Shown here in pieces: positions 1 to 64,000 of a stretch of 64,000 nucleotides of DNA. Location: assembly GCA_016748015.1 (NCBI GenBank), contig JAAOMT010000620.1, forward strand, positions 457,391 to 521,390, read 5' to 3'. The notes below the pieces were generated by a model. That model was given only the letters and a program-made list of their open reading frames with translations. It did no database searches and was not told the DNA's origin. This stretch comes from Geosiphon pyriformis uo1 (Eukaryota; Fungi; Glomeromycota). How positions within the stretch are numbered: position 1 is the stretch's first letter; every line of letters starts with the position of its first letter. A program made the translations under genes and the position numbers.

Positions 1-494
1 TACAGAAATTTTGCTTTTATAGTTGTTGTTATTGTTAATATTATTGTTGTTATTAATATTACAAACAATTATTATCTTTTTAATATTGTAGAAACTAATA
101 AATTCTCGAATTTTTGGCAAAAAATTTCTCAATTTTTTGAGTTAATTTTTTACTTAATTAAGTTAGATTTGCATTAATATTGGAAGTTTTATTTATAATT
201 AAGTTAACAGCTTATATATAATTGGTTTTTTGTTTTATTGATTCAAAGTTATAAACAAGTATTATTGTATTTTGTAAATTTTTAAGATGAAATTTACTGA
301 TCAAAGTATATTTTTTTTTAATTTCTTAATAAATTGATTCAGAATTTGTTCTAAAGTATAGTAGTTTTTTTCAATTGTTTAAATTTGGCAAAAAATTTAA
401 TTTAATTATTTAAAATAAGTAATGACTACTTTATAATTTTTTTGTTTTATTATATTAAATTAATTTTGTAATTAGGTCAAAATATTTAGATTAC

Positions 495-1303
495 TGTTAT
501 TCATATAAATTAAAAAAAATAATAATTAAATAAAAATAAAAAATAGGTACAGAAAAAAAAAATTTTAAATTTTAAAATTTTAGAAATTTACTTAGCAAAA
601 ATCACAAGATTTTAAGATTTCAGAATATTAAATAGAAAGAATAAAAAAATTTCAAAAAATCTTGTATAATAAAAATTATATATATATAATAATAATATTA
701 AAGAGAAAAAAACAAATAAGTAGTTAGAAACAAAAATTTCTAATTTAATTTTTTCTTTATTATTCTATTTTAAAAATTAGTTTTTTATAATTTGAAATAG
801 ATTTATATCTATTTAATAAACATATTATATACTTTACTATACATACCATTATAGTTGTTTAATTAAATACTTATTATTCTTATTTATTAGTTCTTATATT
901 AATAAACTTTAATACTTAATTACATTAAAACAATAGTTTTTAAATATAGTTATTAATAAAATACTAATTTTTTCTTTCTCTTTATTGTTTTATTTTATTT
1001 TTATTATTGATTGTATTTTGTATATACTAATTAATTAAAAGATTAAGCACTAAGATTATTAATGTTAAAAATAATCTGGTAAAAAACTCATAAAACAAGA
1101 ATAAAAACTTAAGAATAACTTATCAGAAAAGCATAACTACCAAATTAAATTAGAAAAAAAAATTCAAAAAAACAATACAAAGAACTCAAAACCAAAATTT
1201 TTAGATTATATAAATATTTAGAATTTTATTATTATTAACCAATTAGTACCAAGTTATAAGTTTTAATTATTAAAACCAAAACCCAATTTTTTTATTTGTA
1301 ATA
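495..1303 (+). repeat. Solo LTR
   Basis: Starts TGTTA, ends TGTAATA (TGTAACA with C>T). Flanked by TTAC (491-494) and TTAT (1304-1307), a near-perfect 4-bp TSD. Colinear with the LTR-like units at 32234-33725. Confidence 0.7.
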
Positions 1304-1751
1304 TTATAAAAATATTGAAAAAAGATGAGTTTAAAGACAGTAAAATCAGTTAGCTTTTTATTAAAATTTTCATATTATAAGTCAGCAGTTTTAATTAAGA
1401 AGAAAAACAAGACTTGAATTATTTTGATATTATTCTAATTGTTAATAATAATTGTTTTTTGGTTTTTGCAATCTAAGTATAAGTATTTTTTTAAATTTTT
1501 TTTTCTAATTTAGTAATATTTTTATAAATCATAATAAATATAATAAAAGATTGTTTAGTTAATAATAATAAAAAACTGGTAAAAATATTTTTGGTTTTTT
1601 AGTTAAACTTAATATTAATTATTTTTATTTATTAGTTGTTACAATAGATTAAAACAGCAATGTTTTTTTTAAAAAGATAGTTGTTAATTTAGTTAGTGGT
1701 TGTAACAGTTGTTGTTTTTAAGTAGAAGTATTTTAAAAAGTACTGTTTATT

Positions 1752-4081
1752 TTTATTTTTTTTATTTAACGAGTGAGACCCAAATACAACCTAAAACTAT
1801 AATACCACAGAAGAGATTATATTATAGGTGTAAATTATGCGTTTTCTACATGTGATCAGACACTCGGCCCAATCAAGGACTCACTATGCTGAATTAAAAA
1901 TAGGTGAGAATAATCCCAATCCACGAATTCTCTCAATGATACCATTCAGATTCCTAGAGTCAAAAATAAACTCACTAAAAAACAATCTAGTAGATTCAAT
2001 ATTGCTCTTGGTTTCAGTACCAGACATTCGCCACAAAGCAATAACATGCTCAATAGTGTCCTCACTTAAAAAGGAAAGCTTAGCAGCCAATATACTATCA
2101 TAATCCATATTACCAAAGTCAACCTCAGATCTAAGACAAGCAAAGTCCTTAGAAACTCCAACCATGAAACTAGCAAAATTGTTAGCAGCACTTTTCATGG
2201 AAATAATATCTTTCTTGATCTGAACAGTCTTAACAGCATTATTATCAAGAAGACGAGACACCAAAGCAACCAAAAAACCAACAGGCTCAACAATAGACTT
2301 AACCAGAGCAGCCAAATCCAAAATCTGCTTTTCCAAAGAATCTAATCTAGAACCAACAGCAGGATCAGCAGCAGAAACAACCAAAGGAGCCACCAAAGAA
2401 GCCACCAAAGGAAGAAACTCAGAAAGACCAGAAGGAGCAGCAATCTTGGCATATGAAGCAGAACCCACAAAATAAGACTTGAAAACCTTGGGAACCTTGG
2501 ACGTGAAAGATGGAGAAATCTTGCAATCTGCAGCCAGATGGCCTATTTCTTAACACCTAAAGCAATACCAGCAGCCAGGAGTTTCTCACCAGATACGGCA
2601 TTTCCTTAGAGTACCAGTCTTGACTATAGCAGAATCCAAATCGTTTTGAGAGTCAAATGTAACCAAAGCAAATTGGGAACAATGACCAGAATCAGGAAAC
2701 CAAGGGATGAAGCATGTTCACCCACCAACTCGAGAAATCATATCACTAATTTTAAAAGCTGTGCAGCCAGAAGGAAGATTGACCAACTTGGTCTTGAACC
2801 TATTATGAGACAGAATGGCCTCATTCTGATTAATAACTGAAAGGATCTTAACACTATTTTTGTCCACTAGAATTGACCAATGATTGAAAGCAGCAGCAGC
2901 AGCATCCAATTCCTTAAAGTAAACAACCATGTACTGCCAAACACCAGCAGGCTTCAGCACAACACGGACAACTTTACCAAATACACCAAGAACCATCTTA
3001 ATATTAGCAGCTGATACACCCAAAGATATATTACACAGTGCAACAGTGGCAGAAGAGGAACCAGATTCAGAAACCACCAAAAACTTGACAATTTTGAGAG
3101 TGGCCAAATGAACAAAGCTTGTAAGCTCAACCAGAAATACAGTTTCTAAAGACTGTTGAGAAGCAAACTTCACACAGAAAAGCTTCACATTGTCTTTTAA
3201 AACAGATTTAGCACCCAAAAAACCATGTACAGACTGAAAAACAGCCTTAACATGAGCCAATTTGATCTTAAAAGTAACACCAAATACCAGAGTAGAGGCT
3301 ACCCACTCAGCAAACCTTTGACAACTAGTAATAGTTTCCCAAACACCACTAGAAGTAGCACCAGAAACTAGAGGAGGAGATGATTCAGTTTCCATTTGAT
3401 CAGCCCAGTTCCCAAGAACAGGTAACTCAACAAAAGGAGATTGTTTTGCTTCTAAAACCAGCGATGATCTGCTAGAAGATACCATATTTGGCAACACAGC
3501 TAGTGGTTGATCTTGGCTCATCTTAGACAATGTGCTGGATGATGCTATAGAGATCTTATCTAAGATCTCATTAGGAACCACAAAGGGGTTTGGTGTAACA
3601 ATAGCAGAAACAAGCAACTGCTCCTATTTTTCTGAACTTTTGGTCTTTTTGACCATTTTTTTTGAAGAAGCAGTGCTAGCAACACCAAGTGTTGAATCTA
3701 TGGAAGAGAAAACCAGCTTATTTACTGGTCTATTATTAAAAACTTTTGGGCTCTTGGTTGGAGTGGAGACAACACTGGGACTAACCCAAGTGTGTTTCTT
3801 TGAGAGAACTTTGACTGGTGAGAAACCAGCCAAAGATGAGGAAATTGCTTCAGTGGCTACCAAAGGCAGCTTATCACGATTACTGAGTAAAGGCTTCTAA
3901 AACATTTTGTCTAGTTGTTTCTATAACAGAGAAAGCTCTTCTGATTGAAATTTTATTAGATATCTCAGGACAAATATCAGGTGCAGCTTTTTTACTCTTT
4001 GCTCTGGTCATGGTCATAAAATTAAGGAGACAAAAAGCTTTTTTATTTTTTTTTATTTTTTTTTTATTTTTATTTTTTTAG
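1752..4081 (-). mobile_element. ORF1-only non-autonomous non-LTR retroelement (HAL1-like)
   Basis: A single LINE-ORF1-like frame is followed directly by a ~120-nt 3' UTR and A-rich tail homologous to the LINE 3' ends at ~52340-52470 and ~57310-57445. Candidate TSD TGTTTATT at 1744-1751 and 4082-4089. No EN/RT sequence. Confidence 0.75.
1884..4017 (-). pseudogene. LINE ORF1-like protein (RRM-like repeats, CCHC knuckle, coiled coil, extra C-terminal domain), disrupted
   Basis: ATG at 4017, one frameshift near 3890, then ORF fragments 3624-3863, 2718-3617 and 1884-2468. Knuckle CFRC*EIGHLAADC at ~2525-2565. VALCNISLGVSAANIKMVLGVFG..GVWQYMVVYF..HWSILVDKNSVKI aligns with AVVVKKIPVGTLAEAVRAALSEFG..GLWQKAVVEF..EWSILIEKDAVRV of ORF1 at 62.1-63.9 kb. 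Confidence 0.8.
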
Positions 4082-7000
4082 TGTTTATTACAAGAGTAAA
4101 ATTTTCAAATAATGTTTTATATTCTTTTAATAATTTAATTCAGAGATTTTTGTTGAAATTCCAAGAATAAAAATTTTTAAAAGTTTTTGAGGTTTTAAAC
4201 TATAAACTAGTAAATTGATTGAATAATATTCTATTTTTTAAAGTTTAATAATATAATAAGATTATTAATAATAGAATTTTAATTTTTTACTAATTGTAAT
4301 TTGTAATTTTTTTGTATAAACTGTTATTAAATATTTCTTTTTATATTGAATTCTGATTTTTCAAAAGTGGGTTTTGAGTTGTAATTTTTTTGTAATTGTA
4401 AATATTAATTTTAAATGTATATTTCAATTTTTTGTTAATAAGGAAAAAAATTTCTGCTATTGTTTTCTTAGTAATAAAAATTAAATATAAAAGTAAATTT
4501 TAGTGAATTTGTACTTTAAATTTTTTAGTATTTGCAATTTTGTTTAAATAATAATTAATTTTAGTGTATACATAATAAAAAAATTACTTTTAGCTATGAA
4601 TGTTTTTTTTGGTATTCTTAAATCTTCTTGAAAATATTGATATAAAACTTTTTTAAAAGATAAGTAATCTTTTTCAATAATTTTAATGATTACTATTTTG
4701 TAAGTTTTCTGAGTATTCTATTTTTGTAAATTTTATAATTTTACAAAGAGCACTAAATATTATGAATAAACTTAATAGAATATAATTATAATATTTAGTA
4801 CTTATAATTTAATAATAAAAGCTAAGTAGTTTCTGAATAAATTAGTTTTAGTTATAATTGAATTTATTAGTCTTTGAAAGTTTTTTTGTTTTAAGTTTTA
4901 TCTGTTAAGTTTTTTTGTTATAAGACACAAAAATATAAATTCAGTAATTATGTTGTTATAATTATGTATTCTTCTAAACTAGTTAAGCACAATTATTAAG
5001 ATTTAATATTGTTTTTTTGCTTTTCTAGTAAGTTAATAAGATAAAATTAATATTTAATACTTAGAAAAAGCTTTTTTTTTATCAGATTATTATAAAGTCA
5101 ATATTGTTATTTTACAAGAGAAAAAAATAAAATAAAAATAAAATAAAAATAAAATAAAAATAAAATAAATAAATAAAATAAAATAAAAATTAGTATTTTA
5201 TCAATTATTGTGATCAAAAATAATTGATTTAAGCTGTTAAAGTTCTAAAAATATTTATGCTAATAATATTTAGTTAAAAACAAAAATAAAAAAACAATTA
5301 ATTAGATTTTACAATTAGAATATTAGAATTATGTACTTGTAGATTAGATAATAATATTTTATTAAAATAATAGAAAATATAAAAAAAAATAAGATAAAAA
5401 AGTTATTAAACTAAAAAAAAGATATTAAAATATATTTAATTCTTGTTTGTTTTGTTTTTTTTTATTTACTAAAATCATTTGTTTTTATATATATTTTCTA
5501 ATAAAATAAGATTGTTTTTTAATTGTTTATTATTATTAACTATTATTAACTATTTTAATTATTGTTTTATTTTTTTTTATTATAACTAGTTATTTTATAT
5601 TTTTATGTAATAATCATATTTTTTAACATTTTTAATTAGTTTTTTTATTTGAATAACAATATTAATTAATTATTTATTTTTTTATTTTTTCTATAAATAA
5701 TAGTAAATGAAATTTAAAATTGGATTTTAAAAAAAATATATTATATATAAAGTAAACAAAAATTAGAAAAAAAACTTATTTAACAATTATAATAAAAAAA
5801 TTTTATTATATTTATATTATTATTTAGCAATCTAAATTAAAAAATTTACAAAAAAACTTAAAATATTAAACATATCAAAAAAATTTATAATATTATTATT
5901 AAAAAATAATAGTTAAAATTTTTTATAAAAAATATAATTTTTATTATTAAAATTTAAAAACTTTTATTAATAATTAAAAACAAAATTAACTTTAATAATA
6001 TTAAATATAAACATTAAAATTTTTAATAATAATATTTAACTTAAAATTAGTTTTTTATAAAAAATAAAACTTATATTTTTATTAATTCTATTGTATTAAT
6101 ATTAATTAGAATGCTTAATTTTAATTAATTATAAACAATATTTTATTTTGTTTTAAGCAATAATAATAACACATTTATTAAATTTAATTAATTTTTAATA
6201 TATTGTTTAATAAATTTTAGTTAATTATTAATAATTTTAAATAAAACAAATTATGTTTTTATATTTTTGTTTAAATAACTTATTAAATTATAAAAATTAA
6301 ATAAATAAAATAGAAATTAAAATTTTTTTTTGTTTTTTAAAATATTATTGTTTTAAAAATACTTAAAAAACAATAATTAAAAATATTTTTTATATAAATA
6401 AGTTTTATTTTAATGTTTAATGTTATTGTAAAGATTAAAATAATTTATGTAAAAATTTTATTTTAATTATTATATAGTTTTATTAAATTTAAATTAATTA
6501 TTAAAAATAATATTAAGTTTTTTTTGTTAAAAATTTACATATTAACTTTTTTTTTTTATTACTTTTAAAATTATAAGATTTGTTGTAATTTTTATTGTTT
6601 TTTATAATGTGTTTTTGAATATTTTTAAAATTTTTAATAAATTTATTAGCATTAAATTAAAGTATATTAATTTATAATAATAATATTGTTATTTTAAAAA
6701 TTTTAAAACTTTTAATATGTTTTTGTTTGTTAATTAATTTTGATAAAAAATATTGTTAAATTTTTATTTATTAATTAAAAAAAAATTATTTTTATCATAT
6801 ATTTAAAATTAAGTTAGTTAAATTTTTTTTGGTTATATTGTTTTTGAAATTAATAATATATTTGTTTATATTTATAATTAAACTTGTTTTAATTTTTAAT
6901 TTTTAAATTTAATTATATATTATTGTTATTTTTAAGTTTAAAAAGTTTTTAATATTGTAATTATTAAGATAAATACTTTAAAAAAAATTGTATTTAATAA

Positions 7001-7611
7001 AAAATTTTAAAATATTAGTATTTTTATAGTTTAACTTATTTGATTTTAGCTATAAAATTATTTTTTTTAATTTATTAAAAGGTTTTTTAACTTTTTTGTT
7101 ACATATAAATTATTATATTGGTTTAATTTTTTATATTAAAACTGTTAACTTTTTAAATTTGTATAATTTAATTATTATATATTAATAAAATATTTGGTTT
7201 TAAATTTAAAATTTGCTATTAAACCAATTAACTTTCTAATAATATTAATTATTTTATGATTATTTATTAAAAATATTTTAATTTTGAATATATATATAAT
7301 TTTAATAATAATAAAATAAAAAATATAATTATATGATTATTTTATAATAAATATGTAATTTTAAAATTAAAAATTGTATTAAGAAAACTAAATTGTTTTT
7401 AAGTAAGTTTATTTTTAATTCTAAAAATTTGAATAGTATTATTAAGAAACTTGGTAAGCTGAATTTTTTTCTAGTTTTTTTTGGTTTAGTTTAGTTAGTG
7501 CTTTGATTGACTTAGTTGGTTACATATAGAAAATACATGATTAACATCTAATTTAAGTTATTTAGTTTGGCATATTGTATTAAATAATTTTTTGGCACAC
7601 TTTGTTAAAAC

Positions 7612-7653
<42 letters not shown>
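7612..7653. repeat. (ATA)n microsatellite
   Basis: About 14 perfect ATA units. Confidence 0.9.
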
Positions 7654-7657
<4 letters not shown>

Positions 7658-10395
7658 TTAAAAATAATATTTTAAGTAAAAATAATATTTTTAATAAAAT
7701 AATTGTTTATAAAACTTTAATATTAATAAAAATGTTAAATATGTAATTTAATTTCTTATAACAAAAATTTAAGTTAGATAATTTGTAAAATAAATACTTT
7801 AAAATTTTTAATTAATAAAATATAATCTTAATATAAGTTTAAATAGTTGGTTATGTATTAAACTCATATAATTTTTGTTTATAAGTAATATAAGTATAAT
7901 AATTTAATAAATAATAAAAAAATGAAAACAAAAAAAATTGTTTAATTTATGATTTAATTTTACAAAACAATTATTGTATAAATTATTTGTATATTTTAAA
8001 TATATTTTTACTAATAAATTGACAATATAAATAAAAAATTTAAAGAAATATTTTTTAAAACTGAAAAATTATAACTTTAGAATACTTGTTATTTTATGAA
8101 ACTCAAAAATATTTAATTAATTAGAATTTTTAACAAAACAATTAATCTTAATTTTGGTTTGTAAAAAAACACAGTTAATAAACAAATAATAAGAATGTTT
8201 TTATAATAGTTTAATAATAATTATTTGTAAATTATTAATAAAATAGATAATTACAATTATAAATATTTTTTAAATAAAAATATACAAAAAAATTAATTGT
8301 TGAAAAAAATAAAAAAATAATTTATAATTTATATTATACAAAACTAAAATTATTCAAAACAAATAAATAAAGATAACACTGATAAAAACATTTAAATTTA
8401 ATAATAAACAAATAACTTAAGTATGTTTTAATTTATATATATTTAAAATAAACACAGTAATAAAATATACAATTTATAAACATCAATTTTTGAAAATCTT
8501 ATTGATTTTTAATGTTTATGTTTACAAACCAAAAAAACGAAAAATTTACAACAAAAAAGCTTACATATTTTGAATTTTTGCAAGAGAGAAATATTGAATA
8601 AAACTGAATTATTAAGATTAATAAATATATAAACTTATAAAATTTTCAACAACACTTTTGCATATTCAACAAAAATTTCTTACTTTATATAAAAAAACTT
8701 CTTACGTTGTATTACGAAGGCTATCATCAAATATAAAATCGGGTATTAAAATTTAAATATTTAATTCTAAACAAAACCAAATTATTATTTGTACAATTTG
8801 TTTATTTGAAATAATTCAATTTTTTTTTGATAAATTACTTTAAAGTTACAATTTCTTTAAAACTTCTATCTAATTGAATTTTCGGCTGAGGTGCTCAATA
8901 ATATTTTTATCCACAGTTTAAAAATCACAATTTAAAAATCACATTTTTTAAAAGAGCTTGAAAAATAAATAGCACAAGTTCAAAATTAAAATTTTCAAAA
9001 TTTTTGATTTCGCAATTTACAACTGTTCCTGAAGCTATAAGACCACCAATATCATTTTCTCTCGATATGTAATTTTTTGGTCAGTTTATATTCATTTTAG
9101 TTTTAAATAACCAATGTCATCATCTCATGCAGTTTCGCTTAGTAATTGTCGTTTATTAATGGTTTCAAAGATTCGAATTCTCATTCCTTATTAAATCATT
9201 TAAAATATAATTTTTTTTGTGGTTCCTATTATATTCAAGGGAAAAAAAATGAAAATACCAGTATCTCGTACCACTAAATCTTTGAGAAGCACTGGTAACT
9301 CCGGACTTAGTCAAAAGATATATACCCTCGACTAGGTCCGGAACCACCGGAACTGCAAATTTTGGTTGGAAGAAAATTTCCAAAGGGAAGAGTGAGGATG
9401 TCGAGTAAAAATACTCTGCCCACGAGTGATTTCCAAAAATACAAAAAATTATTTAAAACTGTAAATTATTTTGGCCTTTGCATTTTTTGCGGAAGAGGAA
9501 TCCGGTTTGATTAAAATAAATGAAGGTTGGATTCAAATGTTTGAAAGCATGATTAAAATTTAAATCTCAATAACCACTCCAATTTCTGATAACGAGCCTT
9601 AACACTGAAAGAATTTTACATTTTTCTGTTGAGTGGCATGAGCTCCGGGGGTCAAAGCCTCATTAAAATGATGAATCGAGAATTTTTTCTTTCGACATCA
9701 AAAGTTAAAGAGGTAATAAGTAAAAAGGACAAGAGCCTGCTTGAAAATTTGAACAACATATATTCGAGAAATTGGGTGTCTGTTTAAACGAATAATCCTA
9801 TTTTAGAAGCTTCTTTTGAGTTTACAAAGAGCCTCGATTAGAATTCGAAATTGACATCAATAATAGGAAAAAAAAAATCAAACAAGCCAGAATATTGTGA
9901 TTACTGTTTGCCGTTTTTATGCTAGATTAAATCACCAGGAATTTACAATTGGTCTTCACAAGCTTGAATTCATTTCTTTCACACTTTTAAAAGACTTTAG
10001 CAAATTTGAATTAACTTTTGATGCAATGAGAAAAAAATACATGAAAAGTTATATGAAAGGGGACTTGAATTATATTATTATTTAATTACTTGCCATTAAG
10101 TTGGATTTGATTGTCACAGAAAAGCTTTCAATAAGAAGGCAACCAACAAAAGATAAAACTTGAAATTAAAGCGGCGGACGTTTTGTGTTTCAAAACTTCT
10201 ATAAAATAGCATCTAATGGATTGTCGAACCACACGTGCGATCGTGGATGTTGACGAATATTATTATTCGTCGATAAAAGTCGCAAATTTTTGCTTCAGCA
10301 AAATTAGACACTGGTTCTTTCAACAATATCATTTCAGACCTGCTGCTCAAAGACGCTGCTGCTATTACCTGTAGAATTTGAAAATTCGTAAATTT

Positions 10396-12979
10396 TTAAT
10401 CGACCTCAATTTTAATTTCAACATGGTCTTCGAAGCCGTCTTCGAATTCATCATCGTCATTATAATCATCAGCGTCTTCGTCGTTTGTTCCGATTGAAGA
10501 CGAAGTGTTGGTTGTTTGTCCATTAGATTTTGTTCTAGCCTTTTTCTGACGATCTGGACTAGTCAATAATTCTCCAATTTCCTGGACACCCTCGGTTCTT
10601 TTTCTTTTTTGAGAATTTAGAACTTCTTCATCCTCCTGGTCTTCATCTTCGCTACTTTCGTCATCCTGAAACTCTTGTTCTTCACTTCCATCACTTTTTT
10701 GTCCAGTTTCAGCTCCCCAGTGACCTCTATCTACTTCGCCTCCATAATAAACAAATAATTCTTCACCCTTTAATATATCTCTTTTAGTCCAACAAATAAC
10801 CTGATTAACTTCATTACCCTCCAAAAAAACCATATTCCCAAATGGATCTTCGTTCATAAAATGAAAAGGACAAAATATTTTTCCATTTGGATCGGTAAAC
10901 GGTTCTCCCTTGGCATCAGTAGCATCAAGAATTGTATGACGATATCTCATTGAATAATGTGAGGCTTTCCCCACGTTATCCTTGTAAAGATCAAATTCAT
11001 GTTCCAAAGTTGGCACTCCAAAGTAAAATCCAAGTGGAGTGGTCATAGGGAGATTTCTCGTTGCAAATAAACCACGCCCTGCATTTGGAATTGTAGATGT
11101 ACGAACTTCAACAATGTCACTCAACTTACTAGGAACACCTGTTAAATCAAGCCCATTTAGAATTTCTTCTGGATTTGCTGCTTGAACTATTGCACTATTT
11201 TTGGTTACTCTAATTTTTTTTTCACTATAATCAACTGCCTCTCGTGCTTTAGTTCTCAAAGAAAATGGTGTCTGTGGTGTATCGGTCTTTTTGGCAGAAG
11301 ATTTGGGGGTGTAAAGGTCTTTTAGTGGGGTAAGTTCTTTCTGAACCCCAGCACGCATGGGATATACACAAAGTATTCCTTTAGTTTTACATCTTGTGCA
11401 AGAAGGTAACTTCATATCACACCCCCTTAGTTCAGGACCACAACGTCTACATCTTAAATGTTTTTCGTTGCTTGCTCCTACACTCAAAACAACCGCTCGT
11501 GGACTTTTAATAAGTTCAGTACCTGTTTAAAGTATTAAAATCAGACGAATTTTAATGAATTGGTTAATCCAAACATTTGCAGAAAGTATTTTTAATAATT
11601 ACCAGGCTTAGATTTTTTTGTCTTTCCAAAACATAAGGGCCAATCGTGTTCCGTTAATCGTTTCATCCATTTATTGTAGGTGGCAATAGCATCATCAAGA
11701 TCTCCAGGTATGAAAGAGAGCTTATAAAAAGAGGTAGTAGCCCCGTCCTGCTTAATAGGTATAAAGTACTTGTCCGCATTTGTGGTCAGGCAGGCACTAG
11801 CAGAATTTTTTGGAGTCTATCAACATAGAACAACGCAATAATTCCCATACAATAAGCCACAACAAAATTAATTTTCAACATGATAATTTTAGATATATTT
11901 TAAGAGTTTATATATATATAATTAAAAAAAGATTATAACTTATTATATTCATGCAAATAGGAATTATATAAGGTAAACCTAATTTGATTACAATAACGCA
12001 CCTGACCCATAAAACATCTGGGTAAACCCTCGCGTGCGCTCATCTCTGCGTCCTTGGCTAAAGCTCGAGTAATAAGTTCAGTACGTGGCAAAATATGTGA
12101 AGGTGCTTCTAATAAAGTTCTGAGAAGCATTTGTTGCTGATTGTGCCACCTGGGACGAACTATTTGCTGTGGTAGTCTGTAACGTACACGAGGTCGTAAA
12201 GAGAACTTATGTCTTGGACCTTCATCACTATCTTCATCATTCTGGTCTAGGTCTTTTATTTCTGGATCATTGGGTATTCCTTTAGGAAATACTATTTTTA
12301 TAAAATTGCCTATATGAACATTATCGTCTTTTGATATATTAGTCTTGACGAGATCCAATAGTTTAAATCCTTTGGCGGCCGCTAGCTCTTGCATACACGC
12401 ATAAAAATAAGATAAAGTCTTTTGTTCGTAAATATCTCGAAATACATCACGAGAAATTTTGGAGATACACGGATAGAGGATATAAACGTTTCTGTCAGAA
12501 TTAAACTTTGAGGTACAATTCTTTAGGAATCTCTGAAGAACGTCGCGTGCACTTGCCCAATCTCTATGTGAATGTTCTAATACAGTTCTGATCATATTAA
12601 TAAAATCCTGATCGATTTCTATTGAAGTGTTGGAACTTTGGGACCCATTTTGTGGTGAAAGAATTGAAAGAAGGGTATTTCGAATGCGTTCTGCTCTATC
12701 GGGAGGTGCACACTCTGGATTAGGGGAAATTGTGAGCAGTTTCTCGACCAATGCAAGTCGTGAATTCTCATCGAGTTCCTGAAGCCTCTGAATAGCGCCT
12801 GCAAAAACATTTAACGGTAAGGGTGACAATGCCTTTATAACTATATCTTTGACGATATCCTCCCAAGCTTGCTCCAAACTTAAACCAGCTGCTAGTTTCG
12901 GCCGAATACGAGGTTCCAGCCATTTCTTTAACACCTCCGACAATTCTTGCTCTTTTTTCTTGCCAGACAGCTTTGTCAT
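10396..12979 (-). CDS. Winged-helix (HARE-HTH-like) + Zn(II)2Cys6 + SET-domain protein, ~772 aa; exons 12979-12002, 11816-11603, 11522-10396
   Basis: GT-AG introns join the frames (2319 nt). wHTH-like motif LLRTLLEAPSHILPRTELITRAL..FMGQTPKNSASACLT spans intron 1. CRRCGPELRGCDMKLPSCTRCKTKGILC fits Cx2Cx6Cx6Cx2Cx6C. SET motifs: STIPNAGRGLFATRNL, FMNE, KRDILKGEELFVYYG. Acidic tail. Confidence 0.85.
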
Positions 12980-13976
12980 TACCCTAATATTGTGATTTTC
13001 GAGGACCAATGGTATTTTTTAATATAAGAAGTGGTAGGTCAACAGAATGCGAGATCGAATCTCTCCTTAAGGCCTTTTTCTTTTTTTTGTTGAGTTTATG
13101 TATGTTGGGATTTAATTTTTATGATTACCCTTTCTGGGTGTTTTTATTGGGAAGGGTCTGTAGATCATCAACTATCAAAATCATTCGAGTTTCAACTTTT
13201 TTTAGCTTTTGACATTAAAAATTTTGCACTGCATTTAGCGTTTATTTAATTTATTTCCCAATTTTTAATTAATTTTTATAATTAATTTACTGTAGTTTTA
13301 TCTATAGTTTGGATAAAAAGTAAAAAATTAAATATACATGAATAAATACACATATAATTTGAATTAAATTTTGTATTTTTCATAATTTTTAATATTTGAT
13401 TATTTGATTAATTTTAAAGAATATATTATTACGTTTATTTTGCTTATTATTTATAAGAATTTTTTGTATTTATTCTAGTTTTTACTTAAAAATGATTTTT
13501 TGTTTGTTTTTTACAATTTTATAAATAAATTTTTTTGGAAAATTTATTTAATAACATGTGAAATTAAAAATATTAATTAATATGATATATCTTCTTTTAA
13601 TATTTAAAATTATTATATATGAATATTTTTTTGAAATGATAATATTTTGAAAAAAAATTTAAATGTTAATTACTTCAATAATTCCTGTATAAAAACTTTA
13701 TTAATTTAAATTCCAAATTTCCCATAAATGCGTTTCATAAATCAGAAATTAAACAGGTCATTGATTGGAAGATTTCATTTTTCGAAATATTTTTTATGAT
13801 CGGATTGACTTTTAATCAGTTTAACGACTAAAAGTAGTAAAACCTTCAAGTTTCTTACCCAATATGTAACTGTTGTGAACCATTGGTTCAACCTGAATAT
13901 ATATCAGTTTTTCAAGGAAAATGCAGACACGATCCCTTAGTCTGAAGCTAACATCCAATTTCCAAGCAATATATTA

Positions 13977-15096
13977 ATGGCGACCACACAACCCGATGCT
14001 GGCTCGAAAAATTGGCTCAAAGAGAGGGCTGCCATTTGTAAGTTCTGCCCATATTTGCACAATTCCTTCCACTTGCATAGTCTCCACCGAATTCAACACG
14101 AAAACCAAAATCTTGCGTAATGATTTTTACAAGCGCTATCAACGCATAATATACGTTCACTTACAACTAGCCGCGGCTCATAGACGACAAAAGACTGACC
14201 CAGCCGTAGCTCGGCTTATAGAAAAGGCAGATCAATTGCATAAAGAACGCACACAAAGACATTTACGTGAACCTGTCGAAGAGACAGACGAGAAGATGGA
14301 GGCTGGAGCTGATGCCCTTGTCAACGCAGTAATTGATGAGGGTTAGTTTCTTTTGATTCTTCTCTTTGGAATACCCTTTTTTATGCTTGTTCCTTAAACT
14401 AATTAAAACGATAATCAAAGAGACAGACGGGGAAGATATTGACGCAATAGTAAATGTACCACCTCCGGAGGAAATTGTTGTCAAAGGTAATTGAGCTATC
14501 TGATCTTGATTATAAAACAATATTATCTTAATTCTTATAAATTATAGGATTTTTAATGATTTTTTGCTCTTAATTAAGTCGCACCGAAACCATCCGTTAA
14601 AGAATTCACTAGTAATTCGGGCCATGGCAAAGAGACAAGCGAAGAGGTGTACCGTTCCTTTATGGAGACTGTTCTACAACAGACTTTAACGACTGACAAT
14701 TCCCTCGAGTTAAATTTTGATTTGAAACCTGAAGATATAGTGAAAGATGAAACAGATGAAGAAGGTAGGACATCATACTAGACAAATTAATAATTTTCTT
14801 CGGGAGGCTTACATTTATCTTCCCTTTATTATTTCTCAAAGAAATCGAGGAAGAATTTCAAGATAACAGTCAAGAGAGTCAAAATGAAACCGAAGATGGA
14901 GAAATAAAATCATTATCTGATGAAATGGAAAAATTCGAAGGTAAATTTGATTTAATTTTGGGCTTTGAATTTCTGCCTGATGTGATTAATCTTAAATTTT
15001 TAAAAATTCTTTTTCATTAAAGAAACAGAGGATAAAAAACACCAGCAAGCACCGAAGTTAGAGGAAGAAGACCGAGATGCTAATTCAACAGAATAA
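13977..15096 (+). CDS. Hypothetical acidic protein, ~248 aa; exons 13977-14037, 14081-14341, 14421-14486, 14579-14764, 14842-14940, 15023-15096
   Basis: Six exons with GT-AG junctions give an open 747-nt frame, with a basic helical N-terminus and an E/D-rich remainder. No family recognised. Intron 1 is unusually short (43 nt), so exon 1 is less certain. Confidence 0.65.
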
Positions 15097-15910
15097 TGAT
15101 AGCATTTTGCTTGAGATTTGTTTGACTTTCTTTATTAGAAATTGAGTTAAATTATTCCTATCAATAATACTAGACAACTCTTTGCTTTTTCATAGATTGG
15201 GGGCATTGCTCGCTATTGTTTAACTTATTCACACATACGTTTCTTCTCTTTCTTAGTTGGGAGACTAATATGACAGCAGGATTATCTATGATTAATTATT
15301 TCGATTTGATAACATTTGTCATCATAAAAATCTCATTTTCCCCCTTTTCCCATTACTCTCTTAATTTCTTGTTAGTATCATTTGATATCATTTAATTTCA
15401 ATATCTAATAGGTCTCAATGAATTTGACCAAAAGAGAACGAGTTTCCATTATCTGAGTTCAAAAGCATTCATCAAGAAAGCAATGATAGTGTGAATTTAT
15501 AATTTTGAGGTATTAATCCCTTCGATTAAGGATCATTACACATTCTGTCTTTTTTTGTTAATTCGATCAAGACTTTAAAAGCTTAATGATTGAACTTTTA
15601 AGCTAAACTTATAAGGATCAGTCTTTCCAGCAATTAGAAAACAAACATCGCTCTTCAAACAAAATATGAAATGAAGCCCTTTTGAATTGGGCAATACAAA
15701 ATCACTGAAAAGAAAAAGAAAAAATTTTTAGGTTTTAAACTAACTTTTTAACAACTTTTATTTTGCAAATATTACTCAAAGAAAAATTACTATCGTTTTT
15801 GTCTTGCTAACACAAAATATCTAAATTCTGGAAGTTATAGATTTCCTTAACATTATTTCTTTAAATCTATGAGATTTATTCCACCTTTAGATTTTTTACC
15901 TATTCTCTCA

Positions 15911-16598
15911 TCAGTAACGTTCACCACGGCTAGATCCTCCTTCACCAAATCCTGCGCCACCGAATCCTCCACCGCTACTTGATCCTTCGCCATATCTTCC
16001 ACCACCACCACCACCACCGAATCTCCCACTTTGCCCACTGAATCCGCCAGCACGAGGGCCACCATAGCTGCTGCCACCACCACCACCACCACCACCACCA
16101 CCGCTCATCTGTGCAGTGCCACGTTCTGATTCTGGTGGACCTTGGGCACTACATTTAAAGCAGCTTGAGCGGGAGGCGTAGTTATAAAAACTACAGCTAG
16201 GACATATCCAGTCGCCTGGTGCTATTTCTCGATCTTTTGGGACGGCCTTACATCCAAAACAATCAGAGCGATTGGCAAAGTTATGGGTTCCACATTCGGT
16301 ACAGGTCCAGTCACCGGGACGCTTGCGGTCATAAAGGTGTCGTTTCAAAACTTGAGGCTTCAATTAAAATTCATAAGTTAATTTCAAGCAAGGAACTAGG
16401 CAAGGACGACGCACAAAAAATTCCTCCGTTTTATAAAATATCTCTCATACATACCACCACAACACTCGGTACAAGACTTGGTCTGGTGTGTATAAATTGA
16501 GCTGAAGAACTCTGTGGCTGAAAGCCTTTGCTAATAAGAAATCGGCTAGCAAACGTACTAGAAAGACGCGTTTGTACTTTTATTATTGTTTTGATCAT
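15911..16598 (-). CDS. Tandem RanBP2-type zinc-finger, Gly-rich RNA-binding protein with putative mitochondrial presequence, ~196 aa; exons 16598-16455, 16357-15911
   Basis: RPGDWTCTECGTHNFANRSDCFGC and APGDWICPSCSFYNYASRSSCFKC, then a Gly/Arg/Phe-rich tail. Exon 1 (MIKTIIKVQTRLSSTFASRFLISKGF...) is joined by a GTATGT..AAG phase-0 intron. Confidence 0.85.
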
Positions 16599-19500
16599 AA
16601 TTTCCCTCCTGTAAACGAAAAAGAGAACAATAAAGGAGTTTTTTTTTATAGGATGGGATATTGAACCGCACCTACTGTTTAAATATTTCTTTGATAAAGT
16701 GCCAAAGGAAAAGTTTTTTTGTATCTACCAATCAATCACCAGAATTGAGTGATTTTAAAGCTAAAATATTACTCATGATGACAATGGGAACGATTCAGAT
16801 AGTTTAGTTAATCAACTTTTTGAGAAAAAAAAGGCAAAAAAAATTATATATACATCATATTAATAAATTAAAAAATCATTATCTTTAATGTTAATGTTTT
16901 TTTTATGTTATGTAACTAATAAAATATTTACTATTAAAGAATATATATCTAAATTTTGATTTTATTTAAATAATTATTTATTGTATAAAACAAAATAATT
17001 ATATTATAAGTGTAATTAGTTATAATTCATGTAATATTTATTTATTATATTTGTAATTTTATTATTTATTTTATTTATTTAAAACTTTAATACATGTACT
17101 TTTTTTTATGATAAATTTACTTTGAAAATCCAAATTTTTTTTTATAATTAATGCCACTTTAAAATTAGCAAATCTTGATTAATATTTTAAAATTAATTAA
17201 CTACTAATTTTAATAATAATTTAATTAATTCTAAATTTAAACAAATAATGTTTTTTTTATTAAAGCATTTTATTTTTTATATTTTTTTATATTATTAAAG
17301 AGTCTATAATCAAAATTTTTTATAAAAAAATTTATAGTTAAAAATTTTTGTAAAAGAATTAATTTTACTATAAAGTAATTATATTAAATAATTAACATAA
17401 ATAATTTAAAATATAAAAAGTAAATAAATTAACTTATTAAAAATTTAACAGTTTTTATTAACAATAAATTAATAACAAATTAATATTAATAATATTAAAA
17501 AAAAATAAACAAAAGTTTTGAGTTTTTTTAAAACTTTAATAGAATAAAAATTTATTTAAAGTAGTAATTATTTTTAATACAACAATTTTAAAGTATAAAT
17601 TTAATATTTTAAATGAAATTATAGTTTTAAAAAAATTTAATATATTATTTTAAAAAAAAACCAAAAAATTAAAATTATAAAATATTTAAATATTTATTTT
17701 TAAGAATTTGATTATAATATTATAAAGTTTTATAAAAAAACATTTTATTAACTTATAATTTTTACTTGAAAAACAAAAAAAAACTTTATAAATTAGCAAA
17801 ACAATTTACAATAAACTATTATAAGTAATTATATAAATTATTAACTTATAAATTAATATTAAAATTTGATAATATAATCTAAAGATTTTTGTTAATATAA
17901 AAACTTTAATAATTGAGTTTTTTTATAATAAACAAAGATTTAATTATAATAATTAACAATACTTTGTGTTTTATCTACTTAATATAATAATTAATTTATT
18001 TTAATATTTTTTATTTTTTAGTAAATAATTTAACTATTAATAAGTTAATTTTATACTTATTCTTGTATTTTTTATTAAATAATTTTTAATATTATAATTT
18101 TAATATTTTTATAATTAATTAATTTAAATAACAACAAAATAAAAAAATAAAAATAAAAATAAAAGAAATAATAAATAAAAAATTAGTATTTTATTAATAA
18201 TTATAATTATAAATTATTATTTTAGTATTATTAAATTCTTTAATAAATGCTATTAATATTTATAAATAATAATTTATATATTTTAATAATTTTAATAAAT
18301 AAGTTACTTGTAATAATTATTGTAACTTTTATTAAAAAATATTTACTTTAAATACTAGATTACTAATTTTTAAATTGAATTAATTATTTAAATTAATAAC
18401 TGTTTTTTTTGCTTTTAATATTGTTATTATATATATATAAATTCTTATAATATAAAATTTTTAAAAAAAAGTTTTTTATTTTTTTGCTATTTTTTTTTAA
18501 TATTTTTTTAACTAATAATTTTTTTGTTATAAACTTGAAAACTGTTTTAGACAATAGTATATTTAAGAAAAAAGCACTCAAAAAAGCTTTTTATGATCTT
18601 GTTGATGACTTTTTTTTCCAAAAAAAGAAGATTATTTTCAATAATATTAAACATTTTAGTAATAAAAAAAATATCTTCTTGGTCAAGCTTAGTCTTAGTA
18701 GTAGTATGTATTCAGATATAAACAGTAAATCTAATAATAGTAAAAACAGTAGTTTTATAACTGGTATTAATAGTGAGTTTTTTTTTGGTTTAGCTATTAT
18801 TATTTCTAAGACTAAAAAAGTGGTTTTTGGTATAATTTGTGACTTTTTTCTTGATTTTAATATGGAAAAAAAAGTAGAATCTCTTCTATCTCTCTTTAAT
18901 ATCTTATTAAACAGAAAATAAATTGATTTCAAAATAGTAAAAACTCCAATAGAAGTGTTGATCAGAAAATTTTTTGTCTTAAATATTAATTTTTTAACTA
19001 TAAAAGACAAATTAGTAATGACAAAAACTCAGCTTATTAGGAAGATTTTTGCATTAATTAATGGTTTTAGAAGAACTACTACTTTCTCAAAATTTGAAAA
19101 GATTATTAAATCAACATTTATATTAGAAAAAAGCATAAAAAAAGCCATTTTATTAAATGAAAAAAAAGGTATTATTATAAACAACAATATCAAAAAACAA
19201 AAAATACATTTAGATTAGACTGTAATAATTAAAAAAATTTTATAAATATGCTAAAAAAAATAATTGTTACAGCTTTTTCTAAATTTGGTCAAATAATGTT
19301 AATTTAATTGCAATTAATTAGGCTATGACAAAAGACTGTAATAGAATTTGCTAAATTGGTTTAAGCAGATTAATTAGTAGTTAAATAATTATTCTTAATT
19401 AGAAAAAATTCAGTATATATAACAAAGGCCATAGGAGATTGCAATATTTAAATGTCTAAAAATCAATTTAGAGCACTTTTATTTATTTTTTTTATAGAAA

Positions 19501-19831
19501 CAACTATTTATAATCTTGATGCTTTATTAAAAAAAGCTGGTAAGAAAACTTGTATTATAAATTAATCATTTAAAAATGACAATAAAATTTATTATGCTGT
19601 AATTAATTTTAAAACAAATAAAAAATTAAAGTTTGCCTTTTATACAGAGTTAATTTTTGATGAAGTAAAACTTTTTTAGACTAAAATAGATTTGGCTTAA
19701 TGTAAAAAATATAAGCAGTTTGAATATTTAGTTCTTAAATATAATGCTTTAAGTGCTTCTATTTTTTCTCTAAAAATCTATAAAAAAGTTGTTTTAAATA
19801 AAAATCATTTTCAATTAGCCAAATTATATGC

Positions 19832-20859
19832 TGTTATGGGTAAACTTGGTGAGTATGGGAAATGGTAACGTTTGGTGCTCTCAATTATTGATGATGCATC
19901 TTCCGCATAATTCTGTTGGCTTAGTCTTGATTATCAGTCTTTGAAAATCTATTCCTGGATGTGATTTTACCTATTGAATTCTTTGGTTATAAGGCACAAA
20001 GTTTGTCTTTCATTGATTACAACATTTTCCATAAATGTGAGCTTTCTTCTTTGAGCTAACAAGCACAGTCATTAGAGTCTGGCATTGTCTTTTTGCCCTT
20101 CTGGTAAGCTAACAAAATAATGTTAATATCCAAAACTTAGGGAGAGCTTCCCTCTTTTACCAGACTATCATGAAGTTTATTTCCAGACAGTCAATTTTAC
20201 TATGTTGTCGCTCCACAAAAAATAAGAAAAAAAAAGAAAAAAAAAGAAAAAAAAAAAGAAAAGATAAATTAGTATTGTTAATTGCCATAATCAAAAGTGA
20301 TTGATCTAAATTATTAATTGTTTAAGGTGGTTATGCTAAGAGCATCTGTCCTAGAATAAAGATATGAGACAAGGATTAATTCATGTAAATTCCACAAAGT
20401 TTGAGAACATAAATTCATGATTCTGATTTTTTTAATAATTGGTTTATTTCAGAAGATGAAATAGGGAAGATAATAAATGATGAAGAGGTAAGGAAATTTG
20501 ATTCTTGTCTAGAGGTTCATATCTATTTGTCCTTTTTTCTACCTTCTACTACTACTTGCTTTTATATATTCTTTTGGTTTTACAGGATTGCTTTTAATTG
20601 TTTCGCTATCACTAGCTATTGCTTTGTTATTTCTGTTATTGCTTCATTTTTCTATGTTATCACTAGTTATCCTATGTTATAACACGTTATCTAACATTAT
20701 TACATGTTATTCTGTATTATCCTACGTTATAACATGTTATTCTATGTTATAATGCATTATCCAATGTTATTGTGCACTATTCTGTATTATGTCACATTTT
20801 GGTCATGTTTTGGTCACGTTTCTTCATAACTTTGGATTGGTTTTTCTACTCAGGTAACA
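19832..20859 (-). repeat. 3' LTR
   Basis: TGTTA...TAACA; roughly 90% identical to 28916-29937. Confidence 0.95.
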
Positions 20860-20875
20860 TTATCCCTCTTTTTTT
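20860..20875 (-). other. Polypurine tract
   Basis: AAAAAAAGAGGGATAA on the minus strand, abutting the 3' LTR. Confidence 0.85.
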
Positions 20876-21668
20876 AGAATTGAGCTTCTGTGAAATCATA
20901 TGTATCTGTTCCTATGTCTTTATTTGTGTAATGTTCAATGATTGTGTTGAGTATTGTTTTTTATAGGTCTTTAAACTGTTGATTGGTAATTCGTCCTATA
21001 TTGTTAACTGTTATTGTCTTTATTGATCCATACAACAGTACGTTTGGACAATGTTAGAAAGCGGCGTGTAGTCGGTATGCTGCTTTGTAATATAGAGTCA
21101 AGTTGTTTTTCCCTATGAACTTTTCTACTTATTGTATTGCTTCTTTGTTGAACGTTTTCTAGCTAAGGTTTTTGTATGGTGTTTTCAAATCAAGCTGTTC
21201 TTCAATTTTGTAGAACCAATATGCTAGAGGAAGTCTTTCTTTTCATTCCTGGGCGTTGTCAAGTGTCTACTCTCCTGTTTTGGGAAGTTTGGTCTCACGA
21301 GCTAAAGCTTTTTTTATTTCTTTAAGCTCAGGGACCAAGTATCTTCTTTTGTAATCTTTTTCTTGTTCTTTGCCTCTTTTTTCTCCACCTTCTGCCCAAA
21401 GGCAATTTTTCCTTCAACATTGCTTTTTGAGTAATGGGTAAAGGAGAGAACGTTTAGTTCTAATTGAACTCTCATCCTTCTCTCTCCTGCTCTTATCTTT
21501 GTACTGTATTTCTTTTTTATCAATTGTTATTTTTATCTGAGCAGAAAATTTTTGAATTGTTTCAAATAATTGTTTAGATAATTTTAAAATTTGATCTGAA
21601 AGGTCCATGTTGAAATTTCTATCATTTCTTGCTGCTTTTTGGATGCTATATATATTTGAATTCTCCAA
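20874..21668 (-). pseudogene. Extra ORF between pol and 3' LTR (~265 codons, 7 internal stops, no frameshift)
   Basis: The frame of ORF 21414-21668 continues to a TAA at 20874-20876 next to the PPT. Each internal stop is one transition from Trp/Gln/Arg. First ATG at 21608. Confidence 0.6.
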
Positions 21669-21688
21669 TTTAATTTGCTGTCCATTGT

Positions 21689-24600
21689 CTATATTTCAAT
21701 GATAATAATTGGTTTCAGATCTCGTGGTATATCTTCTGGTCTGATTAATGAAATTTGTGTTCCTAGTTGAGATACTGATAACGATGATTCCTGTTTTGCA
21801 TGATAAATTTTTAACCAATTTCCATGTGCTACTTTCTTTAAAATTCTGTCTTCCAATCATAGTTTGTAAGCTCCATTTCCTAAAGCTTCGTGTATGTGGA
21901 ATGGACCATCCCACTTTGGGTTGAACTTTCCACTCCACTGTTTCTCAGCTTTTGTACAATGTAATAGTACTTAGTCTCCAATCTTGAATTCCATTGGTTG
22001 TTCAGGCAGACAATTGTCATGTCTTTTTTTTTACCATTTTTGAGCATTACTAATATTATCAACTGCTGTTCTTCAATTGTTTTCTAACGTTTCCATTAAC
22101 TGGTATGTTCTTTGGTGTAAGGTAGCTTCAAAATTCTTTTTGGTAATTGTTTCTGTTGGATAGGACAATATTTTTCATTTGATAGGTAATGTCACTTTTC
22201 TTTCATAGACTAGTTCGAATGGTGTGAATTGTGTCATATTTTGTTTTAGTGTTTGATATGCAAAGAGTATTGAAGGTATGAATAAGTCTCATTCTTGTTT
22301 GTTCTCTTGACTTATTTTTGCTACTGCTTTACAAAGTGTTTAGTTAAATTATTCTACCAGTCCATTTGTTTGTGAGTGGTATGGTAATGATAGAGGATAT
22401 TTTATACCAAACCGTTGGCTTAATTCTGTTAGTGTATTATTGATGAAATGTGTTCTTTGGTCGGATAGCAATTCTTTTGGACATCCATGTCTGCAAATTA
22501 GATCTTGGTGTACAAATTCAGCTACTGTTTTGGCATCAGCTACTTGGATTGCTCTAGCTTCTGGCCATTTTGTAAGATAGTCTACAGCTACAGCAATGTA
22601 CTGATTTTCTTTAGATGTAATTGAAAGAGGACCAACCAAATCAATCCTAATTCTATCAAATGGATTTCCAACTGGAATGAGTTGAAGTGGTTTTGTTAAT
22701 CTTGCTCCTCCTCTTTGCTGACATGTGTCACAATTGAGCATGTATTCGAAAATGTCTTTGTACATCATTGGCCAATAGTATAAATTTAGTGTTCTTTCGA
22801 GAGTAGCATCTTTGTTAAAGTGTTCTAACATCGGATCTGAGTGCATGCTATATAATATAGTTTTTCTTTCACTGTTCTTGATTAGTCATTGTGGGGTGGG
22901 GTGGTTTCGGCGTTCTCATTAATATAGTTGGTTGTCTTGAATAAAATAATTTCAGGCTTGTTTTCATATGGTACTTTGTTCCTGTTGAGATAATATCTTC
23001 TTGAAACATAGTGTCGATAGGTACTAATATAGTTGTTGATAAGTAAGTGTGTTTATGGGTCTGAGATTAGGTTTGTGACATCCTCAACAAACTGTCAGCA
23101 TTGGTGTTTTTGGATCTTTCCTTGTAATAAACTTTGAGTGAGAATTGTTATAGATAAGTACTCCATCTTGCATATTTTTCTTCTAGTTGTGGATTGTTGA
23201 GTAACCAAATAAGTCCTTTGTGGTCAGTATATAAGTCAAATGATTGATTGAGATAATGTTTCCAAGTCTGTATGGCCCAATAAATGGCAAAACATTCCAG
23301 ATCTGTTGTGCTGTAATTTTTTTCTGCTGGACTTGTGTTACAATTGGCATAGGCAACTGGATGTTCTCTATTGTCTGGTCCTATCTGTAATAAGACTACT
23401 CTTAGAGCATTTTTTGAGACATCTGTAGCAACAATAAACTGTTTAGTAAAATCCAGGTAAATTAGAATTGGAAATGTGATCAATCACTGCTTGAGATAGT
23501 CAAATGCCTTCTGTTAATCTTCTTTCCACAAGTACAGTACATATTTGGACAACAAATAATGGAGTGGTTTTGCGATGTTCAAGAAATCTTTGACAAATTG
23601 ACAATAATATCTTGCCAATCCTAAAAATCCTCATAATTTTTTGAAGTTGATTGGGGCTGGAAAATCCTTGACTTTTTGGACCTTATCTGGATCAAATTTG
23701 ATTCCATCTTTGCCAATTACATGTCCTAGAAATTTTAACTTGGTTTTTCCAAAGAAGCATTTATCGGGGTTGAGTTTTAATTTGGCATTACGAAGACGTT
23801 CAAAGACTTGTTGCAGATAGAGCAAATAATCATCAAACATTTTAGAGAAGACATTGGTGTTGTTTAGATATACTACAACTGATTTCCACAGGATTCCTTT
23901 GTATACAATATTTATGAGGTGTTGGAACATGATGAGAGTATTGCAAAGTCCAAAAGACATTATGTTAAACTCAAAGTTTTTGTCTCAAGTGGTGAATGCT
24001 GTTTTTTTTTTGTCTTTGGGATCCATTTCAACTTGCCAGTAACCACTTGCTAAATCTAATAACGAAAACCATTTTTTTTTCTCTAGACTGTCCAGAATTT
24101 CCTGAATGAGGGGAGTGAGATAACTATTTTCTCACATAATGCTGTTTAGTTTTCTGTAATCTACGCAGAATTGCACTTTTCCGTTTTTCTTGGTGACCAA
24201 GACTACTGAAGAGGACCAAGGGCTTAACAATTCTTTGATTAGACTGTTATCAAGCATCCGTTGCACTTCTTGCTTAATTAGGTTATCACCAAATGGAAGT
24301 ACACAGTAAGCTCATTGCTTAATCGGTCGAGTGTCTCCTGTATCAATCTAGTGCTTTATGATGTCAGTGTGTTCAAACTCATTTTTACTGGCAAAGACAT
24401 CAGCATACTGATTCAGAAGAATTTTGAGTTGCATTTGTTGCAGGGTACTTAAGTTTCCTAAATTCAATTTATTGATCTCTTCTGATGTGAACAAGTAACT
24501 TTCTTTTGGCAAATTCTATACTTGTGAGGTAATGTCACAAAATAAGAATAATTGTGCAAAATCTGGAATGGACTGGAGTTTTTCAGGATTCTAAATATCT

Positions 24601-27600
24601 GCAGATATAGAACTGATAAGAGTTTTTGGGAATTTCAATGACATCTTCTGTCAGGTTGTGGATGGAGATTTTGAAGTGTTTATGAGCTTTGGCCAGTAGG
24701 TATAGATTAGCAACATTGGCTAGGGAACAGATTTTGGGACTGGCTTCAAATAACAGGGCTTGATCTTGGATCTTTCAATTTACCTTGAGGATGTATTGTC
24801 AGTATGGGAGAATGGAGATGACAGTGTTAGTGTAGATAAATTCTACCTGGTTACTGTTTTCTTTCATAAAATTAACTGGTACATTTCCTCTTCCACTTGA
24901 TCCAAACCTGTTGATTTCTCAGGCAGTAAGGCCTAATTTTTTTCAGGTTGTTACTGAGGTCAATTGAAGTATTTTGACTAGAGATAGAAAGATAGCTTGG
25001 GCAAACTTTTCTTGTGATTCTATTTTGTAGGGTCTGTTCAAATTGTTCTGTAGCATTATGATAATGTTCCCCATGTAACCAGCATTAATGATTTCTCTTT
25101 TTACATTGATTCCTTTCTTGGCTAGATTAGATTGAAAGGCAACTTGTACTATTGTACTAACAAGAATTTCTAACGCTATCTTAAGATCTATTTTTACAAA
25201 GGAATGTGGGGCTATAATGATGGGTAATTGTCTGGGGTATTGTAGATCAAAACTGGCATTGGTGTCATGCACTCTTTCGAAGCAGATTCTTTTCTCATTG
25301 TCACTGTACCATTTTAGCTCTAGTTCTTTGGATAGGTCAGGATATGCGAGATACTGTTTTGTTTTAGTATTCTTAGTTAGATTTTGAAATAACATGTCCT
25401 CAGTAATCAATACCTTTTTTTCTTCAGGCTCAAGTAGTTTGGTGATTGGAATCAGTATTCTTGAAGGTGAATTGAACATGAAATCACATTTGTTGCAGTA
25501 CTGAAAGTGACAGGAGATTAAACAGTGATTGCACAGCTTGGTATTCAAATCGGCCAACTTTTGCTCTTGTTCTTCGCGAGTTGGGGCCAATTTCTAATAT
25601 TGGTTCTGAAATGCATCTGGGTTATCTGTGAAGAAATTATCTGTGGGGTAGTCAGGTCCATTATATTTGGGCATCCAAGGATTGTTTTTGATTTCTCATA
25701 TTTCTTCGGGCGTGGCACTTTTGGCTTTGGTGCTTGCCATTTTCCAGATTTTATGGTCATTGTATGGATAACCATCCAGCCTGTTGAGTGCTCATTTCCA
25801 AGCATCCTCAATGGAGGTTCTCTTTTGTACCCAATTGTTGATTAATATGGTGTATTAACAAGTCTTGTTACATGTTTTTTCTCTGCCAGGCACATTATTT
25901 CAGAGTCTTTCATTAGGCAAGATCTTGTCACATGTGAGGTATGGTATGTTGTCCTACTTGTCTTGTCATTTTGGTCGTCCAAATCTTTTTAGTACACAAG
26001 ATCTGCAGTAGTATTTGGTGATAGTGGGCCATTTTTTATTGTCTTCAATACATGCATTCATAGTGGATAGCTTCTTTCCACAATCAACACATATTAGTCT
26101 TGGAAGTTGGTAAAATAGATTTCTTTGGTCTGAATTTATGTATCTTATTGATAACAATTGGGGCTTTTTTTCAGCTCTGTCTTTTCCTTTTTCTTCTCAG
26201 GTTGGTATTGGAGGTAGTTCAGTTTGATAATCATCTGCCCATAAAACCTGATAGGTCTCAATAGTTGGTAGCAGTGGTGTGTTTTCAAATTCAATTAGGA
26301 GTTCCTTGATACATTGGGTTTTAAAGTGTCTGCATATAGCTGGAACTTGGGCATGCTGTCTATTGAATGTGAGTTGAAGTTCTTGGGTGTTCCAGTCAAG
26401 AGTAACATTGGCTTTTAACAACCAATTATTTCCTACTAGAGCTTGATATTGAGTAGCTTCTATGACAAGTATTTTGGTAGAGATCTGGATTCTATCAATC
26501 TTAAAGGGGAAGTTGTCAATTTCTTCTATCAGGGTTTTTGTGTTTTTATCCACCATAATAATTCAAGCAGTAGCAGCATAGTCTACTCGGTGACCTAGTT
26601 GGTCTATGAGCTGCTTCATGATTATGCTACCAGCTGATCCGCTATCCAGGATTAACTTAATGTTTATTTCTCCGACTCTGACATCAGTGTATAGGGCCTT
26701 TATTGGTTTATTCTGATTGATGGCTGCTCCACTAAAAAAGCTATGGGTGTTCAAATTATCAATGTCAAAAGAAAATATGGCAGCTAGGGTGGTGTTCTCA
26801 GTAATAGTGGCTGGTGGGATATTGTTTTTTGTTTGCTTAGAAGGTTGGGAGATTTGTTCTACATCCCTTCCTTCCACAGGTGTAGATTTATTAAAACTCT
26901 GGTCTTCTGTGAGACTAAGATAGAAAGCTTAATTCAGGTATCTGGTTGGTACTGGTCAAGATTGGACAGGACCGTGAGAGATTGGTCAAGACAGTCTACT
27001 GCTGGTTTGTGCCTAATTGTTGTTGGGATTTCTCCATCTCTGATTATAGTCTATAGCTTGAAGTCTGGGCTGACTGTAAGGGGGAGTTTGATAGTGGGGG
27101 ATTGCTTATGTCATTGGTGGTAGTTGATAATAATTCTGGGGCAGTGGTTGAGTATACAGAACTTGTTGTGCATATTGGGGCAGTTGATTTTAAGGTATGG
27201 AATATTGGAATATTATGCTTTACTGATATCTTGGTTGCTGGTATTGGTTTTCTTGATTTTGGTTCATGATCTTCTTTTTGTAGTTCTGCACAATGTGTTC
27301 AGGTTTCTGGCAGTAGTAACAGTTGTGGGGATCAGTTCTCCAGGGTTGTTGCTATTGCTGACAGTTTTGTTGCTACAGGTATCTGTTGTTGTTATTTTCT
27401 CTCCATTGTGATAGTTGATAGGTTTCTGTAGTTCCAGCTAAGAATCCCTCAATTTTCTGAGTTAGTTTTTTACTCAATTGAGTTATCTTTGTGTTAATGT
27501 TAGAGGTTCTATTAATGGCTAAATTGATGGCTTGGGTATGGTTTGCTTCTTGTTCTATGAACTCAAAATCGTGAGCGAAAGTGATGGTGTCTTGTAAATT

Positions 27601-28902
27601 GGTTGGATAGCAGGGTCTTATGGATCTTAGAATACTATTTCACAATCCTTTAATAAATTGATTAAGAACTTGCACCGTGGTGTAATAGTTCTTTTTGATA
27701 GCTAATATTTGACGAAAAATTTGATTAAATCATCTGAAATAAGTAGTTACTGCTTCGTGATCTTTTTGTTTAATTATGCTGAATTGATTCTGCAATCAGA
27801 TTAACGTATTGAAATCACAAAAGTATCATAGAAAGGCGAGCTTAAAGGTATTAAAGTTGGTTGGTTTTTCTACAAGGTTTTAATACCACAAGTCTGCAGT
27901 TCTGGTTAGAAAGAATGACAGTGCTTGAATAACTCTGTCATTATCCCAGTTGTTAGTGGTAATTGCTTTTTCAGCTTCCACAATTCACAAATACACGTTA
28001 TCTTCTTTGCCAGAAAATTTCTCCAATTTAGTGATATCTCAGTAAGCCATGATCTAGTTAATGGATGAGGTGTCACTGATTATATTTAAAAGAATTGGTG
28101 TCTGCATATTTGAGTGTTCTCTGAGTGCTAATGCTGGTTGTTTTTCTTTGTCGCTTAAACCAATAGGTTGTAAGATAGCTGTTTTTTCCGTCAGAAGAAA
28201 TGCTGATTCTACTAAATTTTGTGCTGGTGGCTGTTTCCAAGTTGATGTGTTTTCTTCTGTTTGACTGGCTGCTGGGGTAAGATTTCCAAACAGCGATTCG
28301 TATTTTTCTAGTGATTTGGTTTAACTGTGTTAATTCTAAGGGTGTGAATTTCCAGGAGTTTGTGGTGTTTCTGACTGGGTTTCCAGGGGTGAGTTGAATA
28401 CAATTCTACTTTGGAATGTTTGATGGTATGATAGAGTTATTGGGAAGAGGACTCTTGGTTTCTTATTGACCATGGATTTGTCTTGGGCAGTTGTGGAATT
28501 ATTGGATCCGTACTTGTATTTCTCCAGATCGGATTCTACTGGTTGTTGTACTTAAGAGAATTGTTTTGCCACATAGTGTTTAATGTCCATATCAACTATG
28601 CATAAAATTTCAGTGATTACTCAAATAGTGGTAGTTGTTGAGTACTTTAGTAAGCTTTGATGGATTTGTTTTTCAAGTTTTCCTGTGTTCATTGTGTGGC
28701 CTAACAAGCAGTTGATTTTTGTGTTGATATAGTTGCAAAAGTCACTTTCTGCAATAGTGGTTTCTGCTGGTATTCCTAGATCTTTTTGAAAGTATTGAAA
28801 TAGTGCTCTTTTATACAAAAAGTGGTCTTTTCCTATTGTTCCAATGGTCGCCACTTTTGTGTATCTCTGGGGTGCTCTGTCTCTGTGGATTTATAACCTC
28901 AT
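21689..28902 (-). pseudogene. gag-pol polyprotein, multiply disrupted
   Basis: Capsid-like region ~27550-28050; knuckle CYYCQKPEHIVQNY ~27280-27325; protease ILDSGSAGS ~26640; RT MSFGLCN..VYLNN (YLDD mutated) 23631-24330; RNase H TDVS..PVAY..TDHKGL 23148-23483; integrase HHCC region and IDLVGP..LLSD..QTNGLVE 22349-22846; KWDGPF motif ~21900; stop TAG at 21689-21691. Confidence 0.92.
24880..25300 (-). pseudogene. dUTPase domain in pol, between protease and RT
   Basis: All five trimeric-dUTPase motifs are present in degenerate form: NASFDL, FQSNLAKKGI, EIINAGYMGNI, EKFAQAIF, and *EINRFGSSG (RGxxGFGSSG). Confidence 0.9.
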
Positions 28903-28913
28903 AGGAAGCACCA
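28896..28913 (-). other. Primer-binding site TGGTGCTTCCTATGAGGT
   Basis: Lies 2 nt inside the 5' LTR. The complement reads ..CCTCAT-AGGAAGC-A-CCA, i.e. tRNA T-stem, acceptor stem, discriminator and CCA. Resembles elongator tRNA-Met or tRNA-Thr; identity not established. Confidence 0.85.
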
Positions 28914-28915
28914 AA

Positions 28916-29937
28916 TGTTACAGGTAAACTTGGTGGGTATGGGAAATAGTAACGTTTAGTGCTCTCAATTATTGATAATACATCTTCTGTGTAATTCTGT
29001 TGGCTTAGTCTTGATTATCAGTTTCTGAAAGTCTATTCCTGGATGTGATTTTACCTATTGAGTTCTTTGGTTATAAGGCACAAAGTTTGTCTTTTGTCGA
29101 TTGCAACATTTTCCGTAAATGTGAGCTTTTTTCTTTGAGCTAATAAGCACAGTCATTAGGATCTGGCGTTGTCTTTTTGCTTTTTTGGTAAGCTAACAAG
29201 ATAATGTTAATATTCAAAACTTAGGAAAAGTTTCCCTTTTTTACCAGGCTATCATGAAGTTTATTCTCAGATAGTCAATTTTACTATGTTGTTGCTCCAC
29301 AAAAGATAAGAAAAAAAAAAGAAAAAAAAAAGAAAAAAAAGATAAATTAGTATTGTCAATCGCCATAATCAAGAGCAATTGGTCCAAATCGTTAATTGTT
29401 TGAGACGGTTATGCTAAGAGCATCTGTCCTAAAATAAAGATATGAAACAAGAGTTAATTCATGTAAATTCCACAAAGTTTGAGAACATGAATTCATGATT
29501 CTGATTTCTTTAATAATTGGTTTATTTTAGAAGATAAAATAGGGAAAATAATAAATGATGAATAGGTAAGGAAATTTGATTCTTGTCTAGAGATTTGTAT
29601 CTATCTGTCCCTTTTTCTATCTTCTACTACTACTTGTTTTTATACATTCTTTTGGTTTTACAGAATTGCTTTCAATTGTCTCGCTATCGCTAGCTATTGC
29701 TTTGTTATTTCTGTTATTACTTTGTTTTTCTATGTTATTGCTAGTTATTCTATGTTATAACACATTATCTGATATTATTACATGTTATTCTGTATTATCC
29801 TGCATTATAACATGTTATTCTATGTTATAATGCATTATCTAATATTATTGTGCATTATTCTGTATTATGTCACATTTTGGTCATATTTTGGTGATGTTTC
29901 TTCATAACTTTAAATCAGTTTTTCTACTTGGGTAACA
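28916..29937 (-). repeat. 5' LTR
   Basis: TGTTA...TAACA; adjacent to the PBS; direct repeat of 19832-20859. Confidence 0.95.
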
Positions 29938-30538
29938 ATGCTAAAAAAAGTGTTTCTATTTTTTATTCTGTTGCTTTTGGTGATAAATCATAAATGCAAG
30001 TGGTTTTGTTTACTGTTTTTTTTAATAATACTTGTTTTGGTTTTGGTTTTTTTTTTTTTAATATTTTACATATTAAAAAAAATATCTTGGTTGGCCAAGA
30101 CAATTTATTCATTATAGTTTATTTAACTTCTTTAGAACATTTCTTAGATTTTTTGCTAATTAAGTATTAAAAATTGTGTAAAAATTAAGTATTGTAAATC
30201 TGGTGTTCTTGGCATCTGTTTTTTAATCTTTTTTTTAGCTGTTTCTGTATTATTAGATTTAAATTTGGTTTGAATATAATTTTGAAAAAACTTACAAATG
30301 TTATCTGTTTTTTTCTTTTAGTTATAGAGAATAAGACTTTAGGTTTAGGTCTAAGTAATTAAAAAATTTTAATTACTAAAGTAGATAGCTTAAAATTAAA
30401 AATAATAGTTCTTAAGAGTTTAATTAATTCAGTTTTGACAAAATTGAATTAGTTATGCTTTGACTTAAAATTTTTAATGCTTTTTTTATCTCAATAACTG
30501 ATTTAGTATAAAAGTTTGCTATATGCAATGTTTAAAGT

Positions 30539-31442
30539 TAGAGTTTCAATATTCAGTTTGGTTTGGTTCAAATTCAATTAAATTATCAAACTAAACTAAA
30601 CTTGAACAGAAAATTTGGCTAAATTTTGAATTCAAACTTGAACCAAACTTAAAATTACTAAACTTGAACTGAATCCAAACACATATAACAAGTCTGGTTC
30701 AAGTTTGGTTTAAAGTTTATGAACATGTTTAGGTTCAACTATTAAAAATATTATATAATACTATATTATCATTTAATTTTCTTTTCAATAGTTCTTGTAT
30801 TTATAATTAAAAACATTGGACATTTTGTCTTTTTTTATGATATTTTTCTGTTGTAATATATATTGTTTAGTAAGAAGTCTTTAAATAGTGCTATAAGAGT
30901 TTAATAGTGTTTATAATTCTACAAAAAAATAGTTTATGTACATATTTTAAAACTATACATTTAGCTGTTTTTTTTTTATCTACTCAAATTTATTAAAATA
31001 GTTTTATACTTTATTTTAAAAGCTATATTTACCAAATATATTAATATTTAGACTATTTGAATTATTAAATTCTATTATTTTGGATTTTGAATTTTTAATA
31101 ATATTAGATAATACTAACAATAAATTTATTTTGGTAAGTTAGAAAGTAAAATTATTATATATGCATAGTTTTATAAATCTTTTTAACTAATCATAGTAAT
31201 TAAACAAAATAATAATTAATGAATAAGTAATACAAATTATATATTTTTTTAATTTCATTAAACTTAAACAAGTTCATAAACTTTAAACCAGACTTGAACT
31301 AAATTTACATTTGTCAAAAAAGTTTAATGCTAAACTCAAACCAAACTTTGAAAAATTGGTTTAGTTTAAGTTTGATTTATAATTCAAACTAAATTTGAAC
31401 AACACTTAAAGTTTGGTTTAGTTTAGTTTGATTGAAACCCTA
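30539..31442. mobile_element. hAT-type MITE (904 bp)
   Basis: TIRs TAGAGTTTCAAT and ATTGAAACCCTA (11/12 match). 8-bp TSD TTTAAAGT/TTCAAAAT, differing only by transitions. Dense subterminal AAACTT/TTGAAC repeats in both orientations. It interrupts the LINE endonuclease frame just after CNV. Confidence 0.85.
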
Positions 31443-32233
31443 TTCAAAATATTAATGTTTTTATAAAACAGAAAGATATTATTTATTAATATACAAATTT
31501 GGGTAATATAGTCTTTATTGTTATAAAAACAAAATTAAGATCTAATATTAAGCTATAAATTGTAAATAAGTTTAATAAAGTGTAGATTTTTATGTTTGGT
31601 TTGGATAAAAGTTTTTTTAATACTAAAGTGGCTATTATTATAAACAATTTTCTGGTTTGATATGTTTCTAAAGTAAAAAAAGTTTCTAATTATGTTATTT
31701 TAATGTAACTTTTTTTTAAAAGCAAACTTTCAATTATGGTTTTGGGTTTGTATATTGGTGCTTTTACTAAAACTAAATTTAATTAGACTTCGGAAATCAA
31801 CTTTTTTATTATTAAAGTAGTTAACTTTAGCATTTTTGTAGTTATAAATAGAGATTTTAACAAAAATGGATTTAAGAAAAGTGCAATTTTTAAGTTTTGT
31901 TTGGATTTAAATTTGGTCAATTCATTTAATAAGCATCTATTGATTAAAACTTCTATTTAAAACAACTCAAAAAGTTTTAAAAAAGTCATAAATTATATTT
32001 TTGTAAGTAAAAATTTGCTTTTTATAGTTGCTAATTATGAAGTTGAATCTATATCCGACTTTTTTAATACTAATTACAAGATAGTTTTAGTTTTGGTTGG
32101 TTTGAATGATTTATTAGATGCCCATTTAAATAGTATATACAAACAAGTTAAAAAAAATTGGTGGAAATTTAAAATCAAAAATGCAAATAGTACCAAGTAG
32201 ATATAATTTAAAAAATGCTTTTTTATTAAGTAT

Positions 32234-33725
32234 TATTACTTATAAAAATTAGGATTATAATAATAAATAAAATGGCCAATTAAAATAGCCATAATAAAAA
32301 AAAAATTTCAGAATTCCAGAATTTCAGAATTTTTTTCAAAGAAATTGAAAGATTTTAAGAAATTTTATATAACATAAATTATGTATATATAGCAAGAATA
32401 TTAAAAGCAGAAAAAGTAATTCCAGAAAAATTCAATAAAATAGATAAAATTCAATAGAGTTCAAAATAACAATATTTTTTTCTTTAAAAAAAAGTTTTTT
32501 ATAACTTGAAATAAAATTATTCTCATATCAATAAAATTATTTATTATTATTCAATCTATATTATTATTACTTGATTAAAAAAATATTAATCCATTCCACT
32601 CTATCAACACTTTATGTTAATAAAATCCAATACTTAACTACACTAAATCAATAACTTTTAATTATGATTATTAATAAAATACTAATTTTTTCTTTTTTTT
32701 TCTTTTTTTTTTGTTTTATTTCTTTATTATTTACTAATTAATTAAAAAAATTAAGCACTAAGTATTTGATGTCAAAAATAGCCTGGTAAAAGATCTGAAA
32801 ACAAGGATAGAAATTTAAAGATAGCTTACCAGAAAGATACAACTGCCAAAATAAACTGGCCACCATATTAAAAAAAGAAATTTACAAAAGAAACCATTAA
32901 TTAAATTTCTGTTTATTATATAAAAGACTTAACCAAAATCTTCAAACTCTAAAATCTTTAGAAATTACCAATATTCTTAGCTATTAAACACCAAATTATG
33001 AGTTTGTTATTTGTTTTAACACTCTAAATAATCATTTGTAATATTGTATAATAAAAATTATATATATATAATAAGAGTATTAAAAGCAAAAAAGACAGAT
33101 AAGTTTAGAATAACAATATTTCTTTCTTCAAAAAATAGTTTTCTATAACTTGAAATGAAATTATACTGATATCAATAAACTTATTTATTATTATTTAATC
33201 TATATTATTATTACTTAATTAAAAAATATTAATCAATTTTCTACTATTAATACTTTATATTAATAAAAACCAATACTTAATCACACTAGACTAATAGTTT
33301 TTAATTATGGCTATTGATAAAATACCAATTTATTTATTTTATTATTTTATTTTATTTTATTTTTATTGTTTTTTTATTTTTTTTATTTTATTTTTTTTAT
33401 TTTCTTTGTTGTTTTCTAATTGATTAAAAAAATTAAGTACTAAGTAATTGACATTAAGAATAACCTGATAAAAACTTAAGAACAAAAGTAGAAATTTAAA
33501 AATAGCTTACTAGAAAAACATAACTGTTAGAATAAACTGGCCACTATATTAAAAAAAGAAATTCACAAAAGAAAACCATTAATTGAATCTTTATTTATTA
33601 TACAAAAGACTCAACAAAAATTTTCAGACTTTAAAATCTTTAAAAGTTATTAATATTAATAGCTATTAAGTTCCAAATTACAGATTTGTTATTTGTTCTA
33701 ACACCTTAAATAATCATTTGTAACA
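32234..33725 (+). repeat. LTR relic (~32234-33043) followed by a tandem 5'-truncated copy (33044-33725)
   Basis: Two ~690-bp colinear units, both ending AATCATTTGTAA(T/C)A; homologous to 495-1303. Confidence 0.75.
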
Positions 33726-33729
33726 GTAA

Positions 33730-36700
33730 ATATATTAGCATATTTAATAATTAACTATTTTAATTGTTTTTGTTGTTGGGGTTTCAAAAGATTTATGTTG
33801 ATTCAAAAAAGTTTTTCTTTAATAAAATAGTAGTTTTTAGTAATAGACAAAATATTTAAGTTTAGAAAAAGAATGTGTTTCACAATTTCAATAAAATTAG
33901 AGACAATTTAAAAAGTTTTATTCTGGAAGATATTATTATGTATAATTCTAATTTCTAATCTATTTAAATAAAATGATGAGTGTTTATAAAAATTATAAAA
34001 TATAACTCAGAATTTTTTTATTTTTTTTGGCATATAATATTTGAAATTAAGATTTTGTTTTTTAAAAAAATCTGTTTATTTAATTCAAAAATTTGTTAAG
34101 TGGTGGTTAATTTTGAATAAGTGTAAATTTGGTATTTTTTTTTAAAAGATAAAATAATAATTAGTTAAAAAAGTTGAAAATTTGGTAAGATTTATTTTGT
34201 GTATTGAGAACTATGTTTATTGAATTTTTAAACCATTTAATTGAACCAAAATTTTGAGTTCTTCTATTGGTTTTGCCTAATTGTTCTCTTTGATTGACTG
34301 GTTGTAAATTCAAAATGTTAATTAGAAATAAGTAAATTGCCTAGACAATTTTTTCAGCATGTTCAATCCTAAATGGTTTTTTATTTTCATTTTGTAGCAT
34401 GATTATAATGTTTCTAGTGTATTCTGTATCTATAACTCCTTTTTTAGTATTGATTTCTTTATTGACCAAAGATAATTAAGAAACAATTTAGATCATTGTT
34501 TCTGGTGGTATTTTAAGAGCAATTTTAAAGTTGATCTTTGTTAAGAACTTGAATTGAAAAATCAAGATATTTTTTTCTGAATATTATAAGTCATATCTTG
34601 TATCAATTTTATAAGCTTTTTTTGGCTTGATTTTTTGACTATTATTGTTAAAATACTTGAGTTGCATGGCAGGCTAATTTTCAGTAAAATAGATTAAAAT
34701 TATTGCAATTTTTTTTTCTGGCTTAAGTTTTCTAAATTTGATTTTGTATTTATTATTTTTACTAACCAAAGAGCTAAAAACATAGTATTTCAGACACTAT
34801 TGGTTGTCATTAAGCATAGAATATTTTTTGTACAATTGAATATTTATTTGCTCTAATTGGTGAATTTAAGCTTTTTTGGTCAAGTAAGTATAACCTGTAA
34901 TTTGATAGTATACTTCTACTTTATTTTTATAGTTGTATCTGACAATTTCAAAAATGTATTCAATATATTCAGCTTTTTTCATTTGACAAACATCTTTTTG
35001 AATTTCTTTATTGATTAGAATTATGGCCAATTTATAGATTATTTTTATATTATGTAAATAATAATAAAGTTTGTTTAGAACATTGTTATATGCTGCATTA
35101 AAAAAGATTTTTTTATGAACTTTTTCTGTAATTAATAGGACATATTAGCAGGTCTAATCACAAACTTTTTCTTTTATCACAATATTAATTTAGTTGTATT
35201 CTTTTGATAATAGTTTTCTATATATGAAACAAGAAGTATTGTTTTATTTTTTACTTTATTTGAAGTATCCAAATTGTTCTTGGTAACAGATCTTACAGTT
35301 ATAATAAGTACATATCTCATATTTTTCTTTTGGTAATATACAAACTTCCATTAATGAAAGCTTTTTGTTGCAATCTTTATATTTAAGTAGAATATAAGAT
35401 AGTTGTTTTTATAATTCTGATTTGAAATACTGAATTTTGTTCTAACTACTAGTTTTTTTGAAAAATTTTTATTCTGTTTTTTCAGTTTAATTGGGTGTTG
35501 ATTCAAAAGTCATATAAGTTTTGGTAATTACCATTTTTTTTTCTCTTCAAATTCGAATACAAGGACTTTTTCTAACTATTTATTAAAAATATTACAAATA
35601 GTAAGTACTTTATATTGTCTTTGGTATAAAATTTTGAGTTTTTGGGTTTCTTAATCTAAGTTTGCATTGGCTTTAAGAAACCAATCATTTTTAAAAAAAG
35701 CTTGGTACTAAGATGTATCTATGACAAAAACTTTAATTAGAATAATAATTCTATTGATTATAAATAAAAAATTGTTAATTTTTTTAACTGAAGTTTTTTT
35801 TATACTATTAACTATAACAATAACTGTTTGGACAGATCTATTTATATTTTATTTAAGCTGTTGTATTAACTAATAAGTAATAATGTTTTTGGTAGATTTA
35901 TTGTTTAAAATTAATTAAATTGGTTTTTTTTTAATTTTAACTTCAATATATATTGCTGTAATTGCTTTTTGTTCTATAATTGCTATATTACTAAGTAAAA
36001 ATAGTGATTCATTAGCTTTGAATTCGAATGGAAAAATATTGGAAAGATTGGCATTTTGGATAATTTAAACTGGTAGAATAGTATTATTGAAAGAGTTTTG
36101 TTTTAAGACTGTAGTTTTATCTTTAAAAAGTACAGTTTGCTAAAAATCCAATTTTTTTAATATTATGAAATAGCTAGATGTGTATAATAATAGTTGGGTT
36201 TTTGTTGAACTGGATTTTGGAAAACTAATTGGTTATTAGAATTAAATCTATTATTGTTTATTGTAAATTGGTTTTGAAATATAAATTGGTTTTGCTAAAC
36301 CAATCTTCAGACAGATACTTAATATTGTTGAACTGATAAATATTGTTGTTGAATAAATTGAAAAGCAGATAAATAATAATTGTTTTAATATTGAGATTTT
36401 GGTGGATAATAAATTGGTAGTAAAAATTAGTAGTAGAATTGCTAAAGTTGGGAATAACATTAATTATTCTTTAATTGTTAATCTCTTTGTATCTTTTGGC
36501 AATCTTGTTTTCAGTGTTCTAGAATTTTACAATAGTGATAGCTTTGAAATTGGTTGTTTGATAATAATAAGTAGTTATTTTAATTGTATCTTTGGAGTGG
36601 CTAATATCTTTATTGTTACTGTTATTGTTAATTGATAAAATAAGTTTCAAATTTTTTTATAAGTTGATTAATTTTTTTTTTAGCTGCTAAGCTGGTTTTG

Positions 36701-39060
36701 CCAATTGCAAGTTTGACAAGTTTGGTATAATTTGCTTCTTATATTGCTATTTTGTAGTTTTTTACATGTTAAATGACTATAGCTAAGTCTGCTGAAACAT
36801 AAAAACAAACTTTCTTGATTAATTTATCTTTTAATTTGGCTATAAATTAGTCCAAAAATTGAGCATTGAAGTAATATTTATTGGTTTCTAATTGTCAAAT
36901 TTGTCAGAAAAGTTTGTTAAAATTTTCAAAATAGATTATTATAAATTTAGAAAGTTCTTGTTTAATGTTTTGAAATCAGTTTTGAAAAATAATAGAGATG
37001 TTGTTGTTAGTAAATTGTTTCAAAAAAGCATTTTTGAATGTTTGTCAAATTTTAAAGAGTGTGTCTAAGTTTTTAAACTATTCACTTGCAGTTTTTTAAA
37101 AAAAATAAGAAATTGCTTTTAATATTTTTGTTGTATTCTATTTATTCATATCTCTTGCTTTTATGATTTTATCAAGCCATTTTTGTGGGCTGGTGTCTAT
37201 ATTTTTTCTAATAAATTCAGTAATTTTTGCAATGTAGATGGTTATTATGTCTTCAATATCTTTGTTTTTAATGGGTTTTTTTTTTCAAATTTAAAAACAT
37301 TTTTATTATTATTAAAGTAATTATTCTGGTTTTTACTAAAAAATTAAAAAAATTAATACTAGTAAATATTGGTTTTGGCTGTCATGTTGGGCTTTTTAAT
37401 AAAGTAAAGTTTTTTGGTCTTGAAAATTAAATAAAAAGTAAATTAGGTATTTGTAATTGAACAAATAAAATTAGAAATAATGTAATAAAAAATAGTAATT
37501 TAATACTGGTTTTTTGTTTAGGTGTTTACAAGTATTTGGCAGTTTTTTTTGGTACATTGTAAGTTGTTTTCTTTTGTTGATATTTTTAGGCTCTGATTTT
37601 ATGCCTAAAAAAAATTTGGATTATACTAGGTATTTTTTTTTACAATATTAGATGATATTAAAGTTAAGTTCTTAAAAGTAAGTATTAAGTGTTTTACTAT
37701 TAAAGTTTTCTGTTTTTAAGTAAAAATAGTGTAGTAAATTTTTGTAAATATTGTTTTTGACTTCTGAAATATTATAATTTTTAAAAAAATAATTGTTAAT
37801 ACAGTTTTTAATATATTAGTATAATAATTTCTTAAAAACTTTAATTTTATTTTGAATGTTAAATATTTTCTTACAGTAAATGTAAATTAATTGATAGTAT
37901 TCTAAAGTTATTATGTTAGATGTTATTGTTATTTTGAAGTTGTTATTGCTGTGTTATTTTTATAGAAAACACCAAATATTACTAAAGGTTTTTGGTCTCT
38001 TTTTTTAGTTGTTATTAATATTAGTTTACTGTTAATTCAAATTTTATTGAAAGCTATTAAATTTTTAATAACTAAATTTATTTTCAAATTATCTTCTATA
38101 ATTTGAATTGCTAGACTTATATATATAGAATAGCCAATTTTATACCAGTTGCTTTGTATAATTATATTGTAATAAATGGTAAATTTTTTTAAAAAATTGT
38201 TCATTTGAAAACTCACTAAAAAATATGCTATAAAAGTCAACTTTTTTATAGAAATTTTGTCTGTAAACTACTCTAATAATTATAATAAAAAAAAAAAAAG
38301 AAAATAAAAGAAATATAAAAGAATTGGAATTTTGTTAAAAAAATCATTTTCATCCAAATCTAAAATCACTAATAGTTTACTGAAATTGGTAGCTAATCAA
38401 TTTCAAACCATTAGTTGGTTTTTGGAAAATATTAAGTACAATTATTTCAAGAATTGGTTTTTAAAGTATATTTTTATTTTGAATTATACTAATAAGAATA
38501 AATTTAAAATAAAATATCTATAGTAAATATATTTTCTCAAAGAAAAAAGCTCTTTTTTTATATAATCTGTTGTAATATTAGTTTATAAACTTAAATTTTT
38601 TTCTTTGCTATGATTTAAACAAACTAAAAATACATTTTAATAAACTATTATTTATTTTAGTATATTATTTATTATTTTGGTAAATTTCTTATAAATTTTA
38701 GTAAATTTTTAAATATTACATAGTTTGGGTTATTGTGTAATTTAATTATTCTAATTTCTATTGTACAAATCGAATTATTAATTAAATAGTAATATTTAAT
38801 AATTTGATTAAGTAATAAGTAATAATTTAAATAATATTAATATTAGGAATTATAAGAGTAATTTTATGTTAATTAATAACTAAAATTCCATTGGTAATAT
38901 TATTTAATTTACTCACTTATTGTAATTTTCTCTTTGATTAATTTCATTATTCTATAATTTTGTTTTTTTTGCTATTTGTTAGCTTGTTATTCCAACTTAT
39001 AATAATATCAAAAATGCTTTAAATTTTTTTGGTAAAGTTAAAATTTGCTAATTAATAATA
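33730..39060 (-). mobile_element. Second, older dUTPase-bearing Gypsy element (5' LTR, gag, protease, Cys-rich region, dUTPase; 3' part missing)
   Basis: Degenerate PBS/LTR junction TATAGAAAACACCAAA-TATTAC at 37961-37982; gag DTSPQKWLDKIIKA ~37150-37200; protease KPI*LILNNKSTKNII ~35880-35925; dUTPase IDTRYDL..GVIDTEYTRNIIIMLQN..EKIV*AI..RRTQNFGSI ~34240-34620. The LTR right end is approximate. Confidence 0.8.
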
Positions 39061-40709
39061 ATATGTTGTATATTTTAAGTTTTATATATATTTTAATATT
39101 GTTTTAATATGTTAATTAATTTTTGTTAAAAAAATATTTTTAAATTTTTTTTTAATTAAAAAAAAATTATTGTTTTAAAAATATTTTTAAAGTCAGATTA
39201 GTCATTTTTTTAATTGTATTGTTTTTAAGTAAATAATTATATATGATTTATTTTTTGGTTCTTAAATTTTACTTAATAATTAAAATATATTATTGTTATT
39301 TTTAATTTTAAAAAAATTTAAATACTATCATAATTAAAAATAATATTTTAAAAAAACATTATGTTTAATAAAAAACTTTTGATTAAATTATTTTTGCTAA
39401 TTAAATTTATTGATTTTTTAATTGTTATTATTATAATATTAATAAGTATTTTATTTGCTAAAAATTTTAAAATAAAAAATTATTATTATGAAAAACAGAT
39501 TAAAAAAATGATTAATCTTAAAGTAAAATAAAATATAAGTTGTTTATATAATAATAATATAAATATTAATAAAAACTTTATTAAAATAATGGTTTTTTAA
39601 AAGTTTTAAACATTAAATATTAAGTTTAATATTAATATAACTATTAAATAAATAACTGATTTGATTTTTAATAAAAATAATTTAATTGTAATTATGCATA
39701 AAATAATTTTTTGAATAAGTTTTTTTTTATTAATTCAATATAGTTTGAACTGACTTAAATAATAAAAAATGCATAAGTTATATTTATTTTAAACTTTATT
39801 ATAAATATATTATAATACATAATAATTAAATATTACATTAATTAAAACATGTCAATATTCTTATTAAAATAATATTTTAATTATTATTTTATAATTTATG
39901 TTAAAAATTTAAAAATTTAAAAAACTTTAATCTTAATAATTGATTTGTTTTGAATTGGATTTTTTTAATTGTTTTAACAATATAATCTAATTTAGTTTTT
40001 TTAATTTGGATTTATTGTAAAATTTATTATTAAAATTACGCTTAATTTTTTTATTAATAAATTTTAAAAATGAACATTTAATTTTAGAAATTTAAAATAT
40101 TTTAATAAAATAATTAATATTTAATTTATTTGTAATAATAATTTTTATAAAATTTTAATTAAAGTTTATAATATTTGTATTTTGTATAATTAATAATAAT
40201 ATTAAAATAATTTTTTGATTTTTGCAATATTTGCAGTTTTAAAAACCATTTTTTCACAATTGTTATAAATACCAATTTTTAAAAAAATTGTTTTTATTAT
40301 TAAAGTTAATAAATTTATTAATCAACTAATATTATTTTTTTAATTAAACTTGTATAAAATTAATAATTTATTTAATAAGACTTTTTAAAGAAATCATTTA
40401 AAAAAATCCTAATTTTTATTTAAAATTAAATTACAAAATAAATTGTATTTATAATTAAAATATGCATCATAATTAATTTACTTAATCAAATATTTTAAAA
40501 TTGAACATTTAAGTTAATTTAAATTATAATCTTTTAGGAAAATTTTAATTGAATAAAATCTTTTTATATAAGTAGCAAACAGATTACACTTATCGGGATT
40601 GAATTTATTTAATTTAGAATCTGTAAATATGCATTGATGAGTCATAAGTTGTTTGAAATAAATTTGCAGAAATCTCTACTTTCGAAACCAAATTCCTTTT
40701 ATTCACAAC

Positions 40710-41582
40710 ATGGCCTCCTTTACTCCCGACAATCCAGCCGACCAAGAGCTTTACGATGAACGCTTTTATCAAGAACCTAAATATACTAGCAATTATGATC
40801 CCGATGCAGCTGTCGTTAAAGACTTTTTGGGTAGCGCAAATCTCGGTTCCGCCCGCTTACGAGAAATGGCGGGACTCGGTGGTGGAGTAGAATTCTTACC
40901 GATTGAAGAACAACAAGTCACTCGAGGAGCTATTCCAAGTAGAGGAGTTCTAGACGATCTTTGCTATGGGACAGGAACTACATATATGACCGGTACGGCC
41001 TTGAGCAAACTTGGCAATCTGTTTTTTCCCTTAGCCCGCCAGTTTGAAAATTCAAAACCTAAAAACCAAACTTTCATTCTAGGCCTATCTTTTGGTGGTG
41101 CATGGGGTTTAATTGAAGGTTTTCGTGGTCATAGTCCAAATTTTAAACTTCGTCTTAATACTATACTGAATTCCGTAACCCGACGTGGGCCCTTTGTGGG
41201 TAATTCATGTGGGGTTCTAGGTAATGAGGATATTTTATCTTATTTTTGGTTGTTTTATTTCAGAATACCATTTAATCAAATTATATGATTTTTGTATAAC
41301 AGCAATGGGTTATAATTCTATTAATGGCATTATCGGTAATTTGAGAGGGCAGCGTGATATTTTAAATGAAATTGGTTCAGGGGCACTGGTAGGAGCTATT
41401 TTCAAATCAACAGGTAACCTTCATTTTGTTTAAACTTTTAATATATTAAGATTATTATTTACTAAATGAAATTGCTTACATTAAATTTAGCTGGGATAAG
41501 AGCTGCCTCTGCCGCCTCTTTAATATGTGCAAGTGCAGCGGGAACATGGGCATTCGCAAAGCGCTACTACTTTAAATATTAA
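40710..41582 (+). CDS. TIM23: Mitochondrial inner-membrane translocase subunit Tim23, ~207 aa; exons 40710-40992, 41083-41220, 41303-41413, 41491-41582
   Basis: PSRGVLDDLCYGTGTTY, GGAWGLIEG, KLRLNTILNSVTRRGPFVGNSCGVLA, GAIFKSTAGIR; canonical introns give 624 nt. Confidence 0.95.
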
Positions 41583-42116
41583 GCAGTTTTGCTTCTATCC
41601 GTAAAGGCTAGACTTAATGAATATAGGAAATTGACGCGCGAGGGAATATATTTTGGTAGGTAATAAAATTTGTCTTTATGTTAATATAATATTTTATAGT
41701 TAATTTTTGGGTTGGGAATTTCTGAGAATGCTAAATGCACCTGTCCAGTGTTTAAGCCAAGTCTAACCAGAATCGTGGGTCATTATGTGAAGCCTTTTAA
41801 TTCTGGATAGCTATGGCGAGATAAAATATCAGATATCAACAACATTGTTGTTTGATTTTTCAATGACGAAGGTACAGGGCCCGATCTCAAAAGCTGTTGA
41901 GTTGCTCTGGGTAGTATTTACTTTCACATATTTGAATGGTCTAATCAATTAATTTATACGGGGGGCGAAAATGTGAAGGGGAAGGGTAGTCTTTTTTGTT
42001 TAATTAGTAGGGGGTACGGTAGAAGAGATTGAGCAAACTTAGCTGACATCGTCCATTTTTTCAGACAGCATGCGATATTAAGACTACAATTTTCCTTTAG
42101 AGAATGAAATCTTATA

Positions 42117-43292
42117 TTACATCAGGGTACATTTGTCTAAATCGCCAGGGGAGAATTTTGGAACCCCTTGCTCATCTAGTTCCATATCTGGCGCCAATTC
42201 AGCGAGTATTTCAGAGGGTGGCTGACCAAAATCTTGCAACTATGAGAGAAAAAGTAGGGTAATCTATGAACTAATTACACAATTAAATCTTAATATTATA
42301 TTCATACCTTTTGCATTAAATCAAGTATCTTCTTATTGTGTTGCTCGTTGTTTTCTTGATAATCCGGTGCCTCGTAGAATGCCACGATTTTTTGAACATA
42401 TTCCGATTGATTTCGGAATCTTTCATACTCTTCCCGGGAAACTTTCTCCTTGTTTTCCTCGAGCCACTTCGGATACTTAATAATGAGGCCACCATTACAA
42501 TGGTAACGGGATTTATGGATAATACCTTTTCTAATTAATAAAGGGAAGATACTGAAGAGATTTTAAGAAGGCTTTCACATACCCTTGTTGCTAAATCTTT
42601 TATAGGTTCATATAGAATATCCTTTGAAGTAAATTGTTCCATCATTCCGTCAAAGGCATTTTGAAATTCTGCGTTGTCTGCTAAGTTCTCCATTTGTTTC
42701 ATCATTTCGGCTAGAAATTCTTCGTTGGCTTCTTCTGAGATTTCAGCCTAGTTAGATTTAATCATCAGAAACAATAGAAATGATGAAAAGCTCTCAATTC
42801 ATCGTTATTACTTACATCAACCTGATCCGAACTTTTTTGTAGTTTATTTATTGTTTGATTTATTTGTTCTTGAAAAGATTTTTTATTGCTACCCTCTTCG
42901 GTATGAAGCGACCCGTCGAAATCACTTTCTCCACTCTTCAAAAGTGCTTCAAAAGTTTCCCTTAATTCGTTGATATCTCCAAGACCATTTACAAGCGCTT
43001 CCATGTTAGCACTCAGTTGATCCACAAATTCCTCATTAGACCCATTTGAGGACTCTTGATCTGTAGAAGAACTTGGGTTGCTAGGAACGGGGGGAGTCGT
43101 AAAAGAAGTTGATTCAGAAGTTGAGCTGGATACTGTAGAAAAGTTGTCTAGAACATCTAAAAAGCAAGAAAATTGTTAATTGATGGTTTACTATTAATGA
43201 TCTCGGAGGGACTCCGAATACTAACTGTCAAGGAGGTCATCAAGGTCTTCATCGTCTTCCACAACTGTACATCTCTTATTGGGGGCTGCCAT
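42117..43292 (-). CDS. PEX19: Peroxin Pex19; exons 43292-43226, 43156-42816, 42747-42583, 42475-42308, 42239-42117
   Basis: N-terminal [51 protein letters not shown]; C-terminal CaaX box CTLM. Confidence 0.96.
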
Positions 43293-43854
43293 TCTAAAAG
43301 TTTTGTGGAGTTAATTCTAAAAAAAAAGCATAGAACAAGAAAGTAATCTTAATGATAAATTTTACCTGCTCAACTACATTTATATAATTCAATCGCATCC
43401 TTGATCTGTGTAACAATATATATTTTATTTTACTATACGTAGCATTGAGGGATATTTTAAGAGAAATCTTTTAATTGAAATCCATCTCAAGGAATGATAG
43501 CATTGCGGGAAAATGTTCTGGATTAGATGCAACCGTTTGATTTTGTCAACAAGTAAATCTCCATTTTATTACTTGAATTTTGACTGGTACGGATTTGCCC
43601 AATCGGAACCAAACCCAATAATAGCTATAATGTGAAAAATGTTTATCTAACGTCTTAAATTAAAGATCCTAATCGAGGTAGAATTTTATCCCTCACAGAT
43701 CAGATTCGATGTTACTAGCTACTATGTGTGATAAATATATACATAGGTCGATTTGATGTGATCCGACATTAAAGTGTTATGATACATAGAACGCGGTGTC
43801 GGTACCGTAAAAGTCTCGCTTGCCATCAATGCTAGGGTGGCTGCTTCGTTGTAA

Positions 43855-46537
43855 TCATTCAGATGGTGTTAAAAAACAATGGTAGGCATCAGTTAAATTT
43901 TTTATAAACCTTTGTAATAAATCATTATTTCCATTTTCGAATGGCTGGATATTTTCATGGAAATAATCCAAAATTATGGTCAACGCAGAGAGGTTAATTT
44001 TCGCGTTGGCTTGTCTACAATAAAAAGAAAAGATATTAAATCCGTTTATCAAACTAAAACTGCATAATTTTACAAAACGGTGAAAATACAAACTGCGGTG
44101 TATTTTTTGAAACATTGCACGGCGATACACAATATTTCACCTGTTGGGGTATTCGAGATGAAATAAATTATCGGGTATTTCTATTCATTAAAAAAATGAA
44201 CATCCCAAATATCTAACCACATACCATTGCGTCCATCAGAGAGAATGAGTTTGATTTTGGCCAAAAGCCTAGGACAATGTCAACTAACATAGGATTTTCA
44301 TCGAATTTCCTTTTGTGATTATCAAGATAAGCGACTATTACTTCGTTTCGAGACTCTTGGGACTTGTAATTGGTGAAGCATTCTGGAAAGGAAATTAACT
44401 CATAAGTAAATAACCAGAAGATTATAAATACAAGAGCTTATTAGTAATTCACGAACCTCGAAGAAACACGATTATATCGGCCACTATGTTGGTCAGATTC
44501 AGGACTATAGCATCATCACGAGGACAAATTAACCAGACAAAATAATTGATAGGGGCTTCAAGCTATGGAAATTTCCATTAAGACAACAAAGATTGAACCA
44601 TGCTGAGATAGGACGGCCTTCCAGGTGTAAAAATAAACTACCGCTTTGAGGCTTACAAGATAAAGCTCATAACTGAGGTTTACGAGAAATGGTAATACTT
44701 GAAATTATTAAAGTGATTTTTTCCTACTTACTTGCTTGATATTTGGATATTTATCCTGATCAAAAATTGCCGCAATAATCCAATGCCGCCATTTTGAAAA
44801 AGATAGTAGCAATATCCATACTTGTTTACGACGCCATTCATAGTCAACTGGCAATCCTTCCAGAAGCAATTTACGGCGAGCCAGATTAACCTCGACAAAA
44901 GATTCTGGACCAGCAATAACACTGTTAAGAATTGAAACTAAAAACTGAAAAGGTTGCCACAGATACTGGAAAAAGAATCTAAATTTAAATTAAATTTTAT
45001 TGAGGACAAATTGAGCGAACATTAGTTAACTTACTAGGGTGATATCTGCTGATATATCAACAATTTGCTCAAGCACGGATTGTGTAAAGTATGTCACTAA
45101 ACGAAGAATTCGCCAATCAGGAGTATCATCTATAAACTCGACAAAGACATCAATGCAACGAAGAAATATTCGAGAGCACATGAAAATGTGTTGAAATAAT
45201 TGTCCTTGTCGAAATAAAGCTTTTATATTCGTAGGTGATGTGTATTTATCAATGGGAAATAATAGTTGACCAAATAGTGTCATGACCTATAATAAAGTTC
45301 ATGAATTATTTTATAGTAGTCAACTAATTTTACAATACTAACAAATACTTACCTCATGTTCAACAACAAAGGGAAAGCAGGCCGACAGACTTTATATCGT
45401 GGTGAATATATGTTTAGCAAAATGAAAAGTTTAATAAGATATTTTAAGCAAAAGATACTAAAAACCTTAATATTCACACTGACCCTAGCTTCGATTCATT
45501 ACTAAGTTTTTGATGAAATTTGGAATTACAAAAAACGAGATTTTCCACAAAAAGAGCCGATAGATATTCATTCGAATCCCCTTTTGTCCCAGTACGTATG
45601 ATTTGATCAATCATATTTAAAGCATTCATATCCCCCAGTAAAGGAATACACTGTTCGGATAAAATTTTAATGGAATCTGCCTAAAAATCAGGAAATGGTT
45701 AATGAAATTTGGTTAAGAGAAAAAATGCCTAGAAAAACTTTACCGGGAGTAGTATGGATTGATTCTGGAGTGCCTCCAAACATTGAGTAATAATGCTGAT
45801 AGAACCCTCAGCTAAAGCCCGGTTGTTGCTGTAAGAATCGGTCAAACAAAAATCTTGAATTTTCCACACAGTCTGATTGCTCACAGGAATATTACGGCAT
45901 AAAAATAGCGATCGCAATTGGCGGAAACACCAATCATTTGATCTAAACTCCGATGAGTTCCAAAAAAGCATTTATATTCTGGTTAGACATAAGAAGACGT
46001 AAAAATCCGAAGGAAGCGAAATCAACAAACTTGGGTAAAATTTTGCAGGATTCAATGGAAAAATTATTAAAGATCTTGGAAAATTCGACTAGGCATTTAA
46101 CAATCAATTGGGAACTTGTTGGATGAAGGATAAAAATTCTGTTTCGCTAAATTTTTGATTTTGATTTTAGAAAAATAGGAAATGGTATAAACGTCATAAT
46201 ATAGATTGAATATCGAAATGACAAAGTACCGCTAACTCTGACAATAATCGGGCACCTTTGGGAAACATCCTTGCACATTCCTGAGCACTAGTACAGATTG
46301 AGAGTTGCTAAGGGATGTTTAATGAAATTAGTGAGCAAAATAAAGGTAACTTTTTTCAGCTCGGGAGTAAAGAGTTTTGAAACTTACCTCGTGAAACTCA
46401 TCTAAGAAGGAATTCACCTTATCAAAATTTTGTATTATATCTACGATTTCGGCGGTCTTTTCGTCTTTAGACCTTTTTGGGGCTGTTGCTTTAACCCGCC
46501 ACTTTGAGACCAGTTCTATGACCCCATCCCATTCCAT
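43855..46537 (-). CDS. FANCC: FANCC-like alpha-helical protein, ~577 aa; exons 46537-46388, 46307-46230, 46146-46031, 45942-45744, 45680-45484, 45389-45353, 45286-45035, 44965-44732, 44562-44457, 44382-44225, 44140-44094, 44014-43855
   Basis: Eleven GT-AG introns give a stop-free 1734-nt frame. Colinear blocks resemble human FANCC as recalled from memory (details in findings). The gene model is firmer than the family assignment. Confidence 0.72.
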
Positions 46538-46654
46538 TTGAACATTTTTATCTTGGGCTCAAACGTTTATATGTTATAAGGAATTCGCTGAGTCTACAGG
46601 ATAACAATAATAATCGTGAAGGAAACGAATTTTGTAAAATTCAGGAAGCTGCCC

Positions 46655-46800
46655 ATCGCGAGATTTCAATCACGTGAATCACCCACTAGAATATTCAAGG
46701 AATCACACACAGTCTCTTTTTGTTTAAGGTATTGTGACGAATAGAGTATTGTGGCAAAGTTAGCAAAATAAATTCGCGTGCGAAAATAAGACGCGTGAAA
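46655..46800 (-). promoter_or_regulatory. Cluster of CGCG-core (MCB/E2F-like) sites upstream of the FANCC-like gene
   Basis: ACGCGT at 46791-46796, ACGCGAA (minus strand) at 46773-46779, TCGCGA at 46656-46661, plus CACGTG at 46671-46676, in a CpG-poor background. Confidence 0.4.
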
Positions 46801-47800
46801 GTATGTCATTTTCTCACTTGTGAACAAATGGCATTTTTTATACTCTTTATCACAACCCATCACAAATAATTAATTGAGTTATGCAAAAAAAAAAATATGG
46901 TTTCAAGTAGATTTATTCTTTGAATATTAAATATATATATATATATATCTATCAATCTATCTTTGATTTTCATTTTTATTATTATTATAAAAAAATGCTT
47001 TCTCGCAATAGATTGTAAATTAAAATATTAAAATATATTGTTTTAAATAAAAAAATAAAAGATTTAAAAAAATTACTTAAATAAATATATATATATATAT
47101 ATAATTATTTTATAAGATTACATATTTTATAATTAAATCTTAAATTTATTTATTTTATTATTTAAATTTATTCAAAAACAGTAGCTAAATTCCATTCAAA
47201 AAATATTTAAAGACTACATTAAAAAAATAAATATTATGATAAAAATTGAATTATCAATTCTTTTCCTTTCCAACAGTATTATAAATTATTTTAATGGTAC
47301 ATCTTTTCAAATTTGTTTATTTAATATATGCAATAAGTTCTATTCTTTCAATATTTAGAGCCTGTTCATTTATTTATTTATTTATTAATTTTTAACCACA
47401 AAGATTCTCAGGATTTCGAATATCTAATTTTAGAAATTCTATTAACAAAATATGAAGGTTTTAAAAACTGACTTTTTAAGTTGTGGGTTCAAGTGTATTG
47501 CTCTAATTCCGATTATATGTCTCTCGACTCTTCAAATTACCTGAAACCTTAAAATCAAAGAGGAATAATCAACTTTTAGCAGAATAATTTTACCTCAAAC
47601 TTTAAGAGATAAAATGAGTAGATTAAGAAAAGCAATTTGGTTAATTCAAATTTATATGATGTTTGGAATAGAAAAAATTAAGTTACATACAATCTTCAAT
47701 GAAAATAGAAGTTAGGAAAAAATTCCATTTTCACTTAATCTTAGTTTTTCTTATCTATACTACTATACAATCTATAGTCAATCCCAACTTGTTTATTAAT

Positions 47801-48769
47801 TTAGCTAAATACTCTTCCAACACCACTTGAAAATAGCTTTCCTACCCATCCGACATTCTGTGATGCAAAACCAGTGGCCCATTTTCGTTTTGCGTCCTTA
47901 TCACATTGAGTGTAACCTAAGACGTTGGCGAAGTTCAAGGTCAAGGCAACTGCAACTATCAATAACCATTTTGTGTCAAACCGAATGAGTGAAAGAAATC
48001 CACAGATGGCCCATAGTACGAAAGTTACATATAATGAAATCCAAAATATTCGTGAATCTGTGGGATTCACTGGACGTGATGGCTTGGAAAAGACAAAGAA
48101 ATCCTCATTAGAATGATAAATGAAGCATGAAAACAAAAAATAACGGTCATAATTTAAACTCACATCACGACTCTCAAACATCCAAACATTTTTACCGTCT
48201 TCTTGAATATCATTCCACCACCTCAATCCCACCAATAATCGTCCAGTAACGTTTTTAACTGTCCAAAAGTCAAAGGATAATAATAATACGCATGTGATAA
48301 AAATGAAAGGGAAATTACTAATGAAGAGACTCCCAAACAAATATACTAATAGTGCAGCACTACGAAAAAATAGATGAAACCCTAGGGCCACGGGATGGCT
48401 GAATCAAAAAGCTTGTTAGCCGAGCCAAGAAAAGCAGACTTCCAAAAAAAACCTCCAAGAGCTTTAGTTTCAGGAAACAAAAACCTAGACTGTTTCCAGA
48501 TGCTTTGATTACTATTACTTTGAGTATCACCAAAGCTACTGTTTGTGCCTCCTCCAGAGGGTGCTTCAATGTCACCTTCAATCCTAGCGAAGGGTCCAGC
48601 TTGTGAGAGAAGATTTGCTGTAGATTCCTATCATGTTGTAGTTTATTTAGCATCCAATAGAAGAGTCTAATGAATAAAGATAAAAATATATAATACACGC
48701 CATTTCACCCTCAGCTTTAGGTGCCTCAACGTTTACGGTTGTTGAAAAAGTTTGTTCTAGTTTAGACAT
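47801..48769 (-). CDS. TVP23: Golgi membrane protein Tvp23 (DUF846/FAM18); exons 48769 (or 48703)-48701, 48627-48485, 48398-48164, 48082-47801
   Basis: SHPVALGFHLFFR, LLLSFDFWTVKNVTGRLLVGLRWWN, WMFESRD, DSRIFW, NVLGYTQCDKDAK. The first exon requires a GC donor, and the start codon choice is uncertain. Confidence 0.93.
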
Positions 48770-49215
48770 TTCTGAAATTTTTTGATTTCTACGATTTTAA
48801 ACTGGTTATCCTATAAATAAAATTTTCTTTAACAATGACATAATCAAAAAATTAATTCGAAACCAAAAATATTCCGATATTGAAAAATAATAAAAATTTA
48901 ATAAATAACACAAATAATTTTTATATTTCAAATATTTCAAATATTTTTAAATTTCTTATTATAATATTAATTTTTGTTATTTAAACATTTAAAAATAATA
49001 ATACAACTTTGACATTAAATTTTTTTTTAAAAACAAAAAATCATAACAAAATTAACAATCATAACAGTAGCAAGTTTTTCTTTTTAAAACAACAATTTTG
49101 TATTTTTTGAGAACTTTTATACTGTAAATTATCCAATTTACTAATTTTAAAAAAAAACAATTAATTTCAATCGGGCTATAAACAATAAACACTATTTTCA
49201 ATTTAGATAACAAAA

Positions 49216-49249
<34 letters not shown>

Positions 49250-51429
49250 ATTTTTTTCTTTTTAATAACTAAAAAATTAATTTTTGGTTTTAATTTTTAA
49301 ATTTTTGTACATATTATGTATATGTATTTGTTTTGTTAACAAAATTATTGTTTTTCTAAAAAATATTTAACTGTATGATATTTTAAATTTAAATTTTTAA
49401 AAAAATTAAATTATTTAAAATTAAAAAATAAATTTTGTAAAAATATTTATAAGTAAATTAAATATAAAAAAAATATTCATAATAAATTTTTCTTTTTTAT
49501 ATTTTTATAACTATATTCAAAGTAAAAAATAGGAAAAAAATAACTTTTTTTATTGTTTTTAATAATTTTAATACTTAACCTATTTTTTAAAAATAAAAAC
49601 AGCTAATTAATGCTTTTATAAAATATTTTTTCTAAATAATTTGAATATAAAGCATTTTTTTGACATTTAAATAAAAGTTGTTCTGTATTTAAATAATTAA
49701 TTAAATTCAGTCTTAATGTAATTATTATTATTATTGTTATAAAGAATTTAAAAAACGTTTAATAATAAGTTAATAATAAAAATATTTGTTTTTATACCAA
49801 CTTTTTATTATTATTGTTAAAAAAACAATATTTTGATTTAAAACTTATTTTTTCTTTTAAAATAAAATAAAATATTGGTCTTTTCGGTTTTTTTGGTGTT
49901 TTTACCAACTTTATTACAATTATATCAATTATAATACTTATTTTTAATCTGTTTATAAATAATAATTTTTTTATTTTAAATAATAACAATAATAAAATAT
50001 TTATTAAATTTGGTTTAAATTAATACAGAATTAAATTGCTTAATATTTTAATTAATAATTAATTTTTACCAATTTTAAAAGTAAATTAAGTTATGATTTT
50101 ACATATAACTTTAATTAATTAACTTATTAAATTACTTAATCTTAAAAATTTAATTAATAAAATAAAAACCAAAATATTTTTTTCTAAAAAAGTTAGTAAT
50201 TTTAATAATATTTAAAAAACAAAATATTAATTATTAAAATTTTTTTAATGAGTAATTTTATTTTGATATTTAATAAAATTGTTAAAATTAATTAATTAAA
50301 AATTTGTTATATTTTTATTATTATTTTACAAATATAGTTTAATTATTGTTTAATATAATACAACAAATTAAGTATTTTAAATTAAACATAATTTATATAC
50401 TTGTTATATATAATTTATTAAAACTTTTTTATATAAAATTTGTATTTTAAATATTTTCAAATATTAATATTAAAATTAAATTTGTTAAATTACTTTTTTT
50501 ATTATTTTTAAAATTGTAAAAATTTTTTATAATATTTGTTTTGATAATTGTTTTTTTTATAATTGTTTTTAATAATATTTTATTAAAAGTTTTAGTTAAC
50601 AATATTAAAATTTACTGGTTTATAATAAAATAATATTGTATATTTTAAGCTTTGTTTGGTTTTTAATACTGTTTTTACTTGTTAATTAATTCTAATAAAA
50701 AATAATAATGTTTAAAATTTTCTTTTTTTAATCAAAAAAATTATTGTTAAATTATTTTTTAATTGTATTATTTTTAAAATTAATAATTAAACTTGTTATT
50801 TGTTAAATTAAATTATATATTTAATAAAAAACTTTTAAATATCAATATTATTATAAATATTAAAGTTTAAATTACTTGGTTATTAATTATTAAATTATTT
50901 TTTTGGTTTTTTAAATCTTTTTTAAATTTTTTATTATATCTAAAAATTTTAAAAAACCAAATCATTAATTTTAAAAAAATATATTTAAAAAAATAATTAA
51001 TATGAATTTAAATATATTATAAAAAACAATACCATTTTTTTAATTAAAAAAAATAAAAATTTTAATACTGTTTTTTTTATTAAAATTAATTAAAAAACAA
51101 AACAGTTTTAAAAACTTTAAAAATTTGAAATAACAATAATATATTGTTACAAATTAGTAAATTTTAATTTAATATTAGTAATTTTATTAAAAATTCCAAA
51201 AACATTTTTTATATTATTAATTAAAATATTTAAAAAAAAATATTATAAAATATAATAACAATAAAAAACAGATTTACTACAACAGTTTTTGTAATATTAA
51301 AAGTAATTAGCAAAATTAATTTTAATAATAGTATTTAAAAAAAAAGCTTTATATAAAAAATTTAATATTGTTTTTAATAAAATAAAAAACTAAATACTTT
51401 TTACTTTTTACTTTTTACTTTTTACTTTT

Positions 51430-54400
51430 TACTTTAATTATAATTATAAAAATCACAAAAAAAAACTTTAAACCATATTTTTAATTATAATACTTTTTTA
51501 TTTAATATTAATTTATAAACTATAAATTATTAAAATAATACAACAAAAAAATTTCTTTTTTTTTATCCCAAATTTTCCAAAAAAATATTTTTATAAAAAA
51601 GTTTTTTTTTTCTTTATATTATTTATTAATATTTTATACAATATAAATCTTTTTATTTTAAATTTAATAATTACTACAAGTAATATTATAACAAAAAAAA
51701 GCCAATTAAAAATATTGTTTTTGGTTTTATTAATAATTTTTTGCAAAAATTAAAAGTATTAATTAAAAATATTTAATACTTAAATAATAAAATAGATTTA
51801 GAATTCAAATTATTTTTAAGTAATAAATTTGAAAGTCACTATTTTTTTAAAATTTAAAAAAATTACTAAATTAATATTTATTTTTAAAGAAAACATAAAT
51901 TAAATTATAATATTAATAAAAAAAATTTAAATAAATAATAATCTTAAAAATTAAAGAAATTATTTAGATTAAACTATAAAAATCAAAGAAATTATTTAGA
52001 TTAAACTATAAAAATTAAAGAAATTTTTATAAATATATTTAAGAAATTAATTACTTTAATTTTGTTTAAATTTGTTTAAGTTGTATTAATTTAATTACAA
52101 CTTATTAAACTGTAATAAAAGACTATAATAAAAGTTATTTAATTAAACTAAGTTAATTTATTAATATTTAAGTAATTTATTTTAATTAAAAAATTATATA
52201 TATATAATCAAAACTAATATAAATTAAAAATTTTAAAGCTTTGTTATTTATTTTGCTTATAAATATTATTATATATAATTTTAGTAGTTTTTAAAAAAAA
52301 ACCAATAAAAAAATTGGTGTTATTAAATTATATATTTTTTTATTTAACGCATTTAACGAGTGTAGCCCAATCGCTATCTAGTACATAAAACCAAACTAAG
52401 AGGCTCAAACTAAACGCGACTCACGCACTTTCTACATGTAACTAGCCATTCAGGCCAGACAAGGCAACACTACACATCTATAACTACCCGCACACTGCCA
52501 CTCAGACCAGAAAAGAAACAAAAAGGCTTCCGACGACCAAAGCTAACAGCAAAAGAATTGGCCAAACCAAGCAATCTCACAACACCGTCAGACAAAACCG
52601 AAGACATACCACAAGGGAGCCCAGAAACAACACCAACATCACAGACCAGACCAGTCTTCTCCATCACCACCCGGTGGCTGGCTCTAGCTAACCATACCTT
52701 AGCATGATGTAGACCAACAACAAATCTGACATAATCAACAATCCTAGCAGTGGCCACCTTTTTATCCTCAAAAACATCGCAAGCCTCCTCATACCACTCC
52801 TCCAGCACAAACCCTTTGCACACCAAAGTGTACAGCCCAACATCAATGGAACATTGAGACAAAACCCACAACACAGCAGAAGCAGAGGAACCACCAGCCA
52901 AAGCTGATCAATGAGCAGAAGCCTCCGCCAAAATCTTACCACGAATGCCAGACTCATGAACACAAGTAAAAACGTGGTCAGAGAACTCCACCTCACTGCA
53001 AAACAAACACAACACACTAGGGTAACATTTATCATACAACCTCTTCCTAATGGCCACCGGCAACCTTCTGTGCACAGCCTTCATAACATAAGTGCAAAGC
53101 GATGAGGATGCACGGCTAGTGAACCCAGCAAGCATATGAGAATCAGGATGCCACACCTTTGCCGTGACAACCCAGTCTATGCAACCAATCATCGCATCCG
53201 GAACTACATCACAACCAGGCCCAGCTTCCCAACGAGCACAACGAATTGATCGAAAAATATTTCTGACAAAATGACGGGCATTACCAGAAACAGCGACACC
53301 CTCAGCAACCAAAAAATGTTCACGCACATTGGCACAAAGAAAAAAGGGAGACCCAGAGGCAGTTCCAGCAGCCAAGTCAGCTCTCACATTACCAGGAATC
53401 CCAGAGTGTCCTTTTACCTTAACCCAACTCACACTAAGATTCTTATTCCTGACCAAATTGAAAATATGACGCCTTTCCAGCCAGCATTGATTACGGAAAT
53501 CAGAAGCAACCAAAGACATCTCAGACACACATGTGTCAATGGCAGTCTGGCTGTCAAGACACAACACCACAGTACTTGAAGAAGGAACACACTCCAAAGC
53601 CAAAGCAACAGCCTGTAACTCGGCCATAGTAGATGACAAAAGACCACGAACAGCAACACCAATACTCATATCCAAGACCGAAAAGTATGCAGCAGCACCA
53701 CAGGTGACCTCAGCAGAGCCTGCATTCCTCAAAGACCCATCCGTGAAAACTTCAAAAGAGCCCTACCAAATGTCATGCAATCCATCTTTAACCGCAGAAA
53801 ACTCCCCAGACCTCAAAATGTCCAAACCAAGCTTTTCTGCTGAGCCAACAGAACCAGAAAATGAGTAACCCTGACCTTTCAAAAACTCAGAAGAAACCAT
53901 GAACCAGTGAGGCACAAGGCCATGTGGATCCAACCTCTTCCAACGACGAAAAGTTTTCCAATCCAACAAAACACTTTTCTTATCAAAAAGCCGATCACCA
54001 AAAGCAACACCAAAACGTTTAAGAGATTTGACCGAATTAAAATACAGAGACTTTCCAAGAACAGAGGACAACGGGAACCGACCAGGACTACGAAATGCAG
54101 TGGGGAGGTTGTTCACCAAAGTAAGCTCATTGCCCAGAAAGATCTTCACCATCCCAGCCAAAAAATTGTTCACCAGACTAACACGCAACCTGACCAGAAA
54201 CTGCAAAGGATCTAAAGGAGCCCAACCAAGAATCTGTAGGTCTAAAAACCTATGTCTAAACAAACGCCCAAGAATGCCAAAAGCATTAAAGAATGCCATC
54301 AAAGCAGCAACCTTCCCTTCAGACTGCATCTGTTCAAAAGGCTTTAAGCCATACAATGAGGGATGATGCAAAGCAGTGTCAAGAAAATCACAGGGGAGAC

Positions 54401-55000
54401 AGGCCTTGGACCTAAGACCCTTTCTAACCAAGACATCCCACTTGCGACAAACATTAGATGAGACAAAACTGAACTAAGTACGATAGCTAACAATAGGCTG
54501 CAAAACAGCCGACATCAGATACGAGAATTGTTTGTCTGTAATAGCCTTCTTAAGCACAACATTGACGAAGAAACGTACATCCACATGAGCCTTGGCAACA
54601 CTTAGCTTGGAGAGCCCCTCAGTCGACAAATTATATATTTAATATTAAAGTTTATTATATAATTATATATTTTAATTTTAAAAAAACTTTAAATTAGATT
54701 TAGTATATTTAATAAAATCAATTTTTTTTAGACTAAACTAAATCTAATTTGTTATAAAAAATATAAAAAATTTGAATATTTTGTTTTAAAATATAATTTT
54801 TTTATCTCTTTTAATAAGTTTTTTAAAAAAATGTTTTTAAAAAAAATCTATTCTTATTTGGTTAATATCTATGCTAAAAAAAAGTTTTTATTTTATATTT
54901 TGCTGTTTTTAATAACAAATTTTGAATTTAAATAATTTTTTTAATTAAATTTTTAGTAATAATTTTAAATAAATTCTATTTTTACATAATATTTTTTTTA
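51430..55000 (+). mobile_element. Heavily decayed LINE ORF1 hosting a younger antisense LINE insertion
   Basis: 52235-52330 and 54720-54800 align with 19470-19565 and 19670-19750 of the other decayed LINE. Ends are approximate. Confidence 0.6.
52338..54627 (-). mobile_element. 5'-truncated LINE (post-RT region, RNase H, C-terminal Cys/His motif, 3' UTR)
   Basis: FTDGSL..AELQAVALAL..DSQ..WVKVKGHSGIPGNVRAD; CLFCSEVEFSDHVFTC; A-tail; 13-bp TSD AAATTATATATTT at 52325-52337 and 54628-54640. Confidence 0.93.
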
Positions 55001-57444
55001 ATAATAATTTTTTTTCAAAAATTTTACAATTGAACAAATTAAAAAAAAGGTTAAAACTTATTTTTTATCAGTATTATCAATAAATTTTTTTAGTTTTTAA
55101 TACAAAAATTACAATATATACTATAAAAATTATTATTAAATCATAAAAAAAAGACTTATATTATTATATTAGATTAACAAAATCAGCCAGCAAATAGAAA
55201 ACAAAAAATTGATAATTAATTTAATAACAACAAAAAAATATAATCTAATTTAATTATTTAATTAAAATAAGTACAAAAAAATCTTGGCAAATTAAGAAAC
55301 ATCAATAAAAATTAAGAATTAATATATATAACTTAATAATAATAAATTTTATTATGCTTTAAAATTTTTATATGTTTTTATTTATGCAGTTTAATATTTT
55401 AAATTTGCAATTATTTTTAGAAATAATTACTAAAAAATATAATTAATTAATCTATTTTTAATTATATTACTTATAATTACAATTATTATTATATAATTAA
55501 ATTTTAAATTTAGTTATTTAAATTAAAATTAATGAAAAAATAATATATTAAGTAAGCTTATAATTAAATTAATTAAATTAATATATTTAGATAATTTTAA
55601 TAAAATATGTAAATTTAATATAATTTAACTATATATATAAGTTTTTTATTAGTTCAAAAAAGTATTAATTTTATAAGCCAACTTTTTATAGTTTTATAAT
55701 AAGCAATAAGTTTTTTTTTAATATATTTTTCTTTTTTTTTAAGCTTTAAATATTTGTTATTAATGTTTTAAATATGTTAAATACTTATTATTAATATGTT
55801 GAATTTTTTATTATTTTATATTTTTAAATTATGTGTTATTTACATTTTTTATTATGTCTTATTTTAATATATAAATTATTAATAAAATTAATTAATTTTA
55901 TCTTTATTATAGTATTAACCAAATAATAAATTATAAATATAATTTTAACAATAATATTTAAATTATTATAAATTTCTTAATAATTTTTTTATTTTCACTT
56001 TTTATAAAACTGGATTTTTAAATATTACATATTTTTAATAATTAATTAAAAATTTTTTGGTTATAATATTATTAAATTAGTTTTAATTTCTGGTTGGTTA
56101 TATTTTTTATGCTTTTATAAAATTTGATTATTTTTTTTAGAAATTTTCTATTAAAGCTGTTTTTTGTTTAAAAATAAATAATAATAACAATATTTTTTTT
56201 ATTTTAATTAATTAATTATTTTTATTTTTATTCTTCCAAATATTAAAATAATTTATATATTTATATATATATTATAATTAATAATTATATATATAGTTAT
56301 GTATATTATTTAGAAAAAGCATTGTTATTATTAAAAAAATTATTAAATTCATGTTTTTTTCTTAGTAATATTATATAATATTAATTCTTAAAAGATTAAA
56401 TATTCTATTTTTTTTTTAAAATACTATTATAAATTAAAGTAACAAACTTATAAATAGCAAAAAAATAATTAAAAAAACATATTAAATTGTAAATATTTAA
56501 TATATATAATCAATTTAAAATTATAATTACTTAATTTTTTCGAAAAATTCAAAAGTAAAAAAATAATTTGTAATTATTAACAAAATAATAATACTGTTAT
56601 TATTTTATGTCTTATTTAGTAATTTTTAAAATTAATAACAAGTATTATTGTGTTTTTTGATTATTTTTTTATTTAATAATTTACAAAAACAAATAATTGC
56701 TTTTTAAACTAATTTTAATATTCAAATTAAGAAAAAAAAAATAAAGTATATAAATACTAACAAATAATTTTTTATTTACAAATATTTAAATACTTAAAAA
56801 TTAAAAATTAAAAAAAAATAAGAAGATAAAAAAAGTATTAAATAGTAATTGTTATTTTATTACTTTAATTTTTAATCTGTTTTTTATAGTTAAAAAACTT
56901 ATTACTTATATAGTTATTTAAAATAATTAATAATCAAATTAGCAAATAAATTAATAATTAAGTTATTAATCAAATTAATAATTAGATTAGTAATTAAATT
57001 AATAACCAAATTATTAATTAAATTAATAATTATTATTTAAAAATAAAATGACTAATTATATAATATTATTAATTAATACATATAATAATTAATAAAAACT
57101 ATGATTTTTAACTATAATAATACTATTTTTTTTTGGTTTTTAATAACTATTTTTGATATAATTTTAAACAATTTTTTTATAATTACAGCTATAAATAAAA
57201 ACTTATTTGTGTCTTAAGTAATAATTTCAATAATAATAATTTCAAAAAAAATGTTAATTTCAAAAAGTATTTGAATTTTGTTTAATTAATTCTTTAATAA
57301 ATAGCTTTATAATTTTTTTTTTTATATTTTAATAAGTGAGGTCCAAACGCAACCTAGTGCTATACATCATACAAATGATCTAAACTAGATGCGAATCATG
57401 CGCTTTCTACACATGACCAGCCACTCGGGCCAGTCAGGACTACA

Positions 57445-60400
57445 CTATACACTTATATGCACAGAAACCAAATCTCCAATATCTGAAAAAAATGGACAAA
57501 ATTTACGAAACCCAAAACCAACACCAAATGCTTCAGCCACCTTCAGCAATCTGACCACACCAGCCAAAAGCACCTTAGGCAAAGCAGAAACCGAAGCAGG
57601 AATGGAGCCATCACTTGGAATCAAACCATGCTTCTCCATAAACACTCGGTGTCTGGCCCAGACCAACCAAACATCATCCCGAAATGCTAAACAAAACTCA
57701 TGCACAAAGCTCACAATCCTCTTAGCACCCTCCCTAGAATCTTTAAAGACCGAGATAGACTCACGAAACCATTCATCGAAAACAAAACTCTTACACAGAG
57801 CAACACTAACTCCAACCTCAGAAACACAAGAAGCTAAGGCCTGTAATACACATAAAGAAGAGCAAGAAAGGCCAGAAAGAGCCTCCCAAGTTGAAGCATG
57901 TGTGCCCAACAAATGAGCACGGCCAACAGCATCCTGAGGACATGAAAAAACATGATCCGAGGTCTTAACATCACCACAAAACAGACAGACCACACTGGAG
58001 TAACTCCTGTCATATAAATGCTTGCACACAGCAACAGGAAGCCGATGATGGAGAGCCTTCATAAAGTAAGTACGACATCCTGCCGTGCGCATGGTGGTAA
58101 AACTGGATGCCAAGTGAGAATTGGGGTGCCACACCATAGAAGACATAGACCAATTGACATCAGCACGCAAACTATCATCCATAACACGAGAACCCACTCC
58201 AATCTCCCAACGAGCTCAATGAAACGACCGGAAAACATCACGAACAAAGTGTCTAGAATTACCAGAAACCGCCGTATCATCAGCACATAAAAAACGTTCA
58301 CTGACTAAATGAGGTAGGCGCCAAGCAGAGCGAGCAGCACCCTTGGCAAGCGCATCAGCATGCTCGTTGTCTGAGACATCTGAATGACCTTTCACCTTAA
58401 CCCAATTCACATCCAAATTCTTTTGATGAATGACGGTGGCAATATGACAACACTCGATCCAACAGCGGTTCCTGAAATCCGGACAAACCAGCGACGACTC
58501 TGACCTACATGCATCTAAAGCAGCCTGGCTATCCAAGAACAAGTCAATCGAATGAGAAAAAGGAACACACTCAAGGGCCAAAGCTATGGCCTGCAGTTCC
58601 GTCAGAGTAGAAGAAACCAAACCAGACACCCCAACACCCAAACCCAAGTTAATGTTTTCAAAAAAAGCGGCAGCACCTGCTTTCATGTTAGCAGTGCCCA
58701 GACCAGAAAGAGACCCATCCGTATACACAGAAAGGTGGACAGCATCAATGGTTGGCAAAATGTCACGAATCACACCAAAATTATGAGAAAGATGAATATC
58801 AGACACAGCTTGACCATCTACCAAAGAAGAACTTGAGGAGAGAGGAACAACACCACCAAGAAAGCAAATGGAAAGATCAAACCAGAAAGGGACTGGGCCA
58901 TGAGGGTCTAGCCTCTTCCAGCGTTTGAAGATACTCCAACTGAAAACATCACCATTACGGTCACGAAGCTGTTCCACGAAAGCAATTCTATAACGCCTGA
59001 GTGAAGAGATGCACTTGAAAAAACAGGATTTACCAAGAACCAAAGACATAGGAGTACCATACCGACGACAAAAAGCACAATCCAGAGAACCTTCCAAAGA
59101 CAAATCACACCCAGAAAAAATGCGAACTACACCTGCCAAAAAATTATCTGAGGGACCAACACCAATACAAACCAGAAACAGCAAAGGATGACGAGAATGC
59201 CAGCTGAGAACCTGGAGGTCATGAGACCTATGAGAAAACAAGCGACCCAAGACACCAGTAGAATTCGCAAAAGCAACAACGGAGGCCGATTTACTCTCAG
59301 CCTGTATCTGTTCGAAAGTTTTTAAATTGTACAAAAAGAGGTGATGAAGTGCATCACTGGGGAAATCATGCGGCAACTCAGACTTGGACTTTAAGACCTT
59401 GTGAACCAGAGCATCCCATTTACTATAAACACCAACAGAAACGAAACTGAACTGAGTCCTGTAGCTGATGATAGGGAAAAGAACTGCAGACACCAAATAT
59501 GCACACTGTTTGTCCGAAATTGCCTTTCTTAAAACAAGATTCGCAAAGAACCGTACATCAGCCTGGGCCTTAGCCAAGCTGGGCTTCGAAAGACCTTCAG
59601 AAGACAAAAAAATACCCAAATAGTGATGAGATTCCCTTCTCTTGGCAATGAAAATAGGTGCCCCACTAATAGTCAAATGAGGATCCAGCACCCGGCAATT
59701 GATGGGGATGGCCACCATTTTGTCATTGTTTATAGAAATATCGTTAAACCTAAAAAACTCACTAGCAACATCAAGGATGCGTTGTGTAGCAGTCTGGCTG
59801 CTACCAACCCAGATAGTATTATCGACAAAAGCGCTGGCAGCAAGAAATGAAGACAGCCCAGCTCGAGGATCCACCCGGCCAGTCCTTGATATGAAATGAG
59901 AATTCAACCTGTAACCATACACACTATCCTGTCTCTTGACCTCACACAAAAGTGAATCATAAAAAATACGCCAGAGAAGAGGCGAGAAAACTTCCCCTTG
60001 ATCCAGCCTATCGTGGACACAATACCCATCAGTCAAGCCAAAGTTGGTCATCACTTTGTTGATGCGACCATTGTGAATACTGCCAAAAAATCTAATAAAC
60101 CTGTCACACATTTTGATCCTGACTAGACTCCTCCTAAGATGTTCCCAACCAACTGAGTCATAAGCTTTGCGCATGTCCTGTAAAACCAGCCAAAGTTCAC
60201 GGTTCTTTTCCAAGGCATTCTTAACCACAGAACCAATAGCAAAAATGGGAGATTGAGTCATCGTATCCTTCAAAACCGAAAAATTGTCCCCACAAAAAAC
60301 ATCAAAAGTGCTGCAAGCCAGAGAGATCCTATCCGAAAGGATCTTGGAGAGAATCTTGCAGGCTATTTCAATTAAAGCTATAAGACGGGTGTTCATGAGA

Positions 60401-62133
60401 ACTCCCTCCCATTCATATGGTTTAGGAATCATCAAAACCCAAGCTTCTCTTCAAAGCCCAGGGACCGACTCGCCAACCAAACAGAAATTCAAGAGCACCA
60501 AAAGCATATCCAAAACAGATTTGTCACAATGTTTCCATAATTCATTGGAGATACCAGAAAGACCAGCCACTTTTTCATCAGAAAGATCCTTAACAACAGC
60601 TAACAACTCATCAAAACTAATCAAACACATGACATCAGAGAAAGCACCATCGAATACGTAATCCAGAGGCCAATATTAACAGGCCCAATCCTCAGATAAG
60701 TCAGATACCACCTCACGTTTTCTGGTCCATCCCTTCATAATTTTGTCCACCTTAGACTTAACCAAATCAGGCTCTAAAATCAACTCATCTTCTACAACCA
60801 AATGATCCAGGACCACCTTGCAAAGAGGACACTCCAAAACACTCCTAATGGTATGACCCTTGTTCAGCTCAAAACTCTCTATTCTCTTACCAATAGCTTG
60901 CTTGATCAAGGATTCCTCAGCCCGCTTGGATTCCGCTAACTTGAAGGAGCAGTATGATTTTCTAGCTTTGGCCAGTGCAGAGCAAATAAGATCAAAATTA
61001 GAACCTGAAAGAAACAGAGACTTAACCACTGATGCACCAGGGGAGTCGAGTCTGTGCCACACCTTCAACAAAGAAGCAAAACCATCACTAGAAGCCAAAC
61101 ATGAAGCCTTGACCAACTTAGAAACCAGCAGCTCCAGCTTGTGAAACCTAGAAGAAGTCTTGGTGAACACGCCATCAAAACCTTTGAACCATTTTTTTTT
61201 AAATGTACTACTCATTGAAAGAACCATAATCTTGTGAACAATGTCTTACATAGCGTCCACATCTGAAAATTTTACTGCCACACCAAAAGCATCCAAGAAC
61301 ATAGAGACATTAGCAGCTGAGGCATCCCTGAACTCCAACCACTTAGCTTTATTGGCACTTTTGACGTCAAACTTCCAACGATCTTTATTCACTTGCTTGC
61401 AAAGAGAATTCAAACACGTATCCAAGAGCCCACCCAAACCCAAATTCACTGAAACAGCTTGATGGTCTGTGTCAAAATGCTCACTGACATTCAAAACCTT
61501 ACGACGCACTATCGCATTGACAAGACTTGAGAAGACAAACACGTAATCAATTGTTTTCTTAATGCCCCTAGAATTTTCCCAAGTGGGCATTTTTGCAGCC
61601 GGGCTGCCAACTAAAGAATTGACCAGACCCAAATCAAAACATCTTTTGAAACTTGCACTTTTATGAGAGCCATCTTCATTAAAATCGCCACCGAGAATGA
61701 TGAAAGAAGATTCGTTGACAGTCTTTGCAATGAGAGAATTGATTTCACCAGCTTGAGAAAACCGAACCACTGAAGAAGCACCAGCATAAAGCCCCAAAAT
61801 TGACACAGAAAGTTTACTCTTAAAAAGTAATTTAATGGAAAGGAGCCGACCAGGCACCTCAGAAACCTTGCACACATGACGAGCCAAAGAAACATTCATG
61901 ATAACAGCAACACCCGCATCCAAGTGACCAAAGTCCAAACCAGAAGTGAACACTTGGACACCGTCGAACTTGTCTGCAATCTATGGACAAACCCTACTCT
62001 TTAATTTCATTTCAGTAACAATAGAGACTAAATTGTTCATTTCCTTATGCCACCTAATAATGTCTTCTTGTTTAACAGGATTGTTCATGCCCCTGACATT
62101 GCACGTAGCAACTTTCCAGACTAAACTGCTTAT
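57445..62133 (-). pseudogene. LINE ORF2: APE endonuclease, reverse transcriptase, RNase H, Cys/His motif
   Basis: EN: TCNVRGMN, VTEMKL, LGGDFNE, IDYVF, TDHQAV. RT: QDMRKAYDSV, DQGEVFSPLLW, AFVDNT, YLGIFL. RH: YTDGS, TELQAI, DSQAAL, KVKGHS, NEHAD. C-terminal CLFCGDVKTSDHVFSC. Confidence 0.93.
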
Positions 62134-63923
62134 TGAGTAAGAGGTAGAGATACCTAAAGCGCACCTAAACTGTCCACTTTGGCCGAAAGGCCCAGAACCG
62201 TTTCCATTAGACACTTCATGCTGTCTTCCAGCTTAGACACCAAAGACATATCAAAAGACACCGCTCCCGCGACATTCCTACCACTAGTGGACACACTCGA
62301 ACCCTCACTCATCACTACATCTGCCCCTTGATCCTGTGATGAAGGGGTTACCAACGGCTGACATCTAGGGCTAGGCTGGGAAACCATTGGTCCGAGTGCA
62401 TCCAACCTCTTAGCCAGCTTACCAACTTACTCCGCAAGACTGGTGAGACTGTGCTCAAGAGCGGCGAACCTATTGTTGACTTCCATCGTAACCAGTTGGG
62501 ACGGCTTCATTTCTGAAGAGGAGCCATTTGTTACCACAACATTCTGACCAGAGAGGGGGAGTGAAAAAGACCCGTGAACAACCTTTGTCCAAGAAAGACC
62601 ACCAAAAGAGACTGGACAGGCAACTGGAGCCGAGCGTTTGACATAAATGGTTGCCAGCCTGCTTTTATCTGTATCCAAGAAAACCCTACGCAGTGAACTA
62701 CTAGAAGACAATTTCCCACCAACTGCACAACCCAATAACGTGTGACCCAATTTCTCACACTTGGCGCATCTAGTAGAAATAAGATAAGACCAGTGGAGAT
62801 TGATGTTCCTGAGTACTGGCGTGGTTCCCACAGCAGCATCCAATGACTCAGCAGAGTCGAAACAAACAACAGCACACCTGGCCCGAGTATACGTAACAGA
62901 ATGACAATTAATGACGCACGTTTTCCCACCCACAGATCTAACAAAGTCCCAGATATCATGAGCATTGGTTCCCATCGGCAACATATAGAGCAGCACCCTA
63001 TGTTGGTCCCTAACATCCCATGCTTTCTTGTCTGAATTAGCTCTAGCCACACGCACAGCATCTTTCTCGATTAAGATGGACCACTCAGCTGCAGCCAAAT
63101 CAGCCTGATCCGATTGTTCGAATTCCACCACCGCCTTCTGCCACAGCCCGATTAACTGTATCTTGATCGCCCTAATAACTCCAAACTCGGATAGTGCAGC
63201 ACGCACAGCCTCAGCCAATGTTCCAACCGGAATTTTTTTCACGACCACAGCCCGATCTGATCGCCCAGATGCTTTTTTGAGATCGGCGTTTACTAAGATC
63301 TTCACATTCGCAGCTTTATCAGTAGTTTTCATTAGACTTGATTCAGAAGTGAACGTCGCCCTGATGATTCCTGAGAATTTTGAGGGAGTAGATGCCCCCC
63401 CAAAACCATTGATTCCAGAAAACAACTTCCTCACCACCACAAGTTTTTTCTGAGAAGATTTGCCGGCCACTTTATCCAAGCCAATATCTAATGTGAATGA
63501 TTTTCTGACTGAAACATTGACCAAATTTCTCACAGAAGGAGGGAGCTCAAGAAGAGCATCCAAGAGAACACCATCATTATTACCATCTTTTGAGAAGTCA
63601 ATTTTCCCCAATGGCTTGCCCAACGCCTTTTTGGTTTTAACCTTCGAACTTGTGGGCGTCTGATCATAATCTCCACCAGCCAGAGCTCCACCTTTACCAT
63701 AATCAAAGCTGGTTTCCTCCACCAGACACTCCTCTTCCATATCAACACTTTCAGACTCAGTAGTGTCTCCAGTCTCCGAACCCCATGAACAAACACCAGG
63801 AACTTCAGCAGCAACCCTTCCGTTATCAACACCCTCTGCCAACACACCTCCCTTCCTCTTTTTTCTTGATGCAACCGCTTTAAAACCACTCTCAGAACCA
63901 GAAACTTTAGCAGTCTTTTTCAT
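62130..63923 (-). pseudogene. LINE ORF1 (RRM-like repeats, CCHC knuckle, coiled coil)
   Basis: The 498-aa ORF continues in frame through 62405-62154 to a TAA at 62130-62132; knuckle CAKCEKLGHTLLGC. Confidence 0.88.
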
Positions 63924-64000
63924 AACAGCAATAACAGAGCCAACAGTGGCCTCATAATCAAAAAACAGTTTTGATTTATTGTACTGAATGGTAAAAAACT

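What the first reader, a model, noticed from the sequence alone, without database searches (positions are those of the whole stretch)
43855..46537. Hidden 12-exon gene resembling Fanconi anaemia core-complex subunit FANCC in a fungus
Seen: manual splicing gives a 577-aa stop-free protein. Against human FANCC (558 aa, recalled from memory) the blocks are colinear: VNSFLDEFHEQL..RMFPKGARLLSELARNRIFILHPTSSQLIVKCL vs [54 protein letters not shown] vs LNSWIQGVL; ADSIKILSEQCIPLL vs PERVASLSRVCVPLI; NEYLSALFVE vs QEILQPEFFE; LVTYFTQSVLEQI vs TIQVFTQCFVEAL; VWILLLSFSKW vs SWFLFIHFGGW; FVWLICPRDD vs LAFYYGPRDG; and C-terminal helix LLQRFIKNL vs LARELLKEL, which keeps the Leu equivalent to L554. Known: budding and fission yeasts lack the FA core complex, and FANCC is best known from animals and, more recently, plants. 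Inference: this lineage may retain a FANCC-E-F substrate-receptor module and an animal-like crosslink-repair or anti-crossover pathway. I am not aware of a described fungal FANCC but cannot verify that.
Basis: partly seen in the sequence, partly recalled or inferred. Interest (0 to 1): 0.92.

Follow-up and report, generated by a model that had tools for sequence, protein, structure and literature searches.

The report
FANCC orthologue in a glomeromycote fungus

Summary
Observation confirmed. A minus-strand gene at 46537-43855 splices through 11 GT-AG introns into a stop-free 577-aa protein. Six of the 11 junctions are seen in spliced transcript contigs.

The window is Geosiphon pyriformis (Glomeromycota). 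The locus is already annotated as hypothetical protein G9A89_022473, but that model is wrongly fused to the downstream PEX19 gene.

Interpretation supported.
- **Orthologues:** full-length orthologues (34-47% identity) occur in Ambispora, Funneliformis, Rhizophagus, Gigaspora and Acaulospora, with a partial one in Racocetra.
- **Pfam Fanconi_C:** Funneliformis (E about 1e-12 to 1e-13, 48-50 bits) and Gigaspora (26.5 bits) pass the cut-off of 25 bits. The Geosiphon protein gets only a colinear sub-threshold hit (E 5e-4, 19.3 bits).
- **Structure:** two AlphaFold models each have 7kzp chain C (human FA core complex) as the only Foldseek hit below 1e-3. It scores Z 18.1 against 10.3 for the next of 48,161 chains. 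The only ESM Atlas match above TM 0.5 is the chordate FANCC cluster.
- **Pathway:** the genome also holds FANCD2, FANCI and FANCL. FANCE and FANCF were not found, but the method used also misses FANCC.

This is a new member of a known kind. Singh et al. 2023 reported a Rhizopus FANCC. The same scan noted unchecked FANCF and FANCB candidates elsewhere in this genome.

The parts
46388..46537 (-). Exon 1, aa 1-50. The start ATG at 46537-46535 is the first ATG after an in-frame stop; orthologues also begin MEW.
   Evidence: Identical to P0011. Donor GTAAGT at 46387.
46230..46307 (-). Exon 2, aa 51-76.
   Evidence: Its 3' junction (46230|46146) is seen in an RNA contig.
46031..46146 (-). Exon 3, aa 77-115.
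   Evidence: Both junctions (46230|46146 and 46031|45942) are seen in RNA contig record 2.
45744..45942 (-). Exon 4, aa 115-181.
   Evidence: The 5' junction is in the RNA contig. The 3' junction rests on the model and P0011 only.
45484..45680 (-). Exon 5, aa 182-247. It starts the best-conserved central region. Alone it gives the only Fanconi_C hit among the ten exons searched.
   Evidence: PF02106 E 0.058, profile 181-227. P0011:180-345 E 5.2e-4, 19.3 bits, profile 180-330. Donor GTCAGT was chosen by P0011 and the orthologue alignment.
45353..45389 (-). Exon 6, aa 247-259 (37 nt).
   Evidence: Matches P0011 and the orthologue motif FPFVVEHE. Not covered by RNA contigs.
45035..45286 (-). Exon 7, aa 260-343.
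   Evidence: Used as the query that found the orthologues. The 3' junction 45035|44965 is in the RNA contig.
44732..44965 (-). Exon 8, aa 344-421. It holds the most conserved block (aa 391-420, ten invariant columns).
44563..44731 (-). Intron 8, 169 nt, the longest. It is retained in the only transcript contig that crosses it; read-through stops after 7 codons.
   Evidence: table 8: record 1 runs unbroken over 44457-44965. The spliced join KYPNIKQ|LEAPINYF is conserved in orthologues.
44457..44562 (-). Exon 9, aa 422-457.
   Evidence: The 3' junction 44457|44382 is in the RNA contig. Orthologue alignment.
44225..44382 (-). Exon 10, aa 457-509.
   Evidence: Both junctions are in the RNA contig. 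They rule out my first, longer alternative using the donor at 44217.
44094..44140 (-). Exon 11, aa 510-525 (47 nt).
   Evidence: Both junctions are in the RNA contig.
43855..44014 (-). Exon 12, aa 525-577 plus stop TAA (43857-43855). The true C-terminus is RFIKNLTDAYHCFLTPSE (43911-43858).
   Evidence: The RNA contig is unbroken over 44014-43800 and runs 128 nt further. The C-terminal helix aligns with the Ambispora and Funneliformis ends. The annotated model instead splices out at 43911.
43672..43854 (-). 3' untranslated region, at least about 183 nt. The low end is inferred from the contig length.
   Evidence: record 1 has 128 letters beyond window position 43800.

Best explanation
This is the single-copy Geosiphon pyriformis orthologue of FANCC. 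It is an all-helical solenoid of 577 aa encoded by 12 exons and is transcribed.

By homology, it most likely works as in animals and plants. There FANCC is the scaffold of the FANCC-FANCE-FANCF substrate-receptor module and also touches the RING ligase FANCL. This positions FANCD2-FANCI for monoubiquitination during repair of interstrand crosslinks and stalled forks. In plants it also limits class II meiotic crossovers.

Shown here: the gene model, its expression, its orthology across Glomeromycota, its homology to FANCC in sequence profile and fold, and the presence of FANCD2, FANCI and FANCL in the same genome. Inferred only: binding to FANCE, FANCF and FANCL, and any role in FANCD2 ubiquitination or crossover control.
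For: Gene model and expression.

Organism and annotation: P0011 is identical over residues 1-559. The gene is single copy in the 128-Mb assembly.

Orthologues: 34-47% identity over about 490-554 aligned positions in seven other glomeromycote genera.

Pfam Fanconi_C (PF02106, cut-off 25 bits):
- P0006:40-440: E 3.5e-13, 49.6 bits.
- P0012: E 6.5e-13, 48.7 bits.
- P0015: E 1.1e-12, 47.9 bits.
- P0013:30-460: E 3.4e-6, 26.5 bits.
- P0010: E 5e-5, 22.7 bits.
- Own protein P0011:180-345: E 5.2e-4, 19.3 bits.
- All are colinear, with protein positions about equal to profile positions.

Fold:
- Foldseek against PDB puts 7kzp_C first, and it is the only hit at E<=0.001, for model 1 (E 1.2e-5) and model 2 (E 3.1e-6, TM 0.44/0.45).
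- VIA-align gives 7kzp_C Z 18.1 (393 aligned) and 9a0j_C Z 14.2; the next chain is 11.8.
- In an exhaustive search of 48,161 chains the next is 10.3.
- In the ESM Atlas shape search the FANCC cluster (PF02106 in 100% of members) has TM 0.56/0.58 over 439 residues; the next is 0.38.

Pathway partners in the genome: FANCD2 (E 8e-46), FANCL_C (E 1e-12), FANCI_S4 (E 1e-14).

Literature: human FANCC contacts FANCE, FANCF and FANCL in 7KZP, and a Rhizopus FANCC homologue exists (PMC10085685).
Against: - The Geosiphon protein itself stays under the Pfam cut-off. As a whole protein it gives no hit at all.
- Profiles of the glomeromycote family find no PDB sequence at E<=10, so the direct sequence link to human FANCC is weak (13% identity in the structural alignment).
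- The models are of middling confidence (pLDDT about 70) and TM to 7kzp_C is below 0.5.
- FANCE, FANCF, FANCA, FAAP100 and the FANCM MHF-binding domain were not found by six-frame Pfam search.
- The only transcript contig that crosses intron 8 retains it, which would truncate the protein.
- A language-model feature search put Neurochondrin first (0.92).
- The tools give only the entry title for 7kzp_C. That chain C is FANCC rests on its letter, its length (550) and my own knowledge.
Confidence: 0.88

Rival explanations
1. It is a true FANCC descendant that no longer works in a canonical FANCC-E-F module. In Glomeromycota FANCE and FANCF would be lost, and the protein would act with FANCL alone or in another process.
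For: No FANCE or FANCF match in the genome. The 2024 survey puts only FANCL and FANCJ among Glomeromycotina core proteins and reports FANCM as absent there (PMC11061109). FANCC is highly diverged (13% identity to the human chain).
Against: The same six-frame Pfam search also fails on FANCC at this very locus, so the blanks say little. First-stage notes list FANCF and FANCB candidates elsewhere in this genome, both unchecked. The protein is conserved along its whole length across Glomeromycota, as expected for a multi-partner scaffold.
Confidence: 0.08
2. It is a different helical-repeat protein, such as a neurochondrin-like ARM/HEAT protein, that only resembles FANCC.
For: The ESM Atlas feature search gives Neurochondrin clusters first: score 0.92, 179 shared features, 16 hits. 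Helical solenoids often give middling structural scores.
Against: No member of the family hits Pfam Neurochondrin at E<=10. Several members pass the Fanconi_C cut-off. FANCC stands about 8 Z units above every other solved chain and is the only Atlas shape match above TM 0.5. No neurochondrin appears in the ten Atlas shape rows shown.
Confidence: 0.02
3. It is a decaying or non-functional copy in Geosiphon: transcribed, but mainly as an intron-retaining, truncating RNA.
For: The one contig across intron 8 retains it. The Geosiphon protein scores lowest of the family members that hit Pfam Fanconi_C.
Against: The 577-codon frame is intact across 12 exons, with canonical splice sites. There is 46% identity to Ambispora, with invariant blocks throughout. 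Contigs show which forms are present, not which are absent, and this run is small (46 million letters).
Confidence: 0.02

Closest known systems
Human FANCC (Pfam PF02106 Fanconi_C; 7KZP chain C)
   Same: Same size (577 against about 558 aa). Same all-helical solenoid, colinear from end to end. It is the best structural match, and the only clear one. The Pfam profile aligns position for position over about 30-415 in orthologues.
   Different: Only about 13% identity in the structural alignment. The Geosiphon sequence is below the Pfam cut-off. Partners FANCE and FANCF are not yet identified in this genome.
Arabidopsis FANCC (At3g60310) and the Rhizopus azygosporus homologue RCH79564.1 (Singh et al. 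2023, PMC10085685)
   Same: These are also remote FANCC homologues found outside animals by sensitive profile or structure methods. The Rhizopus case shows that FANCC survives in early-diverging fungi.
   Different: Those sequences could not be fetched here, so no direct alignment or tree was made. The paper names Rhizopus azygosporus as its fungal example and does not mention Glomeromycota in the passages read. No function is known for any fungal copy.
Glomeromycote orthologues annotated as hypothetical proteins (Rhizophagus irregularis GLOIN_2v1715635, Gigaspora margarita F8M41_002634, Ambispora, Funneliformis, Acaulospora, Racocetra)
   Same: 34-47% identical over the full length, with the same start (MEW) and the same C-terminal helix.
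   Different: Only the Funneliformis and Gigaspora copies reach the Pfam cut-off. The Rhizophagus copies give no Pfam hit as whole proteins.

Membership tests
FANCC (Pfam PF02106 Fanconi_C) | The protein itself scores above the Pfam gathering cut-off (25 bits). | tested here: inconclusive
   The whole protein gives no hit. Sub-ranges 180-345 and 150-430 give E 5.2e-4 / 19.3 bits and E 8.4e-4 / 18.6 bits at the colinear profile positions 180-330. Exon 5 alone gives E 0.058. The hit is significant and is the only consistent family, but it is below the curated cut-off. Five sub-ranges were tried.
FANCC (Pfam PF02106 Fanconi_C) | Unambiguous full-length orthologues score above the cut-off. | tested here: met
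   P0006:40-440 49.6 bits, P0012 48.7, P0015 47.9, P0013:30-460 26.5. These are 35-41% identical to the Geosiphon protein over 506-549 aligned positions. P0015 carries PF02106 precomputed in the database.
FANCC | The fold superposes on solved FANCC better than on any other protein. | tested here: met
   7kzp_C has Z 18.1 against 10.3 for the next of 48,161 chains. Foldseek E is 1.2e-5 and 3.1e-6, the only hits at E<=0.001. The Atlas FANCC cluster has TM 0.56/0.58. Caveat: model pLDDT is about 70.
FANCC | Size and architecture: about 560 aa, entirely helical repeats, no other domain. | tested here: met
   577 aa. DSSP shows only helices. No other Pfam domain.
FA core complex / CEF module | Binds FANCE and FANCF; contacts FANCL. 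| not tested
   No FANCE or FANCF sequence could be identified. FANCL exists only as unspliced exons without a protein reference, so no co-fold was sent.
FA pathway | The genome encodes the ligase and substrates: FANCL, FANCD2, FANCI. | tested here: met
   FANCD2 on C608:372568-377415 (E 8e-46). FANCL_C on C590:198428-198684. FANCI_S4 on C546:616883-617751.
FA pathway | Required for FANCD2 monoubiquitination and crosslink tolerance. | not testable with these tools
   Needs genetics or biochemistry.
Neurochondrin (PF05536) | Match to the Pfam profile or the fold. | tested here: not met
   No PF05536 hit in any family member at E<=10. It is absent from the shape-search rows. Only the language-model features resemble it.

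The most novel reading that the evidence does not exclude
Glomeromycota, long thought to keep only a 'minimal' FA pathway, would in fact retain a working FANCC-FANCE-FANCF receptor module. They might retain more of the core complex too, with FANCF and FANCB too diverged for Pfam. The full FA core would then predate the fungi and have been lost stepwise in Dikarya. In these putatively rarely sexual fungi the module might also restrain crossovers, as it does in plants.
Probability: 0.45. Interest if true: 0.6.

Novelty: new member of a known kind. Interest (0 to 1): 0.5.

Why it matters
[quoted passage not shown] This locus and its orthologues in seven other glomeromycote genera show that the statement is wrong for FANCC.

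The work also shows why the gene was missed. HMMER with Pfam finds some orthologues but drops others that are 94% identical unless they are trimmed.

The finding extends the passing note on a Rhizopus FANCC (Singh et al. 2023) to a second major lineage. It supports the view that the FANCC-E-F module is ancestral to eukaryotes, and it points to targeted searches for fungal FANCE and FANCF.

Practically, it corrects a fused FANCC-PEX19 gene model in the public annotation.

Tried and rejected
- **Six-frame Pfam search of the genome with PF02106:** no match. This shows the method is blind to this gene, so the blanks for FANCE, FANCF, FANCA, FAAP100 and FANCM-MHF_bd are not evidence of absence.
- **Sequence searches against PDB:** exon 5, P0012, and profiles A1 and A3 gave no FANCC hit.
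- **My first gene model:** a length-maximising model of 616 aa had the wrong exon 5 end and wrong exons 8-11. It was rejected on the P0011 and orthologue alignments. The RNA junctions confirmed the exon 9-12 boundaries.
- **Neurochondrin lead from language-model features:** rejected on Pfam and fold evidence.
- **Word-index homologue searches:** these reached only Glomeromycota. No link to Mucoromycotina or animals could be drawn by sequence.
- **Co-folding:** none was sent. No FANCE or FANCF candidate was in hand, and FANCL has no spliced reference.
- **Joined model:** Exons were searched by reference. The joined form was built only inside a script, to count its length and compare it with P0011. 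Whole-protein work used database protein P0011:1-559 or 1-566 by id. The last 18 residues were searched only as part of exon 12.

Full report
**Anatomy**

The region 46537-43855 carries a gene on the minus strand. Three-frame reading and a search over GT-AG intron paths gave a first model. I refined it against the orthologues and the database protein.

The result is 12 exons, listed under parts. The CDS is 1734 nt, giving 577 aa plus a TAA stop. The 11 introns are 63-169 nt, all GT..AG, with 20-35% GC against 37% in exons.

**Organism and annotation**

A phmmer search with exon 7, sent by reference, found full-length relatives. A follow-up search found P0011, 'hypothetical protein G9A89_022473 [Geosiphon pyriformis]', 864 aa. 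Its first 559 residues are identical to my model. The window is therefore Geosiphon pyriformis (Glomeromycota, Archaeosporales). The assembly has 128.3 Mb in 792 contigs.

The annotated model leaves exon 12 at 43911. It adds a short exon at about 43626 and runs into PEX19, whose own ATG is at 43292 and whose product ends in CTLM. P0011 carries Pfam PF04614 precomputed in the database.

**Expression**

One public run (X1) holds spliced contigs. The joints 46146|46230, 45942|46031, 44965|45035, 44382|44457, 44140|44225 and 44014|44094 all have CT..AC ends on the plus strand, that is GT..AG on the gene strand. They confirm introns 2, 3, 7, 9, 10 and 11 to the base.

These joints also decide exons 10 and 11 against my first alternative. 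The contig runs unbroken from 44014 through the stop and about 183 nt beyond it. It shows no joint at 43911, which argues against the PEX19 fusion.

Intron 8 (169 nt) is retained in that contig, and read-through would stop after seven codons. Contigs show which forms are present, not which are absent, and the spliced join is conserved in orthologues. I take this as partial retention of the longest intron. Introns 1, 4, 5 and 6 are not covered.

**Family**

Orthologues were found in these species:
- Ambispora gerdemannii and A. leptoticha (46%)
- Gigaspora margarita (41%)
- Acaulospora morrowiae (38%)
- Funneliformis mosseae, F. caledonium and F. geosporum (35%)
- Rhizophagus irregularis and R. 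clarus (34-35%)
- Racocetra persica (a fragment)

The gene is single copy in Geosiphon.

Conservation runs along the whole length. It peaks at residues 181-270 and 391-420.

**Is it FANCC? Sequence evidence**

Against Pfam, the ten exons searched gave one family of note: Fanconi_C with exon 5, at E 0.058 and the colinear profile place 181-227.

Whole orthologues behave erratically:
- P0012 (F. mosseae): E 6.5e-13, 48.7 bits, protein 50-428 against profile 35-408.
- P0015 (F. geosporum): E 1.1e-12.
- P0010 (A. leptoticha): E 5e-5, 22.7 bits.
- P0006, which is 94% identical to P0012: nothing as a whole protein, but E 3.5e-13 once trimmed to 40-440.
- P0013 (Gigaspora): nothing as a whole protein, then 26.5 bits when trimmed.

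The Geosiphon protein gives nothing as a whole. Residues 180-345 give E 5.2e-4 (19.3 bits) against profile 180-330, and residues 150-430 give E 8.4e-4. The Rhizophagus proteins give nothing as whole proteins.

So the family is FANCC by Pfam's own cut-off in two genera. The Geosiphon member sits just under it. This patchiness explains why surveys based on Pfam missed the gene.

**Is it FANCC? Structural evidence**

Two AlphaFold2 models were made, from 6-sequence and 11-sequence alignments. Both have pLDDT of about 70, with pTM 0.54 and 0.74, and both are all-helical.

- Foldseek against 350,542 PDB chains puts 7kzp_C (human FA core complex) first, and it is the only hit at E<=0.001 both times: E 1.2e-5 and 3.1e-6, about 595 alignment columns, TM up to 0.45.
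- VIA-align gives 7kzp_C Z 18.1 over 393 residues and 9a0j_C (FA core complex, chain C) Z 14.2. The best unrelated chain scores 11.8.
- A Foldseek-independent search of 48,161 representative chains gives 18.1 against 10.3. This is above the level of about 13 that the tool warns is common for helical repeats.
- The ESM Atlas shape search returns one match above TM 0.5: the cluster 'FA complementation group C' (PF02106 in 100% of members, Chordata), TM 0.56/0.58 over 439 residues. The next match is 0.38.

The tools show only the entry title for 7kzp_C. That chain C is FANCC rests on its letter, its length (550) and my own knowledge. The Atlas hit names FANCC explicitly.

**The rival family**

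A language-model feature search ranked Neurochondrin first (0.92). No family member matches the Neurochondrin profile, and no neurochondrin appears in the shape-search rows. I reject it.

**Pathway context**

Six-frame Pfam searches of the genome find FANCD2 (seven exon matches, best E 8e-46, C608), the FANCL RING-like C-terminus (C590) and FANCI (C546).

FANCE, FANCF, FANCA, FAAP100 and the FANCM MHF-binding domain gave nothing. The same search with Fanconi_C also gave nothing at this locus, so these blanks carry no weight.

First-stage notes of this scan list a candidate FANCF (s1-495898) and a candidate FANCB (s1-486712) elsewhere in the genome. I could not locate or test them.

**Mechanism**

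In the human core complex, FANCC directly contacts FANCE, FANCF and FANCL. In Arabidopsis, FANCC-E-F form a complex that limits class II crossovers (PMC10085685).

By homology, the Geosiphon protein most likely scaffolds the substrate-receptor arm that presents FANCD2-FANCI to FANCL. This step is inferred, not shown.

A 2025 preprint reports that Geosiphon is the exception among Glomeromycotina in keeping Pol zeta (10.1101/2025.09.02.673565). From general knowledge, Pol zeta acts in translesion synthesis downstream of the FA pathway. FANCC is nonetheless kept in AM fungi that, by that preprint, lack Pol zeta.

**What is known**

Singh et al. [quoted passage not shown] In the library searched, no other paper mentions both FANCC and Glomeromycota. 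The database already carries PF02106 on the F. geosporum protein.

**Verdict**

This is a new member of a known kind. It is a useful correction to the literature and to the public gene model, not a new kind of system.

The joined spliced model was not sent to any search tool. Exons were searched by reference, and the database protein P0011 was used by id. Joining was done only inside a script, to count the length and compare the model with P0011.

Noticed in passing
window 42120-43911 (minus strand): The public gene model G9A89_022473 (P0011, 864 aa) fuses FANCC to the downstream PEX19 gene. PEX19's own ATG is at 43292 and its C-terminus is CTLM at about 42120. The fusion uses a donor at 43911 and a small exon at about 43626-43594. 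The transcript contig shows no such joint.
   Followed up: partly
window 44563-44731: Intron 8, the longest at 169 nt, is retained in the only transcript contig that crosses it, which would truncate the protein after residue 421. This may be regulated or inefficient splicing.
   Followed up: partly
window 44928 and 45079: The transcript contig reads G where the genome has A on the plus strand, which is U to C on the mRNA strand. This is not the A-to-I pattern, so it is probably allelic or strain variation.
   Followed up: no
proteins P0006 / P0012 / P0013: Pfam detection of Fanconi_C is erratic. P0006 gives no hit as a whole protein but E 3.5e-13 when trimmed to 40-440, while its 94%-identical relative P0012 hits as a whole. 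P0013 behaves like P0006. This is probably a HMMER filter effect, and it explains why Pfam-based surveys miss fungal FANCC.
   Followed up: partly
G000:C608:372568-377415 (-); C590:198428-198684 (+); C546:616883-617751 (-): FANCD2, FANCL and FANCI genes are present in the same genome, each split into several exons.
   Followed up: partly
window 40000-40500, 47000-47500, 49000-50000: Blocks of extreme AT richness (GC 9-16%) flank the genes, whose regions are 31-38% GC. This may fit the transition-type hypermutation of repeats that another first-stage note reports for this window.
   Followed up: no
protein P0011:1-566: The ESM Atlas language-model feature search ranked Neurochondrin clusters first (0.92, 179 shared features, 16 hits), although sequence profiles and fold both say FANCC. 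This is a caution for reading that tool on helical-repeat proteins.
   Followed up: yes
window 47801-48391 (minus strand): The upstream neighbour is a 196-aa open frame that looks hydrophobic and membrane-protein-like by eye. It was not identified.
   Followed up: no
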